Part shown: positions 1 to 55,008 of the stretch, piece after piece
Numbering within the stretch: position 1 is the first letter of the stretch
Layout of the letters: each line of letters starts with the position of its first letter
DNA from: a virus
Taxonomy: Duplodnaviria; Heunggongvirae; Uroviricota; Caudoviricetes
Reading direction: 5' to 3' (one strand)
IMG/VR virus record: IMGVR_UViG_3300045988_134234
Span: 1 to 55,008 of that record
Length of the DNA stretch: 55,008 nt
Translations under genes and position numbers: made by a program
Notes under the pieces: generated by a model
The model's input: the letters and a program-made list of their open reading frames with translations, nothing else
What the model was told of the DNA's origin: nothing
Databases searched by the model: none

Positions 1-248
1 CAAGGCTGGGACGGAAGTCACTGTCGTTCTCAAAATCGGTGGAGCTGCATGACAAAGTCATCGGGCATTATCTGAACATAAAACACTATCAGTAAGTTGG
101 AGTCATTACCAGCCTGCCCGGCGTGAGTGTCCTGTGCGCCTGGCGGCGTTTGCTGTTTTGCTCTTTCCTGATGAGTTCAAATACGCGTGTGAAATCCTTA
201 GAGGACAGGCCGTCAGTGATATATCGCCCGTCCTGATTTTTCAGGAAG

Positions 249-578
249 TCAGGCATTTTCTATCTCCGGTGCCGAGCCAGCGTAATCGCGAATCTTGTTT
301 CTTAGCCATGCTGCGTCAGGAAGAGTTAACGTTGTCCCGACCGGCATTTCTTCCATTTCTGACTCATGGCCCACCAGCACGCGAAATACCCAGCGCAAAT
401 CAGCGTTGCCATAGGCGCGATAGGCCGCCAGGTCTGAGCGATAAACCTCATCAATTTTTATCGTGTACTGGAAATTATCGGAGTGATACTCCGATACCCG
501 CTTGATCATCTCCTGATGGAATAGTGCGCGCAGCACATCGTCTTCAATGCATCGATCGTCGAGCCTGCTGTAACTCAT
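249..578 (-). CDS. hypothetical protein (109 aa)
   Basis: Complete ORF with RBS-like GAGGAA upstream; no recognisable motif. Confidence 0.4.
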   Translation of the reverse strand: MSYSRLDDRCIEDDVLRALFHQEMIKRVSEYHSDNFQYTIKIDEVYRSDLAAYRAYGNADLRWVFRVLVGHESEMEEMPVGTTLTLPDAAWLRNKIRDYAGSAPEIENA

Positions 579-774
579 AACAGTTCCTCACAGTCATAAC
601 CTGGGGGGAACTGTATGCAGGGTGTGAAATGCGAGAAACAGACAGGCCACCAGTTCAGGGGGATGTGGTTCATAAATCCCCTCACTGGTGACAAGTGACT
701 TTCATTAATCTTTATGCGGGGGCCAGCTTCATTGTTTGCTGGCTGTAGATTAAAAATTAAATAGTGTGAATGAC

Positions 775-909
775 ATGGACGTTATTCTCGAATTGTTAAA
801 GCTAATTGTTCTGTTTATGAACGCCTCGTTGACCACGCAAATACTGGCGTTAGTATTTTTGTTACTCTTCTACCTGGTATTAAGGGAGTTAACAAAGCTA
901 CTGAGTTGA
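775..909 (+). CDS. possible small hydrophobic peptide (~44 aa)
   Basis: Short ORF below ORF-track threshold, read by eye (MDVILELLKLIVLF...); approximate coordinates. Confidence 0.2.
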   Translation: MDVILELLKLIVLFMNASLTTQILALVFLLLFYLVLRELTKLLS

Positions 910-1563
910 TTAAAGTATCACCGTATCTTCATCAATTACTTGCCCGGCCAGCGATTTTGGTTGGGTATTTCCTGCTTTAGCTTTTTGATCGCTGATAATG
1001 GACAGGAACGAGGCCATTATCCCTGCTTTGTTTTCTTTCTCTACCGCTCCTGTCATTTGTTTCAGGTAATCCGCGCTGGCAACATTGTGGTATACCGTTG
1101 CATAGCAGCACAGAATCATCAGGATGTGCTCTGGTCGGATATCTTGCCAGTTAACTCGATAAACCTCTTCACCGTTGCCGTTGTATTCGGTATCGACGAT
1201 AGAGTCGGGGATCTCGAATGCCCCTTTGTTCTTGTCAGGCAGGGATAGCAGCCTTTGTAGTTTCAGCTCTCGGTATCTCTCCATGCCGACAATGATCGCC
1301 GCTCTGCCGTCGGCGTGCCGTGTTTTTAATGTTACCTGGCTGGCACCTGTACCGGCTGAAATGGTTGGCGTGATTTCGTCAACCAGCACCTTAAATTCGC
1401 TTTTACGCAGCTCGGCAATTGCTGGTGGAATTTTTCGTTTTTGTTCAATAGCAGATGCTGGGAGGGGCTTTACTTTGTCAATTACAAGCGCACCGTCTTT
1501 CAGGACTGCCGTAGCCATCAGCGGCTTGTTAGTCGAAAGGCTGAATATTGCGATCTTTTGCAT
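910..1563 (-). CDS. hypothetical protein (217 aa)
   Basis: Long ORF, GGAG about 9 nt upstream of ATG; no family recognised. Confidence 0.5.
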   Translation of the reverse strand: MQKIAIFSLSTNKPLMATAVLKDGALVIDKVKPLPASAIEQKRKIPPAIAELRKSEFKVLVDEITPTISAGTGASQVTLKTRHADGRAAIIVGMERYRELKLQRLLSLPDKNKGAFEIPDSIVDTEYNGNGEEVYRVNWQDIRPEHILMILCCYATVYHNVASADYLKQMTGAVEKENKAGIMASFLSIISDQKAKAGNTQPKSLAGQVIDEDTVIL

Positions 1564-1590
1564 GGCTTTTGCTCCACGATAGCAGGCACA

Positions 1591-1614
1591 AAAAAAGGCC
1601 GCACATGGCGGCCT
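1591..1614 (-). terminator. terminator-like hairpin (GGCCGC-loop-GCGGCC followed by T7 on minus strand)
   Basis: Perfect 6-bp GC stem followed by T-run on minus strand; sits in the 5' leader of the 910..1563 gene, so function is uncertain. Confidence 0.3.
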
Positions 1615-1829
1615 GCTTTGGCGTTATGACTCCCTACCGCGCATCGGCTGAAAGTTAGTCGTCAAAAGAACCTTCAACGGGAGCCGTTTGCGCAATGGAT
1701 TTTGTCCAGATTGTGATTTCCAGAATAGTGTCAACAATTTTTTTTGAATTTTTTATTCGCGCTGAATTTGGCCTAAGTCATTTTGGCGTAGATGTTTGTT
1801 TTTGTAACATAAAACTTCAGTTTGTTTAC

Positions 1830-2450
1830 ATGAAGGATGGTTTTGTGAAGTTAAGGGTTTTGGGAGCAGTGCTCGCGGTTATATTGGGGGGAGTTTCTCT
1901 TAATGCTGCCTATGCAGGCGCGTTACCTGCAAAGTATGAGGCTGGACTGAAGGTATTGCGGGACTATAAAACCGATAGACCTGATGAATTTATAGACTTT
2001 TGCGAAAAAGAAAATATCACGCTGCAACCGGTTGAACCGGGGTTTACAGGAAAGGGCGATTTCTGTTTGTTTGCGTATTCAGCAGACCGATTAGACAAGG
2101 CTATACGCAAGGCTGGCTATTCCACCAAAGACACTATGACAGCGTTAAGTAAAAGCTGGATGCAGTTTCAAGTTTATAGCCGGGAAGGAATGGGGGAGCT
2201 GTTGCAGCCGTTGTATGCTCTAGCATTGGTGCCGGAAGGTCAGCAGTTTCTGATCAAGAAAGGGTTCATGAGGGAGGAAGATGTAGCTGGTTTCGATGCC
2301 ATCGTTGCCTATGAAAAACAACTCAAGGAACAGCGCAATAAAAAACCATCTGCCTCATGCGTGCAAAGCAAAACAGCAGAATACAGCGCAGTGGCTGGGC
2401 CTTTAGCCCCACAAATGGCAGAGCAATGGTGTAAACAATACGGGCAATAA
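1830..2450 (+). CDS. secreted protein with N-terminal signal peptide
   Basis: Internal ATG of ORF 1695..2450; hydrophobic signal VKLRVLGAVLAVILGGVSLNAAYA; AT-rich upstream region. Confidence 0.5.
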   Translation: MKDGFVKLRVLGAVLAVILGGVSLNAAYAGALPAKYEAGLKVLRDYKTDRPDEFIDFCEKENITLQPVEPGFTGKGDFCLFAYSADRLDKAIRKAGYSTKDTMTALSKSWMQFQVYSREGMGELLQPLYALALVPEGQQFLIKKGFMREEDVAGFDAIVAYEKQLKEQRNKKPSASCVQSKTAEYSAVAGPLAPQMAEQWCKQYGQ

Positions 2451-2470
2451 GTTACGCAGCGGAGGCAGAA

Positions 2471-2863
2471 TTGAAAAGATTAGCTATTGCTTTATTGGCA
2501 GCTTTCCCTTTGATCGCTCACGCCGGGAATTTACAAGTGAAGTGCGGTAGGTTTGATATAAAAATCTATCCGAACGCCATATTTCTGAATGGGAATAAGG
2601 TCGATAACGCGCACCGGAAAACTGAATCTGACGTAATGAGCTATGTGTTCCAGGAGTATGCCGAGATGGGGGGAACTTACACGTTGTACTCGCTGGATGT
2701 TCCTTCTCGTGGTGATATGACGTTATCTCATCAATGGCAGAATGCCGATGGCGAAGCTCTGCGCGAGGTTAAAACAGAAAAATGTGGCACTTTCCATTCT
2801 TTTAAAGGGAAAGCGCCCAATGTTAAATCTACGCTTGAAAAACAGCGTGCTGGTGAGCTTTAA
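2471..2863 (+). CDS. small secreted protein with signal peptide
   Basis: MKRLAIALLAAFPLIAHA signal-like N-terminus; follows previous gene by about 20 nt. Confidence 0.5.
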   Translation: MKRLAIALLAAFPLIAHAGNLQVKCGRFDIKIYPNAIFLNGNKVDNAHRKTESDVMSYVFQEYAEMGGTYTLYSLDVPSRGDMTLSHQWQNADGEALREVKTEKCGTFHSFKGKAPNVKSTLEKQRAGEL

Positions 2864-3198
2864 GCCCCTTTAATCACGGAGATTTCGTTTCCCGCACGAT
2901 AGCGGCGGGGAACGGAACTCTCCATCAGGTCGCGAATTGCTCCCGCCTCACGCAGTTCCTCTGTCTCCCAGTATCTGTTTGTCACCAGGTCAAGGCTGGC
3001 AATGACTTTATGCCGGTCATTCGGCATTGCTTCTTTTTCAGCCATTATCATCAGTGAGAACTCTTCATCCAGTAGAATTTGATACCAGACTTTTGACAGT
3101 TCCAACTCTCTAATGAGGGTGAAGCGCCGCTCAATTGTGGCGGAAGAATAAGTGAAATCAATTTTTTTCGTGGCATACATTTTGCTGTGTCCGGTCAC
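2860..3198 (-). CDS. hypothetical protein (112 aa)
   Basis: ORF only; no motif recognised. Confidence 0.35.
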   Translation of the reverse strand: MTGHSKMYATKKIDFTYSSATIERRFTLIRELELSKVWYQILLDEEFSLMIMAEKEAMPNDRHKVIASLDLVTNRYWETEELREAGAIRDLMESSVPRRYRAGNEISVIKGA

Positions 3199-3210
3199 TT
3201 AGTAGTTAAA

Positions 3211-3229
3211 GCCCCGGCATGACCGGGGC
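3211..3229 (-). terminator. GC-rich hairpin downstream of Rha-like gene
   Basis: GCCCCGG-catga-CCGGGGC stem-loop; weak T tract; a similar hairpin follows the paralogous module at about 43979..43997. Confidence 0.3.
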
Positions 3230-3236
3230 AAATCTA

Positions 3237-4163
3237 TTAACTAACAATCCAGTCGGTCGCTGCTACATCTTCTGGCTGTAAATCAATCGCACAGATCTTG
3301 CCGTCGCGAATGGTGCGCCAGTTTTTCCGTGAGCCTCTTTCGGGCCATACCCAGACACTTTCAGGCCAGGATGCTCGACGGCATACGGTTGCATACCCTG
3401 TTTTAATCTTCTCTCTGGCGGTATGCAACGACAGGTTTGCCTTTGGACTTTCAGGCACAGGATGGTGAATGGCCTGAAATAGCCCCATCCTGGGATGATA
3501 CCAGCGTTTGTTACGTGGTTCTGCCTCCGACATAACCTGCTTAAAGGCTTTCCGGAAGGGGGCCAGGGCCACAATGGAGCGTCTCGCGAGCAAACCATCG
3601 GGAGTTAAAAACTCATGTGTATCGGTGGGAATCCGATACGCATTGACCAGGTTACGGCATTTGGCTTCAGTCAGGCCGCATTTCGCCGCTAACTGGCGGT
3701 AGCCAATGTAGCCTTCCGGAATATTGCCTTTCTTTATTTGCTCGACGGTTTCAGCGACTTTGGACACTTGTGCCGATACTTCGGCTACCTGGGCATTAAC
3801 GGCGTTGATCCGGCGTTCATGCTCAAGATGCATTTGCGCCATTTCGGCCAGGATTTCGGCTTTTGATTTTAACGGTCCCCTGGCATTCTCCAGTTCGCGC
3901 CAGCGGTCCACCAGCCGGGCGGTGAATTCGGGAGAGAGCTGCGCGACGACAATGATGCTATCGCGCTTGCCTTGCTCGCCTTCGAAGACGTAATAGCTCG
4001 CCGGGCGGCCTGCGGTGGGCTTTTCCTCAATTTGAGGAAAAGATATTACGCCCCGTTCCGCCAAGTGTTCAATGGTGCGTTTAACGTTATCAGGGCGCTT
4101 TCCTACCAGTTCCGCGATCTCAATGCTGGTCATTGTCGCTTTTTGAGAGATGGACAGATTCAT
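3237..4163 (-). CDS. Rha-family phage regulatory/antirepressor-like protein with DUF2829-like C-terminal domain
   Basis: N-terminus IEIAELVGKRPDNVKRTIEHL matches recalled Rha signature (IAE.FGK.H.NV.R.I..L); C-terminal 65 aa (CRRASW...VWVWPE...ATDWIVS) resembles the separate 70-aa ORF at 44006..44218. Confidence 0.6.
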   Translation of the reverse strand: MNLSISQKATMTSIEIAELVGKRPDNVKRTIEHLAERGVISFPQIEEKPTAGRPASYYVFEGEQGKRDSIIVVAQLSPEFTARLVDRWRELENARGPLKSKAEILAEMAQMHLEHERRINAVNAQVAEVSAQVSKVAETVEQIKKGNIPEGYIGYRQLAAKCGLTEAKCRNLVNAYRIPTDTHEFLTPDGLLARRSIVALAPFRKAFKQVMSEAEPRNKRWYHPRMGLFQAIHHPVPESPKANLSLHTAREKIKTGYATVCRRASWPESVWVWPERGSRKNWRTIRDGKICAIDLQPEDVAATDWIVS

Positions 4164-4378
4164 CAGTGCACCTCCACGCAGTTCATTGGCAGATTCCAGT
4201 AATTGAGGATCTCCATCGCATCAAGAGTGAAGCGAGCAGCAAAAATGCAGGGTTCTTCGGGAAGGTATGAGCGCGCCTCTGCTTCGGTAGCAGCCATTAC
4301 GCAGATATAAAGGTGTTTTTGGCAGGAATAGAAACGCCAGATAAATTCAGAATGAGTTGGGGTAGGGATAGTAGCCAT
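4163..4378 (-). CDS. small protein upstream of Rha-like gene (Icd/Ash-like position)
   Basis: 71 aa, AAGGAGG RBS, start overlaps stop of downstream gene; paralog at 44910..45134 shares EFIWRF...AATE.EARS motif. Confidence 0.5.
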   Translation of the reverse strand: MATIPTPTHSEFIWRFYSCQKHLYICVMAATEAEARSYLPEEPCIFAARFTLDAMEILNYWNLPMNCVEVH

Positions 4379-4379
4379 A

Positions 4380-4640
4380 TTGGCAGCCTCCTTTGACTAA
4401 GTTAAGGAGCTACCGCGTGAGGTTCCAATCTCAATGGCGGTAGCACTGACTGGGTTGGAACTACCGGCGTCAAAGGGAACCGGCCTGCCTTTCGGCAGCC
4501 CAGCCAGCACTACCATTGATCTCTGAGCTAAACGCTACGTATGGCTGTGCGATGGCGTGACACAAAAAAAGACGCTTTCGGCGTCTGTGTCGCCTTTGAC
4601 ATTATCCGGGGTTCCAATCCCGGCACCCGTTTTTCTAAGG
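4380..4640 (-). ncRNA. structured leader / candidate antisense-regulatory RNA (C4-like hypothesis)
   Basis: About 260 nt untranslated leader with repeated GATTGGAACC elements and a complementary GTTCCAACC element, multiple hairpins, and an anti-SD hairpin (CTCCTT...AAGGAG) sequestering the RBS of the 71-aa gene. Confidence 0.25.
4562..4586 (-). terminator. rho-independent terminator (minus strand)
   Basis: GACGC-cgaaa-GCGTC hairpin followed by T7 on minus strand. Confidence 0.55.
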
Positions 4641-4690
4641 TGCCGTAGAAATATACCTCACGATAATGCCAGGGCGCAACAGTCAGTATT

Positions 4691-4858
4691 TTATGCTTTG
4701 GCGGATTTCTTCCGGGCTTGCTTGCAGGCGTAGGCCATTGCTTTAGCTTTCACTTCATCCAGCTTTCCGGTGATCACTTCTTTTCCGAGAGTGACAAACC
4801 AGTCATAGCAACCGCCAGTAATGTTCTGGATTTGAAAGTTGAGGTAGCGAACGGTCAT
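4691..4858 (-). CDS. possible small protein (~55 aa)
   Basis: ORF below threshold read by eye (MTVRYLNFQIQNITGGCYDWFV...); G-rich RBS-like tract upstream; approximate coordinates. Confidence 0.3.
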   Translation of the reverse strand: MTVRYLNFQIQNITGGCYDWFVTLGKEVITGKLDEVKAKAMAYACKQARKKSAKA

Positions 4859-5179
4859 TTTGACCCCCCCAGCGCGAGTAAAGAATGCAGATTATCGCGT
4901 GAGTGGCGGACAACGAGTGATGGGAAAAGACAGTAGCTGTTCATAGTGTAGTGACTCCTTGCTTTCGGAGCCGCCATCGACTGTTCCACGGTCTGGTGGC
5001 GGCGCAATAAAGGTTGGAACACCGTGAGTCAACGGGGGCTTTTCAGCCACCTATATTGCACCGCCATTGGTATGGCGGCGGCAATCATACGAAAAACCAA
5101 ACGGTTTGTCTCAAAAAGTTGACCGGTGTACCAATCGGTTGTGAATGTACAACGGCGAATCTCACAATTCAACTTAAAA

Positions 5180-5202
5180 TGTTAGAAAATTAATTTATTA
5201 AT
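5180..5202. promoter_or_regulatory. operator-like motif TGTTAGAAAATTAATTTATTAA
   Basis: Member of a dispersed motif family (more than 12 copies) located at promoter regions. Confidence 0.4.
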
Positions 5203-5765
5203 TCAGTCACCATCTGATACAACGTCATTTCATCAGCATTGTGCCGCCTGAAATCTGCTTTGCCGCCTATTTTTCCATCAGCATGAACAGGAACCAACCA
5301 GGGGTATTGCTCGCGGATCTCTGCTGGCGCTGCGTGTTGATGGTGCCATTTACACAAAGGGAGGACGTATTTATGCGCGTTCTCTGCTGTTCTCCCGAAG
5401 ATGTGGTGCAGGGATACCACAGGGCTATGCTGTCCGTGCATATGGCAGGCAATGCAGGGGAGAGCACCGATGGCAGTTTGTATCCGGCGCTCATCTGCTG
5501 TGAGTGTTCTGCCTTTCAGGCCGCGTGACGCGCGAGTTTTTTTGACAGGAGCAGAAGCGGCCTTCTCTTTTCTTCGCTGTTCATATTGCTTCGCTTTTTC
5601 AATTTTCTTTTGCCGATATTCAGGCGATGCGGCTTTTTCTCGCGCACGCTGCTGCTGGCGTTGAGCTTGCTGAAGACGCTTTGCCCTTTGTTCCTCCCGC
5701 CATTTCGGATCAGCCAGTTTTTGCAGGGCTTTTTGTGTCTGTTTCTCCCAATAGCTTTGCTTCAT
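5190..5765 (-). CDS. HNH-family nuclease with basic N-terminal region (P1 Ref-like)
   Basis: C-terminal C..C / HH...N..H...LCKWHH HNH-like motif; Lys/Arg/Gln-rich low-complexity N-terminus; ATG chosen at Met15 of ORF 5190..5807 (a TTG at 5807 is the alternative); operator palindrome immediately upstream. Confidence 0.5.
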   Translation of the reverse strand: MKQSYWEKQTQKALQKLADPKWREEQRAKRLQQAQRQQQRAREKAASPEYRQKKIEKAKQYEQRRKEKAASAPVKKTRASRGLKGRTLTADERRIQTAIGALPCIACHMHGQHSPVVSLHHIFGRTAENAHKYVLPLCKWHHQHAAPAEIREQYPWLVPVHADGKIGGKADFRRHNADEMTLYQMVTELIN

Positions 5766-5810
5766 AGAAATACCCGGTTTGTCTACATCGCCGCTATGGT
5801 TGATCAAATG

Positions 5811-5840
5811 TGTTAGAAAATCAAAATTGATTTTCTAACA
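5811..5840. promoter_or_regulatory. 30-bp near-perfect palindromic operator TGTTAGAAAATCAAA/ATTGATTTTCTAACA
   Basis: Inverted pair of the dispersed motif between divergent Ref-like gene and the 5882.. operon. Confidence 0.6.
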
Positions 5841-5881
5841 CAAAATGAAGATACTTTTTTCAGACGCTATATCAGGAGGTC

Positions 5882-6037
5882 ATGATGCTTGTCGCAATAA
5901 GTGCAATCCACCAGCAATCCGGTACAGAAATTGGGTTGCTATATGCCCTGTTTTTCACTGTCCTGGCGTTGTTTGAGCTGGGCATTGAACTCTTTGCTCT
6001 CATCAACTTTTGCGTAACGTTCCTGGGGAAACTTTGA
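5882..6037 (+). CDS. possible small membrane peptide (~51 aa)
   Basis: Strong AGGAGG RBS; hydrophobic MMLVAISAIHQQSGTEIGLLYALFFTVLALF...; stop overlaps ATG of next gene (TGATG); approximate coordinates. Confidence 0.35.
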   Translation: MMLVAISAIHQQSGTEIGLLYALFFTVLALFELGIELFALINFCVTFLGKL

Positions 6038-6648
6038 TGTCAAAACGCATTATGAAAATTTACATCGCGGGTCCGATGACTGGTTATCCCGACTACAACC
6101 GCACAGCGTTTTTTTCGAAAGCAAAAGAGCTGATGGAGGAAGGGCATATTGTTCTGAATCCGGCGCTGTTACCTGCTGGCCTCTGCCAGAGCGAATACAT
6201 GGATATTTGCCTTGCAATGGTGCGTTCGGCTAATGCGGTCTATTTGCTCAAGGGGTGGGAGGAATCAGTTGGCGCTCGTGCAGAGCACGAGCTGGCTCAA
6301 AAGCTGGGGCTGAATGTAATTTATGAGTCACCAACCAACATTGAATGCCAAGTTGCTCCGCATATTTACCGGGAACTGGTCAATGCACTGCGTGATATCG
6401 CTGCTGTATATCACGGCACAGAACAGCTTCGTGAGCGTTTAGCCCATACCATTTCCTATTACCTGTCTGCATCTCATGAGCACAAGCTCCGTCAGAAGGT
6501 AATGATCAAATTTATCATGAGGTTATCGAAATCCCTGGCAAACGCCGATCCAAAGAATCCATTACCGAAAGTGGCAATGAATTACCTGAAGTCCTGCAAC
6601 ATTGTTTCTGAAGATGGCGTTCTTTTGGTTAGAAGGAGTTCTGCGTGA
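6037..6648 (+). CDS. nucleoside 2-deoxyribosyltransferase-like (DUF4406-like) N-terminal domain protein
   Basis: KIYIAGPMTGYPDYN...VLNP...YLLKGWEESVGARAEHELAQKLGL resembles recalled DUF4406/NDT-like fold signature; internal ATG of ORF 6010..6648. Confidence 0.4.
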   Translation: MSKRIMKIYIAGPMTGYPDYNRTAFFSKAKELMEEGHIVLNPALLPAGLCQSEYMDICLAMVRSANAVYLLKGWEESVGARAEHELAQKLGLNVIYESPTNIECQVAPHIYRELVNALRDIAAVYHGTEQLRERLAHTISYYLSASHEHKLRQKVMIKFIMRLSKSLANADPKNPLPKVAMNYLKSCNIVSEDGVLLVRRSSA

Positions 6649-6962
6649 GCTGGCGGGGATGGGGAAGGGCAGAAATCATGATACTCCGCCAGTGCGCCGG
6701 GACTATGACAGTCGAGGGTATTGGGAGACTGATCGGGCGTACCGGTGGTGCTGTCAGGACTAAAGCGCGGCAATTGCGGATCAGCATGATTCTGAAAGGT
6801 GACTTTCACCAGTCAGCCAAATACCGGCAGAGCGATATAGAGCTGGCGCGGCAGCTTCATCAGTGTGGCGTTCCCCGCCGTGAGATCGCAGAAAAGCTCG
6901 AAATGCCCCTGGGCATGATTAATCAGTACGTTTATTTCGAAAGGAGAGTGCATGAAGTCTGA
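6645..6962 (+). CDS. small HTH-like DNA-binding protein
   Basis: GTG start after AGGAG; two HTH-like segments (GRLIGRTGGAVRTKARQL; REIAEKLEMPLGMINQYV). Confidence 0.4.
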   Translation: MSWRGWGRAEIMILRQCAGTMTVEGIGRLIGRTGGAVRTKARQLRISMILKGDFHQSAKYRQSDIELARQLHQCGVPRREIAEKLEMPLGMINQYVYFERRVHEV

Positions 6963-7455
6963 AGGTTTAACGCCCGCACAACTGGCAGAGCGTAACGCTG
7001 AGTATGTAACGGAAATTTCCCGACTTGAGAAAGAGCGCGCGGCGCTGGCGGCGGAGAATGCACTTGCTCGTAAAGCTGTTCAGGCATTCTGTGATGTTGT
7101 TGGCGACAACACTGAGATTATCTCCGAGTTGGTTGGGCAAGATGGCGTTCTGGTTATTTTGAAGGCCATGAAGGCAACAGGAAATATGTCAGCCACCGAC
7201 GCTTTCCTGGCTGAAATACGTGCGGAGGCACGCAACGAGGGGATTAACTACACCGCAAGCCGTCTTGCTGCTGCGTTCAATCACGGATTTATCAATAAGT
7301 CTTTGCGTGAAGTTTTCGACGTTACACGCATGATTTTGTCAGCGAAAGAAGAGTTGGCTAATGAACCGCATCCGATTGATGGCCTGTCCGGTGAATATGC
7401 GGAGAAATCCCTTGAAGAATGGGCGGAACAGATTCGCAAAGGAGTTCAGTCATGA
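6952..7455 (+). CDS. hypothetical coiled-coil protein
   Basis: AAGGAGAG RBS; coiled-coil segment ERAALAAENALARK also seen in the 8495.. gene. Confidence 0.45.
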   Translation: MKSEGLTPAQLAERNAEYVTEISRLEKERAALAAENALARKAVQAFCDVVGDNTEIISELVGQDGVLVILKAMKATGNMSATDAFLAEIRAEARNEGINYTASRLAAAFNHGFINKSLREVFDVTRMILSAKEELANEPHPIDGLSGEYAEKSLEEWAEQIRKGVQS

Positions 7456-7685
7456 GCATCCGAACTGAACATGGATTTGGTCCTTCAACGGTCGAAGTCG
7501 AATGGCTTGATGATTGCCCTAAGTGCCAGCACGGCAAAGCCAGGGTAACAGGATGGTCGGTAACCAAAGATTCTTTGTGGGCGGGTGATGAGGCCGTTTG
7601 TTCCAAATGCGGTCACAAAGGTGAAATCGATGCTGATGGAGAGAATGCCTGGGTGGAATGGGACGAAATCGAGGAGGCACAATGA
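7452..7685 (+). CDS. small zinc-ribbon protein (CxxC...CxxC)
   Basis: CPKCQHG...CSKCGHKG; start overlaps upstream stop. Confidence 0.45.
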   Translation: MSIRTEHGFGPSTVEVEWLDDCPKCQHGKARVTGWSVTKDSLWAGDEAVCSKCGHKGEIDADGENAWVEWDEIEEAQ

Positions 7686-8173
7686 GCAACATCGACATCG
7701 ACACACTGGCGCTGCGTGAGGCGGCAGAACGTGCAATTCCGGCAATGGAACGCCTGTTAATGTTGCCAGTTGATGATGATCTGATAAGTGAACAGGAACT
7801 TAAAGATTACGGTGTGGATATTGATGCGCTCAACGCCTTCAAATTTCTGGCCGGACCAGAAACCGTGCTGGCGCTTCTGGATGAACGGGAAAGAAACCAG
7901 CAATACATCAAACGCCGCGACCAGGAGAACGAGGATATTGCGCTAACGGTAGGGAAGCTGCGCGTTGAGCTTGAAGCAGAAAAACAGCGGGCAAAGGTTC
8001 TATTTATGGAAAATGCTCGGCTTAAGTCAGGCATAGCCGGTCTGATACACCTCGGTATTCGATATGCAGATGTTGAGGTCATGAAAATTGCTGGAGATGC
8101 CCAGCTTTCTACCCCATGCACTGACAGCATCATAAACAGCATTGCAACAGGCATTCGCATCAAAGGAGAGTGA
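7682..8173 (+). CDS. Ea22-like coiled-coil protein
   Basis: N-terminal [10 protein letters not shown] motif shared with the 12322.. gene; C-terminal GIRIKGE shared with the 12322.. gene. Confidence 0.4.
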
Positions 8174-8174
8174 G

Positions 8175-8498
8175 ATGACCACATCGCATTCTGCAATCAC
8201 CCAGGAAAAAGTATTTCGCTTGCTCGAACGTCTGGAGGCGCTCGCCACGGAGGAGGATATATCCCCGGAGATGCTGGTCGAGTGCAGCCGTGTGATATTG
8301 CGTCGCAAGAACGACATCGCGCGGCTGACATCTGGCGCACCATCCGTATCAGCCAGTCCAACGCTTTATTGCAGCTTCTGCAACAAATCCCAGCACACCG
8401 TTAAAAAGTTAATTGCCGGGGACAACGTTTTCATCTGCAACGAGTGCGTGAAAGATTGCAACAACATTATCCAGGAAGAGCAAAGGGAATCAGCATGA
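8175..8498 (+). CDS. small protein with ClpX-type N-terminal zinc-binding domain (ZBD) at its C-terminus
   Basis: [39 protein letters not shown] closely matches recalled E. coli ClpX ZBD ([39 protein letters not shown]); no AAA+ domain; AAGGAG RBS. Confidence 0.7.
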
Positions 8499-9205
8499 AA
8501 TTTTCCAAATTTTCTGAGTTGGTGAATCGTATTTTGTCCAACAACCACAGCCATCGTCGCGATATGGATGTAACGATCGTTGTTCATTCGCCTGGCAGCA
8601 TTGGTTCAACACCTTCAGTTGAGGTTCAGTCAATTCACGCTGGTTTTGATTGGGATTCCGGGAAAGTGCTGATTTTCCCAGCACAGCCACTGACCACGCT
8701 AACACCAGAACAGATTACTGATATCACGGATAGTGTGCGCAAAGGTCAGTCTTGGCACGCATATCAGGAATACAAGAAGCATAAAGAGCAGTTGGAAAAA
8801 TTGTCGATTGAACTGGATGCTGCAAGACGGCGCATTACAGAACTGGAGAGCGAACGCGCGGTGCTGGCGGCGGAGAATGCGGAGCTGAAGTCTGTGCACC
8901 CTCAACCATTCGGAGCTGAGATGATGAAGGCTCTTGATGCGTATGAGAAGCATCAGGATGAAGTGCCAGAGACAGGAATGCTCAATGCATTTTTCATCTT
9001 GCGCGACAGCATCCGTGTTGAAACCCCAGCCACCGACTCTTTCCTGTCTGAAGTACGGGCGCAGGGGGTGGATATGGCTCGTAACGCGATGATTGATTTT
9101 GTTGATGGTGAAGTTGGGCCAAACAAGAACGTTCCGGGGCTGATTAGAGGCGCAGAGATATGCGTAAGTATTGCTGAACAGCTTCGCAAAGGAGGCAACC
9201 AGTGA
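8495..9205 (+). CDS. hypothetical coiled-coil protein (Ea22-like region)
   Basis: Internal ATG of ORF 8444..9205 overlapping upstream stop (ATGA); [17 protein letters not shown] coiled coil. Confidence 0.45.
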
Positions 9206-9477
9206 ATATCGACACGACAATAACGATCGATACGCTCCTAAATACCGGTCTGGCACTTCTCGGTTGGCTTTACATCATGTCCCGTACATGGCGATGGCTG
9301 GGTTCCATTTTCCTGAAACAGTGGAAAAAACGGCGCAAACAGGAACTACGCCAGAAGGCATTAGAAGCGTTCTATGACGCATTTGAACTTGGCAGCATTG
9401 AACCCGGCACAACAGCGAGGATAGCGACAAAAGGCGACCTGATGATAGTGATGTTCAGACAGGAGAAAACCAAATGA
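9202..9477 (+). CDS. small membrane protein
   Basis: Hydrophobic segment LLNTGLALLGWLYIM followed by basic stretch. Confidence 0.4.
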   Translation: MNIDTTITIDTLLNTGLALLGWLYIMSRTWRWLGSIFLKQWKKRRKQELRQKALEAFYDAFELGSIEPGTTARIATKGDLMIVMFRQEKTK

Positions 9478-9701
9478 CAGAACAGACGATGACAAATCGC
9501 GAACTTGTTGATGCCGCGATTGAACTTGCTGGCGATTTTTATTCCATGATGGGGTACACGCATCGCCCTGGCTTCAAATATTGGGAGTCTCCGCACCCGC
9601 AAGAGCAACAGGTATTTCAAATGGCCTGCCGCGCTTTTGAAGTTATTCGCGGTTCTGATGTGATGGACGCGGTTGCTGATTTGGAGGATGTTGCAGAATG
9701 A
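9474..9701 (+). CDS. hypothetical protein (75 aa)
   Basis: ORF in tightly packed same-strand array. Confidence 0.4.
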
Positions 9702-10381
9702 TCACCGTTAACGGCCAGGCTTTATATGGCCGTATTGATGGTTCAGGATACAGAAACATATGGGTTGTTGGTGATTTGCACGGTTGCTACACCCTACTTA
9801 TGAATGAACTCCATCGTGTGGATTTTGACCCGACACAGGATTTACTGATATCGGTTGGCGACCTTATCGATCGCGGCACCGAAAATGTTGAATGCCTGGA
9901 GCTATTGCAGATGCCCTGGTTTCGGTCGGTTATGGGAAACCACGAGCGATTAATGATCGATGCGTTAAGTCCCGCAGGCAATGTGAATAACTGGCTAATG
10001 AATGGCGGTCAATGGTTCTTCATGCTGGACGCTGATCGGGAAATATTAGCCAGGGCGCTGGTGGAGCTGGTAAGACGTTTGCCCTATATCATTGAGTTGA
10101 ACACCGGGCATGAAACTATCGTTATAGTCCATGCCGACTATCCTGATAACGAATACCAGTTTGGTAAACCTGTTAGCGATCTCAATGTTACCTGGCGTCG
10201 TGAGCGATTTTATGACGCGGTTGATGGTGTTGGTGGAATGATCACTGGTGCAGATAGCTTTATTTTCGGGCATACGCCAGTAAACAGCCCGAAATCTTTC
10301 TGGAACCAGCACTACATAGACACTGGCGCGGTTTTTTGCGGAAATCTGACGCTAAAGCAGGTGAAGGGAGGACAGCCGTAA
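9698..10381 (+). CDS. Ser/Thr protein phosphatase (lambda-PPase/NinI-like metallophosphoesterase)
   Basis: GDLHG, GDLIDRG, GNHE, and later HADYP / GHTP metallophosphatase motifs. Confidence 0.85.
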
Positions 10382-10413
10382 TCCTGAACACATCGTTTAT
10401 GCACTCAAAATGG

Positions 10414-10443
10414 TGTTAGAATATTGATTTTAATTTTCTAACA
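10414..10443. promoter_or_regulatory. operator-like inverted pair TGTTAGAA...TTTCTAACA
   Basis: Between phosphatase gene and the 10486 gene. Confidence 0.5.
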
Positions 10444-10485
10444 TATTATTTTACCGCTTGGAACAAAACAGAGTCGGTATACATT

Positions 10486-11481
10486 ATGAGTGCAATAATC
10501 ACACCTCATTTCGTAAACGGAGCTGGTGTGGCTGTCTTTCCGGTAGACAAGCCCACCAGCAACTACATTGGCGCAGGTCGCCGTTTCATTATCTCTCCAC
10601 TTCCGCGTGAACAGGCTGAAAACACGCCAGATGGCGTAGTGGATCTGAATTATTCGCTGGTTGCCAACCAGTCTCTGAAACCGTTTTTTCAAAGCGAGCG
10701 CGTATTTAACGCGTTGGGCGGTGAAGATTCGCTTGTTCATTGGGTAAGTTCCAATATCCACGATTGCCAGGCGCACGATAAGCGCGATTGCAGCCACCAG
10801 CTAACCACTCATTTCTATAACGGCTCTGCCGTTCGCCTGTGCTGGAAGCATGATGCGGAATACATGATGAAGGGGTACAGCAAGCTGGACGACCAGTTAT
10901 CCCTGAATCGTGCCAACTGGGTTATGAACTGGGCTGCGAGCGAGTTAAAACTACCGCCAGAACGCGATCTGAGCATGGTTGAACTCACTTTTTGGGCCAT
11001 TCGCCGAAATCTTAAAGACGAGCTGCCAGATGAAGCCGGTCGCATTGCATTTTGTCAGCCAAAACAGGAAATCCCTACCGGCACACTGAAAGAATCGGAT
11101 ATCACCTGGGAGCACAGCACCCGTGAGCTGGTGGACATAACCGCAGAGCAGATCGTCAACCTGTCTGTAGATGAGGATTCCGGCCTGCTGTATATGCGCC
11201 GACCAAAAGCGGTTCTCGGTAAAAGCCCGGCTTATCTCCGGTTTGTGATTTCTCGTCCGTGCATCGGATGCGGTGGCAAAGTTAATCACCCGTTCATGTA
11301 CCGCGCCCGCTCGTTAAACGAACACGATCGCTGGGCCGTTCCTCTTTGCGATGAATGCGCCAGAAGCGCAGAAAACGATGTCCGGGCATGGGAAAAAGCA
11401 CATGGCATACGCCTTTACGTAGCCGCTAACCAGCTTTTCGACTTCGCCATCGAGCGCGGAGTGATCACGTTCAATAACTGA
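10486..11481 (+). CDS. hypothetical protein with C-terminal Cys cluster
   Basis: 331 aa; CIGCGG...CDEC motif near C-terminus; family not assigned. Confidence 0.5.
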   Translation: MSAIITPHFVNGAGVAVFPVDKPTSNYIGAGRRFIISPLPREQAENTPDGVVDLNYSLVANQSLKPFFQSERVFNALGGEDSLVHWVSSNIHDCQAHDKRDCSHQLTTHFYNGSAVRLCWKHDAEYMMKGYSKLDDQLSLNRANWVMNWAASELKLPPERDLSMVELTFWAIRRNLKDELPDEAGRIAFCQPKQEIPTGTLKESDITWEHSTRELVDITAEQIVNLSVDEDSGLLYMRRPKAVLGKSPAYLRFVISRPCIGCGGKVNHPFMYRARSLNEHDRWAVPLCDECARSAENDVRAWEKAHGIRLYVAANQLFDFAIERGVITFNN

Positions 11482-11485
11482 TGGA

Positions 11486-12076
11486 GTGGATCAAAAAATG
11501 AAAGAACGCGGGATGATTTTTAACGATGAAATGGTCCGGGCAATTCTTGGCGGGGATAAAACACAGACTCGCAGGATTGTTGAAGAAAAATTCTATGGAC
11601 GGGCAGTGGCCGCAGAGTTGCTTGCCAAGCATTGTCCATATGGTCAACCGGGCGATCGTATTTGGGTTCGCGAAACCTACCGGGTACATGGCAAAGCGAC
11701 GGACGTCGCAACGCTGGTTTATCGCGCAAGCGTGCGTAACTCCTGGACAGAACAAACGCACCGGGTTCCGGTCGATGTTTGTAATAAACCAGTATCAGAA
11801 AAGTGGACGCCATCAATTCACATGCCGCGCTGGGCATCACGCATTCTTCTGGAAATTACCGACGTGCGTGTGGAACGGCTGCATGACATGAGCGAGGCAG
11901 ATGCTAAAGCAGAAGGCGCAACTCCGGCGACGTACAAGATTACGCCACCTGAAGCTGTTTATCGCGTTGGTTTTGGTGATATCTGGCGCAGTATTTACGG
12001 GCAGGATAACTGGCTATCTAACCCGTGGGTATGGGTAATCGAGTTTAAGCGTATTCAGGGGGCAACCAGTGAGTGA
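11486..12076 (+). CDS. hypothetical protein (196 aa)
   Basis: N-terminal MIFNDEMVRAILGGDKTQTRR motif; family uncertain. Confidence 0.45.
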   Translation: MDQKMKERGMIFNDEMVRAILGGDKTQTRRIVEEKFYGRAVAAELLAKHCPYGQPGDRIWVRETYRVHGKATDVATLVYRASVRNSWTEQTHRVPVDVCNKPVSEKWTPSIHMPRWASRILLEITDVRVERLHDMSEADAKAEGATPATYKITPPEAVYRVGFGDIWRSIYGQDNWLSNPWVWVIEFKRIQGATSE

Positions 12077-12335
12077 GTCAAAATGCCAAATTAATGGCAA
12101 CAAGATAGAACCGTGCGCGGCTTTGGCACAATCGCTGGAGTATGACGCTGAATACACGACGCGAAAAGGGCTTCTGAAATACAAAATTTATAACCATGCA
12201 TTAATTAATTCACAAGACCTGATCATGCTGCGGTCTGGTGAATTTTCTAAATCGCCTATTCGAGTTTCATTTTGCCCGTTCTGTGGTGAAAGTCTGAAAA
12301 CGTGGGAAGCGGAGGCAACCAGTGAGCAAAATTAA
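12069..12335 (+). CDS. hypothetical small protein with CxxC
   Basis: ORF; CPFCGE motif. Confidence 0.35.
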   Translation: MSESKCQINGNKIEPCAALAQSLEYDAEYTTRKGLLKYKIYNHALINSQDLIMLRSGEFSKSPIRVSFCPFCGESLKTWEAEATSEQN

Positions 12336-12999
12336 CTATCAAGAACTGCGCGAGGCGGCGGAACAGGCAACGCAAGATGAATGGGTAGCATATATTTTGC
12401 CGGGTCATAACGGCATTTATCCTGCGCGCACGTCTGAGGGTAGGCATTGCGGATACTTTATTGACTGGCCTGGCATTGATGGGCAAAGGAATGCTGGTGC
12501 TAATGCCCGTTATATCGCGGCTATCCCACCAAAAGTTGCGCTGGCACTACTGGATGAGATCAACGCATTAGAGGAAACGCGTATCAACGATGTTTGCCGT
12601 ATTGCGGAACTAACAAAACAACTGGAGTCGGCAAAATCAAAACTCAACGAACAGCGTGAATATTACGAAGGTGTTATCTCGGATGGGAGTAAGCGCATTG
12701 CAGAACTGGAAGCACGGGAAATAAAACCAGCCAAAGGTGAAGTTCTTGTCGTTGTTTCTGGTTTTACTGGTTGCGGAAAAAGCGCCATCGCCGGGGAAAT
12801 AGAAATCGCGATGCAGGCTATTGGTGTACCGGTTCAGTGGACTAATGGCGATGCGGAAAAGCGCATGACAGGAGCTGACTGGCTGACAGCGATTGATATG
12901 TACAAACCAACAGTGCGCATCGTGGAAGTTAATGTGCCACGCGCCCCTGGCATTCGCATCAAAGGAGACGCAGGAGAACAAAACGATGAAAAACCGTAA
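12322..12999 (+). CDS. Ea22-like protein
   Basis: N-terminal YQELREAAEQA and C-terminal GIRIKGD shared with the 7682.. gene. Confidence 0.45.
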   Translation: MSKINYQELREAAEQATQDEWVAYILPGHNGIYPARTSEGRHCGYFIDWPGIDGQRNAGANARYIAAIPPKVALALLDEINALEETRINDVCRIAELTKQLESAKSKLNEQREYYEGVISDGSKRIAELEAREIKPAKGEVLVVVSGFTGCGKSAIAGEIEIAMQAIGVPVQWTNGDAEKRMTGADWLTAIDMYKPTVRIVEVNVPRAPGIRIKGDAGEQNDEKP

Positions 13000-13570
13000 A
13001 GCAAAATTACTTCTTTTATCGCGTTCGACGGGGTACGAGAAGCTACCAATCAGCAATCACAAACGGGCGGTGATCGGCATGTTTGGTAGGGTGGTATTCG
13101 CATTTAACTATAAACCCACCGCGTCGCGGAACAGACGAGAGAAGGGGTACGCAGTGCGATGAAAAACCGTAAGGCAAAGATGCTGATAGCAAAGCCCGGG
13201 CAGCGTATCCGTATCTCAAATCGGCTTGTTATTTACTATAGATATCTGGGTTTTAGGGGGTGTTCCTCTATTCGTTTTTACGGTGTCTGGCGGAGCAGAA
13301 GCGTGGCGCAAAACCGCTGGAAAAACCACTTGCGCACTAAAGGAGAGTGAGGTGCCTACACTATTCAGGAAAAACTATCCGCGAAAGAGTAGAGCAATAG
13401 AATTGCTGTTTATCATTCTGTTTTTCGTGTTGCTGATACCAATATCCTCAATATTAGTGACTGTTCTAGTGGGGAAAGCATTTGAACCGTTAGTTGACCT
13501 GTATATCGATATAGTGTGTAAACCATTCGGGGCACTACACAATAAAATTAACCCATACAAGGAAACTGAT

Positions 13571-13807
13571 ATGGCAACTTTGACAAAAGAAGATCGTTTT
13601 ACCAAAAAACAAATCGCCGAGGCAAAAATCCTCGATAACAACGGAACCTACTTCATCAACGGTTCCATTCTTCCTGTTTATATCAATGAAGATGGAGACA
13701 CTTACCTTATTGAAGAGTACGAAAAAGGCGAGCCGAGCGAACACCTCATTAAAGATTTGTTCGCGGATGGCGTTATTGTTGCTGTTAATCCGATTGGCTA
13801 CAACTAA
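13571..13807 (+). CDS. hypothetical small protein
   Basis: Internal ATG (Met116) of ORF 13226..13807 in AT-rich region; start uncertain. Confidence 0.3.
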   Translation: MATLTKEDRFTKKQIAEAKILDNNGTYFINGSILPVYINEDGDTYLIEEYEKGEPSEHLIKDLFADGVIVAVNPIGYN

Positions 13808-13817
13808 AGCATAAATT

Positions 13818-14330
13818 ATGACCAGTATTACCAGAGAACAGGCCAAGAAAATTATTGAAGCTGCCGATGAGGTTATTAGTGCGCTTGCCGGAACTAACGA
13901 GGATGTTCACCCTGGTAGCGATAACATGCTACGTCTGTGGGATGACCTGAATGACCGTTACGCGCCCCCTGAAGTTGTGCGTGAGCTGGCACGAATTGTG
14001 CTGGCATCGCTGGAAGCAGAACCGATGGCATGGCGATATCGCTACGTGAAAAAAGGCATTACGGACTCACAGGGGGAGCCGTGGGTTGGTGACTGGAAAT
14101 ATGTACCGACAAAAGAGGATTGCAACGACAGACCGAACTATGAAATTCAGGCGTTATTCACTGCCCCGCCTGTGCCACTAACACCAGAAGGATTGATTAA
14201 AGCAGTGCGCTTCTATGAACAGGTTAAGCGTGAAAATCCGCCAGTCGAAACCGGAGCATGGAAAGACGCTGTTGACTGGGTGCTCAAAGAGGCTTGCCAG
14301 GCTGTAAACATTGGTACCAAAGGAGATTGA
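13818..14330 (+). CDS. hypothetical protein, paralog pair member A
   Basis: Shares ALASLEAEPMAW and LFTAPPVP motifs with the next gene. Confidence 0.5.
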   Translation: MTSITREQAKKIIEAADEVISALAGTNEDVHPGSDNMLRLWDDLNDRYAPPEVVRELARIVLASLEAEPMAWRYRYVKKGITDSQGEPWVGDWKYVPTKEDCNDRPNYEIQALFTAPPVPLTPEGLIKAVRFYEQVKRENPPVETGAWKDAVDWVLKEACQAVNIGTKGD

Positions 14331-14331
14331 T

Positions 14332-14718
14332 ATGAGCGCTTTTACCGACAAAGAACTGATTAAAGAAATCAAAGAGCGCATAGGCAGCTTGGACGTGCGA
14401 GACAATATTGAGCGCCGGGCTTATGAAATAGCGTTAGCCTCGCTGGAAGCAGAGCCGGTGGCATGGGTAATGGCTGACGACCTTAGAGATAATGCAATTG
14501 TATCTACCCCGGCCTACCCATGTCTGGATGATGCGAAAGAGCGAACAATTGGCAGTTTGATTGCTTTGTACGCCGCCCCTCCAGTGCCAGTAGTACCGGA
14601 AGAAAAACCAATGCCTAATCCTCTTAGCATGTACGCGGTTGATGCTGTTGCCGCTATTGCAGAGGTGAGAGGATGGAACGCCTGCCGTGCAGCCATGCTT
14701 AAGGGGGATAAATCATGA
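14332..14718 (+). CDS. hypothetical protein, paralog pair member B
   Basis: Internal ATG of ORF 14311..14718; ALASLEAEPVAW, LYAAPPVP. Confidence 0.5.
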   Translation: MSAFTDKELIKEIKERIGSLDVRDNIERRAYEIALASLEAEPVAWVMADDLRDNAIVSTPAYPCLDDAKERTIGSLIALYAAPPVPVVPEEKPMPNPLSMYAVDAVAAIAEVRGWNACRAAMLKGDKS

Positions 14719-15074
14719 TTAATCGAACCAAACTGGAGCACATCCTCGAGTATGCCAGGCAGCAGAGGCGCTTTGGCCAGCTTTGTAAAATTCTGCCAGG
14801 AGATATGGTTGAAATCGTGGAGATTGCCATGCGTAAGACTGGCAACTCTCCGGTAACTCCGGATAGTTGGATAAGCTGTAGTGAGCGAATGCCAAATGAT
14901 GGTCAGCACGTAATTATTTTATGTGATGGCGCATTCGTTCTTTATGCGCAATATCGAGACGGAGAGTTTTTCGATATTGTCCGCAATGGTGATGAATTTT
15001 TCGAAACACAGAGTCACAATGTAACCGACTGGATGCCTCTACCAGAACCGCCTCAGGAGGTTAACCGTGGCTAA
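14715..15074 (+). CDS. DUF551-like phage protein
   Basis: C-terminal VTDWMPLPEPP signature. Confidence 0.5.
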   Translation: MINRTKLEHILEYARQQRRFGQLCKILPGDMVEIVEIAMRKTGNSPVTPDSWISCSERMPNDGQHVIILCDGAFVLYAQYRDGEFFDIVRNGDEFFETQSHNVTDWMPLPEPPQEVNRG

Positions 15075-15250
15075 CCTGCAACTTATCCTCAAAGGTGAAA
15101 AGATTTGAGGATTCGCATCATTAATAACACCGACAAGCATCCGGATGATTATTTGGATTGCTCGTTAGCAGAGCGCGTGGAATTGATATAAGAGAATCTC
15201 CGCACATCGGCAACACACAGCTAAGTATGTTCGCAATAAAGGTTAAATCA

Positions 15251-15652
15251 ATGGCTAAATTTCGGAGAACTATTATTTTTCTGGCAATGTTATCTGCCTG
15301 CCATTTATCACATGCATCGGTTATTGTTGCAACCGCCGCAACAACGGCAGCAATTAGCGCCTCAGCCGCAAGCGAGCAGGAGCAACGCACTGCAATCAAT
15401 GCATCCGCAAATACCACCACTGTAGCAGTCACGCAAGATAAGCCAAATATAGGCTTTGTTACTTGCGGAAAACGGCATGGAGAGACGGTCGGTTCTCTTG
15501 GTTGCGCAGTGTGGCATGACGAACGAGCAGAAATTCCGTGGAAATCATGGCCTGGTTACATTCTTGGCGAAAAGATACCCACCAGCTATGAAGTAAATGC
15601 TATTTCGTTCGATCAATATAACAGAGTCGCAACGGTTTACTTTTCTTATTAA
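15251..15652 (+). CDS. putative lipoprotein
   Basis: Internal ATG of ORF 15158..15652; MAKFRRTIIFLAMLSAC lipobox-like signal. Confidence 0.45.
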   Translation: MAKFRRTIIFLAMLSACHLSHASVIVATAATTAAISASAASEQEQRTAINASANTTTVAVTQDKPNIGFVTCGKRHGETVGSLGCAVWHDERAEIPWKSWPGYILGEKIPTSYEVNAISFDQYNRVATVYFSY

Positions 15653-15658
15653 CACGGA

Positions 15659-15958
15659 GTGATTATGTGGCGCGGTAATAATCATGGCGGAAGCCAGATG
15701 ATACTTACCGAATATAAGCTAGACCACAAAACCAATAAATCACGCTCAGTATATTTGCTCCGGCACAATAGCCGCGTAAGGAACACCGTGCTGGAGCAAA
15801 ATCTGACCGTTGAAATGGATAATTTGGGAAACTTCAAGCCAACAATATCGCTTGATGATTTTCCTCGTGGTTTAAGCGAAAGAGAAGCAATGCTGAAATT
15901 AGCAGAATGGCTACAAAGATTGAGCATTGTTATTGAAGATAACTGGAGTCAACCATAA
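15659..15958 (+). CDS. hypothetical protein (99 aa)
   Basis: ORF only. Confidence 0.4.
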   Translation: MIMWRGNNHGGSQMILTEYKLDHKTNKSRSVYLLRHNSRVRNTVLEQNLTVEMDNLGNFKPTISLDDFPRGLSEREAMLKLAEWLQRLSIVIEDNWSQP

Positions 15959-16041
15959 TGAAAAACAGAAAGAAATTTTGGATTACTTTTTTTGTTTGTA
16001 TGCCTTTGCGGTTTATTTGTTTTATTAGCTGGTGGTGTTAA
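15958..16041 (+). CDS. possible tiny hydrophobic peptide (~27 aa)
   Basis: MKNRKKFWITFFVCMPLRF...; start overlaps upstream stop (TAATG); approximate coordinates. Confidence 0.2.
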   Translation: MKNRKKFWITFFVCMPLRFICFISWWC

Positions 16042-16155
16042 ATGGGGTACGGTGGGGTGTGGTTTTTGGAGTGGGCTTACTCTTTTCGCAGCCTGGCTTA
16101 TCGCCAACTTTGAGTCAGGCGGAGGGTATTGGTAAGTGGTCTTATTCCCCACTTC

Positions 16156-16207
16156 ATAACGGATATCACGCTCGTGATAACGGATATTCCAATTTTGATA
16201 ACGGATA
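16156..16207. repeat. three direct repeats of (T)GATAACGGATA phased at 21 bp
   Basis: Copies at about 16156, 16177 and 16198 immediately upstream of the 16215 ATG. Confidence 0.6.
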
Positions 16208-16214
16208 AGGCCAA

Positions 16215-16424
16215 ATGAAGCATTTTTTAAGGTTGGCATTTGTTCTGGCGCTATTTGCTCCTCCGGCTGCGATGGCTGGAGAACAGCAACATTGCACAAA
16301 AGAGAATGAACACCCTTTCATCGTTATTCAATGTGATGATGGAACGGTGACAGTAGTTAATGTAAGAGATAAACGTGCAGCCGTATGCCGTAAAGGCGAA
16401 CCATGCAAGGAAATAAAACTATGA
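16215..16424 (+). CDS. small Cys-containing secreted protein
   Basis: MKHFLRLAFVLALFAPPAAMA signal-like N-terminus. Confidence 0.5.
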   Translation: MKHFLRLAFVLALFAPPAAMAGEQQHCTKENEHPFIVIQCDDGTVTVVNVRDKRAAVCRKGEPCKEIKL

Positions 16425-17218
16425 CTAAAATCACTAAATTTCGCATATCAGAGATTATTGCACGCATCGAAATGTATGGACACGGCGCTGGATACACGGC
16501 GGATGAGGTATTGGAGCTTGCCCAAATAGCGTTAGCAACCTGCAAAGACGGTGAGAGTATAAAGCTGATTGACTTGTTGGTGCTGGAGCTGCCAAAGCGT
16601 GGAGGGTGGCCTGATGATGTGCTCGATTGTCGCATGGTTAGAGAGGACTGCTGTGAACCATCATATGGTTTCTTTGCTTTTGGCTCTGATCCAGCGAAAA
16701 GCCCGCGTGGGCGCAATTTTTGCCTTGAGGTCAGGCTTCCGATAAGTAACCTTGATCGCGAGGAATACACGGAAATAATTTCGCGCAAACAATACGAAGA
16801 GGCTCTTGAAGCATCCAATAAGTTAAATTTTGAGCAATGGCTGGGACAACAACGCGAAAAAATCGACCTGGACTGCGGTTGTGTGTCTACTGAAACATTC
16901 ATGCACTGGCTGCGGGTAGCCTATGAATCTGGCAACCGTCTGGATACTCATCCACAAGAGGTGCCGAAGCCAAGAGTAAGCACAACTCTGGAAAGGAGCT
17001 ATCTTGAAACTGCATTAAAGATTAAGGCAGGCCATACGCTAGGCGTCATTGATGCCATGTTGGTTCATGAAATGGCGAAGGCTTTACTACCAGAAATTCC
17101 CGCGAATACGCCTACGCAAGTTCTGGCGCTAATGAACAAACACAATCTGCCCAGGGAAGCATTCTGGTGCTTTGACCATGAACAGTGGAGATACTCATGC
17201 TATGAATGCCGGTATTAA
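16403..17218 (+). CDS. hypothetical protein (271 aa)
   Basis: ORF only. Confidence 0.45.
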   Translation: MQGNKTMTKITKFRISEIIARIEMYGHGAGYTADEVLELAQIALATCKDGESIKLIDLLVLELPKRGGWPDDVLDCRMVREDCCEPSYGFFAFGSDPAKSPRGRNFCLEVRLPISNLDREEYTEIISRKQYEEALEASNKLNFEQWLGQQREKIDLDCGCVSTETFMHWLRVAYESGNRLDTHPQEVPKPRVSTTLERSYLETALKIKAGHTLGVIDAMLVHEMAKALLPEIPANTPTQVLALMNKHNLPREAFWCFDHEQWRYSCYECRY

Positions 17219-17274
17219 TGATGACTGGTGAGCTTGTAGTTCTGGCTACCCGCAGCACCCCTGGTTACTACAAA

Positions 17275-17625
17275 TCATTGTAGTGGGTGGCATTTAACGA
17301 AATCGATCACCCTATCCTGAACTTCAGAAAGAAGGGCTTTTTCACGCGCCAGGACGTCAGGATATTGACGTTCTGGCCTTACCAGATGCCGGAGCTTCCC
17401 ATTAAGCAGAATGGCCTCAGAAAACACTTTTACGCTGTGCTTTATCCCCTCTGTTTCACTTTTCAACGTCAAAATAAAGCGCAATTGCTTATTAGCCTGA
17501 TTCAGATTCAATACACGAATTTGCAGTTCGTCTATGCTGTTTCGCAATGGGATTGATGCCACCACACTGGTGCAGTCTCTGATTGTCTGAATTGAACGGC
17601 TAACATTGAGAACGTTATTGTGCAT
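17275..17625 (-). CDS. hypothetical protein (116 aa)
   Basis: ORF on opposite strand between same-strand arrays. Confidence 0.3.
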   Translation of the reverse strand: MHNNVLNVSRSIQTIRDCTSVVASIPLRNSIDELQIRVLNLNQANKQLRFILTLKSETEGIKHSVKVFSEAILLNGKLRHLVRPERQYPDVLAREKALLSEVQDRVIDFVKCHPLQ

Positions 17626-17657
17626 GTGCCTGATCCACTAACTCCGGGAGGTTTCTT

Positions 17658-17909
17658 GTGTCAGATCGAAATATAGCAGCTAAAAGCCAGGAAGAGCGAG
17701 ACAAGGTGAACGTAGACCTTGCCGCCAGCGGCGTTGCTTACAAAGAACGCCTGAATATACCCGTGATTGCAGAGCAGGTGGCCCGTGAGCAACCGGAAAA
17801 CCTGCGCGCCTATTTCATGGAACGGCTACGGCACTACCGGCAGTTAAGCCTCCAGTTGCCAAAAGGGAGCGATCCGGTGTATCAGAACGAGGATGCACCA
17901 AAAAAATAA
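17658..17909 (+). CDS. hot: DNA polymerase III theta (HolE)-like protein, P1 Hot-like
   Basis: [43 protein letters not shown] aligns with recalled E. coli HolE ([43 protein letters not shown]). Confidence 0.75.
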
Positions 17910-18285
17910 CGGCAAGATGGGGGAGACATTAAACATGCTTAACTATCACGACAACACGCGTTCTATGCAGACAATCCGCACCAATACAGCGGTGGTCGAT
18001 AGCTTTCCTGTACATACTCAAGGCCGTGAAGATACCGTGGAAGTGCGACGCATGTTGTGTCGCCGGTCACCAGGCCACCAGCACTTCATCGTAACGTTTA
18101 AAAGCGATGTAGAGCGCGCCGAGAAAATCTCTAACTCCACATCTCTGGTTAAGCCGTTGGCGGAGGTTATTGTGCGCAACAATAAGGCGCGCTTTGTCCT
18201 TGAGGAGCATCATTCTGATTTTAATGAAAAAATTGAGTCAAGCATTTTGCAATATATGAATGGCAAGTTCACGCCACCAATGTGA
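17893..18285 (+). CDS. hypothetical protein (130 aa)
   Basis: ORF between hot-like and humD-like genes. Confidence 0.4.
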
Positions 18286-18346
18286 TTAGCCCCCAGCGTG
18301 GCGCGCGTACAAACCCCGCTTTCACAAACTATGCCTTTTCAATGTA

Positions 18347-18366
18347 TACTGTATGAATAAACAGTG
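18347..18366. promoter_or_regulatory. LexA (SOS) box-like site CTGT-N8-ACAG
   Basis: taCTGTatgaataaACAGtg about 20 nt upstream of the humD-like start. Confidence 0.5.
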
Positions 18367-18384
18367 TTATTGAGGTAAAACGCT

Positions 18385-18774
18385 ATGGGCTTCCCTTCTC
18401 CTGCTGCGGATTATGCAGAGAGCCGTATTTCTCTTGATCAGCAACTAATCAGACATCCTTCCGCGACCTACTTCATGCGGGCGGCAGACAGCCATCACCG
18501 TGAGGGAATATTGCAAGGTGCTTTGCTGGTGGTTGATTCCTCACTTACTCCGGTTGATGGTTCACTGCTTATATGCGCTATGGAGGGGGAATATCGCGTA
18601 AAAAGATACCGGAAGTATCCGCGCCAGCACCTGGAGGATTTAAGCACCGGGAAGAAAGAGGCGTTACCAGTAGATGACGATGGTTACACGGGTAGTAATG
18701 CTGTTTTTGGTGTGATCACTCATGTCATCAATGATGCCCGAAGTGGGGAGTTTGATGATTGTCCGGTCATTTAA
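18385..18774 (+). CDS. humD: UmuD-like protein (P1 HumD-like)
   Basis: [32 protein letters not shown] matches recalled UmuD ([32 protein letters not shown]); C-terminal FGVITHVI. Confidence 0.8.
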   Translation: [129 protein letters not shown]

Positions 18775-18846
18775 GCTGCAAAGTGCTGGTGCTTTATGCC
18801 TGTGAAGTTTATGATTGCGTACACATAACGAGTACACGAGGTGTTT

Positions 18847-19068
18847 ATGCAATCCATTAACTTCCGTACCGCGCGTGGCAACCTTTCTGAAGTGCTCAAC
18901 AATGTTGAAGCCGGGGAAGAGGTTGAAATCACCCGCAGAGGCCGTGAGCCAGCAGTAATTGTCAGCAAGGCTACTTTCGAAGCCTACAAAAAAGCGGCGC
19001 TGGATGCTGAATTTGCATCCCTGTTTGACACCCTGGACTCCACCAACAAGGAACTGGTTAACCGATAA
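18847..19068 (+). CDS. phd: Phd antitoxin
   Basis: [39 protein letters not shown]... matches recalled P1 Phd; ATG at Met3 of ORF 18841..19068. Confidence 0.9.
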
Positions 19069-19448
19069 TGAGGCATATATCACCGGAAGAACTTATTTCG
19101 CTTCATGATGCGAATATAAACCGCTACGGCGGCCTGCCGGGAATGTCAGATCCGGGTAGGGCTGAGGCCATTATCGGGAGAGTTCAGGCCAGAGTTGCCT
19201 ACGAAGAGATCACCGACCTTTTCGAAGTCTCCGCCACCTACCTGGTGGCTACAGCGAGAGGGCATATATTCAATGATGCCAATAAGCGTACCGCGCTAAA
19301 CAGTGCGCTGCTATTTCTACGCCGTAACGGTATACAGGTATATGATTCTCCCGTGCTGGTGGAACTTGCGGTGGGGGCTGCAACTGGTGAAATCCCCGTA
19401 TCTTCAGTAGCGGAAAAACTACGTGAACTATATGGTTCCAATATTTGA
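19068..19448 (+). CDS. doc: Doc toxin (Fic-fold)
   Basis: Fic-type [11 protein letters not shown] motif; 126 aa; translationally coupled to phd. Confidence 0.9.
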
Positions 19449-19452
19449 AAAG

Positions 19453-19478
19453 AAGCCCGCTCAACCAAGCGGGCTTCC
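19453..19478. terminator. hairpin terminator between convergent doc and TerL-like genes
   Basis: GAAGCCCGC-loop-GCGGGCTTC; T4 on minus strand. Confidence 0.5.
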
Positions 19479-19483
19479 TACTA

Positions 19484-20590
19484 TCACTCAATGATTTTTT
19501 CTGCTGTCAGCCAGCTAACTTCTTGCCTGTCTTTCGGCGGTTTTAGCATGTGGGCGTATTCAGCGACATTCTCCCACGGAATTGTTTTTGCCCACTCAAC
19601 GATAGCATTGTGATCTGCAGTGAAGAGTGGAATGGTGTGCGATTTCAACCACTCTAATGTTGTAACGCCATGTTTTTTGGCGTGGTGCTGTGCATGATGC
19701 CGGGCTATCACTAGTAATGGCATTGTCCATTCACTACCATCATGCATCGTAAAGCGCATTGTTTTCGGCATATCTGATTCAAGAACAGCCTCCCGAATAC
19801 CAGGGAACTCACCAAGAACCATACGACGGTAGTAATCGCTATTTTTACCACCATATATTTCTGCAATGTTATCAAGATAACCTTGAGAAATAATGGGGGT
19901 ATCTTCTGCGTTCAACTTGATGGCTGTATAAATACCACATGGATTTTCTTCAGATTTTGCACGACCATGATGGGAATCGTAAAAGTGTCCATGCTCCTCC
20001 TCTGAAGGAGCGGACATTAAAAGTATACGTGAATCGTCACTTACTAACGATGCTCTTAACATGCTGAATAGCCGATCGCCAGCAAGAGCCGCCTCCGTAA
20101 CAATGATTAAAAGATGTTCAGCATAATATCCACCGAAACCTTCCTCATAATTTCGGTGATATGGCTTAATTTCGCAGCCCCAATATTCCCGGTAACGATG
20201 AGTGATGCCGTTTCCGTCGACTTTAAAATATTCTCCCAGCAATGGGATTCTGTTACTGACTCTATCCCAATACGTACTTATGTATTGGATAACTTGCCTG
20301 CGACAATTATAGAACTTTGGGGAAACAATGACCGTTTTAGACTCAGGCATCAGGATTGTATAAAGAATACTAATTATAGCCATAACCGTCTTTTGGCCTA
20401 TCCCTTCAGGAGTGGTGACGCTGACTGCTGAACCTTTTTGTTGAATCGCCTCAACAATTAGCTTTTGCTGGTGGGTTAACTTAACACCCATCAACTCTTC
20501 TGCTGCTAATGCCCAGTCATGGCTATATTTGCTTACCAGCTCTCTCCACTCTGGTAATTCGGTGATGTTTTTAGGCGTCAGCATCAGCAT
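19484..20590 (-). CDS. truncated terminase-large-subunit ATPase-domain paralog with degenerate Walker motifs
   Basis: Aligns by eye to N-terminal half of window TerL 25963..27471 (HQQKLIVEAIQQKGSAVSVTT vs HQQQQIIQSVQETGSRTTVTS; YYAEHLLIIVTEAA vs EHAEHLLLILDEAS; HFYDSHHGRAKSEENP vs YFYESHHSRAKAEGNP); Walker A GHGTGKS replaced by PEGIGQK, Walker B DE by TE; no nuclease domain. Confidence 0.65.
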   Translation of the reverse strand: MLMLTPKNITELPEWRELVSKYSHDWALAAEELMGVKLTHQQKLIVEAIQQKGSAVSVTTPEGIGQKTVMAIISILYTILMPESKTVIVSPKFYNCRRQVIQYISTYWDRVSNRIPLLGEYFKVDGNGITHRYREYWGCEIKPYHRNYEEGFGGYYAEHLLIIVTEAALAGDRLFSMLRASLVSDDSRILLMSAPSEEEHGHFYDSHHGRAKSEENPCGIYTAIKLNAEDTPIISQGYLDNIAEIYGGKNSDYYRRMVLGEFPGIREAVLESDMPKTMRFTMHDGSEWTMPLLVIARHHAQHHAKKHGVTTLEWLKSHTIPLFTADHNAIVEWAKTIPWENVAEYAHMLKPPKDRQEVSWLTAEKIIE

Positions 20591-21377
20591 CCTCCGCTAC
20601 CTCTGCTTCCACATCTGCCGCGACTTCATCGGACTGTTCTTCTTTGGCCTGTTCTGCAATCGCCGCACGGCATTTCGCCCTGGCTGTGGCGATAGCCTCA
20701 ACTTTCACGTCATTAGGAATACTTGAGGTGACATACATATCCAGTTCTTCAGCACGGAATACTGTTTTGCCCAAGAATTCATCAAGCATCCAGGTTAAGG
20801 AAAAGTCGCAGGAAATCAGGTCTACTTCGCCTTCCGCGCCGTTTGGGAAATGGATAAACATCTGCTTGCCCAGGCCAAGCACGCGACAAGCTGCCATCAT
20901 TACTGCAAGTTCCAGGTCTTTGTTTTCACCTGCTACTGGTTGATCCACACCAGTAATAGTGCCGTTCAAATGGATATTATATGGCTGATATTTAGAGATG
21001 CGTTCTACACGCCATGTGCCGGTTAAGGTTCCCTGGCGGAAGATTATTGGCGTGACCGAAAGCGACAGCTCTCGAATGAGTTGTTGCGCTATGGCTGGGT
21101 CATACAGGGGATCTAACGCGATGCATCCATAAGACTGCGCCAGTTCAAACAATTCTTCCTGTGTGCACTGAATGCCTCTTGCCGTAATAAAACGTCTGAC
21201 TCCCGTTTTTCCGTCACGCCAGATAGCAATGCCATTCTCACTATCTAGCTCTTCGTCTAAGCCCAGGTATGTAAGGATGGTTCGCTCAATGGTGGCAAAG
21301 GGCAGGGACATATCATCGTTTACATCCACCAGCAGGCCGTTACGCAGGCGATATTGAATGTTCTTGGTATTTTCCAC
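20571..21377 (-). CDS. hypothetical protein with acidic C-terminal tail
   Basis: 268 aa; C-terminus EEQSDEVAADVEAEVAEDADADA; overlaps start of TerL-like gene. Confidence 0.5.
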   Translation of the reverse strand: MENTKNIQYRLRNGLLVDVNDDMSLPFATIERTILTYLGLDEELDSENGIAIWRDGKTGVRRFITARGIQCTQEELFELAQSYGCIALDPLYDPAIAQQLIRELSLSVTPIIFRQGTLTGTWRVERISKYQPYNIHLNGTITGVDQPVAGENKDLELAVMMAACRVLGLGKQMFIHFPNGAEGEVDLISCDFSLTWMLDEFLGKTVFRAEELDMYVTSSIPNDVKVEAIATARAKCRAAIAEQAKEEQSDEVAADVEAEVAEDADADA

Positions 21378-21383
21378 GTTAAA

Positions 21384-22070
21384 TCACTCCACAACAAACC
21401 AGTCACAGGCCAGCAGGTCGCCAACTGAAGGCACCCACGGAACAACTACACCTTGTGCATTTTTCAAAGCGAAATGCGTACCATAAGGAGCAAGAGGAGA
21501 GTCGAAATTGATTTCAAGCTCTCCATTGATGGCATGTTTTATAGGGGTTAGTCTTGAAGCGCCCTGTTTGTCTGGAACCAGCCAGCAGAATTGGTTTTCG
21601 CCGTTCCACCCGCGCCGGGCAACTTTCTTGCCATCCTTCAGCCACATCAGCGCGTCAGAAAAGTCGGCTGCTTCAAGGTCGATTTCTTCTTGTAGAGTAG
21701 CGATACCGCCAGCAGAAATAGTTACGTCCCTGGCTGTAATGAATGTCACCCCATTGTGACCTTCAATGCTGAGCGATACCCCATTTTCGGAGGCGTCGTT
21801 AACCCGGCTATAGCATTTTTCAAATGCTTTCTCTGGCACATAGACCAGATAGCCATTTTCAGCAGTGACGAGATATCCTCCTATTTGCGGTCGGAATTTT
21901 TCCAAGAACACACCATCAACACGAAGCGTCATTCCTTTTGGCTCCACGACTTCGATACTGCCAAAAATGGGCGCATAAGCTTCGCCGACAATAACAATAT
22001 CTTTGATTTTCGATGCCCGAATGATGCTGTGGCTTTTGTATTTGGGGAACACCTGAAAAGTGCTGGCCAT
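21384..22070 (-). CDS. two-domain protein with C-terminal DUF2829 (Tad2-like) domain
   Basis: C-terminal ALMWLKDGKKVARRGWNGENQFCWLV...VVPWVPSVGDLLACDWFVV resembles recalled DUF2829 signature (GKKV.R.GWNG...VPW....DLLA.DW). Confidence 0.4.
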   Translation of the reverse strand: MASTFQVFPKYKSHSIIRASKIKDIVIVGEAYAPIFGSIEVVEPKGMTLRVDGVFLEKFRPQIGGYLVTAENGYLVYVPEKAFEKCYSRVNDASENGVSLSIEGHNGVTFITARDVTISAGGIATLQEEIDLEAADFSDALMWLKDGKKVARRGWNGENQFCWLVPDKQGASRLTPIKHAINGELEINFDSPLAPYGTHFALKNAQGVVVPWVPSVGDLLACDWFVVE

Positions 22071-22084
22071 AATCTTTCCTCTAC

Positions 22085-22579
22085 TTAAAACTTTTCGTAC
22101 TGAAGCGGTGTACGCTTGATTTCAATGCGGTCTTCCGATGTGCTACCAAAGCCACCAGCACCTCGCTCTGTTTCATCGAGTTCATCAACTTCTACCAGCG
22201 ATACCGGTTCAACACGCTCAAAAATGCCTTGCATGACCGTCATTCCTGGCTTGAGGCAAACGCCTTCACCACCGGGATCTGTAATCAGTTTTGCTTTGAT
22301 TTCACCGCGATAATCGGAGTCGATAATTCCTACGCAGTTAGCCAGGCGCGTATGCTTTTTGCAGCCCAATCCGGAACGAGGATAAAGTTTCAGACACCAG
22401 CCAGGAGGGATCGCCATAGCGAGGCCGGTATGCACCCACCAGCTTGAGGAAATAGCGCCGTTGCTATTGATACCTGGCGTTATTTCAACAGCAATAAAAT
22501 CCATCGCCGCCGATCCGGCGGTGGCGTAAACGGGGAGTTTTGCCGCCGGATGAAGGCGTTTCACTTTCACGTTAATCAT
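22085..22579 (-). CDS. dut: dUTP diphosphatase (trimeric dUTPase)
   Basis: YATAGSAAMD, PRSGLG, GIIDSDYRGEI, RGAGGFGSTS motifs. Confidence 0.85.
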   Translation of the reverse strand: MINVKVKRLHPAAKLPVYATAGSAAMDFIAVEITPGINSNGAISSSWWVHTGLAMAIPPGWCLKLYPRSGLGCKKHTRLANCVGIIDSDYRGEIKAKLITDPGGEGVCLKPGMTVMQGIFERVEPVSLVEVDELDETERGAGGFGSTSEDRIEIKRTPLQYEKF

Positions 22580-23064
22580 TGCTTTTTAGCTCTCCGGGTA
22601 AATGTATAAATCCGGCGTTTGATATGCGGAGCGGTCGGGACGGAGACGCAGGTATTCTCGATAACACCTTGTTCCTCCAGCGATCGCACAGCACGCAAGA
22701 ACTGTGATGCATCGCCACCGCCAGACAGCCAAAATTTGCGGGCATAGACGCTGCCATTACGGATAATTTCTGCGATCACCCGCGCTTGCGTCTGGCTTTC
22801 TCGATAGCCAAAGAGTTCTCTTGCCTCTCCTTGTGGGATAGCCAACTGATAGCCTTTCCCGCTACGGTGACGGACAAAACCGTGAGCAATGAGGTTCTTC
22901 AGCTCATTTCGGGTGCGGATACACCCGTACTCAGGGAACTGTGTGTTGATATCACCAGGCTTATGCCATTCATCAGGACTATCAGCCAGGAGGGACAGAA
23001 GTTTCCCTGACAGCTCAGGATTAGTGGTTGGATAGCAGTTCAGGGATGGGTAGTAAGTTTTCAT
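22576..23064 (-). CDS. hypothetical protein (162 aa)
   Basis: ORF; start overlaps upstream stop. Confidence 0.45.
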   Translation of the reverse strand: MKTYYPSLNCYPTTNPELSGKLLSLLADSPDEWHKPGDINTQFPEYGCIRTRNELKNLIAHGFVRHRSGKGYQLAIPQGEARELFGYRESQTQARVIAEIIRNGSVYARKFWLSGGGDASQFLRAVRSLEEQGVIENTCVSVPTAPHIKRRIYTFTRRAKKQ

Positions 23065-23405
23065 TTGCGCCCCCTTGCCGGATAGCGCCCGGCATTTGCA
23101 TCAGGGGCAATGAAGCCGCTGGTGGGGCGAGTGAAAACATGGTTAATTTTCTCGGTCATAGCGCGATAATTTTCCTGATAGTGGGCCAGGAGTTTTTCAG
23201 CAGCAATGACGGTTACTTTCCGGACGTAGCGTTCAGCTTCCTCCAGATTTCGCCAGTTTTTTTCGAGGGTAAACACGGGAACGGCATCAAGTCCGGTCAT
23301 AACACCGAACACCACGACCGCCTGGTCGCGCTTAACGCCCGCAGTGAAGGTTATGGTGTAACCGTCAACAGTGAAGCGTTTTGATTCCGTAATACGATTG
23401 TGCAA
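23061..23405 (-). CDS. hypothetical protein (114 aa), first gene downstream of cre
   Basis: ORF; operator-like motif upstream. Confidence 0.45.
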   Translation of the reverse strand: MHNRITESKRFTVDGYTITFTAGVKRDQAVVVFGVMTGLDAVPVFTLEKNWRNLEEAERYVRKVTVIAAEKLLAHYQENYRAMTEKINHVFTRPTSGFIAPDANAGRYPARGRK

Positions 23406-23462
23406 AGTACCCTCCGCAATAGGCGAGGGTACTTTACATTAAAATGCACTGTCTAAAAAGGT

Positions 23463-23484
23463 TGTTAGAAAATTAATTTATGAG
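23463..23484. promoter_or_regulatory. operator-like motif TGTTAGAAAATTAATTTATGAG
   Basis: Overlaps 3' end of cre-like gene, upstream of 23405 operon. Confidence 0.4.
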
Positions 23485-24506
23485 TCCATCAGGCGACTAT
23501 TTGCACCAACGGATGCCCCGCTACGGCGCAAATATCGCATAAGTGTTTCGGGCTTTTTCCATGTGCCTTCCTGCATGATCTCGACCATTGACACCTGTTT
23601 CTCAGCCATATCAATTGCCGCACCAACACGCGCACTATGACCTGTCCACGTCCGGTATCTTCCTTTGTTCGGCGTTGCATCTCGTTTGTTCAGCAACCCC
23701 CAGGCATCGCTGAATATTTTCTCCATTGCAGGTGCAGTAAGGGGAGTTGTCGTGATTCTGGCCTTATTACTGCGGTGTATTGGCGGGAATAGCACCGCGT
23801 CCGGATGTTGACGAAGTCCGGACACCTCCAGCCAGTCGTTCAGTACGGCGGTAGTGCAACGAGAAAGCACCTTATCAAGTCCGGCGGCGGTCGTGATGGT
23901 CTTCGTGTGTGAAATATGCAGCGTTACAGTGTCACCTGTTTGGTCCAGATCTCCGACGCGGATGCGCGAGATTTCTGACATACGCATCAGGGTATTGTAT
24001 GCCACGAAGAGAAACGCCCGATTGCGCAGGTCCACCAGCCGCTCGGAACGGGACAGCAATACGTCGAGCAATTTCAGATCATCCCACCGCAACGGTATAG
24101 CCTGGCCTGTTCGCTCGCCTTTTTCCGTTGCCGCTTCGCGTCGGATGCGCCGCATGGCCAGAGACACACTTTTATCGTCCGACAGTGGCGGGAGGCCACA
24201 TTGCGAAAGCAGCATGTTAAGCATGGCATAGTGCTTATCAATGGTGGTCGAAGCCAGATCGGCCTCATGCAACTGGAGAAGATACTCGCGGGCCATTTCC
24301 GGCGTAATCGGGAACCAGGGGCGCTGGCGCGAATTACACCACCGCGCCCAGGAATGAAACACCAGACGGAGATCACGAAGTGTATTTGGGGCATAAGCTC
24401 CCTGGTCGTTCATGAACTGCATAAAGTTTTTTGCAGCTTCCTGGTATTCGGTGCCAATATCGCGCAGAAAACCACCAGAACCGCCGGAGATAACTAGTTC
24501 ACCCAT
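23478..24506 (-). CDS. cre: Cre-like tyrosine site-specific recombinase
   Basis: 342 aa; colinear with recalled P1 Cre (HSWARWC/RSWAAWC, KHYAMLNML, VSLAMRRIRRE, AYNTLMRMSEISRIRV, GHSARVGAAIDMA, W...Y near C-terminus). Confidence 0.85.
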   Translation of the reverse strand: MGELVISGGSGGFLRDIGTEYQEAAKNFMQFMNDQGAYAPNTLRDLRLVFHSWARWCNSRQRPWFPITPEMAREYLLQLHEADLASTTIDKHYAMLNMLLSQCGLPPLSDDKSVSLAMRRIRREAATEKGERTGQAIPLRWDDLKLLDVLLSRSERLVDLRNRAFLFVAYNTLMRMSEISRIRVGDLDQTGDTVTLHISHTKTITTAAGLDKVLSRCTTAVLNDWLEVSGLRQHPDAVLFPPIHRSNKARITTTPLTAPAMEKIFSDAWGLLNKRDATPNKGRYRTWTGHSARVGAAIDMAEKQVSMVEIMQEGTWKKPETLMRYLRRSGASVGANSRLMDS

Positions 24507-24657
24507 GAAACTATTAAACCTCTATATACAGATAACGCTACGTGAAAAATAGAAAACTGACAGGGTAGTTATAAGTTAATTTTCAAAATTCAAGCCTTTG
24601 ATTCGAGGCATGATTTTTCATCCTTGTCAATACTACCTGTTTACTGGAGATTATAGC

Positions 24658-24691
24658 CTAACTTTAAATAATGCCAATTATTTAAAGTTAG
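24658..24691. other. lox-like recombination site (13-bp inverted arms, 8-bp spacer)
   Basis: CTAACTTTAAATA-ATGCCAAT-TATTTAAAGTTAG; arms resemble loxP arm ATAACTTCGTATA; about 150 bp upstream of cre-like start. Confidence 0.6.
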
Positions 24692-24771
24692 AAATCGGGA
24701 CTTTTTTCCCAAAAAAAACACCGACCAGATCACTTCGCAAATCCGTCAGCCATGCGGTAGCCGTTCCTGGT

Positions 24772-24786
24772 TACATTTTCTAATAG
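24772..24786. promoter_or_regulatory. operator-like motif (ACATTTTCTAATAGG)
   Basis: Inverted relative to the 24860 copy, upstream of candidate repressor gene. Confidence 0.4.
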
Positions 24787-24859
24787 GAACAATCAAAAAA
24801 AAGCGGTTTTATCCTTTACTCACCTTGTTATTCAGCATAAATTTGTCACAGGACTTTTA

Positions 24860-24875
24860 TGTTAGAAAACTAAAT
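24860..24875. promoter_or_regulatory. operator-like motif TGTTAGAAAACTAAAT about 12 nt upstream of the 24888 ATG
   Basis: Motif immediately precedes RBS/start of the 345-aa gene. Confidence 0.45.
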
Positions 24876-24887
24876 CGAGTAGGAATA

Positions 24888-25925
24888 ATGAGTAAGAAGT
24901 CGATCGAGAATGAGTACAAACGGTTCCTGCAAACCGCTGAACGGTGGAAAGAGCTGGTGGTCGCAAACTCTGTTTTCCATGATACCAGTTATGTTGGCGA
25001 GGAATTTCGCCATGTTGCATTAACACATGATCCGGCTGTATTAGAAGAAGCTGAAAAATGCATAGCCGAATGGAAAGCCTTTGTTGATCTGTGTCGCAAG
25101 GATGATGACAAAGCCTCAAACATTGTTGAGTCGGTTTATTTACCGATCCCATTCATTGTTGAGGATACTAATCAGAGTACGCATATCGTTATGCAAAGCG
25201 CAACCACAACGAGAACATTTACGCGCGAAGACCTGCTGAAAAAATACGATAAAACTATAAAGAAAAGCATGAAAAACAGGATATTTTCACAGGTTGTCGG
25301 TGCGCTTGAAGAAGAACGCAGATTCTTCGCCGCTGAACGTGAGGGCGAGGTATACCGCGCAAGAAAAGAAGGTTATACCGATGTGGTGATTACCACCAAT
25401 ATCGAGGGCAACAATGGACTTTCACGCTTCAGAGTGGGTACGCACGGTGCGCTGATCTTTGCCAGAAAAGCAAACACAGAGATTCCCGTTGTTAACAACG
25501 TTGGTGAGCGCCGCACCCTTACCATTTACACTGGCATTAAACCGCTTCCGTGCGGACTTCTCGGCGAATTTGACCTTTATCGGGTTCGTGATCTGGAAAA
25601 GCAGCAGCCAAGCTATGTCGTGAAGTCATATATCCTGAGAAACATTGATATCCGCAATCAGAGTTTAAAAAACAAATCAGATAAAATGCTGGCCGAAGCC
25701 GATCCAGCCATACACCAGATCGTTAGCCGGAAAATTCAAGAGGCTAAAGATGCAATGGCAAGGCTGGATAAAATGGACCTGGAACTACTGGAAGTTATGA
25801 TTGCCTCCGGCGATGACCTGACAGGCATCCGCCTTACTGAAGCCAGGAAAAAATACGGTAAAAGCGTTGAAGAACGCTATGGGTACACATTCACACAAAC
25901 GATGTACGCGGCAAAACTCTGGTAA
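24888..25925 (+). CDS. hypothetical protein; candidate master repressor by position and operator context
   Basis: Internal ATG (Met22) of ORF 24825..25925 with AGGAA RBS; between lox/cre and terminase, convergent with pacB; no sequence-level family assignment possible. Confidence 0.35.
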   Translation: MSKKSIENEYKRFLQTAERWKELVVANSVFHDTSYVGEEFRHVALTHDPAVLEEAEKCIAEWKAFVDLCRKDDDKASNIVESVYLPIPFIVEDTNQSTHIVMQSATTTRTFTREDLLKKYDKTIKKSMKNRIFSQVVGALEEERRFFAAEREGEVYRARKEGYTDVVITTNIEGNNGLSRFRVGTHGALIFARKANTEIPVVNNVGERRTLTIYTGIKPLPCGLLGEFDLYRVRDLEKQQPSYVVKSYILRNIDIRNQSLKNKSDKMLAEADPAIHQIVSRKIQEAKDAMARLDKMDLELLEVMIASGDDLTGIRLTEARKKYGKSVEERYGYTFTQTMYAAKLW

Positions 25926-25942
25926 TCGCAAACCACCCACAA

Positions 25943-25964
25943 GCCCCGAATCGCCGGGGCTTTT
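25943..25964 (+). terminator. rho-independent terminator
   Basis: GCCCCG-aatcgc-CGGGGC followed by TTTT, directly after the 24888..25925 stop. Confidence 0.55.
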
Positions 25965-27471
25965 AAATGTCAATATCAGGAATATCCACTTCTGCCAACA
26001 CCTGATCGCGGAATGTTGCGAGTTCTGCGCCAATGTCTTCATTAGCAGGCACGTAATCCACCAGCATAGTGAAGCAGTAGGTATCCCATCTGTCCGGCGA
26101 CTTGATGTTTAACTTCTGCCGCATGTGCTCCTTGCGCATCATCGCTACCTTCCCTTCTTCGTTAAGCATATACGGGATTTTTGATGCCTGATCTGCGGTT
26201 TTGGGGTCACTATCGATACGCATACGCCCGGATTTAATGGCATCCCCTGCCATAATATTGGCGTAAGCACGCTGATTGACAAAGCGTTCTCTGTCTCTTA
26301 GCGCAAACATAGGCTTACCCCAACGGATGCGAACGGGATTAGCACCACGGCGGACAAGCTGCGCACACGTATCTGAACCAAAGCCATCAGCATCCACAGC
26401 AATGGTGATGTTCGGGTATTTATCAGGAGTGCATTCGTTATAGATAAAGTCGGCAAAAGCCAACGGGTCCATAGTGCCTGACATCTCCAGTATCTTAAAG
26501 TTCACAACGCGTCGTTTCTCACGATAACCGGATACTTTGCATATATTGAGCACCGATTTGTCGCGACCATTACCGACGTCAGCGGTCGCTACCCAGCCCC
26601 AATCTTTCTCCAGCAACACTTTACGCCGTGCGGCGCGGTCGCACTCATCACGACCAAGCAAATACCCGTTAATTGCACGCGGGAACTGGCCCAGCACCTT
26701 AACCATGTACTCCAGCGAATCCCTGCCGCCGTACTCCAGCAATTTCTCACGAATAAAGCTCGGTTCAACGAATGGTGATTCTTCAGAGTTAAGGACTATT
26801 GCCGTCCAGACACCTTCCGGATTGCCTTCTGCCTTTGCCCTTGAATGGTGAGATTCATAAAAGTAACCGCTTGGACGCGTAGGCTGGGAAAGCATGAGCA
26901 TACGGTTATCTTTCTGCGTTAACGCCCCCGTCATGACGTTAATCGCCTTATCGGATATGCCCGATGCTTCATCAAGGATTAGCAGTAAATGCTCCGCGTG
27001 CTCCCCCGCCAGTGCCTCTTCGTTACCGAGTCGATAACCTTTACAGAGCACTTCCCATATCCCTTTACGGGAACGCTCATAAAACATGGTGTCAGACAGG
27101 ACAAAATAGGTCTGTAACCAGCCGTGGCGCTTAACAGCATTCGCCCAAAACTGTTTCACGTATTTGAATACGCCTGTTTTTACCTGGCCTATTTTGTTCG
27201 CAACAATAATGACGCGGGCGTCGGGGAACAGGATCATAAAAATTAGTAGCAACATCGCGGTAAGGGACGACTTACCCGTTCCGTGTCCGGACGTAACGGT
27301 CGTCCTGCTCCCCGTCTCCTGCACTGACTGAATGATCTGCTGCTGCTGGTGGGAGGGGAACATCCCAAAAATATCGACAACCGCTTGGGTAAAGTTGTAT
27401 CGATACCTGATAACCATATCGCGCCAACGTGGATCACTGGTGACGCACTTAATCTTACGACCACCAGCCAT
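25963..27471 (-). CDS. pacB: terminase large subunit (PacB-like)
   Basis: Walker A VTSGHGTGKSS, Walker B LLLILDEAS; C-terminal nuclease-type region; 502 aa. Confidence 0.85.
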   Translation of the reverse strand: MAGGRKIKCVTSDPRWRDMVIRYRYNFTQAVVDIFGMFPSHQQQQIIQSVQETGSRTTVTSGHGTGKSSLTAMLLLIFMILFPDARVIIVANKIGQVKTGVFKYVKQFWANAVKRHGWLQTYFVLSDTMFYERSRKGIWEVLCKGYRLGNEEALAGEHAEHLLLILDEASGISDKAINVMTGALTQKDNRMLMLSQPTRPSGYFYESHHSRAKAEGNPEGVWTAIVLNSEESPFVEPSFIREKLLEYGGRDSLEYMVKVLGQFPRAINGYLLGRDECDRAARRKVLLEKDWGWVATADVGNGRDKSVLNICKVSGYREKRRVVNFKILEMSGTMDPLAFADFIYNECTPDKYPNITIAVDADGFGSDTCAQLVRRGANPVRIRWGKPMFALRDRERFVNQRAYANIMAGDAIKSGRMRIDSDPKTADQASKIPYMLNEEGKVAMMRKEHMRQKLNIKSPDRWDTYCFTMLVDYVPANEDIGAELATFRDQVLAEVDIPDIDI

Positions 27472-28835
27472 TAGTCATCCTCCGGCTGGTCTATCGCAAT
27501 CTCGTCATCCACAGCATCAAAACCGGTATCCCCCGCGTCATAATCACCGTAGATATCAGCCGTGGCGGAAGGGTCTATATTCAGGTCTTCATCATTGGCC
27601 TCAAATTCACCGGCTTTACGTTCTCCGTTCCGGTCGTAATCCCCCATCCCAAGCCTATCAACGATTTTCGCTACTTCAGCCCGGCGTTGTGCAAGCCATT
27701 GTGGGAGTCCAGCTTGTTGCTCGGCAAACTGCTTCGCCTCTTTATCCAGTTGCTCATCATCAACATCGTTAACGTCAGAAACCGGAGGCTCCAGAAGTGA
27801 GATCGCTTTTGCCGCTCGTGCCGCCAGGATAGCCGGGACACTGACGCCCTGCCGCTCGATATATTCAGCAACACCTATATCATCCAGCTCCTCGCGCTCA
27901 CGCATACGTATAGCGGCGGCGATAACTCTGGCGGCGCGTGCGTCAGCGCCAATGCGATACTCAATCTCCTTGCCACGCTGCTCGGCTTGTAGGCGGGCAA
28001 TCGCCAGTTTTTCTCTGGCCTCAGCCTCCCTGAATGCCTGCTGACGCGCGCCCTGCGCAAGTTTTTCATCCCCCTGGCGTAGCTTCTGCTCGTTCTGATA
28101 GATGGCTGCCAGCCTGGTGATAAAGTCATTCATGTAGTAGGCCGCATCGCTGATCAGTCCGAGAAGACGCTGCCCTGGGTGCATCCCCTCTGGCTGTGTA
28201 TCACCGAGGGCGTCAATCTCTTCCTGTAGTCGCTCCGCTTCCTGGTCAACGATAGCCTGATACTGAATTGCTCGTTCCTGCGCCATCTGTATCGCAAGTC
28301 GTAAATGTTCAGTCGCGCCGTTCTTCATCATCTCACGGGCGACGTTGGTGGCTGGCAAAGTGGCGCTTTGAGCTGATGAATCAGGGATCATTTGCAATGA
28401 TCCCTTGTTTCGTTGGGCTTTTTCGCTGCTTTTAGGGATCATTTCTCCAATTTCATCACAAAATGATCCCTTCACATCCTTGTGTATCTTGCTGTTATTG
28501 CTTGACTTTTCTTTGTGATCCGCATTTTGTTTTTGCGGCATGGCGCGGAACCGTCCACCAGCTAACGATTTGTCAGTTTTTGTAAATTCTGTGCTTTTAT
28601 CAGCCTTTTTTTGCTCTTTTTTTGAGCCGGTGGCGCAGCTTTTTGCGCGCTGTTTTGTACTTTTCCCGGCAGCCTTAGCTTTCGCCTTAACCTCATTTTT
28701 TTTCATATTGAGATGCTTTCTGGCGGTGTTAAAGCTGAGGTCATGCTGCTCGCAATATTCTTTTATGGTGATCCCGGTTTCTTCTCTTAACTCCAGGAAC
28801 TTAGCTCGATGCGCTTCCCAGTTAATTAACGTCAT
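27471..28835 (-). CDS. pacA: terminase small subunit (PacA-like) containing pac-like GATC cluster
   Basis: N-terminal HTH-like (ITIKEYCEQHDLSFNTARKHL), Lys-rich region, acidic C-terminus; overlaps pacB start. Confidence 0.6.
   Translation of the reverse strand: MTLINWEAHRAKFLELREETGITIKEYCEQHDLSFNTARKHLNMKKNEVKAKAKAAGKSTKQRAKSCATGSKKEQKKADKSTEFTKTDKSLAGGRFRAMPQKQNADHKEKSSNNSKIHKDVKGSFCDEIGEMIPKSSEKAQRNKGSLQMIPDSSAQSATLPATNVAREMMKNGATEHLRLAIQMAQERAIQYQAIVDQEAERLQEEIDALGDTQPEGMHPGQRLLGLISDAAYYMNDFITRLAAIYQNEQKLRQGDEKLAQGARQQAFREAEAREKLAIARLQAEQRGKEIEYRIGADARAARVIAAAIRMREREELDDIGVAEYIERQGVSVPAILAARAAKAISLLEPPVSDVNDVDDEQLDKEAKQFAEQQAGLPQWLAQRRAEVAKIVDRLGMGDYDRNGERKAGEFEANDEDLNIDPSATADIYGDYDAGDTGFDAVDDEIAIDQPEDD
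28383..28520. promoter_or_regulatory. pac-like cluster of five GATC-containing heptamers (GGGATCA/TGATCCC)
   Basis: GATC at about 28386, 28399, 28437, 28465, 28516 arranged as inverted pairs within pacA codons about 105-150. Confidence 0.5.
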
Positions 28836-29224
28836 AGGGAAGCCTCACGTTTTTTCACAGCGGCGTTCCATAGCTGGTTAGTCATCGCCACCAACTGACG
28901 CTGCTCCTTTCGTAATTGAGCTTCTATCTTTCGGTTGGTGTTTTTCACCAACAGCCGACCGAATTCAGGAGTGCGCCCGCGCACCTTGAACTGGTATCCA
29001 TTCAGGCCATGTAACCAATATTTCCGGGGGTATACGCGGTCGTCTATTTCGCAAATGGCACGACTGGAACGAACAAAAAAACGTATGATGTTATTTACGT
29101 TTACGCGCGACACATGAAGGTGAGGATATTGTGCTTTTGCACGGCTGGTGATTTCGGTGACCGTCAGATAGCAGTCAGCCCTGATCATGATATCCGCTAT
29201 TTCGGCGCTACTGATTTGCTCCAT
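28832..29224 (-). CDS. hypothetical protein immediately upstream of pacA (Lpa-like position)
   Basis: 130 aa; operator palindrome directly upstream. Confidence 0.35.
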   Translation of the reverse strand: MEQISSAEIADIMIRADCYLTVTEITSRAKAQYPHLHVSRVNVNNIIRFFVRSSRAICEIDDRVYPRKYWLHGLNGYQFKVRGRTPEFGRLLVKNTNRKIEAQLRKEQRQLVAMTNQLWNAAVKKREASL

Positions 29225-29301
29225 TTATCCCCCGGATAGAAAAAGACCGAGGGGATGATAATCAGCTTGTTAATACTGAGAAGACTGTCAAAAACATGAT
29301 G

Positions 29302-29331
29302 TATTAGAAAATTAATATTAATTTACTAACA
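29302..29331. promoter_or_regulatory. operator-like imperfect palindrome TATTAGAAAATTAAT/ATTAATTTACTAACA
   Basis: Upstream of the 29224 start. Confidence 0.5.
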
Positions 29332-29715
29332 CTACCAGCGGGATAAACGAACAACATGCTTAACTTTTGCCTCCCACTTCCCTTTATGTTTGTTGATCAC
29401 CGCCTGGGCCATCTTCAGACTGGCTTCAAAATCGGCTTTTCGACCACTATTACCCACCAGCAACGCTCCGTCTATTTCAGGTAAGCATAAGTAATCCTGC
29501 TCGACGGTAAGCGGCATTGATGATGTAACCTGGCAGGCTTTCCATCTGAAGCGTATGCGCACACTCCTGACTGACATCACGACATAACCTGATATTGTGC
29601 TCTTGTGTCCGGCGTCTGTGCGTGTAGCCTTGCATGATGTTATCTTGCAGGTGATGATGTCCCAACCAATGTGCATCGCATCCTCAATGCGTAATTTAGT
29701 AGCCTCGTACATCAA
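29332..29715 (-). CDS. hypothetical protein (127 aa)
   Basis: ORF; overlaps next gene. Confidence 0.4.
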   Translation of the reverse strand: MMYEATKLRIEDAMHIGWDIITCKITSCKATRTDAGHKSTISGYVVMSVRSVRIRFRWKACQVTSSMPLTVEQDYLCLPEIDGALLVGNSGRKADFEASLKMAQAVINKHKGKWEAKVKHVVRLSRW

Positions 29716-30287
29716 AAAACCTCCCAGTCAGTAGCGATAATATCAACACCAGTTGCAAACCAGTCTGTCTGCGCCTGTAAATCCCCATTCATCATTACCA
29801 GGCGAGGCATAACCATCACATCACAACCTTCAACAATATCGAATGCCTCTTCCGGCAGGAATTCGACGAGCTTTTCTTTGCTACCAACACTGCCACGGAG
29901 CATCGATATATAGCTCCCTTTAGGCCATGATGTTCGCCGGGCATCAAGCCCCTTCATCATCCAGTAAAAGGCCGATGAGAACGGGATGTTCTTTTTGGCG
30001 ATGAGCACGTTATTCGCTTCTGTGTACTTCAGGAACTTAACTAACCTTACCATCGACTCGGATAACGCAATGTACGGCTCATGATTGATTGCTGACACAC
30101 TTACGCCGTGCAGTCCAACACTTACCACTGTCATATCACCGTTCTGTGCGGTTTCGATGTTGACGCCTTTACGAACTAACGCTGCATAAAGCTCCTCGCG
30201 CTTTTGCGTCCAGCATTCTCGTCGCCCTATAAAGTCACTCAAAACGAGATCATCTTCTGAATACGCGTTATCGTTCGCCGTTAACAT
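29712..30287 (-). CDS. hypothetical protein (191 aa)
   Basis: ORF downstream of tRNA island. Confidence 0.45.
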   Translation of the reverse strand: MLTANDNAYSEDDLVLSDFIGRRECWTQKREELYAALVRKGVNIETAQNGDMTVVSVGLHGVSVSAINHEPYIALSESMVRLVKFLKYTEANNVLIAKKNIPFSSAFYWMMKGLDARRTSWPKGSYISMLRGSVGSKEKLVEFLPEEAFDIVEGCDVMVMPRLVMMNGDLQAQTDWFATGVDIIATDWEVF

Positions 30288-30507
30288 AACGTCTCCTTTT
30301 TTACACGCGCGACTATCCCCCGGCTGAACCGGTAGTGACGTCGTAACTTCGTATTAATTAAGGGTTACAGCCTGAGCGGCTATATGATGAATTGAAAGGA
30401 GTTGTGGCGGTGGTGCCTCCACCTGCCAGGTTAGCCACGCCCGGCGACGACACTTATCAGAACGTAGTGAATGAAAATGGCTTCGTCACGAGCGCATAGC
30501 CGCAATT

Positions 30508-30556
30508 ACCACAACGGAGAAGGCGCTCGTATTAATTAAACACCTTTTCCTGTTGT
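30508..30556. repeat. long-hairpin family unit A
   Basis: ACCACAACGGAGAAGG...CCTTTTCCTGTTGT inverted arms. Confidence 0.45.
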
Positions 30557-30741
30557 ACGCCGTGCTATTCCGGCTGTCACACCGAATCGCCAGGATGGTG
30601 AGTCCCTGAGTCCGCTATCCTACCAACGGTGACTTGCACATTCCGGCTACCTGATGTGCCCATGCAGTGTTAGTAAGGCACCTAACAGCTACACCAGACC
30701 GCTAACGACGCATGTGCCATACGCCGTGTTACAACCAAATG

Positions 30742-30817
30742 TGGTGGCCCCTACCGGACTTGAACCGGTGACCGTGCGATTATGAGTCGCCCGCTCTAAC
30801 CACTGAGCTAAGGGGCC
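30742..30817 (-). tRNA. tRNA anticodon CAU (Met or Ile2 via lysidine)
   Basis: RC reads GGCCCCTTAGCTCAGTGGTTAGAGC...CTCATAA...GGTTCAAGTCC...GGGGCCACCA; resembles recalled E. coli ileX/ileY-type tRNA. Confidence 0.8.
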
Positions 30818-30826
30818 AGATTACTG

Positions 30827-30955
30827 TTAATTACGCTTACGCTTTTTGCCAGAACCGCGTAAGGCTTTTGCCGCTTGCTCTACCCCGTATGCAACCACCA
30901 GCAGAAACAATAATGTCCACTCCGGGTTTTTATCGGCAAACGCCCAAAAATCCAT
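30827..30955 (-). CDS. possible small membrane peptide (~42 aa)
   Basis: MDFWAFADKNPEWTLLFLLVVAYG...; AGGTGG RBS-like upstream; approximate coordinates. Confidence 0.3.
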   Translation of the reverse strand: MDFWAFADKNPEWTLLFLLVVAYGVEQAAKALRGSGKKRKRN

Positions 30956-31133
30956 CACTTGCAGCCACCTTTTAAGACAAAACGCCATTGCTGTTAGGTT
31001 GCGGTGCCGGGTGCCTCCCGGTGACGTTAACCAGTTAACAATTAACGCCGGATCACTTATGGATTCTCGTTACGCCAGTAAAAAGACCACCTTTACTGTT
31101 TTAACTGTTCCGCGTGCGCTTAGCCGCATTCAC

Positions 31134-31246
31134 CGCAATGGTAAGAGCATTTGGCTGACTGGGCGGCGATGACGCCTGTACGCATTTGGTGATCCGGTTC
31201 TGCTTCCGGCATTCGCTTAATTAGCCAAATACTCTTAACGTTGCGA
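31134..31246. repeat. long-hairpin family unit B (abuts 3' end of tRNA-Ser)
   Basis: CGCAATGGTAAGAGCATTT ... AAATACTCTTAACGTTGCG. Confidence 0.45.
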
Positions 31247-31333
31247 TGGCGGAGAGTAATGGAATCGAACCATCATCGCTTGCGCGACGGGACGGTTTTC
31301 AAGACCGCTTGAGCACCATGCTCCCTACTCTCC
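31247..31333 (-). tRNA. tRNA-Ser (anticodon UGA), class II with long variable arm
   Basis: RC reads GGAGAGT...GCGGTCTTGAAAACCGT (anticodon TGA)...long variable arm...GGTTCGATTCC...ACTCTCCGCCA. Confidence 0.65.
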
Positions 31334-31483
31334 AGTGATTGTGGTGGTCGGTACTGATCTCCGACTGCGCCTCTTTTTTTCATAGCGCATAAGGCCGGTC
31401 AGTGCGCTTGATGACTGAGGCATCGATATTTACTACGCCGCCTCGTTGCCATAGGGCGGACTTGCGCGCCAGCAACGCGCATT

Positions 31484-31573
31484 CACCACAACGGAAAGAG
31501 CATTTATGGCTCGCATCGCGGGAAAAAGCCCACGGTAGAGAGTCGAACTCTACAAATGCTCTTACCTGTTGTG
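31484..31573. repeat. long-hairpin family unit C with internal T-loop-like hairpin
   Basis: CACCACAACGGAAAGAGCATTT ... AAATGCTCTTACCTGTTGTG; internal GTAGAG-TTCGACT-CTCTAC on minus strand. Confidence 0.45.
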
Positions 31574-31698
31574 TTGTGATGACCGGTGCTGATCTCCGGC
31601 TTGCGGTAATTTCAGACTCTCACGGGCGTTTAATTGCCCCGCCGAACAGCTCTTTTCCGCAATAGCTGCAATGTCTTTCGCGCATCAGCCTGCGCATT

Positions 31699-31788
31699 CA
31701 TCACAACGGTAAGGGTACTTCGTAGGGATTCGAACCCTCTGCCAAGCTCGGCGATCTCCGACGTCGCAAAATACCCTTACCTGTTGTG
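31699..31788. repeat. long-hairpin family unit D with internal T-arm-like GGGTTCGAATCCC (abuts tRNA-Thr)
   Basis: CATCACAACGGTAAGGGTA ... TACCCTTACCTGTTGTG; tRNA-like but lacks D-arm and CCA. Confidence 0.45.
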
Positions 31789-31789
31789 C

Positions 31790-31865
31790 TGGTGCCGATT
31801 AACGGACTCGAACCGCTGACATCCTGCTTACAAGGCAGGCGCTCTACCAACTGAGCTAAACCGGC
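31790..31865 (-). tRNA. tRNA-Thr (anticodon UGU)
   Basis: RC reads GCCGGTTTAGCTCAGTTGGTAGAGC GCCTGCCTTGTAAGCAGG...GGTTCGAGTCC...AATCGGCACCA. Confidence 0.8.
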
Positions 31866-31867
31866 AT

Positions 31868-31943
31868 TGGCGATGGTGGATGGATTTGAACCATCGACCC
31901 GTTGATTAACAGTCAACCGCTCTAACCGCTGAGCTACACCATC
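31868..31943 (-). tRNA. tRNA-Asn (anticodon GUU)
   Basis: RC reads GATGGTGTAGCTCAGCGGTTAGAGC GGTTGACTGTTAATCAACG...GGTTCAAATCC...CACCATCGCCA. Confidence 0.8.
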
Positions 31944-32131
31944 ACTTGCCGGGTACGTCTCCGGCGAGGGCTTCCACCTCCGTATGCTTTTCGGCGCACC
32001 GCGCCCTGGCTGCAATTCGGTAACAGGGGATGCATAACCCTGGCTTCTAGCGTGATTAGCGCCTTCAGCATGACGGGATATACCCGTTACAAGACATTAT
32101 TCCAGAAAGCCATTAACCAATGGCTGTTACG

Positions 32132-32225
32132 CGGGAAGGACGTAACAGGTAAGGGCGCTGACCAGAAAGACCTGACCCTTCTCATTCATCTGGTTAATCA
32201 CACCAGCGCCCTTGCCTGTTATGCC
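32132..32225. repeat. long-hairpin family unit E
   Basis: CGTAACAGGTAAGGGCGCTG ... CAGCGCCCTTGCCTGTTATG. Confidence 0.4.
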
Positions 32226-32841
32226 TCCCCGTTCCCTAATACACAGACGGGGACACTCTGCGGTCGATTTTTTGACGGGGGACGACTCATACCCCGTGGC
32301 GTCTGGCTTCTTAGGCCGCTACCATCATCAGATCATCGTTTGCATTTACTTTAATGGTCGGATTCTAAACCGCCGCAAAGTCGCTAACCATGACGAAAAC
32401 CCTGAAAAAACACCCACCCGAAGGTGGGCAAATATCCCACTCACGGTATTGCCACTTAGGCGTATGGTCAGCCTGGCAAATCGGCGTCATAAGGGGGAAG
32501 GAGTCACTGCCCCGCCATACTTGCCGCCGCGCCTGTCGCGGTTATCGCTACGTATCAACATAAAAGCCGACTGCCTGAGCAAGATTCACTTTCAAAGGCC
32601 CGCAGAAAGGAATCCATAGTCGGCTTTTATCTTGAAGCGGCTCTCTCTCCGCCCGTCACCGTCCTATCCCGGTTGTCGCGTTTGCCACGCCAGCCGTAAC
32701 GAGGTTTAAAGTCTTTTCACGTTTTCATCACTCGACTGCCGTCTATGGCTGTTCGTTGCAGCGGGGGTGCCTCCCCCTGGGGATATCCCCGGCCTTACCC
32801 CCATTCTTTCAAAACACAATGCAAGGCCACATCCGCATAGG

Positions 32842-32930
32842 TGCATTACCGCAACGTTAAGGAGACTCAGAGTCAGCAAAATAAGAGGAAAACCCAACTC
32901 TGCGCCTCCTTAACGTTGAGGATGTGCACT
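32842..32930. repeat. long-hairpin unit F (about 22-bp stem)
   Basis: GTGCATTACCGCAACGTTAAGGAG ... CTCCTTAACGTTGAGGATGTGCAC. Confidence 0.4.
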
Positions 32931-33139
32931 GATGATGACCCGATGCAGCCTGGCCCACTTAACATACTCACTGCCAGATCATCATCAATGAACACCTTAA
33001 AAAGACCTTCCGTGGCTCAAGTCACTGTCGTTTACTCCGTAAAATGCTCTCGCTGAAACCACTTTACGCACTAAACCTGCCGGGCATGTATTTGCACGGT
33101 GCCGGAGCTTTCCCTTACCTTAAAATTTACTTTCTAACA

Positions 33140-33150
33140 CTTAAATTTGT
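33140..33150. promoter_or_regulatory. operator-like motif (ACTTTCTAACA)
   Basis: Single arm near the head of the non-coding island. Confidence 0.35.
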
Positions 33151-33259
33151 TTTATGCTGGTGGGGAAAGACAATGAAGTGACTATCAAACCCGCAAGCGA
33201 CATGGGAAGCTCCCCACCAGCACGAAAAATTCTATGTTAAGTTAACCTCATAATCAATA

Positions 33260-33289
33260 TGTTAGAAAGACAATTCTAATTTTCTAACA
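33260..33289. promoter_or_regulatory. operator-like inverted pair TGTTAGAAA-N12-TTTCTAACA
   Basis: Perfect 9-bp arms; downstream of the 402-aa gene, at the head of the non-coding tRNA island. Confidence 0.5.
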
Positions 33290-33291
33290 CA

Positions 33292-34500
33292 TTATTTCCC
33301 GTAAAGATTTTCAACTCCACCGTTCTTCTTATCCCACTCGTTCGCCCATACCCGGCAAGCATCAATTATTTCCTGACGGCGATCGCCCTGCATGAACGGA
33401 ATGCTTTCATGAAAGCTGCTTGGAATGCAGGCCACACTGAACACTGTATCAAACTCAGTCTGCTTGATTGCCTCCAACGTCTCTGGACGCATTTTCAATT
33501 CGTCGATCGGTGCATCCTTAGAGTCCATAATCCGGCGATGCAAGCGTGGAAAATCCGTTTCAAGGTACGCCATAATTTTATCTGCCAGACATTCGTCTAT
33601 GTCGGTATTCCAGTCAGTTTCGAAGCCAGGAATTCGGTAGTAAAGCGGCGTTCCCCATACTGACGGGATCACATCCATCGTCAGCAGGCGGCTGGTTCTG
33701 ATTTGCTGATGGTAATTTGCCGTCAGCAACGCTTCGCCACGTTGCCCAGTCTCCGCGACCAGACCATGCGGAAACTCATGGATATAGGCAATAGCTTCTC
33801 TTCCGTCATACATTAGCGGGAATGTCTCTGGCCTTTGCCCCATGCCACAGGCGCGATTCAGATCATGACCAAGCTCTGAACACTCTCGTTTCAATGTTTC
33901 AATAATGCTCTGCGCCGCTGCTAACTTTTTACGCAGTGTGACGAGTTCGCCTTGATACTCAACGCATTGCTGATTTAGCTTGGTTAAACGCTCTTTTAGT
34001 TCGCGACGCTCTCTTTTCAGCGTGCGGTTATCTTTCTCCGCAACATCCAGTCGTTTTGTCAGGCTTGGCGGATAGTCTTTTTTGTAACGACTCAAATCGA
34101 CTTCAGCAGATTTGCGCAGTGTATTTGCCTGCTCAAGACGCGCCTCCAGATTGCCGATCTCATTACGCATATTCGCGGCAAATTGATTAACTGCATCCCC
34201 CAGGCTTTCAACTGTCGCTGATACACCAGTGACTTGAGAAAAACGGATCAAGCCATCATTAACGGCTTGCTGATATTCCTCAAACTGATCCACCAGCTTA
34301 TTGTAATCAACTGCCCCATCATCAAGGAGCTGGTTGATTTCCGCCACCAGGTTATCTGTAGTGGCAATGACGCTCTCATGCAGTCGCTTTGACAGGTCAT
34401 CGCCCGGATTTCGTTTCTGTATAAGCGCGATTTGTGTCCGCAGTGTTTCAATTGCGGTTGAGATGATCTCCAGGCTTGATGATTCTACTTGCTGACTCAT
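33292..34500 (-). CDS. hypothetical protein (402 aa), coiled-coil N-terminal half
   Basis: Monocistronic unit bracketed by operator motifs and an upstream terminator. Confidence 0.55.
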   Translation of the reverse strand: MSQQVESSSLEIISTAIETLRTQIALIQKRNPGDDLSKRLHESVIATTDNLVAEINQLLDDGAVDYNKLVDQFEEYQQAVNDGLIRFSQVTGVSATVESLGDAVNQFAANMRNEIGNLEARLEQANTLRKSAEVDLSRYKKDYPPSLTKRLDVAEKDNRTLKRERRELKERLTKLNQQCVEYQGELVTLRKKLAAAQSIIETLKRECSELGHDLNRACGMGQRPETFPLMYDGREAIAYIHEFPHGLVAETGQRGEALLTANYHQQIRTSRLLTMDVIPSVWGTPLYYRIPGFETDWNTDIDECLADKIMAYLETDFPRLHRRIMDSKDAPIDELKMRPETLEAIKQTEFDTVFSVACIPSSFHESIPFMQGDRRQEIIDACRVWANEWDKKNGGVENLYGK

Positions 34501-34520
34501 GTTTGTTCCCTTTCTTGAAA

Positions 34521-34534
34521 TTAGTTTTCTAACA
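34521..34534. promoter_or_regulatory. operator-like motif (TTAGTTTTCTAACA) in promoter of the 402-aa gene
   Basis: About 20 nt upstream of the 34500 start. Confidence 0.4.
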
Positions 34535-34575
34535 TATTTTATTAGTATGCAATTTCAATAAAAAGACTCAGGCAA

Positions 34576-34597
34576 CAAAAAACCCGCCAACTGGCGG
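34576..34597 (-). terminator. rho-independent terminator (minus strand)
   Basis: CCCGCC-agtt-GGCGGG followed by T6 on minus strand. Confidence 0.5.
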
Positions 34598-34609
34598 GTT
34601 TATGACCGT

Positions 34610-34936
34610 TTAGACGTGTTGGAGTAGCATGTATGCCATATAAATCAAAGCTATCAGTACGACAACTACCTCTGAAATTCTAAACGCGCGCTTTACTATC
34701 TGCCGCTCACCGTGGGGTATACCATCCGAGTATTCCTGATCCGTCATTTTCCCCAGCCAGCTTACCGATAACAGAGCTGCATTCTCACTCATATCAAGTT
34801 CACTTACGGCCTCTCGTATAAGTGGAGCGGTTACTTTCCTGGAAGCAACTTTCATGGTTATGCTTCTGGTTCTTCCGGCGTCATCAGCAAACGTCAGATT
34901 TACGTGGTGTTTTCTGCTCAATGAACAAACTCCCAA
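34610..34936 (-). CDS. hypothetical tail-anchored membrane protein
   Basis: C-terminal hydrophobic VVVVLIALIYMAYMLL. Confidence 0.4.
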   Translation of the reverse strand: MGVCSLSRKHHVNLTFADDAGRTRSITMKVASRKVTAPLIREAVSELDMSENAALLSVSWLGKMTDQEYSDGIPHGERQIVKRAFRISEVVVVLIALIYMAYMLLQHV

Positions 34937-35118
34937 TCATTGGCTGTCGCGCTTTCCGGGGTAATGCATACCTTGTCGCCGGTAACTATGTTTCGGGCTT
35001 CTAATGCCCCATCATCCATCTTTTTAAGCTCTATACAGAAAGAATGAGGCCATGAGCAGCGACGAGCAACAACGTTAGCACCGGCAGGGATAAGTTCAGC
35101 CACGTTAAGTAAACGCAA
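34918..35118 (-). CDS. hypothetical small protein (66 aa)
   Basis: ORF only. Confidence 0.3.
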   Translation of the reverse strand: MRLLNVAELIPAGANVVARRCSWPHSFCIELKKMDDGALEARNIVTGDKVCITPESATANDWEFVH

Positions 35119-35132
35119 AACGATTTCTCCGT

Positions 35133-35576
35133 TTAATCAAGATTTACATATTCCGTGATAGCTTTTATGGCTTCATCGGCACTGCGCGCCTCAAAGCAGT
35201 AATAGCCTGCTTCCGTGAGGCGGGTCATCCAGACGAGCTGTTCGGGAGTCAGACGGTTTCTCCCGTGCTTCATCTCAATGCGCATTCCGTGATACCCACC
35301 ACGAGCAAGGTCAATAGAAAGGTCCGGATAGCCCTTCTTCTGACCTTCTGCCACCATCTTAATGGCTGTCCTTTTGCCTCTCAGGCCGCCGTTCGGTGTT
35401 GAGTGTGTGTGCTCATACACGTATCGCATGTTGCGATACAGCCAATCCAGAACGCGAACCTGTTCGTAATGTTCGTAATTCCGTTTTAATAAGTCAGGAT
35501 TTCTTTCTAACTCTCTTAGTGCAGCAGCGTGCGGGGATATTTCAGAATACGCACTATGATGCCTGCGCCTTCGCAT
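35133..35576 (-). CDS. VRR-NUC domain nuclease-like protein
   Basis: GYPDLSIDLARGGYHGMRIEMK resembles recalled VRR-NUC (PD-(D/E)xK) signature; ATG at second Met. Confidence 0.55.
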   Translation of the reverse strand: MRRRRHHSAYSEISPHAAALRELERNPDLLKRNYEHYEQVRVLDWLYRNMRYVYEHTHSTPNGGLRGKRTAIKMVAEGQKKGYPDLSIDLARGGYHGMRIEMKHGRNRLTPEQLVWMTRLTEAGYYCFEARSADEAIKAITEYVNLD

Positions 35577-35579
35577 CAA

Positions 35580-35590
35580 ATTTCTAACAC
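35580..35590. promoter_or_regulatory. operator-like motif abutting VRR-NUC start
   Basis: TGTGTTAGAAATTTG immediately 5' of start on minus strand. Confidence 0.35.
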
Positions 35591-35765
35591 AAACTTCCTG
35601 AAATCATGAACACGATAATAACAAGAGCGTTAGTTTTATCAAAACCGAGGGGAATACTACTAAAGAGATAGGTGGATGCAACAGGTCGGACTTGTTTTTA
35701 GAGTAAATGGTGATGCGGGTCAACAAGCCGGGTAAATTGTATGTCATTTACCCAACTTGTTATTT

Positions 35766-36026
35766 TTAATGGTTTATTTTATCCGGTTCGTTAATTTCCG
35801 TAACCGCCTTGTCGATAGCAATCATCCATCCTTCATAGGATAAATCATCAACAAGCCCCACCAGCTTATCGTCAGTGTGCGGAAAATAAATCCATCCCCA
35901 TTTCGAAGGGTTTTCTATATGCCGCAGGGTAAATACCCGCTTATAACGGTGGTATTCAAGGGCGTATCCCTTCCCTTGTGAGTACGCTTTTAAGTCGTCG
36001 ATCGTAAACCTACGATTCTTTCGCAT
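35766..36026 (-). CDS. hypothetical protein (86 aa)
   Basis: ORF downstream of DarB-like gene. Confidence 0.4.
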   Translation of the reverse strand: MRKNRRFTIDDLKAYSQGKGYALEYHRYKRVFTLRHIENPSKWGWIYFPHTDDKLVGLVDDLSYEGWMIAIDKAVTEINEPDKINH

Positions 36027-36028
36027 GG

Positions 36029-36463
36029 CTACCCCACGATTCGATATTTCTCTATAGACTCGTCGTAACTTGTGTATACGTATGGCTCTGTATCATCAGC
36101 ATAAGGCGCGACTTCCAGAGCATGAACGGGATTGTATACCGCGTCATTTTCCAGGCGATCGCTCGAATACAGATGCCCGGCTAAAACCGTAAGCGCCGGG
36201 CGACTCATTTTGTAGATCTCTGCCACATCACTATCTACAACTTGTCCAAATGATATGTCGCCGCGCTCCAGCAATAACGTTTTAAGCGCAGGCCACCACG
36301 GCCCATAAAGGTGATAAAGCTGTGGATCTCTTTTCAGCCTTTCCACCATGCCATCCAGATATGCATCCAGAAACGCCTCTTCACTCCTGCCATTGAGCGC
36401 CTGCGGCAAAATGTCCTCAAGGTAGGATTCCGTCGGTTTTACAGTGTCAATTAATGTCGTCAT
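36029..36463 (-). CDS. hypothetical protein (144 aa)
   Basis: ORF downstream of DarB-like gene. Confidence 0.45.
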   Translation of the reverse strand: MTTLIDTVKPTESYLEDILPQALNGRSEEAFLDAYLDGMVERLKRDPQLYHLYGPWWPALKTLLLERGDISFGQVVDSDVAEIYKMSRPALTVLAGHLYSSDRLENDAVYNPVHALEVAPYADDTEPYVYTSYDESIEKYRIVG

Positions 36464-36499
36464 TCAAATTCGGCCCCGGATGGGGCCGCTCCTTATCTG

Positions 36500-39400
36500 T
36501 TAGGCCGCATCGGCGATTATTTTACGCAGTTCATCTACCGAGTAACGCGTAGATACCATCCATGCCGGACGGTCAAAGTTCACATCAGCAACCGGGTTTG
36601 CTTCAAAATTCCAGAAACGCCCGCCAATCTTCTTAATCGCGTCTTTGGCGTTCCGTATTGTCGAGGAACCAGGTTGGTCGGCAATGAGATAAACCGCGCC
36701 AACGTCCTCGCTGACGCTCCACCAGCGCCCGCGAACACGCGCCTTAGCGCGAATCGGCTTATCATTAACCACAATGATATAGTCATCATTCGCCGCTTCA
36801 TCAGCTCTGGCTTCTGCCACTGCCGCCTGCTCTTCTCTTTTGCTTTCAGCCTGTTCAAGCCTTTCCGCGATCTCTGATTCGGTGGCTCCGCCGTTTTTCA
36901 GCGATACATAGTCTTGCCACGTTGCTGATTTGAGCGCATCCGGCAACTCATTCACATAGTCACCGTCTTTCAACTCACGGGCGCGGCGGGTAGCCATTTC
37001 TACCAGGCGATTAACAGAAACAGCATCAGCAAAATCGTCCTTACTAATGTGTTTTTCATCAAATGCATTGATGACAGCCCCCACCTTAATCCACTGTGCT
37101 GCCGGTGATTCCAGGGGGTTATCAGCCTGGACAATGGCGAGTTTCGCTCCATCTACCCCATTATTCGCCAACTGTTCCAGTGCCGCCCATCCATCTGCAT
37201 CACTGAGTGATTTATATTGCTCAAACAATGCATCGCGCCAGGCCACCAGCGCAGAACGTGTTTTTTCGATCTTCGTCTTAATTTTCGCGATCTTGACCTG
37301 ATTAAACATCCGTTCAATATCATCGATATTGCTAAAGGCTTTCATCCTGCCCTTGAATAAACGGTATGCCAGCACGGTCCTCCAGAATGATTCCAGACCT
37401 TCTCCGGACGGTTTGCGGAACAAGCTAAGAATATCTTCAGAAGTGACTTTATTAAGCGAACGACCTGACAGACCACGCCCAGCCATCCAGTTTTCGAACT
37501 CCTGGGCAACATCATCCATCGTTGCCTGTGCGCCCCATGCCTGCATTCCCTGGATGTAATCATACCCATACAATGCCTGGAGGAATCCCTCACCGTCCAC
37601 GATATTCAGCGGGTTATCACTGGCTTGTATTTTTGCCACTTCACGCTTCAGCGCCTCATCGTTGCCATCTGGATATATCCATCGTTCAGGTGCTATATCC
37701 GATGCTCGCCCGATTTTTTGGCCTATCACGCCATCATAGGCCGATGACAGCGCGATCTGACCATCATCTGTGCGATATGCCCAGTATTTAATAGCTGACC
37801 CACCGCCCCATGCATTACCAGGTTTACCAGCAATAACATTCATTACCCCATTGCGAATAGCATCATAGAACTGATCGCGAGTAAGTATTGTTGATAGCTG
37901 GTGGCACTGAACACCACGCGCAGCCGTTGCGCGCGATTCAGCTACCCCCTCTTCAAAAGTTACCGCTTCAATCACAGAGTCAAACGGCAATGTAACGATT
38001 GACCCCGGTGATCGAGCGTAACGACTTGCTCTATCCAGCCAGGCGATACGGCAGAGGTATTGTGCTTTTTCACCGTCAATTTTTTCCACCCGGACAATCG
38101 CTGTTGTTTCGCGATCATCAATGACTGCACGGTAATAACTACCTTTATGCAACAGGATATTCTTGTCAGTGCGCATATATTCCTGTGGGTTCTGAATAAC
38201 ATCGATACTGATATCCAGCACACCAGACTTAATAGCGCGCTCCACATCACCACGAGAGCGTTTCATTATGGTATCCGCGTCTTTTGCCCTGGTGATCGCA
38301 AACCGCAGCACCCGCGCACGTTTTCTGTAGCTACTCAACTGCTCAAGCGCGAATTTTTGCCCATTCCTGTTCGTACCCGCTTTTATCAGGTCGTCAAGAT
38401 TTCGCTGGTAATACTCTATCTGTTCCATCGCGCTTTTCAGTTCTGTCTCCATCATGCCGATATCTTTTCCAGCGGCGTTTGCCGCTTTCAGGTAGATATC
38501 GAGAGCATTGTTGGCCTCGCGCTGTGCTTTCAGTTTCAGACGTTCTTCACGCTCTTGCGCCTGGCGAGCCATGATTGCGCGGCGTTCTTCCGGGTTTGCC
38601 GCCAGCATAATGGCGCGTTCATCAGCATCATCCGCATCACCATTGGCGATCTCTGACATGTCGGAGGTCATCACCATCTTGATCCAGTCTTTCTTACGTT
38701 TCAGCGTATCCAGACGGAAGTCGTCGAATGTGCCTTTGCCACAATAGTAGTGAACATTGACCTTCTCTTGCGGTGAACCTACGCGCGCACCGCGCCCATT
38801 TCGTTGGTCGATACTGGCTGGTGTCCAGGGTAGTGTCAGGTGGTGGATATCGGTTGTCCCGATATGCAGGTTAATACCTACTTCAGCCTTCTTGTTACAG
38901 ATAATGATGCGCGTGCGCCCTTCGTTATAGTCGGCGGCAATGCCTTCCATACCCTCAAGGCCAGCATCATTTTTAGCTGAGAGATAATCCTCATATTGGG
39001 CAAGTTTGCTGTAGTAGGTTTCCCATGCCCCTTCTTTGTATTCACCGTTTTTATTCGGAGTAGGTTCAGTCGGCTTATTCACCTTCTTCAGCTTGATGCC
39101 GCCAGCCTGGCTAACGGTCGTCGCATTGATAATGCCTATCTCCTGCTCCGGCATTTGCAGTGCACTGGCGATAATACGGCGCAGCTTCTGGTGCTGGGCT
39201 TTTTCATCAATGAAGACAATTTGTTTACCGTTCTTCAGACCTTCACGAAGGTTTTCGATCAGCGCGGCATACTTCGGCGGGATGGGGTGTGATACCTGCT
39301 GCAGATCAATCCCGGCGGCAGCAATGGCCTTCAGTATTTCAGCTTCCAGTTCAATGCTGGCACGTATTTCAACATGCGCCGGATGTTCACTAAAGGTGGT

Positions 39401-42400
39401 CTTCACTACCTTACTGGTGCGCGTACTAACCAGCCCACCAGCGCCGTCTTCTTCGGCCTCGTCTGCATCATCTGCCACTTTACCGCCAGCTACTTTTGGC
39501 AGGGCATCAGCAATAGCTTTTACCTTGTCTGCAAGCTCAACGGGGAACTGGAATGTAATCGCACTGGCATACAGATCCGGATCTATAGCAACCTTATCCA
39601 TGTCGCGGATGATGGAGAAGATGAAATCATCCGGTTTTTCGTTTGTGATATGCCCGTTTTCATCAACCGTCAGCGCATCTTTACTACTTAACTCCTGTGC
39701 ACGCTTACGAAGCTCTTCATAAGCAGCCTCCTGCTCCCCTGTCATCGGGATCTGCAAGGTATTCTCGACAATATCAGGGATTTTAACCGTCGCCCCGACG
39801 TCCGCAGCAGTCTTCAGAGTAGTCCAGCGATGGAAAATACCACGCAGGCCATCAAGGTTCTGGAAGCCAACCAGCCCCTGCTTCTCTTCCACTTCCCCGG
39901 AAATTTTCTGGACCTGAACTGTGGCTGTTTTACCAAACACACGAACGAAATCATCAGGCGTAATGATGCCCATGCGCATCCACTCTTCCTGCGGAATGAC
40001 AGTAGACAGCATGTTGAAGGCATCAATCGGACTGTTCACCAGCGGTGTTGCCGTCAGCATCACTACACCACGCCCGTTGTTGCGTTTCATCATGTACGCA
40101 GCTTTTACAGCCATGTCGCGGGCCATCTTGGATACTGCCGGGTTAGGCAAATATGCCAGTTGTCCCGCTTCACGCCCGGCATTAAAGGAGTTGCGGTAGT
40201 TATGCCCCTCGTCGGCAATCACGCTATCGAAGTTCATATCCTCAAAGTACGGGATATTCTGCTTCTTCGTTGTACCGGTATTCGCGGCCTGATCCTTAAT
40301 CTTGTTCTTCTTCTGCGCATCACGGTGTTTACCAGACGCCAGGTCAAGACGCCCCATTTCCACAGCATTAAAGACAGCTTGCTGTGAGTTCTCCTCGATG
40401 GTTTTTTCTCGTAGCGGGATAGACGCGAATTGTTCTTTTGTCATGATGACCGTTCGCCAATTTGACGACGGGATCATGTTCATGCGCTGAACGATAACGG
40501 CGCTGGCGGACTCTTTCACAACATTTCTGGTAAGAGGCTGCCCGTTACTGTCGAGGCGTGGTTCGCCATTTTCATCAAGCACCGGCGCGGTCAGAATATT
40601 TCCGCTGTCATCACGAACTTCATCCAGACCGATAAACATCATATTGGCGAAGGCATCAGCACTGTAGAAGCTCTGTGCCTCGTGATACCAGTTCTGATAA
40701 ACCGCCTTCGGAACAACAATACACGTGCGTTTAGTACGACCTGTTTCGAAGTTATACGCCTCAAGCGCAAGCGCGGTCGTGGTTTTACCCAGCCCGGTAC
40801 CAAATCCCATGATGCCGCGCCCATCTTCTGACAAGCGACGAACTTCTTCATTCTGATAAGTCAGAGGAATGCGCTTTCCACTAATCCCTTCCAGGCCAAG
40901 CGGTGCGTTAGAGTGCGTGAACGGAATGAAGCCATTGAATGCGTCGTTATAGTCACGGGCTATCTGATCCGCCTGCGGGTGGGTGCGTAACCAGTCGTTA
41001 AAGCTAACTTCCAGTTGAGCAATTTTATCCAGGTACTCGTTAGCGTTCTGCCCACGCGGTTTAACACCGTTCAGGTAGTTTTCTAACTGGTTCAGGAAGC
41101 CGTCTTTATTGTTGGCCTTCTTGAACTCATTCCCGTTTTTGCCGTTTACGGTTCGTAGCTGATAGCCGGTAAATACCCCGTCCTTACCTTCGTAATCGTC
41201 CGGAGATACCAGAATGCCATCGACGACCTTCAGATCAGGTTCAGTGTACTTAAACTCGTCATAGCCCTGCTCTGCCAGGAACTCTTTTATCAAGCGGCGA
41301 TCCAGCCAGCGGGCGTTCAGATTAACGGTGACTTTATTTAGTGGCGTGAAAATGCGTTTCTCTTCGATTTTCGCCAACTGACGCTCAAAGTTCGCTTTCT
41401 GCTCACCTGTTGATGCATCACGCCAGCCCACCAGCAATGCTGTTTTGGTTACAATATCGCCGCTGGTGGCGCGGTCCATCGGCAGCAGGCAGCCATACCC
41501 ATCAATAGCGATATCATCAAATTTCGCCAGGTATTCAAGGGCCGCGTCGTCGTCCTCTGGCAGTTCACCAGCAAACGCCTCACGAAAGTCGCCCAGCGTT
41601 ATAGGATTAAGGGCTACATCACTGAAAAGATGTGCTATCACTTGTTCCGGACGTGTAAAGTCAATACCGGCAGCACCATCCGTTACATCAAGTCGCCCTG
41701 CCAGAAGGTCAGAAGTGGAACCATCCTGTTTCACATTGCCAGTGAACGTCATCCAGTTTTTAGCGCCAGCTTCAGCAAGCCCATTCAGCTTAATCGCGTG
41801 CGGTGGTCCATACTTCGCAACTTCTGCTGCCGCCAGGCGGGATGCATCTGCCAGTTTGTCATCAACGTTCACCCCCAGGTTACGCAAATCAAGTGCCTTG
41901 TTGATCAACTGCCCTATCAACGCACCGCGCATAACGCGCTCCCTGTCTTTTTCTCGCTGTTTGCCAGCAAAGCGAATCATTGCTGCCACTTCATCACTGA
42001 CAACCGATGGATAGTCGGACGCGATCGCCGATATCTGGTCCCATGACAAAGCCAGAATCCCGTTTGTTGACTGGAACGCGATCTGCAGATCGCCAAACGT
42101 CGAAACACCATATCGACTTACATCAAGCGCGGAGGATTTGGTTGTCGTGTCCTTAACCCATTTCAGGCCATCAAACTCATGCCAGATACCGCCTACAAGA
42201 CGCTTATCCCCTACTTTTGCGCCCTGCCATGCCTGGGTAGTTACTCCGAGCAAATCCCAATTAATACGGCTTTCAAAGCGGCGTGATAACGCGGTTTTCA
42301 TCGACTCATTGGATACACGACCGTCCTTTTTCACCACCAGGGTATTGCGGAAGCTGGTGCGTTCCATGTCGCCGTAAACAAATCGCTTCCCTTCGGTTGT

Positions 42401-43351
42401 AAACCATTTCCCTTTGAGGAAGGTATCCCAAAGGACGTTTGCCGATTTGAGCGTTGCATCATCCGTGTCGGGGATCATCTCCAGGAAGGTTTCCGGGTGT
42501 TTACGCAATACCCATACGTCCACCACGGTATCTGTACCGGATTCGCTGAACGTACCAGAAGGCATACGATGCGCGCCCAAAAATTCCGCTTTACGGCTGA
42601 CTTTATCGCGCAATTTTTTGTATTTCGTACCATCGGTCATGCCATTCGGCACCACCAATACAATTAGTCCACCAGGCTTAACCTTGTCGATCGTGCGCAG
42701 CACAAAATAATTGCCAACGTTCTTCTCGTTTGCATATGCCGGATCAAGCCCGGCGACGCCGGAACGCCCTTCACCAAACGGTACGTTACCAACTGCGTGG
42801 TCATACATTGCATCTTTCGCCGCCAGCGCCTCAAACGCCCCGATATTCACATCATCTTCCGGGTGCAAAAGCTGGTTTATTCGACCGGAGATCGGAGACA
42901 GTTCGGCGCTGGTCATTATCATGCCCTGCCGTTTTGTCTCCTGGAAAATACCTGTGCCTGCTGACGGTTCCAGTACGTGACCGCTATCAATACCGTAGTC
43001 GCCGAAGAGATCCCATATACCTTCTGCCATAAACTGTGGCGTATAGTATTCGTATTGGCTGCCCTCACCATCTGTCAGGCCGCCTTCACCGGTATACCCG
43101 GCAAGAATCTGACGCTGTTCGTCAGTTAATTTCGCCCCATCGAAGCCAGGCGGAAGGGAATTAAGAAGATTTACTGCGGCGTTGTTTGCTGCCCGGCGTG
43201 TTTTCTGAATACTGACGCCATCGACTTTCTTAACGCCAAAGGTCACTACAGCTCGCGGTTTATGCAACCGACTAACAATTTCAATCAGCGCCCCAATGCT
43301 GGTGGCCTGGCTAATTGAATCAATTATTTTGTCCAAAGGAAGCCCCCTCAA
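36500..43351 (-). CDS. darB: giant methyltransferase-helicase (P1 DarB-like antirestriction protein)
   Basis: 2283 aa; N6-MTase motifs EPSAGTGIF and NVPFGE; SF2 helicase motifs GFGTGLGKTT, DEGHNYRN, TATPLVNS, QRNGRGARVG; size close to recalled P1 DarB (about 2255 aa). Confidence 0.7.
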   Translation of the reverse strand: MRGLPLDKIIDSISQATSIGALIEIVSRLHKPRAVVTFGVKKVDGVSIQKTRRAANNAAVNLLNSLPPGFDGAKLTDEQRQILAGYTGEGGLTDGEGSQYEYYTPQFMAEGIWDLFGDYGIDSGHVLEPSAGTGIFQETKRQGMIMTSAELSPISGRINQLLHPEDDVNIGAFEALAAKDAMYDHAVGNVPFGEGRSGVAGLDPAYANEKNVGNYFVLRTIDKVKPGGLIVLVVPNGMTDGTKYKKLRDKVSRKAEFLGAHRMPSGTFSESGTDTVVDVWVLRKHPETFLEMIPDTDDATLKSANVLWDTFLKGKWFTTEGKRFVYGDMERTSFRNTLVVKKDGRVSNESMKTALSRRFESRINWDLLGVTTQAWQGAKVGDKRLVGGIWHEFDGLKWVKDTTTKSSALDVSRYGVSTFGDLQIAFQSTNGILALSWDQISAIASDYPSVVSDEVAAMIRFAGKQREKDRERVMRGALIGQLINKALDLRNLGVNVDDKLADASRLAAAEVAKYGPPHAIKLNGLAEAGAKNWMTFTGNVKQDGSTSDLLAGRLDVTDGAAGIDFTRPEQVIAHLFSDVALNPITLGDFREAFAGELPEDDDAALEYLAKFDDIAIDGYGCLLPMDRATSGDIVTKTALLVGWRDASTGEQKANFERQLAKIEEKRIFTPLNKVTVNLNARWLDRRLIKEFLAEQGYDEFKYTEPDLKVVDGILVSPDDYEGKDGVFTGYQLRTVNGKNGNEFKKANNKDGFLNQLENYLNGVKPRGQNANEYLDKIAQLEVSFNDWLRTHPQADQIARDYNDAFNGFIPFTHSNAPLGLEGISGKRIPLTYQNEEVRRLSEDGRGIMGFGTGLGKTTTALALEAYNFETGRTKRTCIVVPKAVYQNWYHEAQSFYSADAFANMMFIGLDEVRDDSGNILTAPVLDENGEPRLDSNGQPLTRNVVKESASAVIVQRMNMIPSSNWRTVIMTKEQFASIPLREKTIEENSQQAVFNAVEMGRLDLASGKHRDAQKKNKIKDQAANTGTTKKQNIPYFEDMNFDSVIADEGHNYRNSFNAGREAGQLAYLPNPAVSKMARDMAVKAAYMMKRNNGRGVVMLTATPLVNSPIDAFNMLSTVIPQEEWMRMGIITPDDFVRVFGKTATVQVQKISGEVEEKQGLVGFQNLDGLRGIFHRWTTLKTAADVGATVKIPDIVENTLQIPMTGEQEAAYEELRKRAQELSSKDALTVDENGHITNEKPDDFIFSIIRDMDKVAIDPDLYASAITFQFPVELADKVKAIADALPKVAGGKVADDADEAEEDGAGGLVSTRTSKVVKTTFSEHPAHVEIRASIELEAEILKAIAAAGIDLQQVSHPIPPKYAALIENLREGLKNGKQIVFIDEKAQHQKLRRIIASALQMPEQEIGIINATTVSQAGGIKLKKVNKPTEPTPNKNGEYKEGAWETYYSKLAQYEDYLSAKNDAGLEGMEGIAADYNEGRTRIIICNKKAEVGINLHIGTTDIHHLTLPWTPASIDQRNGRGARVGSPQEKVNVHYYCGKGTFDDFRLDTLKRKKDWIKMVMTSDMSEIANGDADDADERAIMLAANPEERRAIMARQAQEREERLKLKAQREANNALDIYLKAANAAGKDIGMMETELKSAMEQIEYYQRNLDDLIKAGTNRNGQKFALEQLSSYRKRARVLRFAITRAKDADTIMKRSRGDVERAIKSGVLDISIDVIQNPQEYMRTDKNILLHKGSYYRAVIDDRETTAIVRVEKIDGEKAQYLCRIAWLDRASRYARSPGSIVTLPFDSVIEAVTFEEGVAESRATAARGVQCHQLSTILTRDQFYDAIRNGVMNVIAGKPGNAWGGGSAIKYWAYRTDDGQIALSSAYDGVIGQKIGRASDIAPERWIYPDGNDEALKREVAKIQASDNPLNIVDGEGFLQALYGYDYIQGMQAWGAQATMDDVAQEFENWMAGRGLSGRSLNKVTSEDILSLFRKPSGEGLESFWRTVLAYRLFKGRMKAFSNIDDIERMFNQVKIAKIKTKIEKTRSALVAWRDALFEQYKSLSDADGWAALEQLANNGVDGAKLAIVQADNPLESPAAQWIKVGAVINAFDEKHISKDDFADAVSVNRLVEMATRRARELKDGDYVNELPDALKSATWQDYVSLKNGGATESEIAERLEQAESKREEQAAVAEARADEAANDDYIIVVNDKPIRAKARVRGRWWSVSEDVGAVYLIADQPGSSTIRNAKDAIKKIGGRFWNFEANPVADVNFDRPAWMVSTRYSVDELRKIIADAA

Positions 43352-43488
43352 AACCGTTAAATCCGCCTTAAGCGGTTCGGTTTGAGAGGGTATGGAGAAT
43401 GTTATTTTCAGGGATGAACGACACTACCGTCAAAATCACATACTCACCATAGTTTGCCTACTTATTAACCCATGAGCGGGAGAAATAT

Positions 43489-43974
43489 ATGGCAAACATT
43501 GAACCTCGCTGGCTTATTGAGGCCCGTAAAAATATTGGAGTCACCGAAATAAAAGGAGCGAAACACAATCCAGAGATCGTTCAGTTCTGGCGGGATATTA
43601 AGCGCAGCGGAATTAAAGACGACGAAACGCCGTGGTGCGCTGCATTTGTTGGTGCAATGCTGGAACGTGTAGGTATCCGCTCAACAAGATTTGAGTCGGC
43701 AAAATCCTATCTGGATTGGGGCGAGAAATTAGATACACCGGCATACGGATGTATCGTTGTATTTACTCGCGCAGGCGGTGGGCATGTAGGCTTTGTTGTC
43801 GGACACCGCGCCAATGGCGATCTGCTTGTCTTGGGTGGGAACCAGGGGGATGCTGTTAATATTCGCGCATTCCCAACATCAAGAGTGTCTGGCTATCGCT
43901 GGCCTGCTGGCGAACCACGCAATACAGCTCTGTTACCAGTCGGAGACGCAGCAACCTCAACTAATGAGGCATAA
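43489..43974 (+). CDS. NlpC/P60- or CHAP-like peptidase family protein
   Basis: Conserved Cys (TPWCAAFVG) and His (GGGHVGFVVG) spacing typical of papain-like cell-wall hydrolases. Confidence 0.5.
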   Translation: MANIEPRWLIEARKNIGVTEIKGAKHNPEIVQFWRDIKRSGIKDDETPWCAAFVGAMLERVGIRSTRFESAKSYLDWGEKLDTPAYGCIVVFTRAGGGHVGFVVGHRANGDLLVLGGNQGDAVNIRAFPTSRVSGYRWPAGEPRNTALLPVGDAATSTNEA

Positions 43975-43978
43975 AAAA

Positions 43979-43997
43979 GCCCCGGCCAGGCCGGGGC
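43979..43997. terminator. GC-rich hairpin between convergent genes
   Basis: GCCCCGG-ccagg-CCGGGGC; A6/T6 on one side. Confidence 0.45.
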
Positions 43998-44005
43998 ATC
44001 ACACT

Positions 44006-44218
44006 TCAAGTTACGATCCAATCATTACCGACTGCATCCGCCGTCGATAAATCGACTTCCCGGATCTGGTATCCATTGATACAAAACCATCCAGTAGTAG
44101 AGCTATTATCAGGCCAGACCCATACACCAACACTCCATGCTTTACGGCGGCACACTTCAGCCTGTCCTTCCCTGATTTTTTTTACCGCCTGCATGATGTC
44201 CATCACTCGCCTCCCCAA
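44006..44218 (-). CDS. DUF2829-like small protein (separate ORF; fused to Rha-like gene in the first module)
   Basis: AVKKIREGQAEVCRRKAW...VWVWP...NDWIVT parallels C-terminus of 3237..4163 product; overlaps upstream ORF by 16 nt in a different frame. Confidence 0.4.
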   Translation of the reverse strand: MGRRVMDIMQAVKKIREGQAEVCRRKAWSVGVWVWPDNSSTTGWFCINGYQIREVDLSTADAVGNDWIVT

Positions 44219-44910
44219 CCGATTACCTGGAATTGCCCCATCCTTGGGTGATACCAGCGTTTTCCTCGGTGTTCAGCCTCCGACATCATCAGGGTAAAGG
44301 CATTCATGAAGGGAGATAAGGCCACAATAGTACGACGCGACAATACCCCCTCTGGCGTCAAAAACTCATGCGTATCTGTGGGGATCCGGTAAGCGTTGAC
44401 CAGGTTGCGGCATTTGGCTTCAGTCAGGCCGCATTTCGCCGCCAACTGGCGATAGCCAATGTAGCCTTCTGGTATGTTGCCTTTCTTGATCTGCTCGACG
44501 GTTTCAGCGACCTGGCTAACCTTTGACTCAACAGCATGAAGCCGCTTTTGCTGCTGAACTGCATTCGCAGCCATTGCAGCGATCATCTCTATTTCGGTCA
44601 ACGGCTGGCGTACTTGTTCTTCCAGTTCGCGCCAGCGGTCCACCAGCCGGGCGGTGAATTCGGGAGAGAGCTGCGCGACGACGATAATGCTATCGCGCTT
44701 GCCTTGCTCGCCTTCGAAGACGTAAGCCTCAACACTACGTCGTAGTCCTAAGTTATTGATTTTTTCGAAAACCTCAATTTGAGGACGAACAATAACGCCA
44801 CCTTTGGCTAATGTCTCAATAGTGCGTTTCACATTGTCATGACGTTTTCCCACCAGCTCCGCGATCTCAATGCTGGTCATTGATGGCTTTTCGAGAATGC
44901 AGATATCCAT
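44203..44910 (-). CDS. Rha-family regulatory/antirepressor-like protein (paralog of 3237..4163)
   Basis: IEIAELVGKRHDNVKRTIETL; long stretches identical to the first module. Confidence 0.6.
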   Translation of the reverse strand: MDICILEKPSMTSIEIAELVGKRHDNVKRTIETLAKGGVIVRPQIEVFEKINNLGLRRSVEAYVFEGEQGKRDSIIVVAQLSPEFTARLVDRWRELEEQVRQPLTEIEMIAAMAANAVQQQKRLHAVESKVSQVAETVEQIKKGNIPEGYIGYRQLAAKCGLTEAKCRNLVNAYRIPTDTHEFLTPEGVLSRRTIVALSPFMNAFTLMMSEAEHRGKRWYHPRMGQFQVIGWGGE

Positions 44911-45134
44911 CAGTGAGCCTCCGCAATGCCGGGATTGGTAATATTGCGATACCAGGGATTGGTGTTTGGTTGTGGGGAAGTAGAGAAACGACCAGTGAGA
45001 ACGCCATACTGATCAGGGATCAGAGAACGGGCTTCTTTTTCAGTTGCGGCAATTGCGAAGTGATCGCAGTGTTTTTGCAGGGAGTGAAAACGCCAGATGA
45101 ATTCTGGACGTGAGCAAGGATTGGCATTAACCAT
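44910..45134 (-). CDS. small protein (paralog of 4163..4378)
   Basis: EFIWRFHSLQKH...AIAATEKEARS. Confidence 0.5.
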   Translation of the reverse strand: MVNANPCSRPEFIWRFHSLQKHCDHFAIAATEKEARSLIPDQYGVLTGRFSTSPQPNTNPWYRNITNPGIAEAH

Positions 45135-45159
45135 AGTTACGGCCTCGTAAGTTGATAAA

Positions 45160-45360
45160 CAACCTGCGACCCGCTGTCAAACAGGTGGCAGGACGTGACA
45201 GGGTTGACAGACTGGCACTTACGAAACCAGCAGGCCGAAGCCTCCCCATCACGCCCCACCATAATTCGGGCGTAACGTGGTTTTACGGACACAAAAATAC
45301 CGCAATATCGGAAATGTGCGGTTGTCCGCGTAAGTATTCAGGCTGTCAAACCTGGTCGCA
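45160..45360. repeat. TGTCAAAC / GTTGACAG short repeats in leader region
   Basis: CGCTGTCAAACAGG, GGGTTGACAGACTGG, GGCTGTCAAACCTGG: two direct copies plus one complementary copy. Confidence 0.4.
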
Positions 45361-45462
45361 GAATTTGCTACGACGGCATGAATATAAGCCTGAACATTAG
45401 AAAGATCAACAGAATTTTTATCAAATGCTGTTTTTTAGTGACAATGTAAATCATACATTCTT

Positions 45463-45491
45463 GATTAGAAACATCAATTTAATTTTCTAAC
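45463..45491. promoter_or_regulatory. operator-like inverted pair GATTAGAAA...TTTTCTAACA (plus a single copy at about 45395..45410)
   Basis: Upstream of second Icd/Ant-like module. Confidence 0.5.
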
Positions 45492-45549
45492 ATACATTTT
45501 CGAGCGATGAAATTCCCGCCGCACGGTTATTGTACAGTCAATCGCAACA

Positions 45550-46497
45550 TCATCCCCGAAAGCCCTCCGGAATTGACCAGTCTTCCCGGTCAAATTCAGA
45601 CCTATAGCCACGCTGTTTCATCAGGTCAAATGCTTCATTGATGGTTGCACATCCCTGGGAAGCAGAATAATCCATAGAGAAATCCAGGGCGCTGGATCGT
45701 TTGGGCTTATTCACTGTGGTAGCACTACGTAACCATGCAAATTTTTTTGCCAGTTTTTCAGCGGTACGATACAGAGCCTGCCGTTTTGCGTACCCCTCGT
45801 CTGAACGACGCTTTGCAGCTCTCGCTTTTGCTGCCGCCAGGCAGTGGTTGGTATGTTCTTCCCTGATTACTGTCAAGCCATTATCCGCTTGAGAACTATC
45901 TGCTGGTGAAGCCTTTGGCTGAACCGCGCATGATCTTTCTCTTCTTTTGGCTATAGAGTGACTCTTATTTTCTATTGGCTGTTCATTTTGAACATGGGGG
46001 GACTTGTTCAATTTGAACAGGGGGTTCCCAGTTTCAAAAAAATAACGAACCTTTGAAATCAACTGCTTAACCAGTTTTGTGGCGTTGGCAAATTTGATGC
46101 CCTGCTTACTCCCTATCTCCATTGCTACATGAATGAAGTGGAGAAATTGTGTTGTAAACCGGTACACGTTACACACCTGAGCATTGTTATTCGCTACCTG
46201 ATGCTGCTTAACAAGCATTCCGCACTTCGTCGCTTCGGTAAATGCCCGGCGCACAGTAGAAATACTGCGTCCTGTAATCTCGGACATATCAGCATATGAG
46301 CGACGGATCATGTATTCATCGGTAGCTCCTGCCAGGTTGGCGAACTCGGCAATAATGGCGCTATGTGAAGGGGAAAGAAAACCGCTATGACGAGCAAAAA
46401 AACTCAACTGATGACCTTTGATTTTTTTGTGGTATTCAGTGTTGTTTTTATACTCAGAAGTGTTGAAAGTAACTGAAACTGAATTTAAAATACTCAC
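45550..46497 (-). CDS. HTH-containing protein; candidate replication initiator (speculative)
   Basis: HTH-like MSEITGRSISTVRRAFTEATKCGML; own operator-bearing promoter; repeats downstream. Confidence 0.3.
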   Translation of the reverse strand: MSILNSVSVTFNTSEYKNNTEYHKKIKGHQLSFFARHSGFLSPSHSAIIAEFANLAGATDEYMIRRSYADMSEITGRSISTVRRAFTEATKCGMLVKQHQVANNNAQVCNVYRFTTQFLHFIHVAMEIGSKQGIKFANATKLVKQLISKVRYFFETGNPLFKLNKSPHVQNEQPIENKSHSIAKRRERSCAVQPKASPADSSQADNGLTVIREEHTNHCLAAAKARAAKRRSDEGYAKRQALYRTAEKLAKKFAWLRSATTVNKPKRSSALDFSMDYSASQGCATINEAFDLMKQRGYRSEFDREDWSIPEGFRG

Positions 46498-46669
46498 CAG
46501 ATAGTTCCGTGAAAAATCTATCTACCGTATAAATCTATGCCAGTGGATTTATACACCCAAAAGCCGCTACTCAGCGGCTTTTGCTTTTTTTGGCAGTCGC
46601 TACCGAAGCAGTGACCGCGATCCTACTCGATCACGTGCCGTCGGATCAACAGTGTATAAAAACACACTG

Positions 46670-46693
46670 TGTTAGAAAATTAAGCTAGCTTTT
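46670..46693. promoter_or_regulatory. operator-like motif TGTTAGAAAATTAAGCTAGC
   Basis: In the 200-bp gap upstream of the 46497 start. Confidence 0.45.
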
Positions 46694-46696
46694 AGC

Positions 46697-47695
46697 TCAC
46701 ATCCTCTTAGACACAAAGATCAGCGGAGTCACCGTCTTGTTCTCTTTCACCGGTATTTCTTGTTGTTTATTGGCTGATATTGGCAGACCATAAGTGGCAT
46801 TAGCCCCTAGGGATTCAAGCATCGCTGCGACAATGCGTGCATCATCCTCTGACTGCATACGGCAGAGCGCCCGGCGCTGTTCTGCGCTGATAAAAACAGG
46901 CATTTCCTGGATAGCATCACGCAAAATACGGCGGCATTTCTTCGCGTTCTCCCCCTGGCTTTCCATCATCGCGGCCTGGTCGCGTAGTTTGTCGCGAAGC
47001 TGCATATTTTCCACTTCAAGATGTATCAGTTCCGACTCCAGAACTTCACGTTGTGCTGATTCGAATATGGCTTGCTGACTCTTCATTGCTGAAAAGTGGT
47101 GAACCAGATCCGTAGCAGCATTATCGGTAAAACCTTGTTCGATAAGTGCCGCATGAATCGCCGCGTCGCGTTCTTCTGCTGATTCAAGCATCAGGCTTTT
47201 CTTGTCGAGGCTGATATAGTTAGGCACAGTTACGTAATCAAAACCGTGAAAAGACTTTACCAGGGATACAGAGTAATCTGGACCAGATGTAGCCCATGAC
47301 CAACCACCTGCGCCAGAATTAATCATACCCTGAACAATACGTCCGGTGTCCGTATCCAGTATTTCCTGTGTATGGGTAACAATGCCGTTGTCGTCAATTG
47401 AAATGTCGATAGTCCTGTTTGACGGCACGTTCTCCAATACAACAGGCTTCCCATCTACCATCACAACAGAGACTTCCGGCAAGTCCAGGCTTTTCGTTTT
47501 GTTATAGTGCATCGCCCGGCGACCATGACCGTAATAACCATACATCTCACCCAGTGCGATACGCTCTTTTGTTTCTGGCGAGTTGAATGTGTCTCGTACC
47601 GACTGGATAACGTAATTGCGATTGTTCTGAGGTGTGTGTTTGCGGATTTTCTCTACCAGGGAGAAGCGATCCGTAACGGTATTCAGTGATTGCAT
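46697..47695 (-). CDS. putative prohead protease/scaffold-like protein (Pro-like position)
   Basis: Globular N-terminal half plus C-terminal coiled coil; adjacent to portal-sized gene; assignment by context only. Confidence 0.3.
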   Translation of the reverse strand: MQSLNTVTDRFSLVEKIRKHTPQNNRNYVIQSVRDTFNSPETKERIALGEMYGYYGHGRRAMHYNKTKSLDLPEVSVVMVDGKPVVLENVPSNRTIDISIDDNGIVTHTQEILDTDTGRIVQGMINSGAGGWSWATSGPDYSVSLVKSFHGFDYVTVPNYISLDKKSLMLESAEERDAAIHAALIEQGFTDNAATDLVHHFSAMKSQQAIFESAQREVLESELIHLEVENMQLRDKLRDQAAMMESQGENAKKCRRILRDAIQEMPVFISAEQRRALCRMQSEDDARIVAAMLESLGANATYGLPISANKQQEIPVKENKTVTPLIFVSKRM

Positions 47696-47708
47696 TATTT
47701 CCCTCCGG

Positions 47709-49394
47709 TTAATTATTGCTCATCACAAATTTTGCAAAGTTGATTAATTGTTCTTGCGTCCAGTTTTCCGGATCGTCACCGGACGACAACGGCGCGGATT
47801 CGTACATACCATGCTCGTTGTTTTGCTCTGATTCATTCGCCTTAAACTCTTTGATCATTACGTTGAGAGTGTCATCGTCGATACGAAGCTGTTCGGTGAA
47901 CAGATAACGCATAAACGCGTCGCTACCCGCCAGTTTCGGGTTGTTCTGGATCTGGTCCATTATTTGCGAGATGACAGCTACGAAGTTGGCGCGCGCATCC
48001 AGCTCTCGGTTTTCCTCTTCCTGGATAGCTGTGTTCATTGAGTTGAATTGCACGTCATAAGGACGGTTTTTTTCGGTGTAAACCTTCCCGTATTTATAAG
48101 CGAGGTGAATGTCATGAAGCCGATAAATAGTTCGCTGGGCGGCCTGTCTGATCCAGTTCGCACGTAATGCGGCCTGGATAGCTGTTTGCTGCCAACCGCC
48201 TTCTCCAAGTCCCCCACTCATCTGATCAGCCCAGCCAAGCATTGTTGCGTCAATGCCGAGGCTTGCCGCGAGCTGTCGGAGATGAAACATAACGTCTTCG
48301 ATACCACTGATATCTGCGGGTATAGATTGCGTATCAATGGTGATCCCGTTCTTCCCATCCCCCATGACAGGTATCAGATGGTTAAGTACAGATGGGAGAG
48401 CATTAGAATTAATCGACCGTTGCGCTACGAGGTCGCTATGGCGCTTCAGCGCCTGGCTGACCCCGCGCGTATAATTCGCCGCGTTTACCGGATCTATCGT
48501 GTTCGTTGTGAGTGCAATCAGGCGATCAATTTTTGCAGCGTTGTTTCGCGTTGCTTTCAGCGCAGCAAGCGCGGCACATAAATTCAGGTAGGGTTCATAA
48601 CTGTATTCAAGAAACGACGTACCGTAGTTCTGCGTCTCCATTAACGGCTTGTCCTGCTGTTCACTAAGCAAGGAATAGCCTTTAGTGCCGTAAGTTACTG
48701 GCATTACTTTATGCTGAGGCGTCCAGTACGGGTTTTTCATGGAAACCAGATTCCACGGTTCGGTTATAACTCTGCGCAAAGTATGCGTATCCAGAATATA
48801 ATCACCGCTGAATCCGACAAGTTGGCTACCGCGATAAAACTCCTGAATGAAATGAGGGAGCGTGTAATAGCTCGACTCAATTCCAGTTATCCCCTTCCCT
48901 TGCTCTGCATATGGACGGATATACGACACACCGAAAATAGCCATGATCATGGCCCACGATGGCAGGCCATCATTAATCATTGAGCTTAAATCAGCGGTCA
49001 ATTCCTCACATCGACTTACAGCCTCCTTATCCGCCCCATTTTTCGGAGCGAGAATAAATGCGAGGCCTGTTTTTTTTGATGGAGCCAGAGAATGCGCAAT
49101 GTGAATGTTTAATGCTGTGGAGATAGTCGGACTTTTCGCCATCGTCTCCAGTATGTTGTATTTTTGCAGGCGGTCACTCGGTAATTCTGCCGATATAGAT
49201 ACTGTATCCGCCGCGCTTGTCATGCCATCGCTATTGCTCCCCAGGATGCCAGGACGCAAGGCGGACAGGCCAGAACGAGCAACGACGCTATGCCCGCTCG
49301 CAAATACGACCGGATCGGCAGGCGTAACATCACCACCGCTGAAGGCTTTCTTCAATGCCGACAGAAAGCCCTTGTTTTTGTCTTTCGTTGCCAT
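47709..49394 (-). CDS. putative portal protein (Prt-like position)
   Basis: 561 aa; size and position next to protease-like gene; no motif-level proof. Confidence 0.3.
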   Translation of the reverse strand: MATKDKNKGFLSALKKAFSGGDVTPADPVVFASGHSVVARSGLSALRPGILGSNSDGMTSAADTVSISAELPSDRLQKYNILETMAKSPTISTALNIHIAHSLAPSKKTGLAFILAPKNGADKEAVSRCEELTADLSSMINDGLPSWAMIMAIFGVSYIRPYAEQGKGITGIESSYYTLPHFIQEFYRGSQLVGFSGDYILDTHTLRRVITEPWNLVSMKNPYWTPQHKVMPVTYGTKGYSLLSEQQDKPLMETQNYGTSFLEYSYEPYLNLCAALAALKATRNNAAKIDRLIALTTNTIDPVNAANYTRGVSQALKRHSDLVAQRSINSNALPSVLNHLIPVMGDGKNGITIDTQSIPADISGIEDVMFHLRQLAASLGIDATMLGWADQMSGGLGEGGWQQTAIQAALRANWIRQAAQRTIYRLHDIHLAYKYGKVYTEKNRPYDVQFNSMNTAIQEEENRELDARANFVAVISQIMDQIQNNPKLAGSDAFMRYLFTEQLRIDDDTLNVMIKEFKANESEQNNEHGMYESAPLSSGDDPENWTQEQLINFAKFVMSNN

Positions 49395-49626
49395 GATTCA
49401 CCGCAAAAGGTTTCCGATTTCGTGGCAGCTTATCCAGTGTGTGATTTCATCAGTAATTTTTCGTTGTTTTCACCATATGCTGATGTTTTTTCATATGCGG
49501 AAATGCTTTTCCAAAAACGCAACCACCAAACAAATAAGTTATGTTTATAAACATTTTTGTTGTGTTTTATGTCTTTTGTGTTACTATTCTTATCGCCCAT
49601 GATGGATAAATTGCATAAGGAAACTT

Positions 49627-49809
49627 GTGAAGTATTCAGAGTTCAAACGCTGGTTAATCCAGCAAGGGGCAGAGTTCAGGAAAGCGCCAGGTGGCGGCAG
49701 TCATCAGAAAGTGAACCTGAACGGAAAGCGGTCGGTTTTCCCGGACCACGGTTCAAAGGAAATGCCTGAACCGCTACGCAAGAAAATAATGAAGGACCTG
49801 GGGCTTTAA
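49627..49809 (+). CDS. hicA: HicA toxin (mRNA interferase)
   Basis: 60 aa; KYSEFKRWLIQQGAEF...GGSHQKV...PLRKKIMKDLGL matches recalled HicA; GTG start after AAGGA. Confidence 0.85.
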   Translation: MKYSEFKRWLIQQGAEFRKAPGGGSHQKVNLNGKRSVFPDHGSKEMPEPLRKKIMKDLGL

Positions 49810-49839
49810 GCCCCAGCCTTTTTCACTAGGAGCTTCTCT

Positions 49840-50271
49840 ATGTTTAACTATCCGGTAAAACTGGAGCGCGACGACAAAACCGGCGCGTATGTCGTATCAT
49901 GCCGCGACCTACCATTGTTTAATTCCGTGGGTGACTCAGTTGAAGAAGCGTTGCTTGAGGCTGGTTATGGATTGGTCGCAGCGGTTGCGATTGAGATTGA
50001 AGAACGCCGACCTGTTCCCACTGGTAGCGAGCCAAAAGAAGGTGAGTACGTTGTCTCTTTGCCAGTGCTACCAGCAATGAAGGCTGCACTCCACAACGCG
50101 ATGATAGAAACCGGCACACGCAAAGCAGAGTTGGCGCGCAAACTCGGAAAAAATGGAACACAGATTGATCGGCTTCTCGACGTCGAACATTCATCGAAAG
50201 TTGAAACTGTCGAGCTGGCACTGCATCAACTGAATAAAAATATCGCCGTATCTGTCACACCAATGCGGTGA
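49840..50271 (+). CDS. hicB: HicB antitoxin
   Basis: N-terminal MFNYPVKLERDDKTGAYVVSCRDLP HicB fold signature plus C-terminal HTH-like region (ELARKLGKNGTQIDRLL). Confidence 0.8.
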   Translation: MFNYPVKLERDDKTGAYVVSCRDLPLFNSVGDSVEEALLEAGYGLVAAVAIEIEERRPVPTGSEPKEGEYVVSLPVLPAMKAALHNAMIETGTRKAELARKLGKNGTQIDRLLDVEHSSKVETVELALHQLNKNIAVSVTPMR

Positions 50272-50383
50272 CTGCTCCCCGCCCTGGCTGGGCGAGGATT
50301 TACGGGGTATTTGTTAAAAACGCTCTATTCAAAGAAGAAATACCGAATCCCCCGGAGGTTATCCGGGGTGTCCGGTCGCCAGG

Positions 50384-51769
50384 TCAGGTTTCCAGCCCAA
50401 AATCGCTTTGTTCTGTTTTGGCTTCGAACATCGTGAAGTTAAGCCCTTTCCCCTCTCCATGTTCCAGTTCAATCTCATTAGAAACAGCGGTCAAAATACT
50501 ACGTAGATCGACATCTCCACCGCCGAACATATCGCCCAACGCCTGCTGTTTATGAATCAGTTCGTCGTTGATTTTTTGTGCCATTTTTTTGAATGCAGCC
50601 CCCATGCGCTTCGCGCTTCGATTATTTGCCACGATGAATAGCGCCAACGCCTCAGCTTCCGGCGTGCTATCACCGAAGAGTCCGCGCTGGGCTATCACCT
50701 CTTCCACTGCCTGACCGTTGTCTTTGGCTTCACGAACAAGGTTAATCGCGTCCTGGAGTGCTGCTATAGCCTGTTTATCCAGACCGTTCACCTGCTCTAT
50801 ACCATCAACCAGACCAGTTACAGCATCATGATGTGCATCGCCAGAAATCGACTGCATTTGCGCAAAGTCACTGGCTGCTGTATTAAGCGCGGTCAGGATA
50901 TTGCGCATTTCCGGATCCGGTTCTTCCGCCACAAGCCGAACAAGTCGCTCATCCTTATAGGCTTTGGCAAAAATCGCATTCTGAATGCGATCGATAAGCT
51001 GTTTCGTTGGACGTCCATCGGCTGTAAGCAAACCTGCCGTCGCCGTATCACCTATTTCGCGCAAAAACGCACGAATAAACGCATCATTGGACCGCGCCAG
51101 TAGATTTCCATCATCTGAAGGATTAAATAGCGCCATGACGCTCTCAGTGAGAAATTGCGCATCCGCATACGCTTTCTCACTTGCAGCCATCTCTTGCAGA
51201 TCGCTGATGTTTGAGTCGCGTGCAAATTGAGCACGATCAACGTCAGTGAGGCGCTCGCGAACCAGTACAGGCATCACCATTGCCCTGACGTCTTCGGGAT
51301 TAAGGCCAAACTCTTTAGCGTGATCGATAAGATATTGTCGGTAATCTTCAGCCTGCCCTTGTTCATAAGCACGCCAGATTCCCATGCTTCGACCATTACC
51401 AGACTCAACGACATTATCCGGACCAACAATCGGGGAACCATGACTACTCATACCCGAATCAGTGAGTTGTGCCGGGCGTAAATTGGCGGCGATACGGTTA
51501 ACCTGGAGCTTGCTTGACAGTCGGGTGCGATCGCGAGGCTGGAGTTCCTCCGGAAATGACGGATTTATACTTCCGTCCAGGTTGTTAGAAATGATGAGCT
51601 TTTTGGCATCAATAACCTTGAACGCTGTTTTAACTTCGTCGCCTTTGCTGGTGACGACATAGCTGCTACGCCCCAACTTCGTCTCTTGCTTTTCAAGAGA
51701 TGACACCACAGCGATAACCCCCTCAATGTTCGCTGCGGCCAGAAGTGCTGATGTTACGTTTTGAGTCAC
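50384..51769 (-). CDS. hypothetical protein (461 aa), last gene of DarA-like operon
   Basis: ORF in same-strand operon 54816 to 50384. Confidence 0.45.
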   Translation of the reverse strand: MTQNVTSALLAAANIEGVIAVVSSLEKQETKLGRSSYVVTSKGDEVKTAFKVIDAKKLIISNNLDGSINPSFPEELQPRDRTRLSSKLQVNRIAANLRPAQLTDSGMSSHGSPIVGPDNVVESGNGRSMGIWRAYEQGQAEDYRQYLIDHAKEFGLNPEDVRAMVMPVLVRERLTDVDRAQFARDSNISDLQEMAASEKAYADAQFLTESVMALFNPSDDGNLLARSNDAFIRAFLREIGDTATAGLLTADGRPTKQLIDRIQNAIFAKAYKDERLVRLVAEEPDPEMRNILTALNTAASDFAQMQSISGDAHHDAVTGLVDGIEQVNGLDKQAIAALQDAINLVREAKDNGQAVEEVIAQRGLFGDSTPEAEALALFIVANNRSAKRMGAAFKKMAQKINDELIHKQQALGDMFGGGDVDLRSILTAVSNEIELEHGEGKGLNFTMFEAKTEQSDFGLET

Positions 51770-51860
51770 AATTAACCACCTTTCTGTAAAAAAGGCAGTG
51801 TAAAAAGTGTGTTATTTCGCTGACTATTTTAAGAAGAAAGGGGCATTCTGCCCCTCTCTT

Positions 51861-52232
51861 TCACGCTGCATACCCGTTAGCTGAAACCCAGTTTACGGTC
51901 TGTTCTTTGGCCTGGTCGAGTGTCAAAAATTCACCAATATATTGAGATATGCCTCTCAAAGCATCGATGAACTCCATTTGTGATGATTTAGTAAATGCAC
52001 CACTAAGGAAGTCAGCAACAATTTTAGGCGTTTCTTGTGCCGCCGGTTGCACTTCCTCTTCTTGCTGTTGTGCTGGATTATTCGATGAACCAAGCCCCAG
52101 CTTCATCATCACTTCAACTATCCGCACGCCAATAGTGACACGTTGTACCGCAGTCGCGCTTTTTTGCGCTGACATCAGCTCAGACAGTTCTTTGCCTAAG
52201 CTAAGGCGCTCCGTTACTGATATTTTCACCAC
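51861..52232 (-). CDS. hypothetical protein (123 aa)
   Basis: ORF; overlaps upstream gene end. Confidence 0.4.
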   Translation of the reverse strand: MVKISVTERLSLGKELSELMSAQKSATAVQRVTIGVRIVEVMMKLGLGSSNNPAQQQEEEVQPAAQETPKIVADFLSGAFTKSSQMEFIDALRGISQYIGEFLTLDQAKEQTVNWVSANGYAA

Positions 52233-54178
52233 ACGCCCCCTTGTTGTATCTCTGCCAGAATGTTGATCAGGTGATCGGCTGCCGCACCGACAAGTGACTC
52301 GTTCTCATCATATCGACCTGCGTTGATAAGAACATTAGCTGCCTCCTGAATGCGATCAAACTCCGCTCTAATCACCGTCAAATCACGAGACGTAAACTGC
52401 AACGGCACGGATTTCAGATATTCCAGCGCACTGTCCGCCTCCTGATCAGCCTCACTAACTACTGGCCCATCTGAACCTGTATCAGACTCTTGGGGGGATT
52501 CAGGTTCAGACTCAGGTTCTGGTTCTTGTACAGCTTCCGGTGCCTGATCTAATGTCTGTTCAGCTTCGACTACTTCTGATTGATTCTGAAGCGCGTCATA
52601 GATATCCATTATAAAAAGGTTCTCCCCATCTCCAAGTGGATAAGCGACGTTAGGAAATGCTTTGCGGAAGAGGATTTTTATCTGCGCCTTAAAGGTTTTC
52701 AAGTCGCTTCCAAACAGATCAACATAGCCATCAATATGGTTCGACATACTGGACGCAACCAATTCGCCTGCAATCTCTTTCAATTCATCGTCACCAGGGA
52801 GATATAGCAACTCGTACTGACTGACTTCTTCGTCTGTCAGTTTGCGGTCATACGTAATGATTCCGTGACGAGCATATTCGTAATACGGATCAGCCTGATC
52901 AGGACGGTCAAGTACAGCTTTATTTCCTTCAGGAACCGCACCAACACCCGCCGGGCGAGATTGGAGCGCATAGCGATATTTACCAACTTCCAAGGGATCA
53001 GGATGTGATTCTGGTTGTGGCTCCTGTTCAGGCTGCGGCTGATCAGTTGGCTCAGGCTGGCCCGGCAACACATCCACTTTGTATTGATCAGCATTATGTT
53101 CACGATAGGCTTTAAGTAATTTGGTTGCAGCGTCCGCTGAACTCCCACCTTTAACAGCACTGACATCAATACTGAAATTGCCTTCTGGTGCCTCAATCGT
53201 GACAAAGCTATCACTGCCTGACGTGACATACTTAACTACAGCACCATTATCCAGCGTTGTTTGGCCTTCTGTAGCAAGATTATGTTTTATGTGTCGCAGT
53301 TGATCATTGAAGGCACGCTCTTTAGTTCCTTGGCTCTTAGCTGACAATAAATTATCGCGTTTAGCCTGCAATTCCGCGTTAAGGGCTTTTTGTGCGTCTA
53401 ATTTATTCTGCATATCATTGAGTGTTGAGCGTTTCTCTGCCAGCCCCCGCTGTGCGTCTTCAACCTGCTCAATCAGCACAGAACGTTCTTCTGCCAGCTT
53501 GTCGGCTTCATTGAGATACCCCTCAATATCAGCCTTCATTTTGTCCTGGCGCTCCTTTGCTTTTTTGAATTTTGCACTGTTACGCTCAATGAGGTTAGAA
53601 AGCGCCTGACACACCTGGCTCAGAGATACATCACGCCCACCGATTGGCGCAACAACATGCGTAACGTTTCTTTTGTTAAGAAGAAACTGAAACGCAACCA
53701 GCTCGTCATCCCCTTTAATTCTTGTGCCGTCTGCGGTTGGAGAATGGAAAATTATGCTTGTCGTTTGCCCATCGGTTAGAGGTATTTGTGCTGTTACAAC
53801 AGGGATATTAGCAACCCGGCGCACGCGCCCAATGATTGCCCCACCGATACTATTACGTCCGTCTTCATATTCACCTGCCTCATCCGTACCCGCAGCAATG
53901 TTAGTGCCATTCAGGCCGCGATTAAGCGCCCGGACAAATGCTCGCATTGTTTGCGCTAACCGCAATTTTGTTGTGGTTATAGCTTCGAACATTGCCTCAT
54001 TGGTAGTTACCAAAATTTCGTTGCCCATATAGGCCAGCTCGATATCTTCCAGCGTCGCAGGCTCGATAAGTAAATCATCCTCGGTGATATCTTCCGCCAC
54101 CCAACGATTAGGCGTATATCCAGTGAGCGTATCTGCAAAAGTGGACTGGATATTTATTCGAATAGGTTTCTTTATCAT
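52226..54178 (-). CDS. large acidic coiled-coil protein (DarA-like internal head protein by size and context; speculative)
   Basis: 650 aa; central coiled coil; Pro/Glu-rich linkers (PEPTDQPQPEQEPQPE; EPEPESEPESPQE). Confidence 0.3.
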   Translation of the reverse strand: MIKKPIRINIQSTFADTLTGYTPNRWVAEDITEDDLLIEPATLEDIELAYMGNEILVTTNEAMFEAITTTKLRLAQTMRAFVRALNRGLNGTNIAAGTDEAGEYEDGRNSIGGAIIGRVRRVANIPVVTAQIPLTDGQTTSIIFHSPTADGTRIKGDDELVAFQFLLNKRNVTHVVAPIGGRDVSLSQVCQALSNLIERNSAKFKKAKERQDKMKADIEGYLNEADKLAEERSVLIEQVEDAQRGLAEKRSTLNDMQNKLDAQKALNAELQAKRDNLLSAKSQGTKERAFNDQLRHIKHNLATEGQTTLDNGAVVKYVTSGSDSFVTIEAPEGNFSIDVSAVKGGSSADAATKLLKAYREHNADQYKVDVLPGQPEPTDQPQPEQEPQPESHPDPLEVGKYRYALQSRPAGVGAVPEGNKAVLDRPDQADPYYEYARHGIITYDRKLTDEEVSQYELLYLPGDDELKEIAGELVASSMSNHIDGYVDLFGSDLKTFKAQIKILFRKAFPNVAYPLGDGENLFIMDIYDALQNQSEVVEAEQTLDQAPEAVQEPEPESEPESPQESDTGSDGPVVSEADQEADSALEYLKSVPLQFTSRDLTVIRAEFDRIQEAANVLINAGRYDENESLVGAAADHLINILAEIQQGGVW

Positions 54179-54816
54179 GCATCTTCCTCCAGGCGCGCTA
54201 TTTCTTCTTTCAATACGCGAGTTTTCGCCAGTTCCTGCGCCATCTCGGTTCTAATGATTTCAGTTTCTCTTGTTGCGCGGTCTGAATTACCTTGCACCTG
54301 ATTTAATTTTTCTTTGGCCCTTTCAATATCCTCGCGGATCGCATCGCGAGATTCCTTTGCCTCTGCTAGTTTCTGCGCATTGGACTTAACGCCTTTTATT
54401 TTCTTATTTCCATCATCAATATCTTTCGCCGCACGAGCTAACTTACGCGCCAATGATTTCTGAAATGATGATGCGCCTTTATTAAATAAAGCAGCCAGTG
54501 ATTGCCCTAAAGCCGTCAGCGTTTTAACTGGCTTGAAAGGAACAATTTTTCCGTTCAGTTTTACACCAGAAATATCACCAGTATCATTAACCTGAACGTC
54601 CATCGTCTGCTCATCGATTCCGATAAGGGTAAACGTGCGCGTCATGATCCCGTCTTTCTTCCTGCCATTACTGGCGGGGATCACCCTCGCTATCTTGTAG
54701 CCTCCTTTACCGATTTCTTTGACGAGTTTTGCCAGCCCCTTTTCGTTTAACTCATCATAATTAAGAAGAACATAATTAGACTTATTTGACATTCCAGTCT
54801 CCTTCACACTTTTCAA
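54175..54816 (-). CDS. hypothetical coiled-coil protein (Hdf-like position; speculative)
   Basis: 213 aa; first gene of operon; overlaps next gene start. Confidence 0.3.
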   Translation of the reverse strand: MKSVKETGMSNKSNYVLLNYDELNEKGLAKLVKEIGKGGYKIARVIPASNGRKKDGIMTRTFTLIGIDEQTMDVQVNDTGDISGVKLNGKIVPFKPVKTLTALGQSLAALFNKGASSFQKSLARKLARAAKDIDDGNKKIKGVKSNAQKLAEAKESRDAIREDIERAKEKLNQVQGNSDRATRETEIIRTEMAQELAKTRVLKEEIARLEEDA

Positions 54817-54863
54817 TCATAAACTGGCGTTCTATGCAGTCATTGATAGGGAAAATGCGATAA

Positions 54864-55008
<145 letters not shown>

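What the first reader, a model, noticed from the sequence alone, without database searches (positions are those of the whole stretch)
45160..46497. HTH protein gene with its own operator-bearing promoter and downstream short repeats: candidate lytic replication module
Gene 45550..46497 has an HTH-like segment and sits behind an operator motif (about 46670). The region after its stop contains TGTCAAAC-type repeats. This resembles a repressor-controlled replication initiator with adjacent iterons or origin, though the repeats could instead belong to the leader RNA of the neighbouring Ant-like module.
Basis: inference. Interest (0 to 1): 0.45.

Follow-up and report, generated by a model that had tools for sequence, protein, structure and literature searches.

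The report
RepL lytic replicon beside C4 immunity
This part of a D6-like phage-plasmid encodes a homologue of the phage P1 lytic replication initiator RepL, whose origin most likely lies inside the gene. The short repeats after the gene are target sites of the neighbouring C4 antisense-RNA immunity switch, not replication iterons, so the module is ordinary and already annotated in public records.

Summary
ORF 45550..46497 (-) has a winged-HTH N-terminal domain. A perfect copy of a 14-nt operator motif lies at 46670-46683. GCTGTCAAAC occurs twice after the stop codon.

The window is a D6-like P1-family phage-plasmid. The protein is 94% identical to D6 orf20, annotated as similar to P1 repL, and 29% identical over its full length to P1 RepL (E 7e-31). 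It is therefore a RepL-type lytic initiator, already annotated in more than 100 plasmids.

The downstream repeats are not iterons. They are the b1 and b2 targets of a C4 antisense RNA, supported by Rfam C4 and c4-a1b1 matches above threshold. In 27 related sequences, a1/a2/a' and b1/b2/b' co-vary in five specificity types.

By homology with the P1 oriL mapped in 2023, the origin is probably inside repL at 45931-46049. It consists of a T-rich run, two 25-bp-spaced dyads (C-run + TGTTCA-N3-TGAACA) and an A/T-rich stretch ending in GATC. It sits in the codons of a predicted disordered linker.

Upstream inferences, all untested: a promoter whose hexamers carry GATC, TTGATC-18-TAGGAT(C), conserved in five lineages; a bidirectional hairpin terminator; and a possible 96-nt antisense RNA.

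The parts
45550..46497 (-). repL homologue, 315 aa, GTG start. N-terminal winged HTH (aa ~20-157), predicted disordered linker (aa 162-211), C-terminal helical domain ending WSIPEGFRG.
45931..46049 (-). Candidate lytic origin (oriL) embedded in the linker codons; inferred by homology with the P1 88-bp minimal target.
46025..46049 (-). T-rich run (72% A+T), in the position of P1 AT1.
46005..46024 (-). Dyad unit 1: CCCCC TGTTCAAATTGAACA, read as NPLFKLN.
45980..46001 (-). Dyad unit 2: CCCCCC A TGTTCAAAATGAACA, read in a different frame as SPHVQNEQ. 17 of 18 bases match P1 unit 1.
45931..45977 (-). A/T-rich stretch (68% A+T) ending AAAGATCA. Colinear with the P1 AT2 region, the proposed DNA unwinding element (DUE).
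46670..46683 (-). Operator motif TTAATTTTCTAACA, presumed site of the D6-type C1 repressor. It ends 20 bp upstream of the -35 hexamer.
46650..46669 (.). Inverted repeat CAGTGT-N8-ACACTG between the operator and the -35 hexamer.
46620..46649 (-). Candidate repL promoter TTGATC-18-TAGGAT. Its hexamers are conserved in 5 lineages while the spacers differ. GATC sites at 46644-46647, 46629-46632 and 46619-46622.
46558..46592 (.). Bidirectional intrinsic-terminator hairpin in the repL leader, stronger on the + strand.
46527..46554 (.). Dyad or hairpin GTATAAATC-N10-GATTTATAC. Pairing is kept in L028 through 2 compensatory changes.
46463..46491 (+). Antisense promoter-like site TTGAAA-17-TAAAAT inside codons 2-11 of repL.
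46498..46593 (+). Predicted 96-nt countertranscript across the repL start codon and leader (inferred, not observed).
45463..45492 (.). Bivalent-like operator in front of c4: perfect half 45479-45492 (+), degenerate half 45476..45463 (-). Positional counterpart of P1 Oc4/Op51.
45381..45477 (-). Two tandem promoter-like sites for immI: TTGATG-16-TATGAT and TTGATC-17-TATATT.
45335..45387 (-). c4-a1b1 element (a1 45329-45335, b1 45342-45351). Holds the first TGTCAAAC copy.
45181..45266 (-). C4 antisense RNA (a' 45217-45223, b' 45202-45210).
45146..45182 (-). a2 (45146-45152, abutting the icd Shine-Dalgarno sequence) and b2 (45173-45182) targets. Holds the second TGTCAAAC copy.
44910..45134 (-). 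icd homologue.
44203..44910 (-). Rha/Ant-type antirepressor.

Best explanation
The region holds two adjacent, separately known modules of a D6-like P1-family phage-plasmid.

Module 1 is a RepL-type lytic replicon. The repL gene is expressed when the prophage repressor (a divergent C1 homologue) leaves the operator at 46670-46683. RepL then most likely starts theta replication at an origin embedded in its own coding sequence at 45931-46049. That origin consists of a T-rich run, two dyad-symmetric sites 25 bp apart (C-run + TGTTCA-N3-TGAACA) and an A/T-rich unwinding stretch ending in GATC. I propose the dyads are bound by dimers of RepL's winged-helix domain.

Expression probably comes from a promoter whose hexamers carry GATC (Dam) sites, TTGATC-18-TAGGAT(C). 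It may be damped by a leader terminator and a ~96-nt countertranscript.

Module 2 is the immI operon (c4-icd-ant), lying after the repL stop codon. The TGTCAAAC repeats there are the b1 and b2 sites on the mRNA. Loop b' of the C4 RNA pairs with them to block icd/ant expression.

What is shown here: the homologies, the RNA-family matches, the covariation, and the conservation of the DNA architecture. What is inferred: replication activity, RepL binding to the dyads, promoter identity, Dam sensitivity and the antisense RNA.
For: Identity of the element: 92.5% nucleotide identity to phage D6 and 98.7% to an E. coli plasmid, with the gene annotated as lytic replication protein.

RepL homology: 94% identity to D6 orf20. 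29% identity and E 7e-31 to P1 RepL over the full length, including the C-terminal W-IP-GFRG. tblastn finds only RepL genes among phage records.

C4 system: Rfam C4 69.6 bits (gathering 45) and c4-a1b1 55.2 bits (gathering 46.7). In 27 sequences, a1 = a2 = the reverse complement of a', and b1 = b2 = the reverse complement of b', across 5 specificity combinations.

Internal origin:
- P1 oriL lies within repL. An 88-bp fragment made of the second C-run/dyad unit plus AT2 suffices in trans, and AT2 is essential (PMC9948254).
- The window has the colinear architecture.
- Each of 6 lineage representatives has exactly one matched dyad pair, 24-25 bp apart, always in the linker. Only 1.3-1.9% of shuffled genes show such a pair.
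- The arm sequence differs by lineage: GTTCA, TGTCA or GATCA.
- In the window and in L028 the two units are read in different reading frames.
- Synonymous codons at aa 152-190 are identical in 21 of 23 cases, against 86 of 176 elsewhere, between the window and L028 (p 8e-5).
- The linker is predicted to be disordered.

Regulation: operator enrichment; a C1-like ORF preceded by operator-like sites; the pattern TTTCTAAY-N21-TTGATY-N17/18-TAGGATCG is found in 4 lineages, and a fifth (L033) keeps the promoter hexamers and the downstream hairpin without the TTTCTAA operator core; the antisense promoter hexamers are identical in L028 despite 5 spacer changes; the predicted RNA folds with z -6.4.
Against: - No experiment exists for any D6-type RepL. 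Function rests on 29% identity to P1 RepL.
- The operator does not overlap the core of the best-conserved promoter candidate, unlike P1 Op53, so the repression mechanism is unclear.
- A terminator hairpin lies between that promoter and the gene.
- In P1, the first dyad unit is dispensable in the trans assay, and no construct separates unit 2 from AT2. RepL binding to the dyads is therefore untested.
- The region used for the synonymous-site test was partly chosen after seeing the data.
- GC skew shows no switch at the locus.
- Covariation support for the leader hairpin comes from a single lineage.
- The structure is symmetric, so it fits the sense RNA, the antisense RNA or a DNA palindrome equally.
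Confidence: 0.8

Rival explanations
1. The TGTCAAAC-type repeats downstream of the gene are iterons or an origin bound by the HTH protein.
For: There are two exact 10-nt direct copies 169 bp apart, plus an inverted partial copy.
Against: All copies fall inside Rfam C4 and c4-a1b1 matches above the gathering score. They co-vary three ways with the C4 loop in relatives. The same segment is about 88-90% identical to P1 immI, which sits far from repL in P1. L028 and L087 have repL without this segment.
Confidence: 0.03
2. The protein is an ordinary HTH transcription regulator, not a replication initiator.
For: Only a weak HTH_36 Pfam match. Fold searches give MarR, ArsR and TFE-like winged helices. 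NCBIfam gives no hit.
Against: Full-length homology to P1 RepL, including the C-terminal domain and the terminal GFRG. The P1-like intragenic origin architecture is conserved. PHROG matches to replication initiators are weak but present.
Confidence: 0.07
3. The double dyad is only the DNA shadow of a repeated peptide (PxxQN[DE]) or an old duplication with no cis-acting role. The origin would then be just the A/T-rich stretch, or lie elsewhere.
For: Most family members show the doubled peptide. In P1 the first unit is dispensable, and only AT2 was shown to be needed.
Against: In the window and in L028, unit 1 is read in another frame (NPLFKLN), yet it keeps the DNA motif. Synonymous sites are frozen there. 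Dyad symmetry is kept while the arm sequence changes between lineages. The encoded peptide is predicted to be disordered.
Confidence: 0.25
4. The leader hairpin is merely the terminator of the upstream late operon (prt-pro), and the + strand promoter-like site is a chance match. No antisense RNA controls repL.
For: The hairpin lies 115-140 nt after the pro stop codon. Promoter-like sites are not enriched in the region: 4 found against 2.9 expected. The antisense promoter is not evident in the L087 lineage.
Against: The promoter matches 10 of 12 consensus positions, and both hexamers are unchanged in L028 while 5 spacer bases and 3 codons changed. The predicted RNA has three hairpins with z -6.4. 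P1 has an annotated antisense promoter at the equivalent place in kilA.
Confidence: 0.45

Closest known systems
Phage P1 lytic replicon (P53/Op53, kilA, repL, oriL inside repL, antisense promoter P53as)
   Same: Homologous initiator with full-length alignment. The origin-type architecture sits at the same place inside the gene: T-rich run, two C-run/dyad units, then an A/T-rich stretch ending in GATC. A repressor operator lies upstream. GATC sites occur in the promoter region. An antisense promoter lies just inside the first gene.
   Different: Only 29% protein identity. There is no kilA. The module sits after pro and upstream of immI, rather than downstream of ant. The operator has a different sequence: the P1 consensus gives 0 matches. 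The operator lies 20 bp upstream of the -35 hexamer instead of over the -10. The dyad arms are TGTTCA rather than TGTCA. There is no TTATCCACA DnaA box. A terminator hairpin sits in the leader.
Phage D6 orf20 and the 'lytic replication protein' of D6-like plasmids
   Same: 94% protein identity, the same neighbours (pro, repL, c4, icd, ant) and a conserved intergenic region.
   Different: Small in-frame indels in the linker and C-terminal part. The sequence just after the stop codon is unrelated between the window/CP104667 pair and the D6 group. The C4 a-type matches some relatives and differs from others.
P1/P7 immI operon: C4 antisense RNA (Rfam RF01695), a1b1 (RF03163), icd, ant
   Same: About 88-90% nucleotide identity to P1 over c4 and icd. 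Same order: operator, two promoters, a1b1, c4, a2b2, icd, ant. Three-way covariation is present.
   Different: The window's a-specificity is ACTTACG; in P1 it is GTTAGTG. The antirepressor is a 235-aa Rha/Roi-type protein, not P1 Ant1/2. The operator sequence is the D6 type.
RepA_N plasmid replicons of Gram-positive bacteria (pSK41)
   Same: It works like one. A ~315-aa initiator has an N-terminal winged-helix DNA-binding domain, a central linker encoded by the origin and its repeated binding sites, an essential C-terminal domain, and a small antisense RNA against the leader (review PMC5703833; here).

Membership tests
P1 RepL family (Pfam PF26868 Phage_P1_RepL) | Full-length sequence homology to P1 RepL | tested here: met
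   BLASTP E 7e-31, 29% identity over residues 28-315. The precomputed PF26868 is recorded on the 99%-identical cluster representative. The local Pfam copy lacks this model.
P1 RepL family (Pfam PF26868 Phage_P1_RepL) | Conserved motifs: STVRRA recognition helix, N-Y-F, AAAKA, and the C-terminal W-IP-GFRG | tested here: met
   Invariant columns in the 13-sequence alignment that includes P1.
P1 RepL family (Pfam PF26868 Phage_P1_RepL) | Origin (oriL) located inside the gene, with an essential A/T-rich AT2 region | tested here: inconclusive
   Colinear sequence architecture, frozen synonymous sites and a conserved dyad pair are present. Origin function itself cannot be tested with these tools.
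P1 RepL family (Pfam PF26868 Phage_P1_RepL) | RepL-dependent amplification of DNA carrying the gene | not testable with these tools
   Needs the in vivo assay of PMC9948254.
P1 RepL family (Pfam PF26868 Phage_P1_RepL) | Expression under the prophage repressor (C1 operator at the promoter) | tested here: inconclusive
   A perfect copy of the enriched operator motif is present and conserved, and a C1-like ORF is in the window. However, the operator lies upstream of the best promoter candidate rather than over it.
C4 antisense RNA system (Rfam RF01695 and RF03163) | Covariance-model score above gathering for C4 and for a1b1 | tested here: met
   69.6 against 45 bits, and 55.2 against 46.7 bits.
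C4 antisense RNA system (Rfam RF01695 and RF03163) | Loops a' and b' complementary to a1/b1 upstream and a2/b2 at the icd ribosome-binding site, co-varying between heteroimmune relatives | tested here: met
   Five specificity combinations occur in 27 sequences, and they always match at all three sites. a2 abuts the icd Shine-Dalgarno sequence.
Iteron-plasmid Rep proteins (Rep_3/RepA-RepE, WH1-WH2) with external iterons | Rep_3-type sequence or a two-winged-helix fold, plus tandem iterons beside the gene | tested here: not met
   No Pfam hit at E <= 0.1. The model shows one winged helix followed by a long helix. The repeats beside the gene are C4 targets.
RepA_N initiators (PF06970) | RepA_N domain homology | tested here: not met
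   No Pfam hit for the window protein or for P1 RepL. Structural similarity is no better than to generic winged-helix regulators.
Firmicute plasmid RepL (PF05732) | PF05732 domain | tested here: not met
   No hit at E <= 0.1. The shared name is coincidental.

The most novel reading that the evidence does not exclude
Three linked proposals:
1. Across the whole P1-RepL family, the lytic origin is a conserved cassette written into the codons of a disordered linker: a T-rich run, two dyad-symmetric initiator sites 24-25 bp apart, and an A/T-rich unwinding stretch.
2. The dyad arms are lineage-specific (TGTTCA, TGTCA or GATCA) and are the long-sought RepL binding sites. This design is convergent with Gram-positive RepA_N plasmids.
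3. In kilA-less members such as this one, initiator supply is set by a promoter whose hexamers carry GATC (Dam) sites, a leader terminator and a ~96-nt countertranscript.
Probability: 0.45. Interest if true: 0.5.

Novelty: already known. Interest (0 to 1): 0.3.

Why it matters
As an annotation, this settles the locus. It is the lytic replicon and the immI antisense switch of a D6-like phage-plasmid, a group common in E. coli and Salmonella. At least 105 PLSDB plasmid records hold most of the region.

The useful by-product concerns P1. The exact oriL and the RepL binding site have been open questions since 1989 and were only narrowed to 88 bp in 2023. The cross-lineage comparison here points to specific bases, the dyad arms, that can be mutated or swapped. 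This matters because RepL/oriL is used as an inducible copy-number amplifier in synthetic biology.

Tried and rejected
- The P1 C1 operator consensus ATTGCTCTAATAAATTT gives no match within 3 mismatches. The element uses a different operator.
- Pfam, NCBIfam and PDB sequence searches give nothing specific for the protein.
- The genome-contig scan found no relatives. Loci came from the viral-contig scan and from one encoding-contig look-up instead.
- The GC-skew profile shows no polarity switch at the locus.
- The pSa1423 record is riddled with indels and was ignored for fine comparison.
- The D6 genome paper was not found in the library. Lobocka 2004 and Heinrich 1995 are not held. Their content is cited only through GenBank annotation and through PMC9948254.
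- An operator-overlapping promoter (TTAATT-16-TTTTAT with an upstream TG) was considered. It has weaker consensus and weaker cross-lineage support than TTGATY-17/18-TAGGAT, so it remains undecided.
- A promoter between the hairpin and the start codon (CTGGCA-17-TAGATT) was rejected because it is not conserved in L028.

Full report
**What the window is**

Window 44816-46683 is 92.5% identical to Escherichia phage D6, a P1-related plasmid prophage. Window 45100-46750 is 98.7% identical to an E. coli plasmid, NZ_CP104667. A match to at least part of that stretch is found in 575 plasmid records, and 105 of them hold at least 80% of it.

D6 annotates the genes of this stretch as follows:
- darB-like helicase
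- CHAP lysozyme
- orf17
- antirepressor
- icd-like
- 'lytic replication protein, similar to P1 gene repL'
- pro
- prt

**Check of the observation**

The ORF 45550..46497 (-) exists and is 315 aa. Its HTH is supported by a sub-threshold Pfam HTH_36 match. It is also supported by a confident winged-helix domain at residues ~20-157 in an AlphaFold2 model.

The 'operator motif' is TTAATTTTCTAACA at 46683..46670. The window has 23 matches with up to 3 mismatches, against 6.5 expected, and no shuffle reached that number. Several matches are divergent pairs separated by 2 nt, which resembles the bivalent C1 operators of P1. The P1 operator consensus itself is absent. A weak C1 homologue (21% identity, E 1e-5) is encoded at 24906-25598, directly behind operator-like sites. 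The motif is therefore most likely the site of a divergent C1-type repressor; this is an inference.

GCTGTCAAAC occurs at 45173 and 45342, and an inverted partial copy at 45202. The 8-mer is not enriched in the window as a whole.

**The gene**

The protein is 94% identical to D6 orf20. It aligns over its full length with P1 RepL: 29% identity, E 7e-31, and a shared C-terminal W-IP-GFRG. tblastn against phage records finds only RepL genes. The precomputed Pfam family of its cluster is PF26868, Phage_P1_RepL.

The family is small. Only 53 cluster representatives reach E <= 1e-3 among 1.84 billion proteins.

No solved structure is related beyond generic winged helices.

**The downstream repeats**

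Rfam places a C4 antisense RNA at 45181-45266 (69.6 bits) and its a1b1 target element at 45335-45387 (55.2 bits). Both are on the minus strand and above the gathering score. This segment is about 88-90% identical to P1 immI. P1's annotation gives the same order: operator, two promoters, a1, b1, c4, a2, b2, icd, ant.

The two TGTCAAAC copies are b1 and b2. The inverted copy is loop b' of C4.

Among 27 D6-like and P1 sequences there are four a-types and two b-types, in five combinations. In every sequence, a1 = a2 = the reverse complement of a', and b1 = b2 = the reverse complement of b'. This three-way covariation shows the repeats are RNA-RNA pairing sites, not protein-binding iterons.

Relatives with repL but without c4 nearby (L028, L087) show that the two modules are independent.

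**Where the origin probably is**

In P1 the lytic origin lies within repL. Huan et al. 2023 (PMC9948254) showed three things:
- Eleven synonymous changes in a 43-bp A/T-rich region (AT2, repL nt ~497-540) abolish amplification.
- An 88-bp fragment suffices in trans.
- The IHF site and the DnaA boxes are dispensable.

They noted a preceding C/G-rich sequence of unknown role, and they could not say where RepL binds.

That 88-bp fragment begins with CCCCCTCCCCC TGTCAGGATGACG. In P1 this is the second of two units; the first is CCCCC A TGTCAAAATGATA.

The window's repL has the same layout at the same place:
- a T-rich run
- CCCCC TGTTCAAATTGAACA
- CCCCCC A TGTTCAAAATGAACA
- a 47-bp stretch of 68% A+T ending AAAGATCA

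Apart from the YRFT codons, blastn between the two genes shows colinear nucleotide matches mainly in this cassette.

Six lineage representatives each carry exactly one matched dyad pair, 24-25 bp apart, always in the linker. Only 1.3-1.9% of shuffled genes have any such pair. The arm sequences differ between lineages: GTTCA, TGTCA or GATCA.

Four further results indicate selection on the DNA, not on the peptide:
- In the window and in L028 the two units are read in different frames, NPLFKLN against SPHVQNEQ.
- Codons for identical residues at aa 152-190 are the same in 21 of 23 cases, against 86 of 176 elsewhere (p 8e-5).
- The encoded residues 162-211 are predicted to be disordered.
- More distant family members show the same doubling in the linker peptide.

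I therefore place the candidate oriL at 45931-46049 and propose the dyads as binding sites for RepL dimers. This last step is an inference.

The layout parallels pSK41-type RepA_N replicons: an N-terminal winged helix, an origin encoded by the linker, a C-terminal domain and an antisense RNA (PMC5703833). Membership of that family was tested and not met.

**Upstream control (inferred)**

Four lineages share TTTCTAAY-N21-TTGATY-N17/18-TAGGATCG, followed 30-45 nt later by a bidirectional hairpin terminator. A fifth lineage, L033, keeps the TTGATC-17-TAGGATCG hexamers and the hairpin but lacks the TTTCTAA operator core. The hexamers are conserved while the spacers are not, which is the signature of a promoter.

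GATC overlaps both hexamers in the window. This recalls the three Dam sites annotated at P1's kilA promoter.

Unlike P1 Op53, the operator lies upstream of this core promoter, so how repression works is open.

On the plus strand, TTGAAA-17-TAAAAT (46463-46491) matches 10 of 12 consensus positions. Both hexamers are unchanged in L028, although the spacer and three codons differ. A transcript from there to the terminator would be 96 nt. It folds into three hairpins (dG -33.5, z -6.4) and is complementary to the repL start region. The middle hairpin keeps its pairing in L028 through two compensatory changes.

P1 has an annotated antisense promoter just inside kilA. The title of Heinrich et al. 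1995, seen in the reference list of PMC9948254, states that the P1 lytic replicon is controlled by an antisense RNA.

The evidence here is thin: one divergent lineage and a symmetric structure. I give the antisense RNA about even odds.

**Verdict**

The finding is real and its core reading, a repressor-controlled replication initiator, is right. However, the module is already annotated in D6 and in many plasmids.

The origin is inside the gene rather than beside it.

Novelty of the locus is nil. The comparative pointer to the RepL binding sites is a modest, testable addition.

Noticed in passing
window 24825-25925 (+), with operator-like sites at 24772-24785 and 24860-24873: This ORF has a weak match to the P1 C1 repressor (21% identity over 241 aa, E 1e-5). 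It is probably the repressor that reads the TTAATTTTCTAACA operators. Pfam gives no hit.
   Followed up: partly
window 5811-5840, 10414-10443, 29302-29331, 33260-33289: These are divergent pairs of the operator motif separated by 2 nt, similar to P1 bivalent operators. Further single copies lie at 5180, 23463, 24860, 33126, 34521 and 35576.
   Followed up: partly
window 49627-49809 and 49840-50271 (+): A HicA toxin / HicB antitoxin pair (Pfam E 1e-9 and 6e-13) next to the portal gene.
   Followed up: partly
loci L007-L027, L001, L004-L006 (c4 region): D6-like elements carry at least five C4 specificity types: four a-types by two b-types. One type is identical to P1. This implies heteroimmunity groups within one phage-plasmid lineage.
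   Followed up: partly
window 45498-45549 compared with D6 and CP088573: The ~50 bp just after the repL stop codon are unrelated between the window/CP104667 pair and the D6 group. The flanking repL and operator sequences are conserved, which suggests a recombination joint between the replicon and the immI cassette.
   Followed up: no
L087 2500-3406 and L029 (Raoultella/Klebsiella/Enterobacter RepL lineage): In this lineage the two linker dyads are GATCA-N3-TGATC, giving four Dam sites in about 45 bp inside the candidate origin. The origin itself may be methylation-sensitive there.
   Followed up: no
L028 and L087: The gene order prt-pro-repL-CHAP-darB occurs without c4-icd-ant. The immI cassette appears to have been inserted between repL and the CHAP gene only in D6-like elements.
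   Followed up: partly
window 45293-45374 (-): A sub-threshold Rfam match to isrK (45.5 bits, gathering 50) overlaps the a1b1 element. It probably reflects relatedness of c4-type leader regions.
   Followed up: no
L003 (NZ_MK356557.1, pSa1423-90k): This public record has many homopolymer indels that split repL into fragments annotated as separate hypothetical proteins. It looks like sequencing error rather than biology.
   Followed up: no
P1 repL nt 447-455 (L002 3673-3681) compared with window 46025-46049: P1 has a perfect DnaA box, TTATCCACA, immediately before dyad unit 1. L033 has a near-perfect one. The window has none at that position.
   Followed up: no
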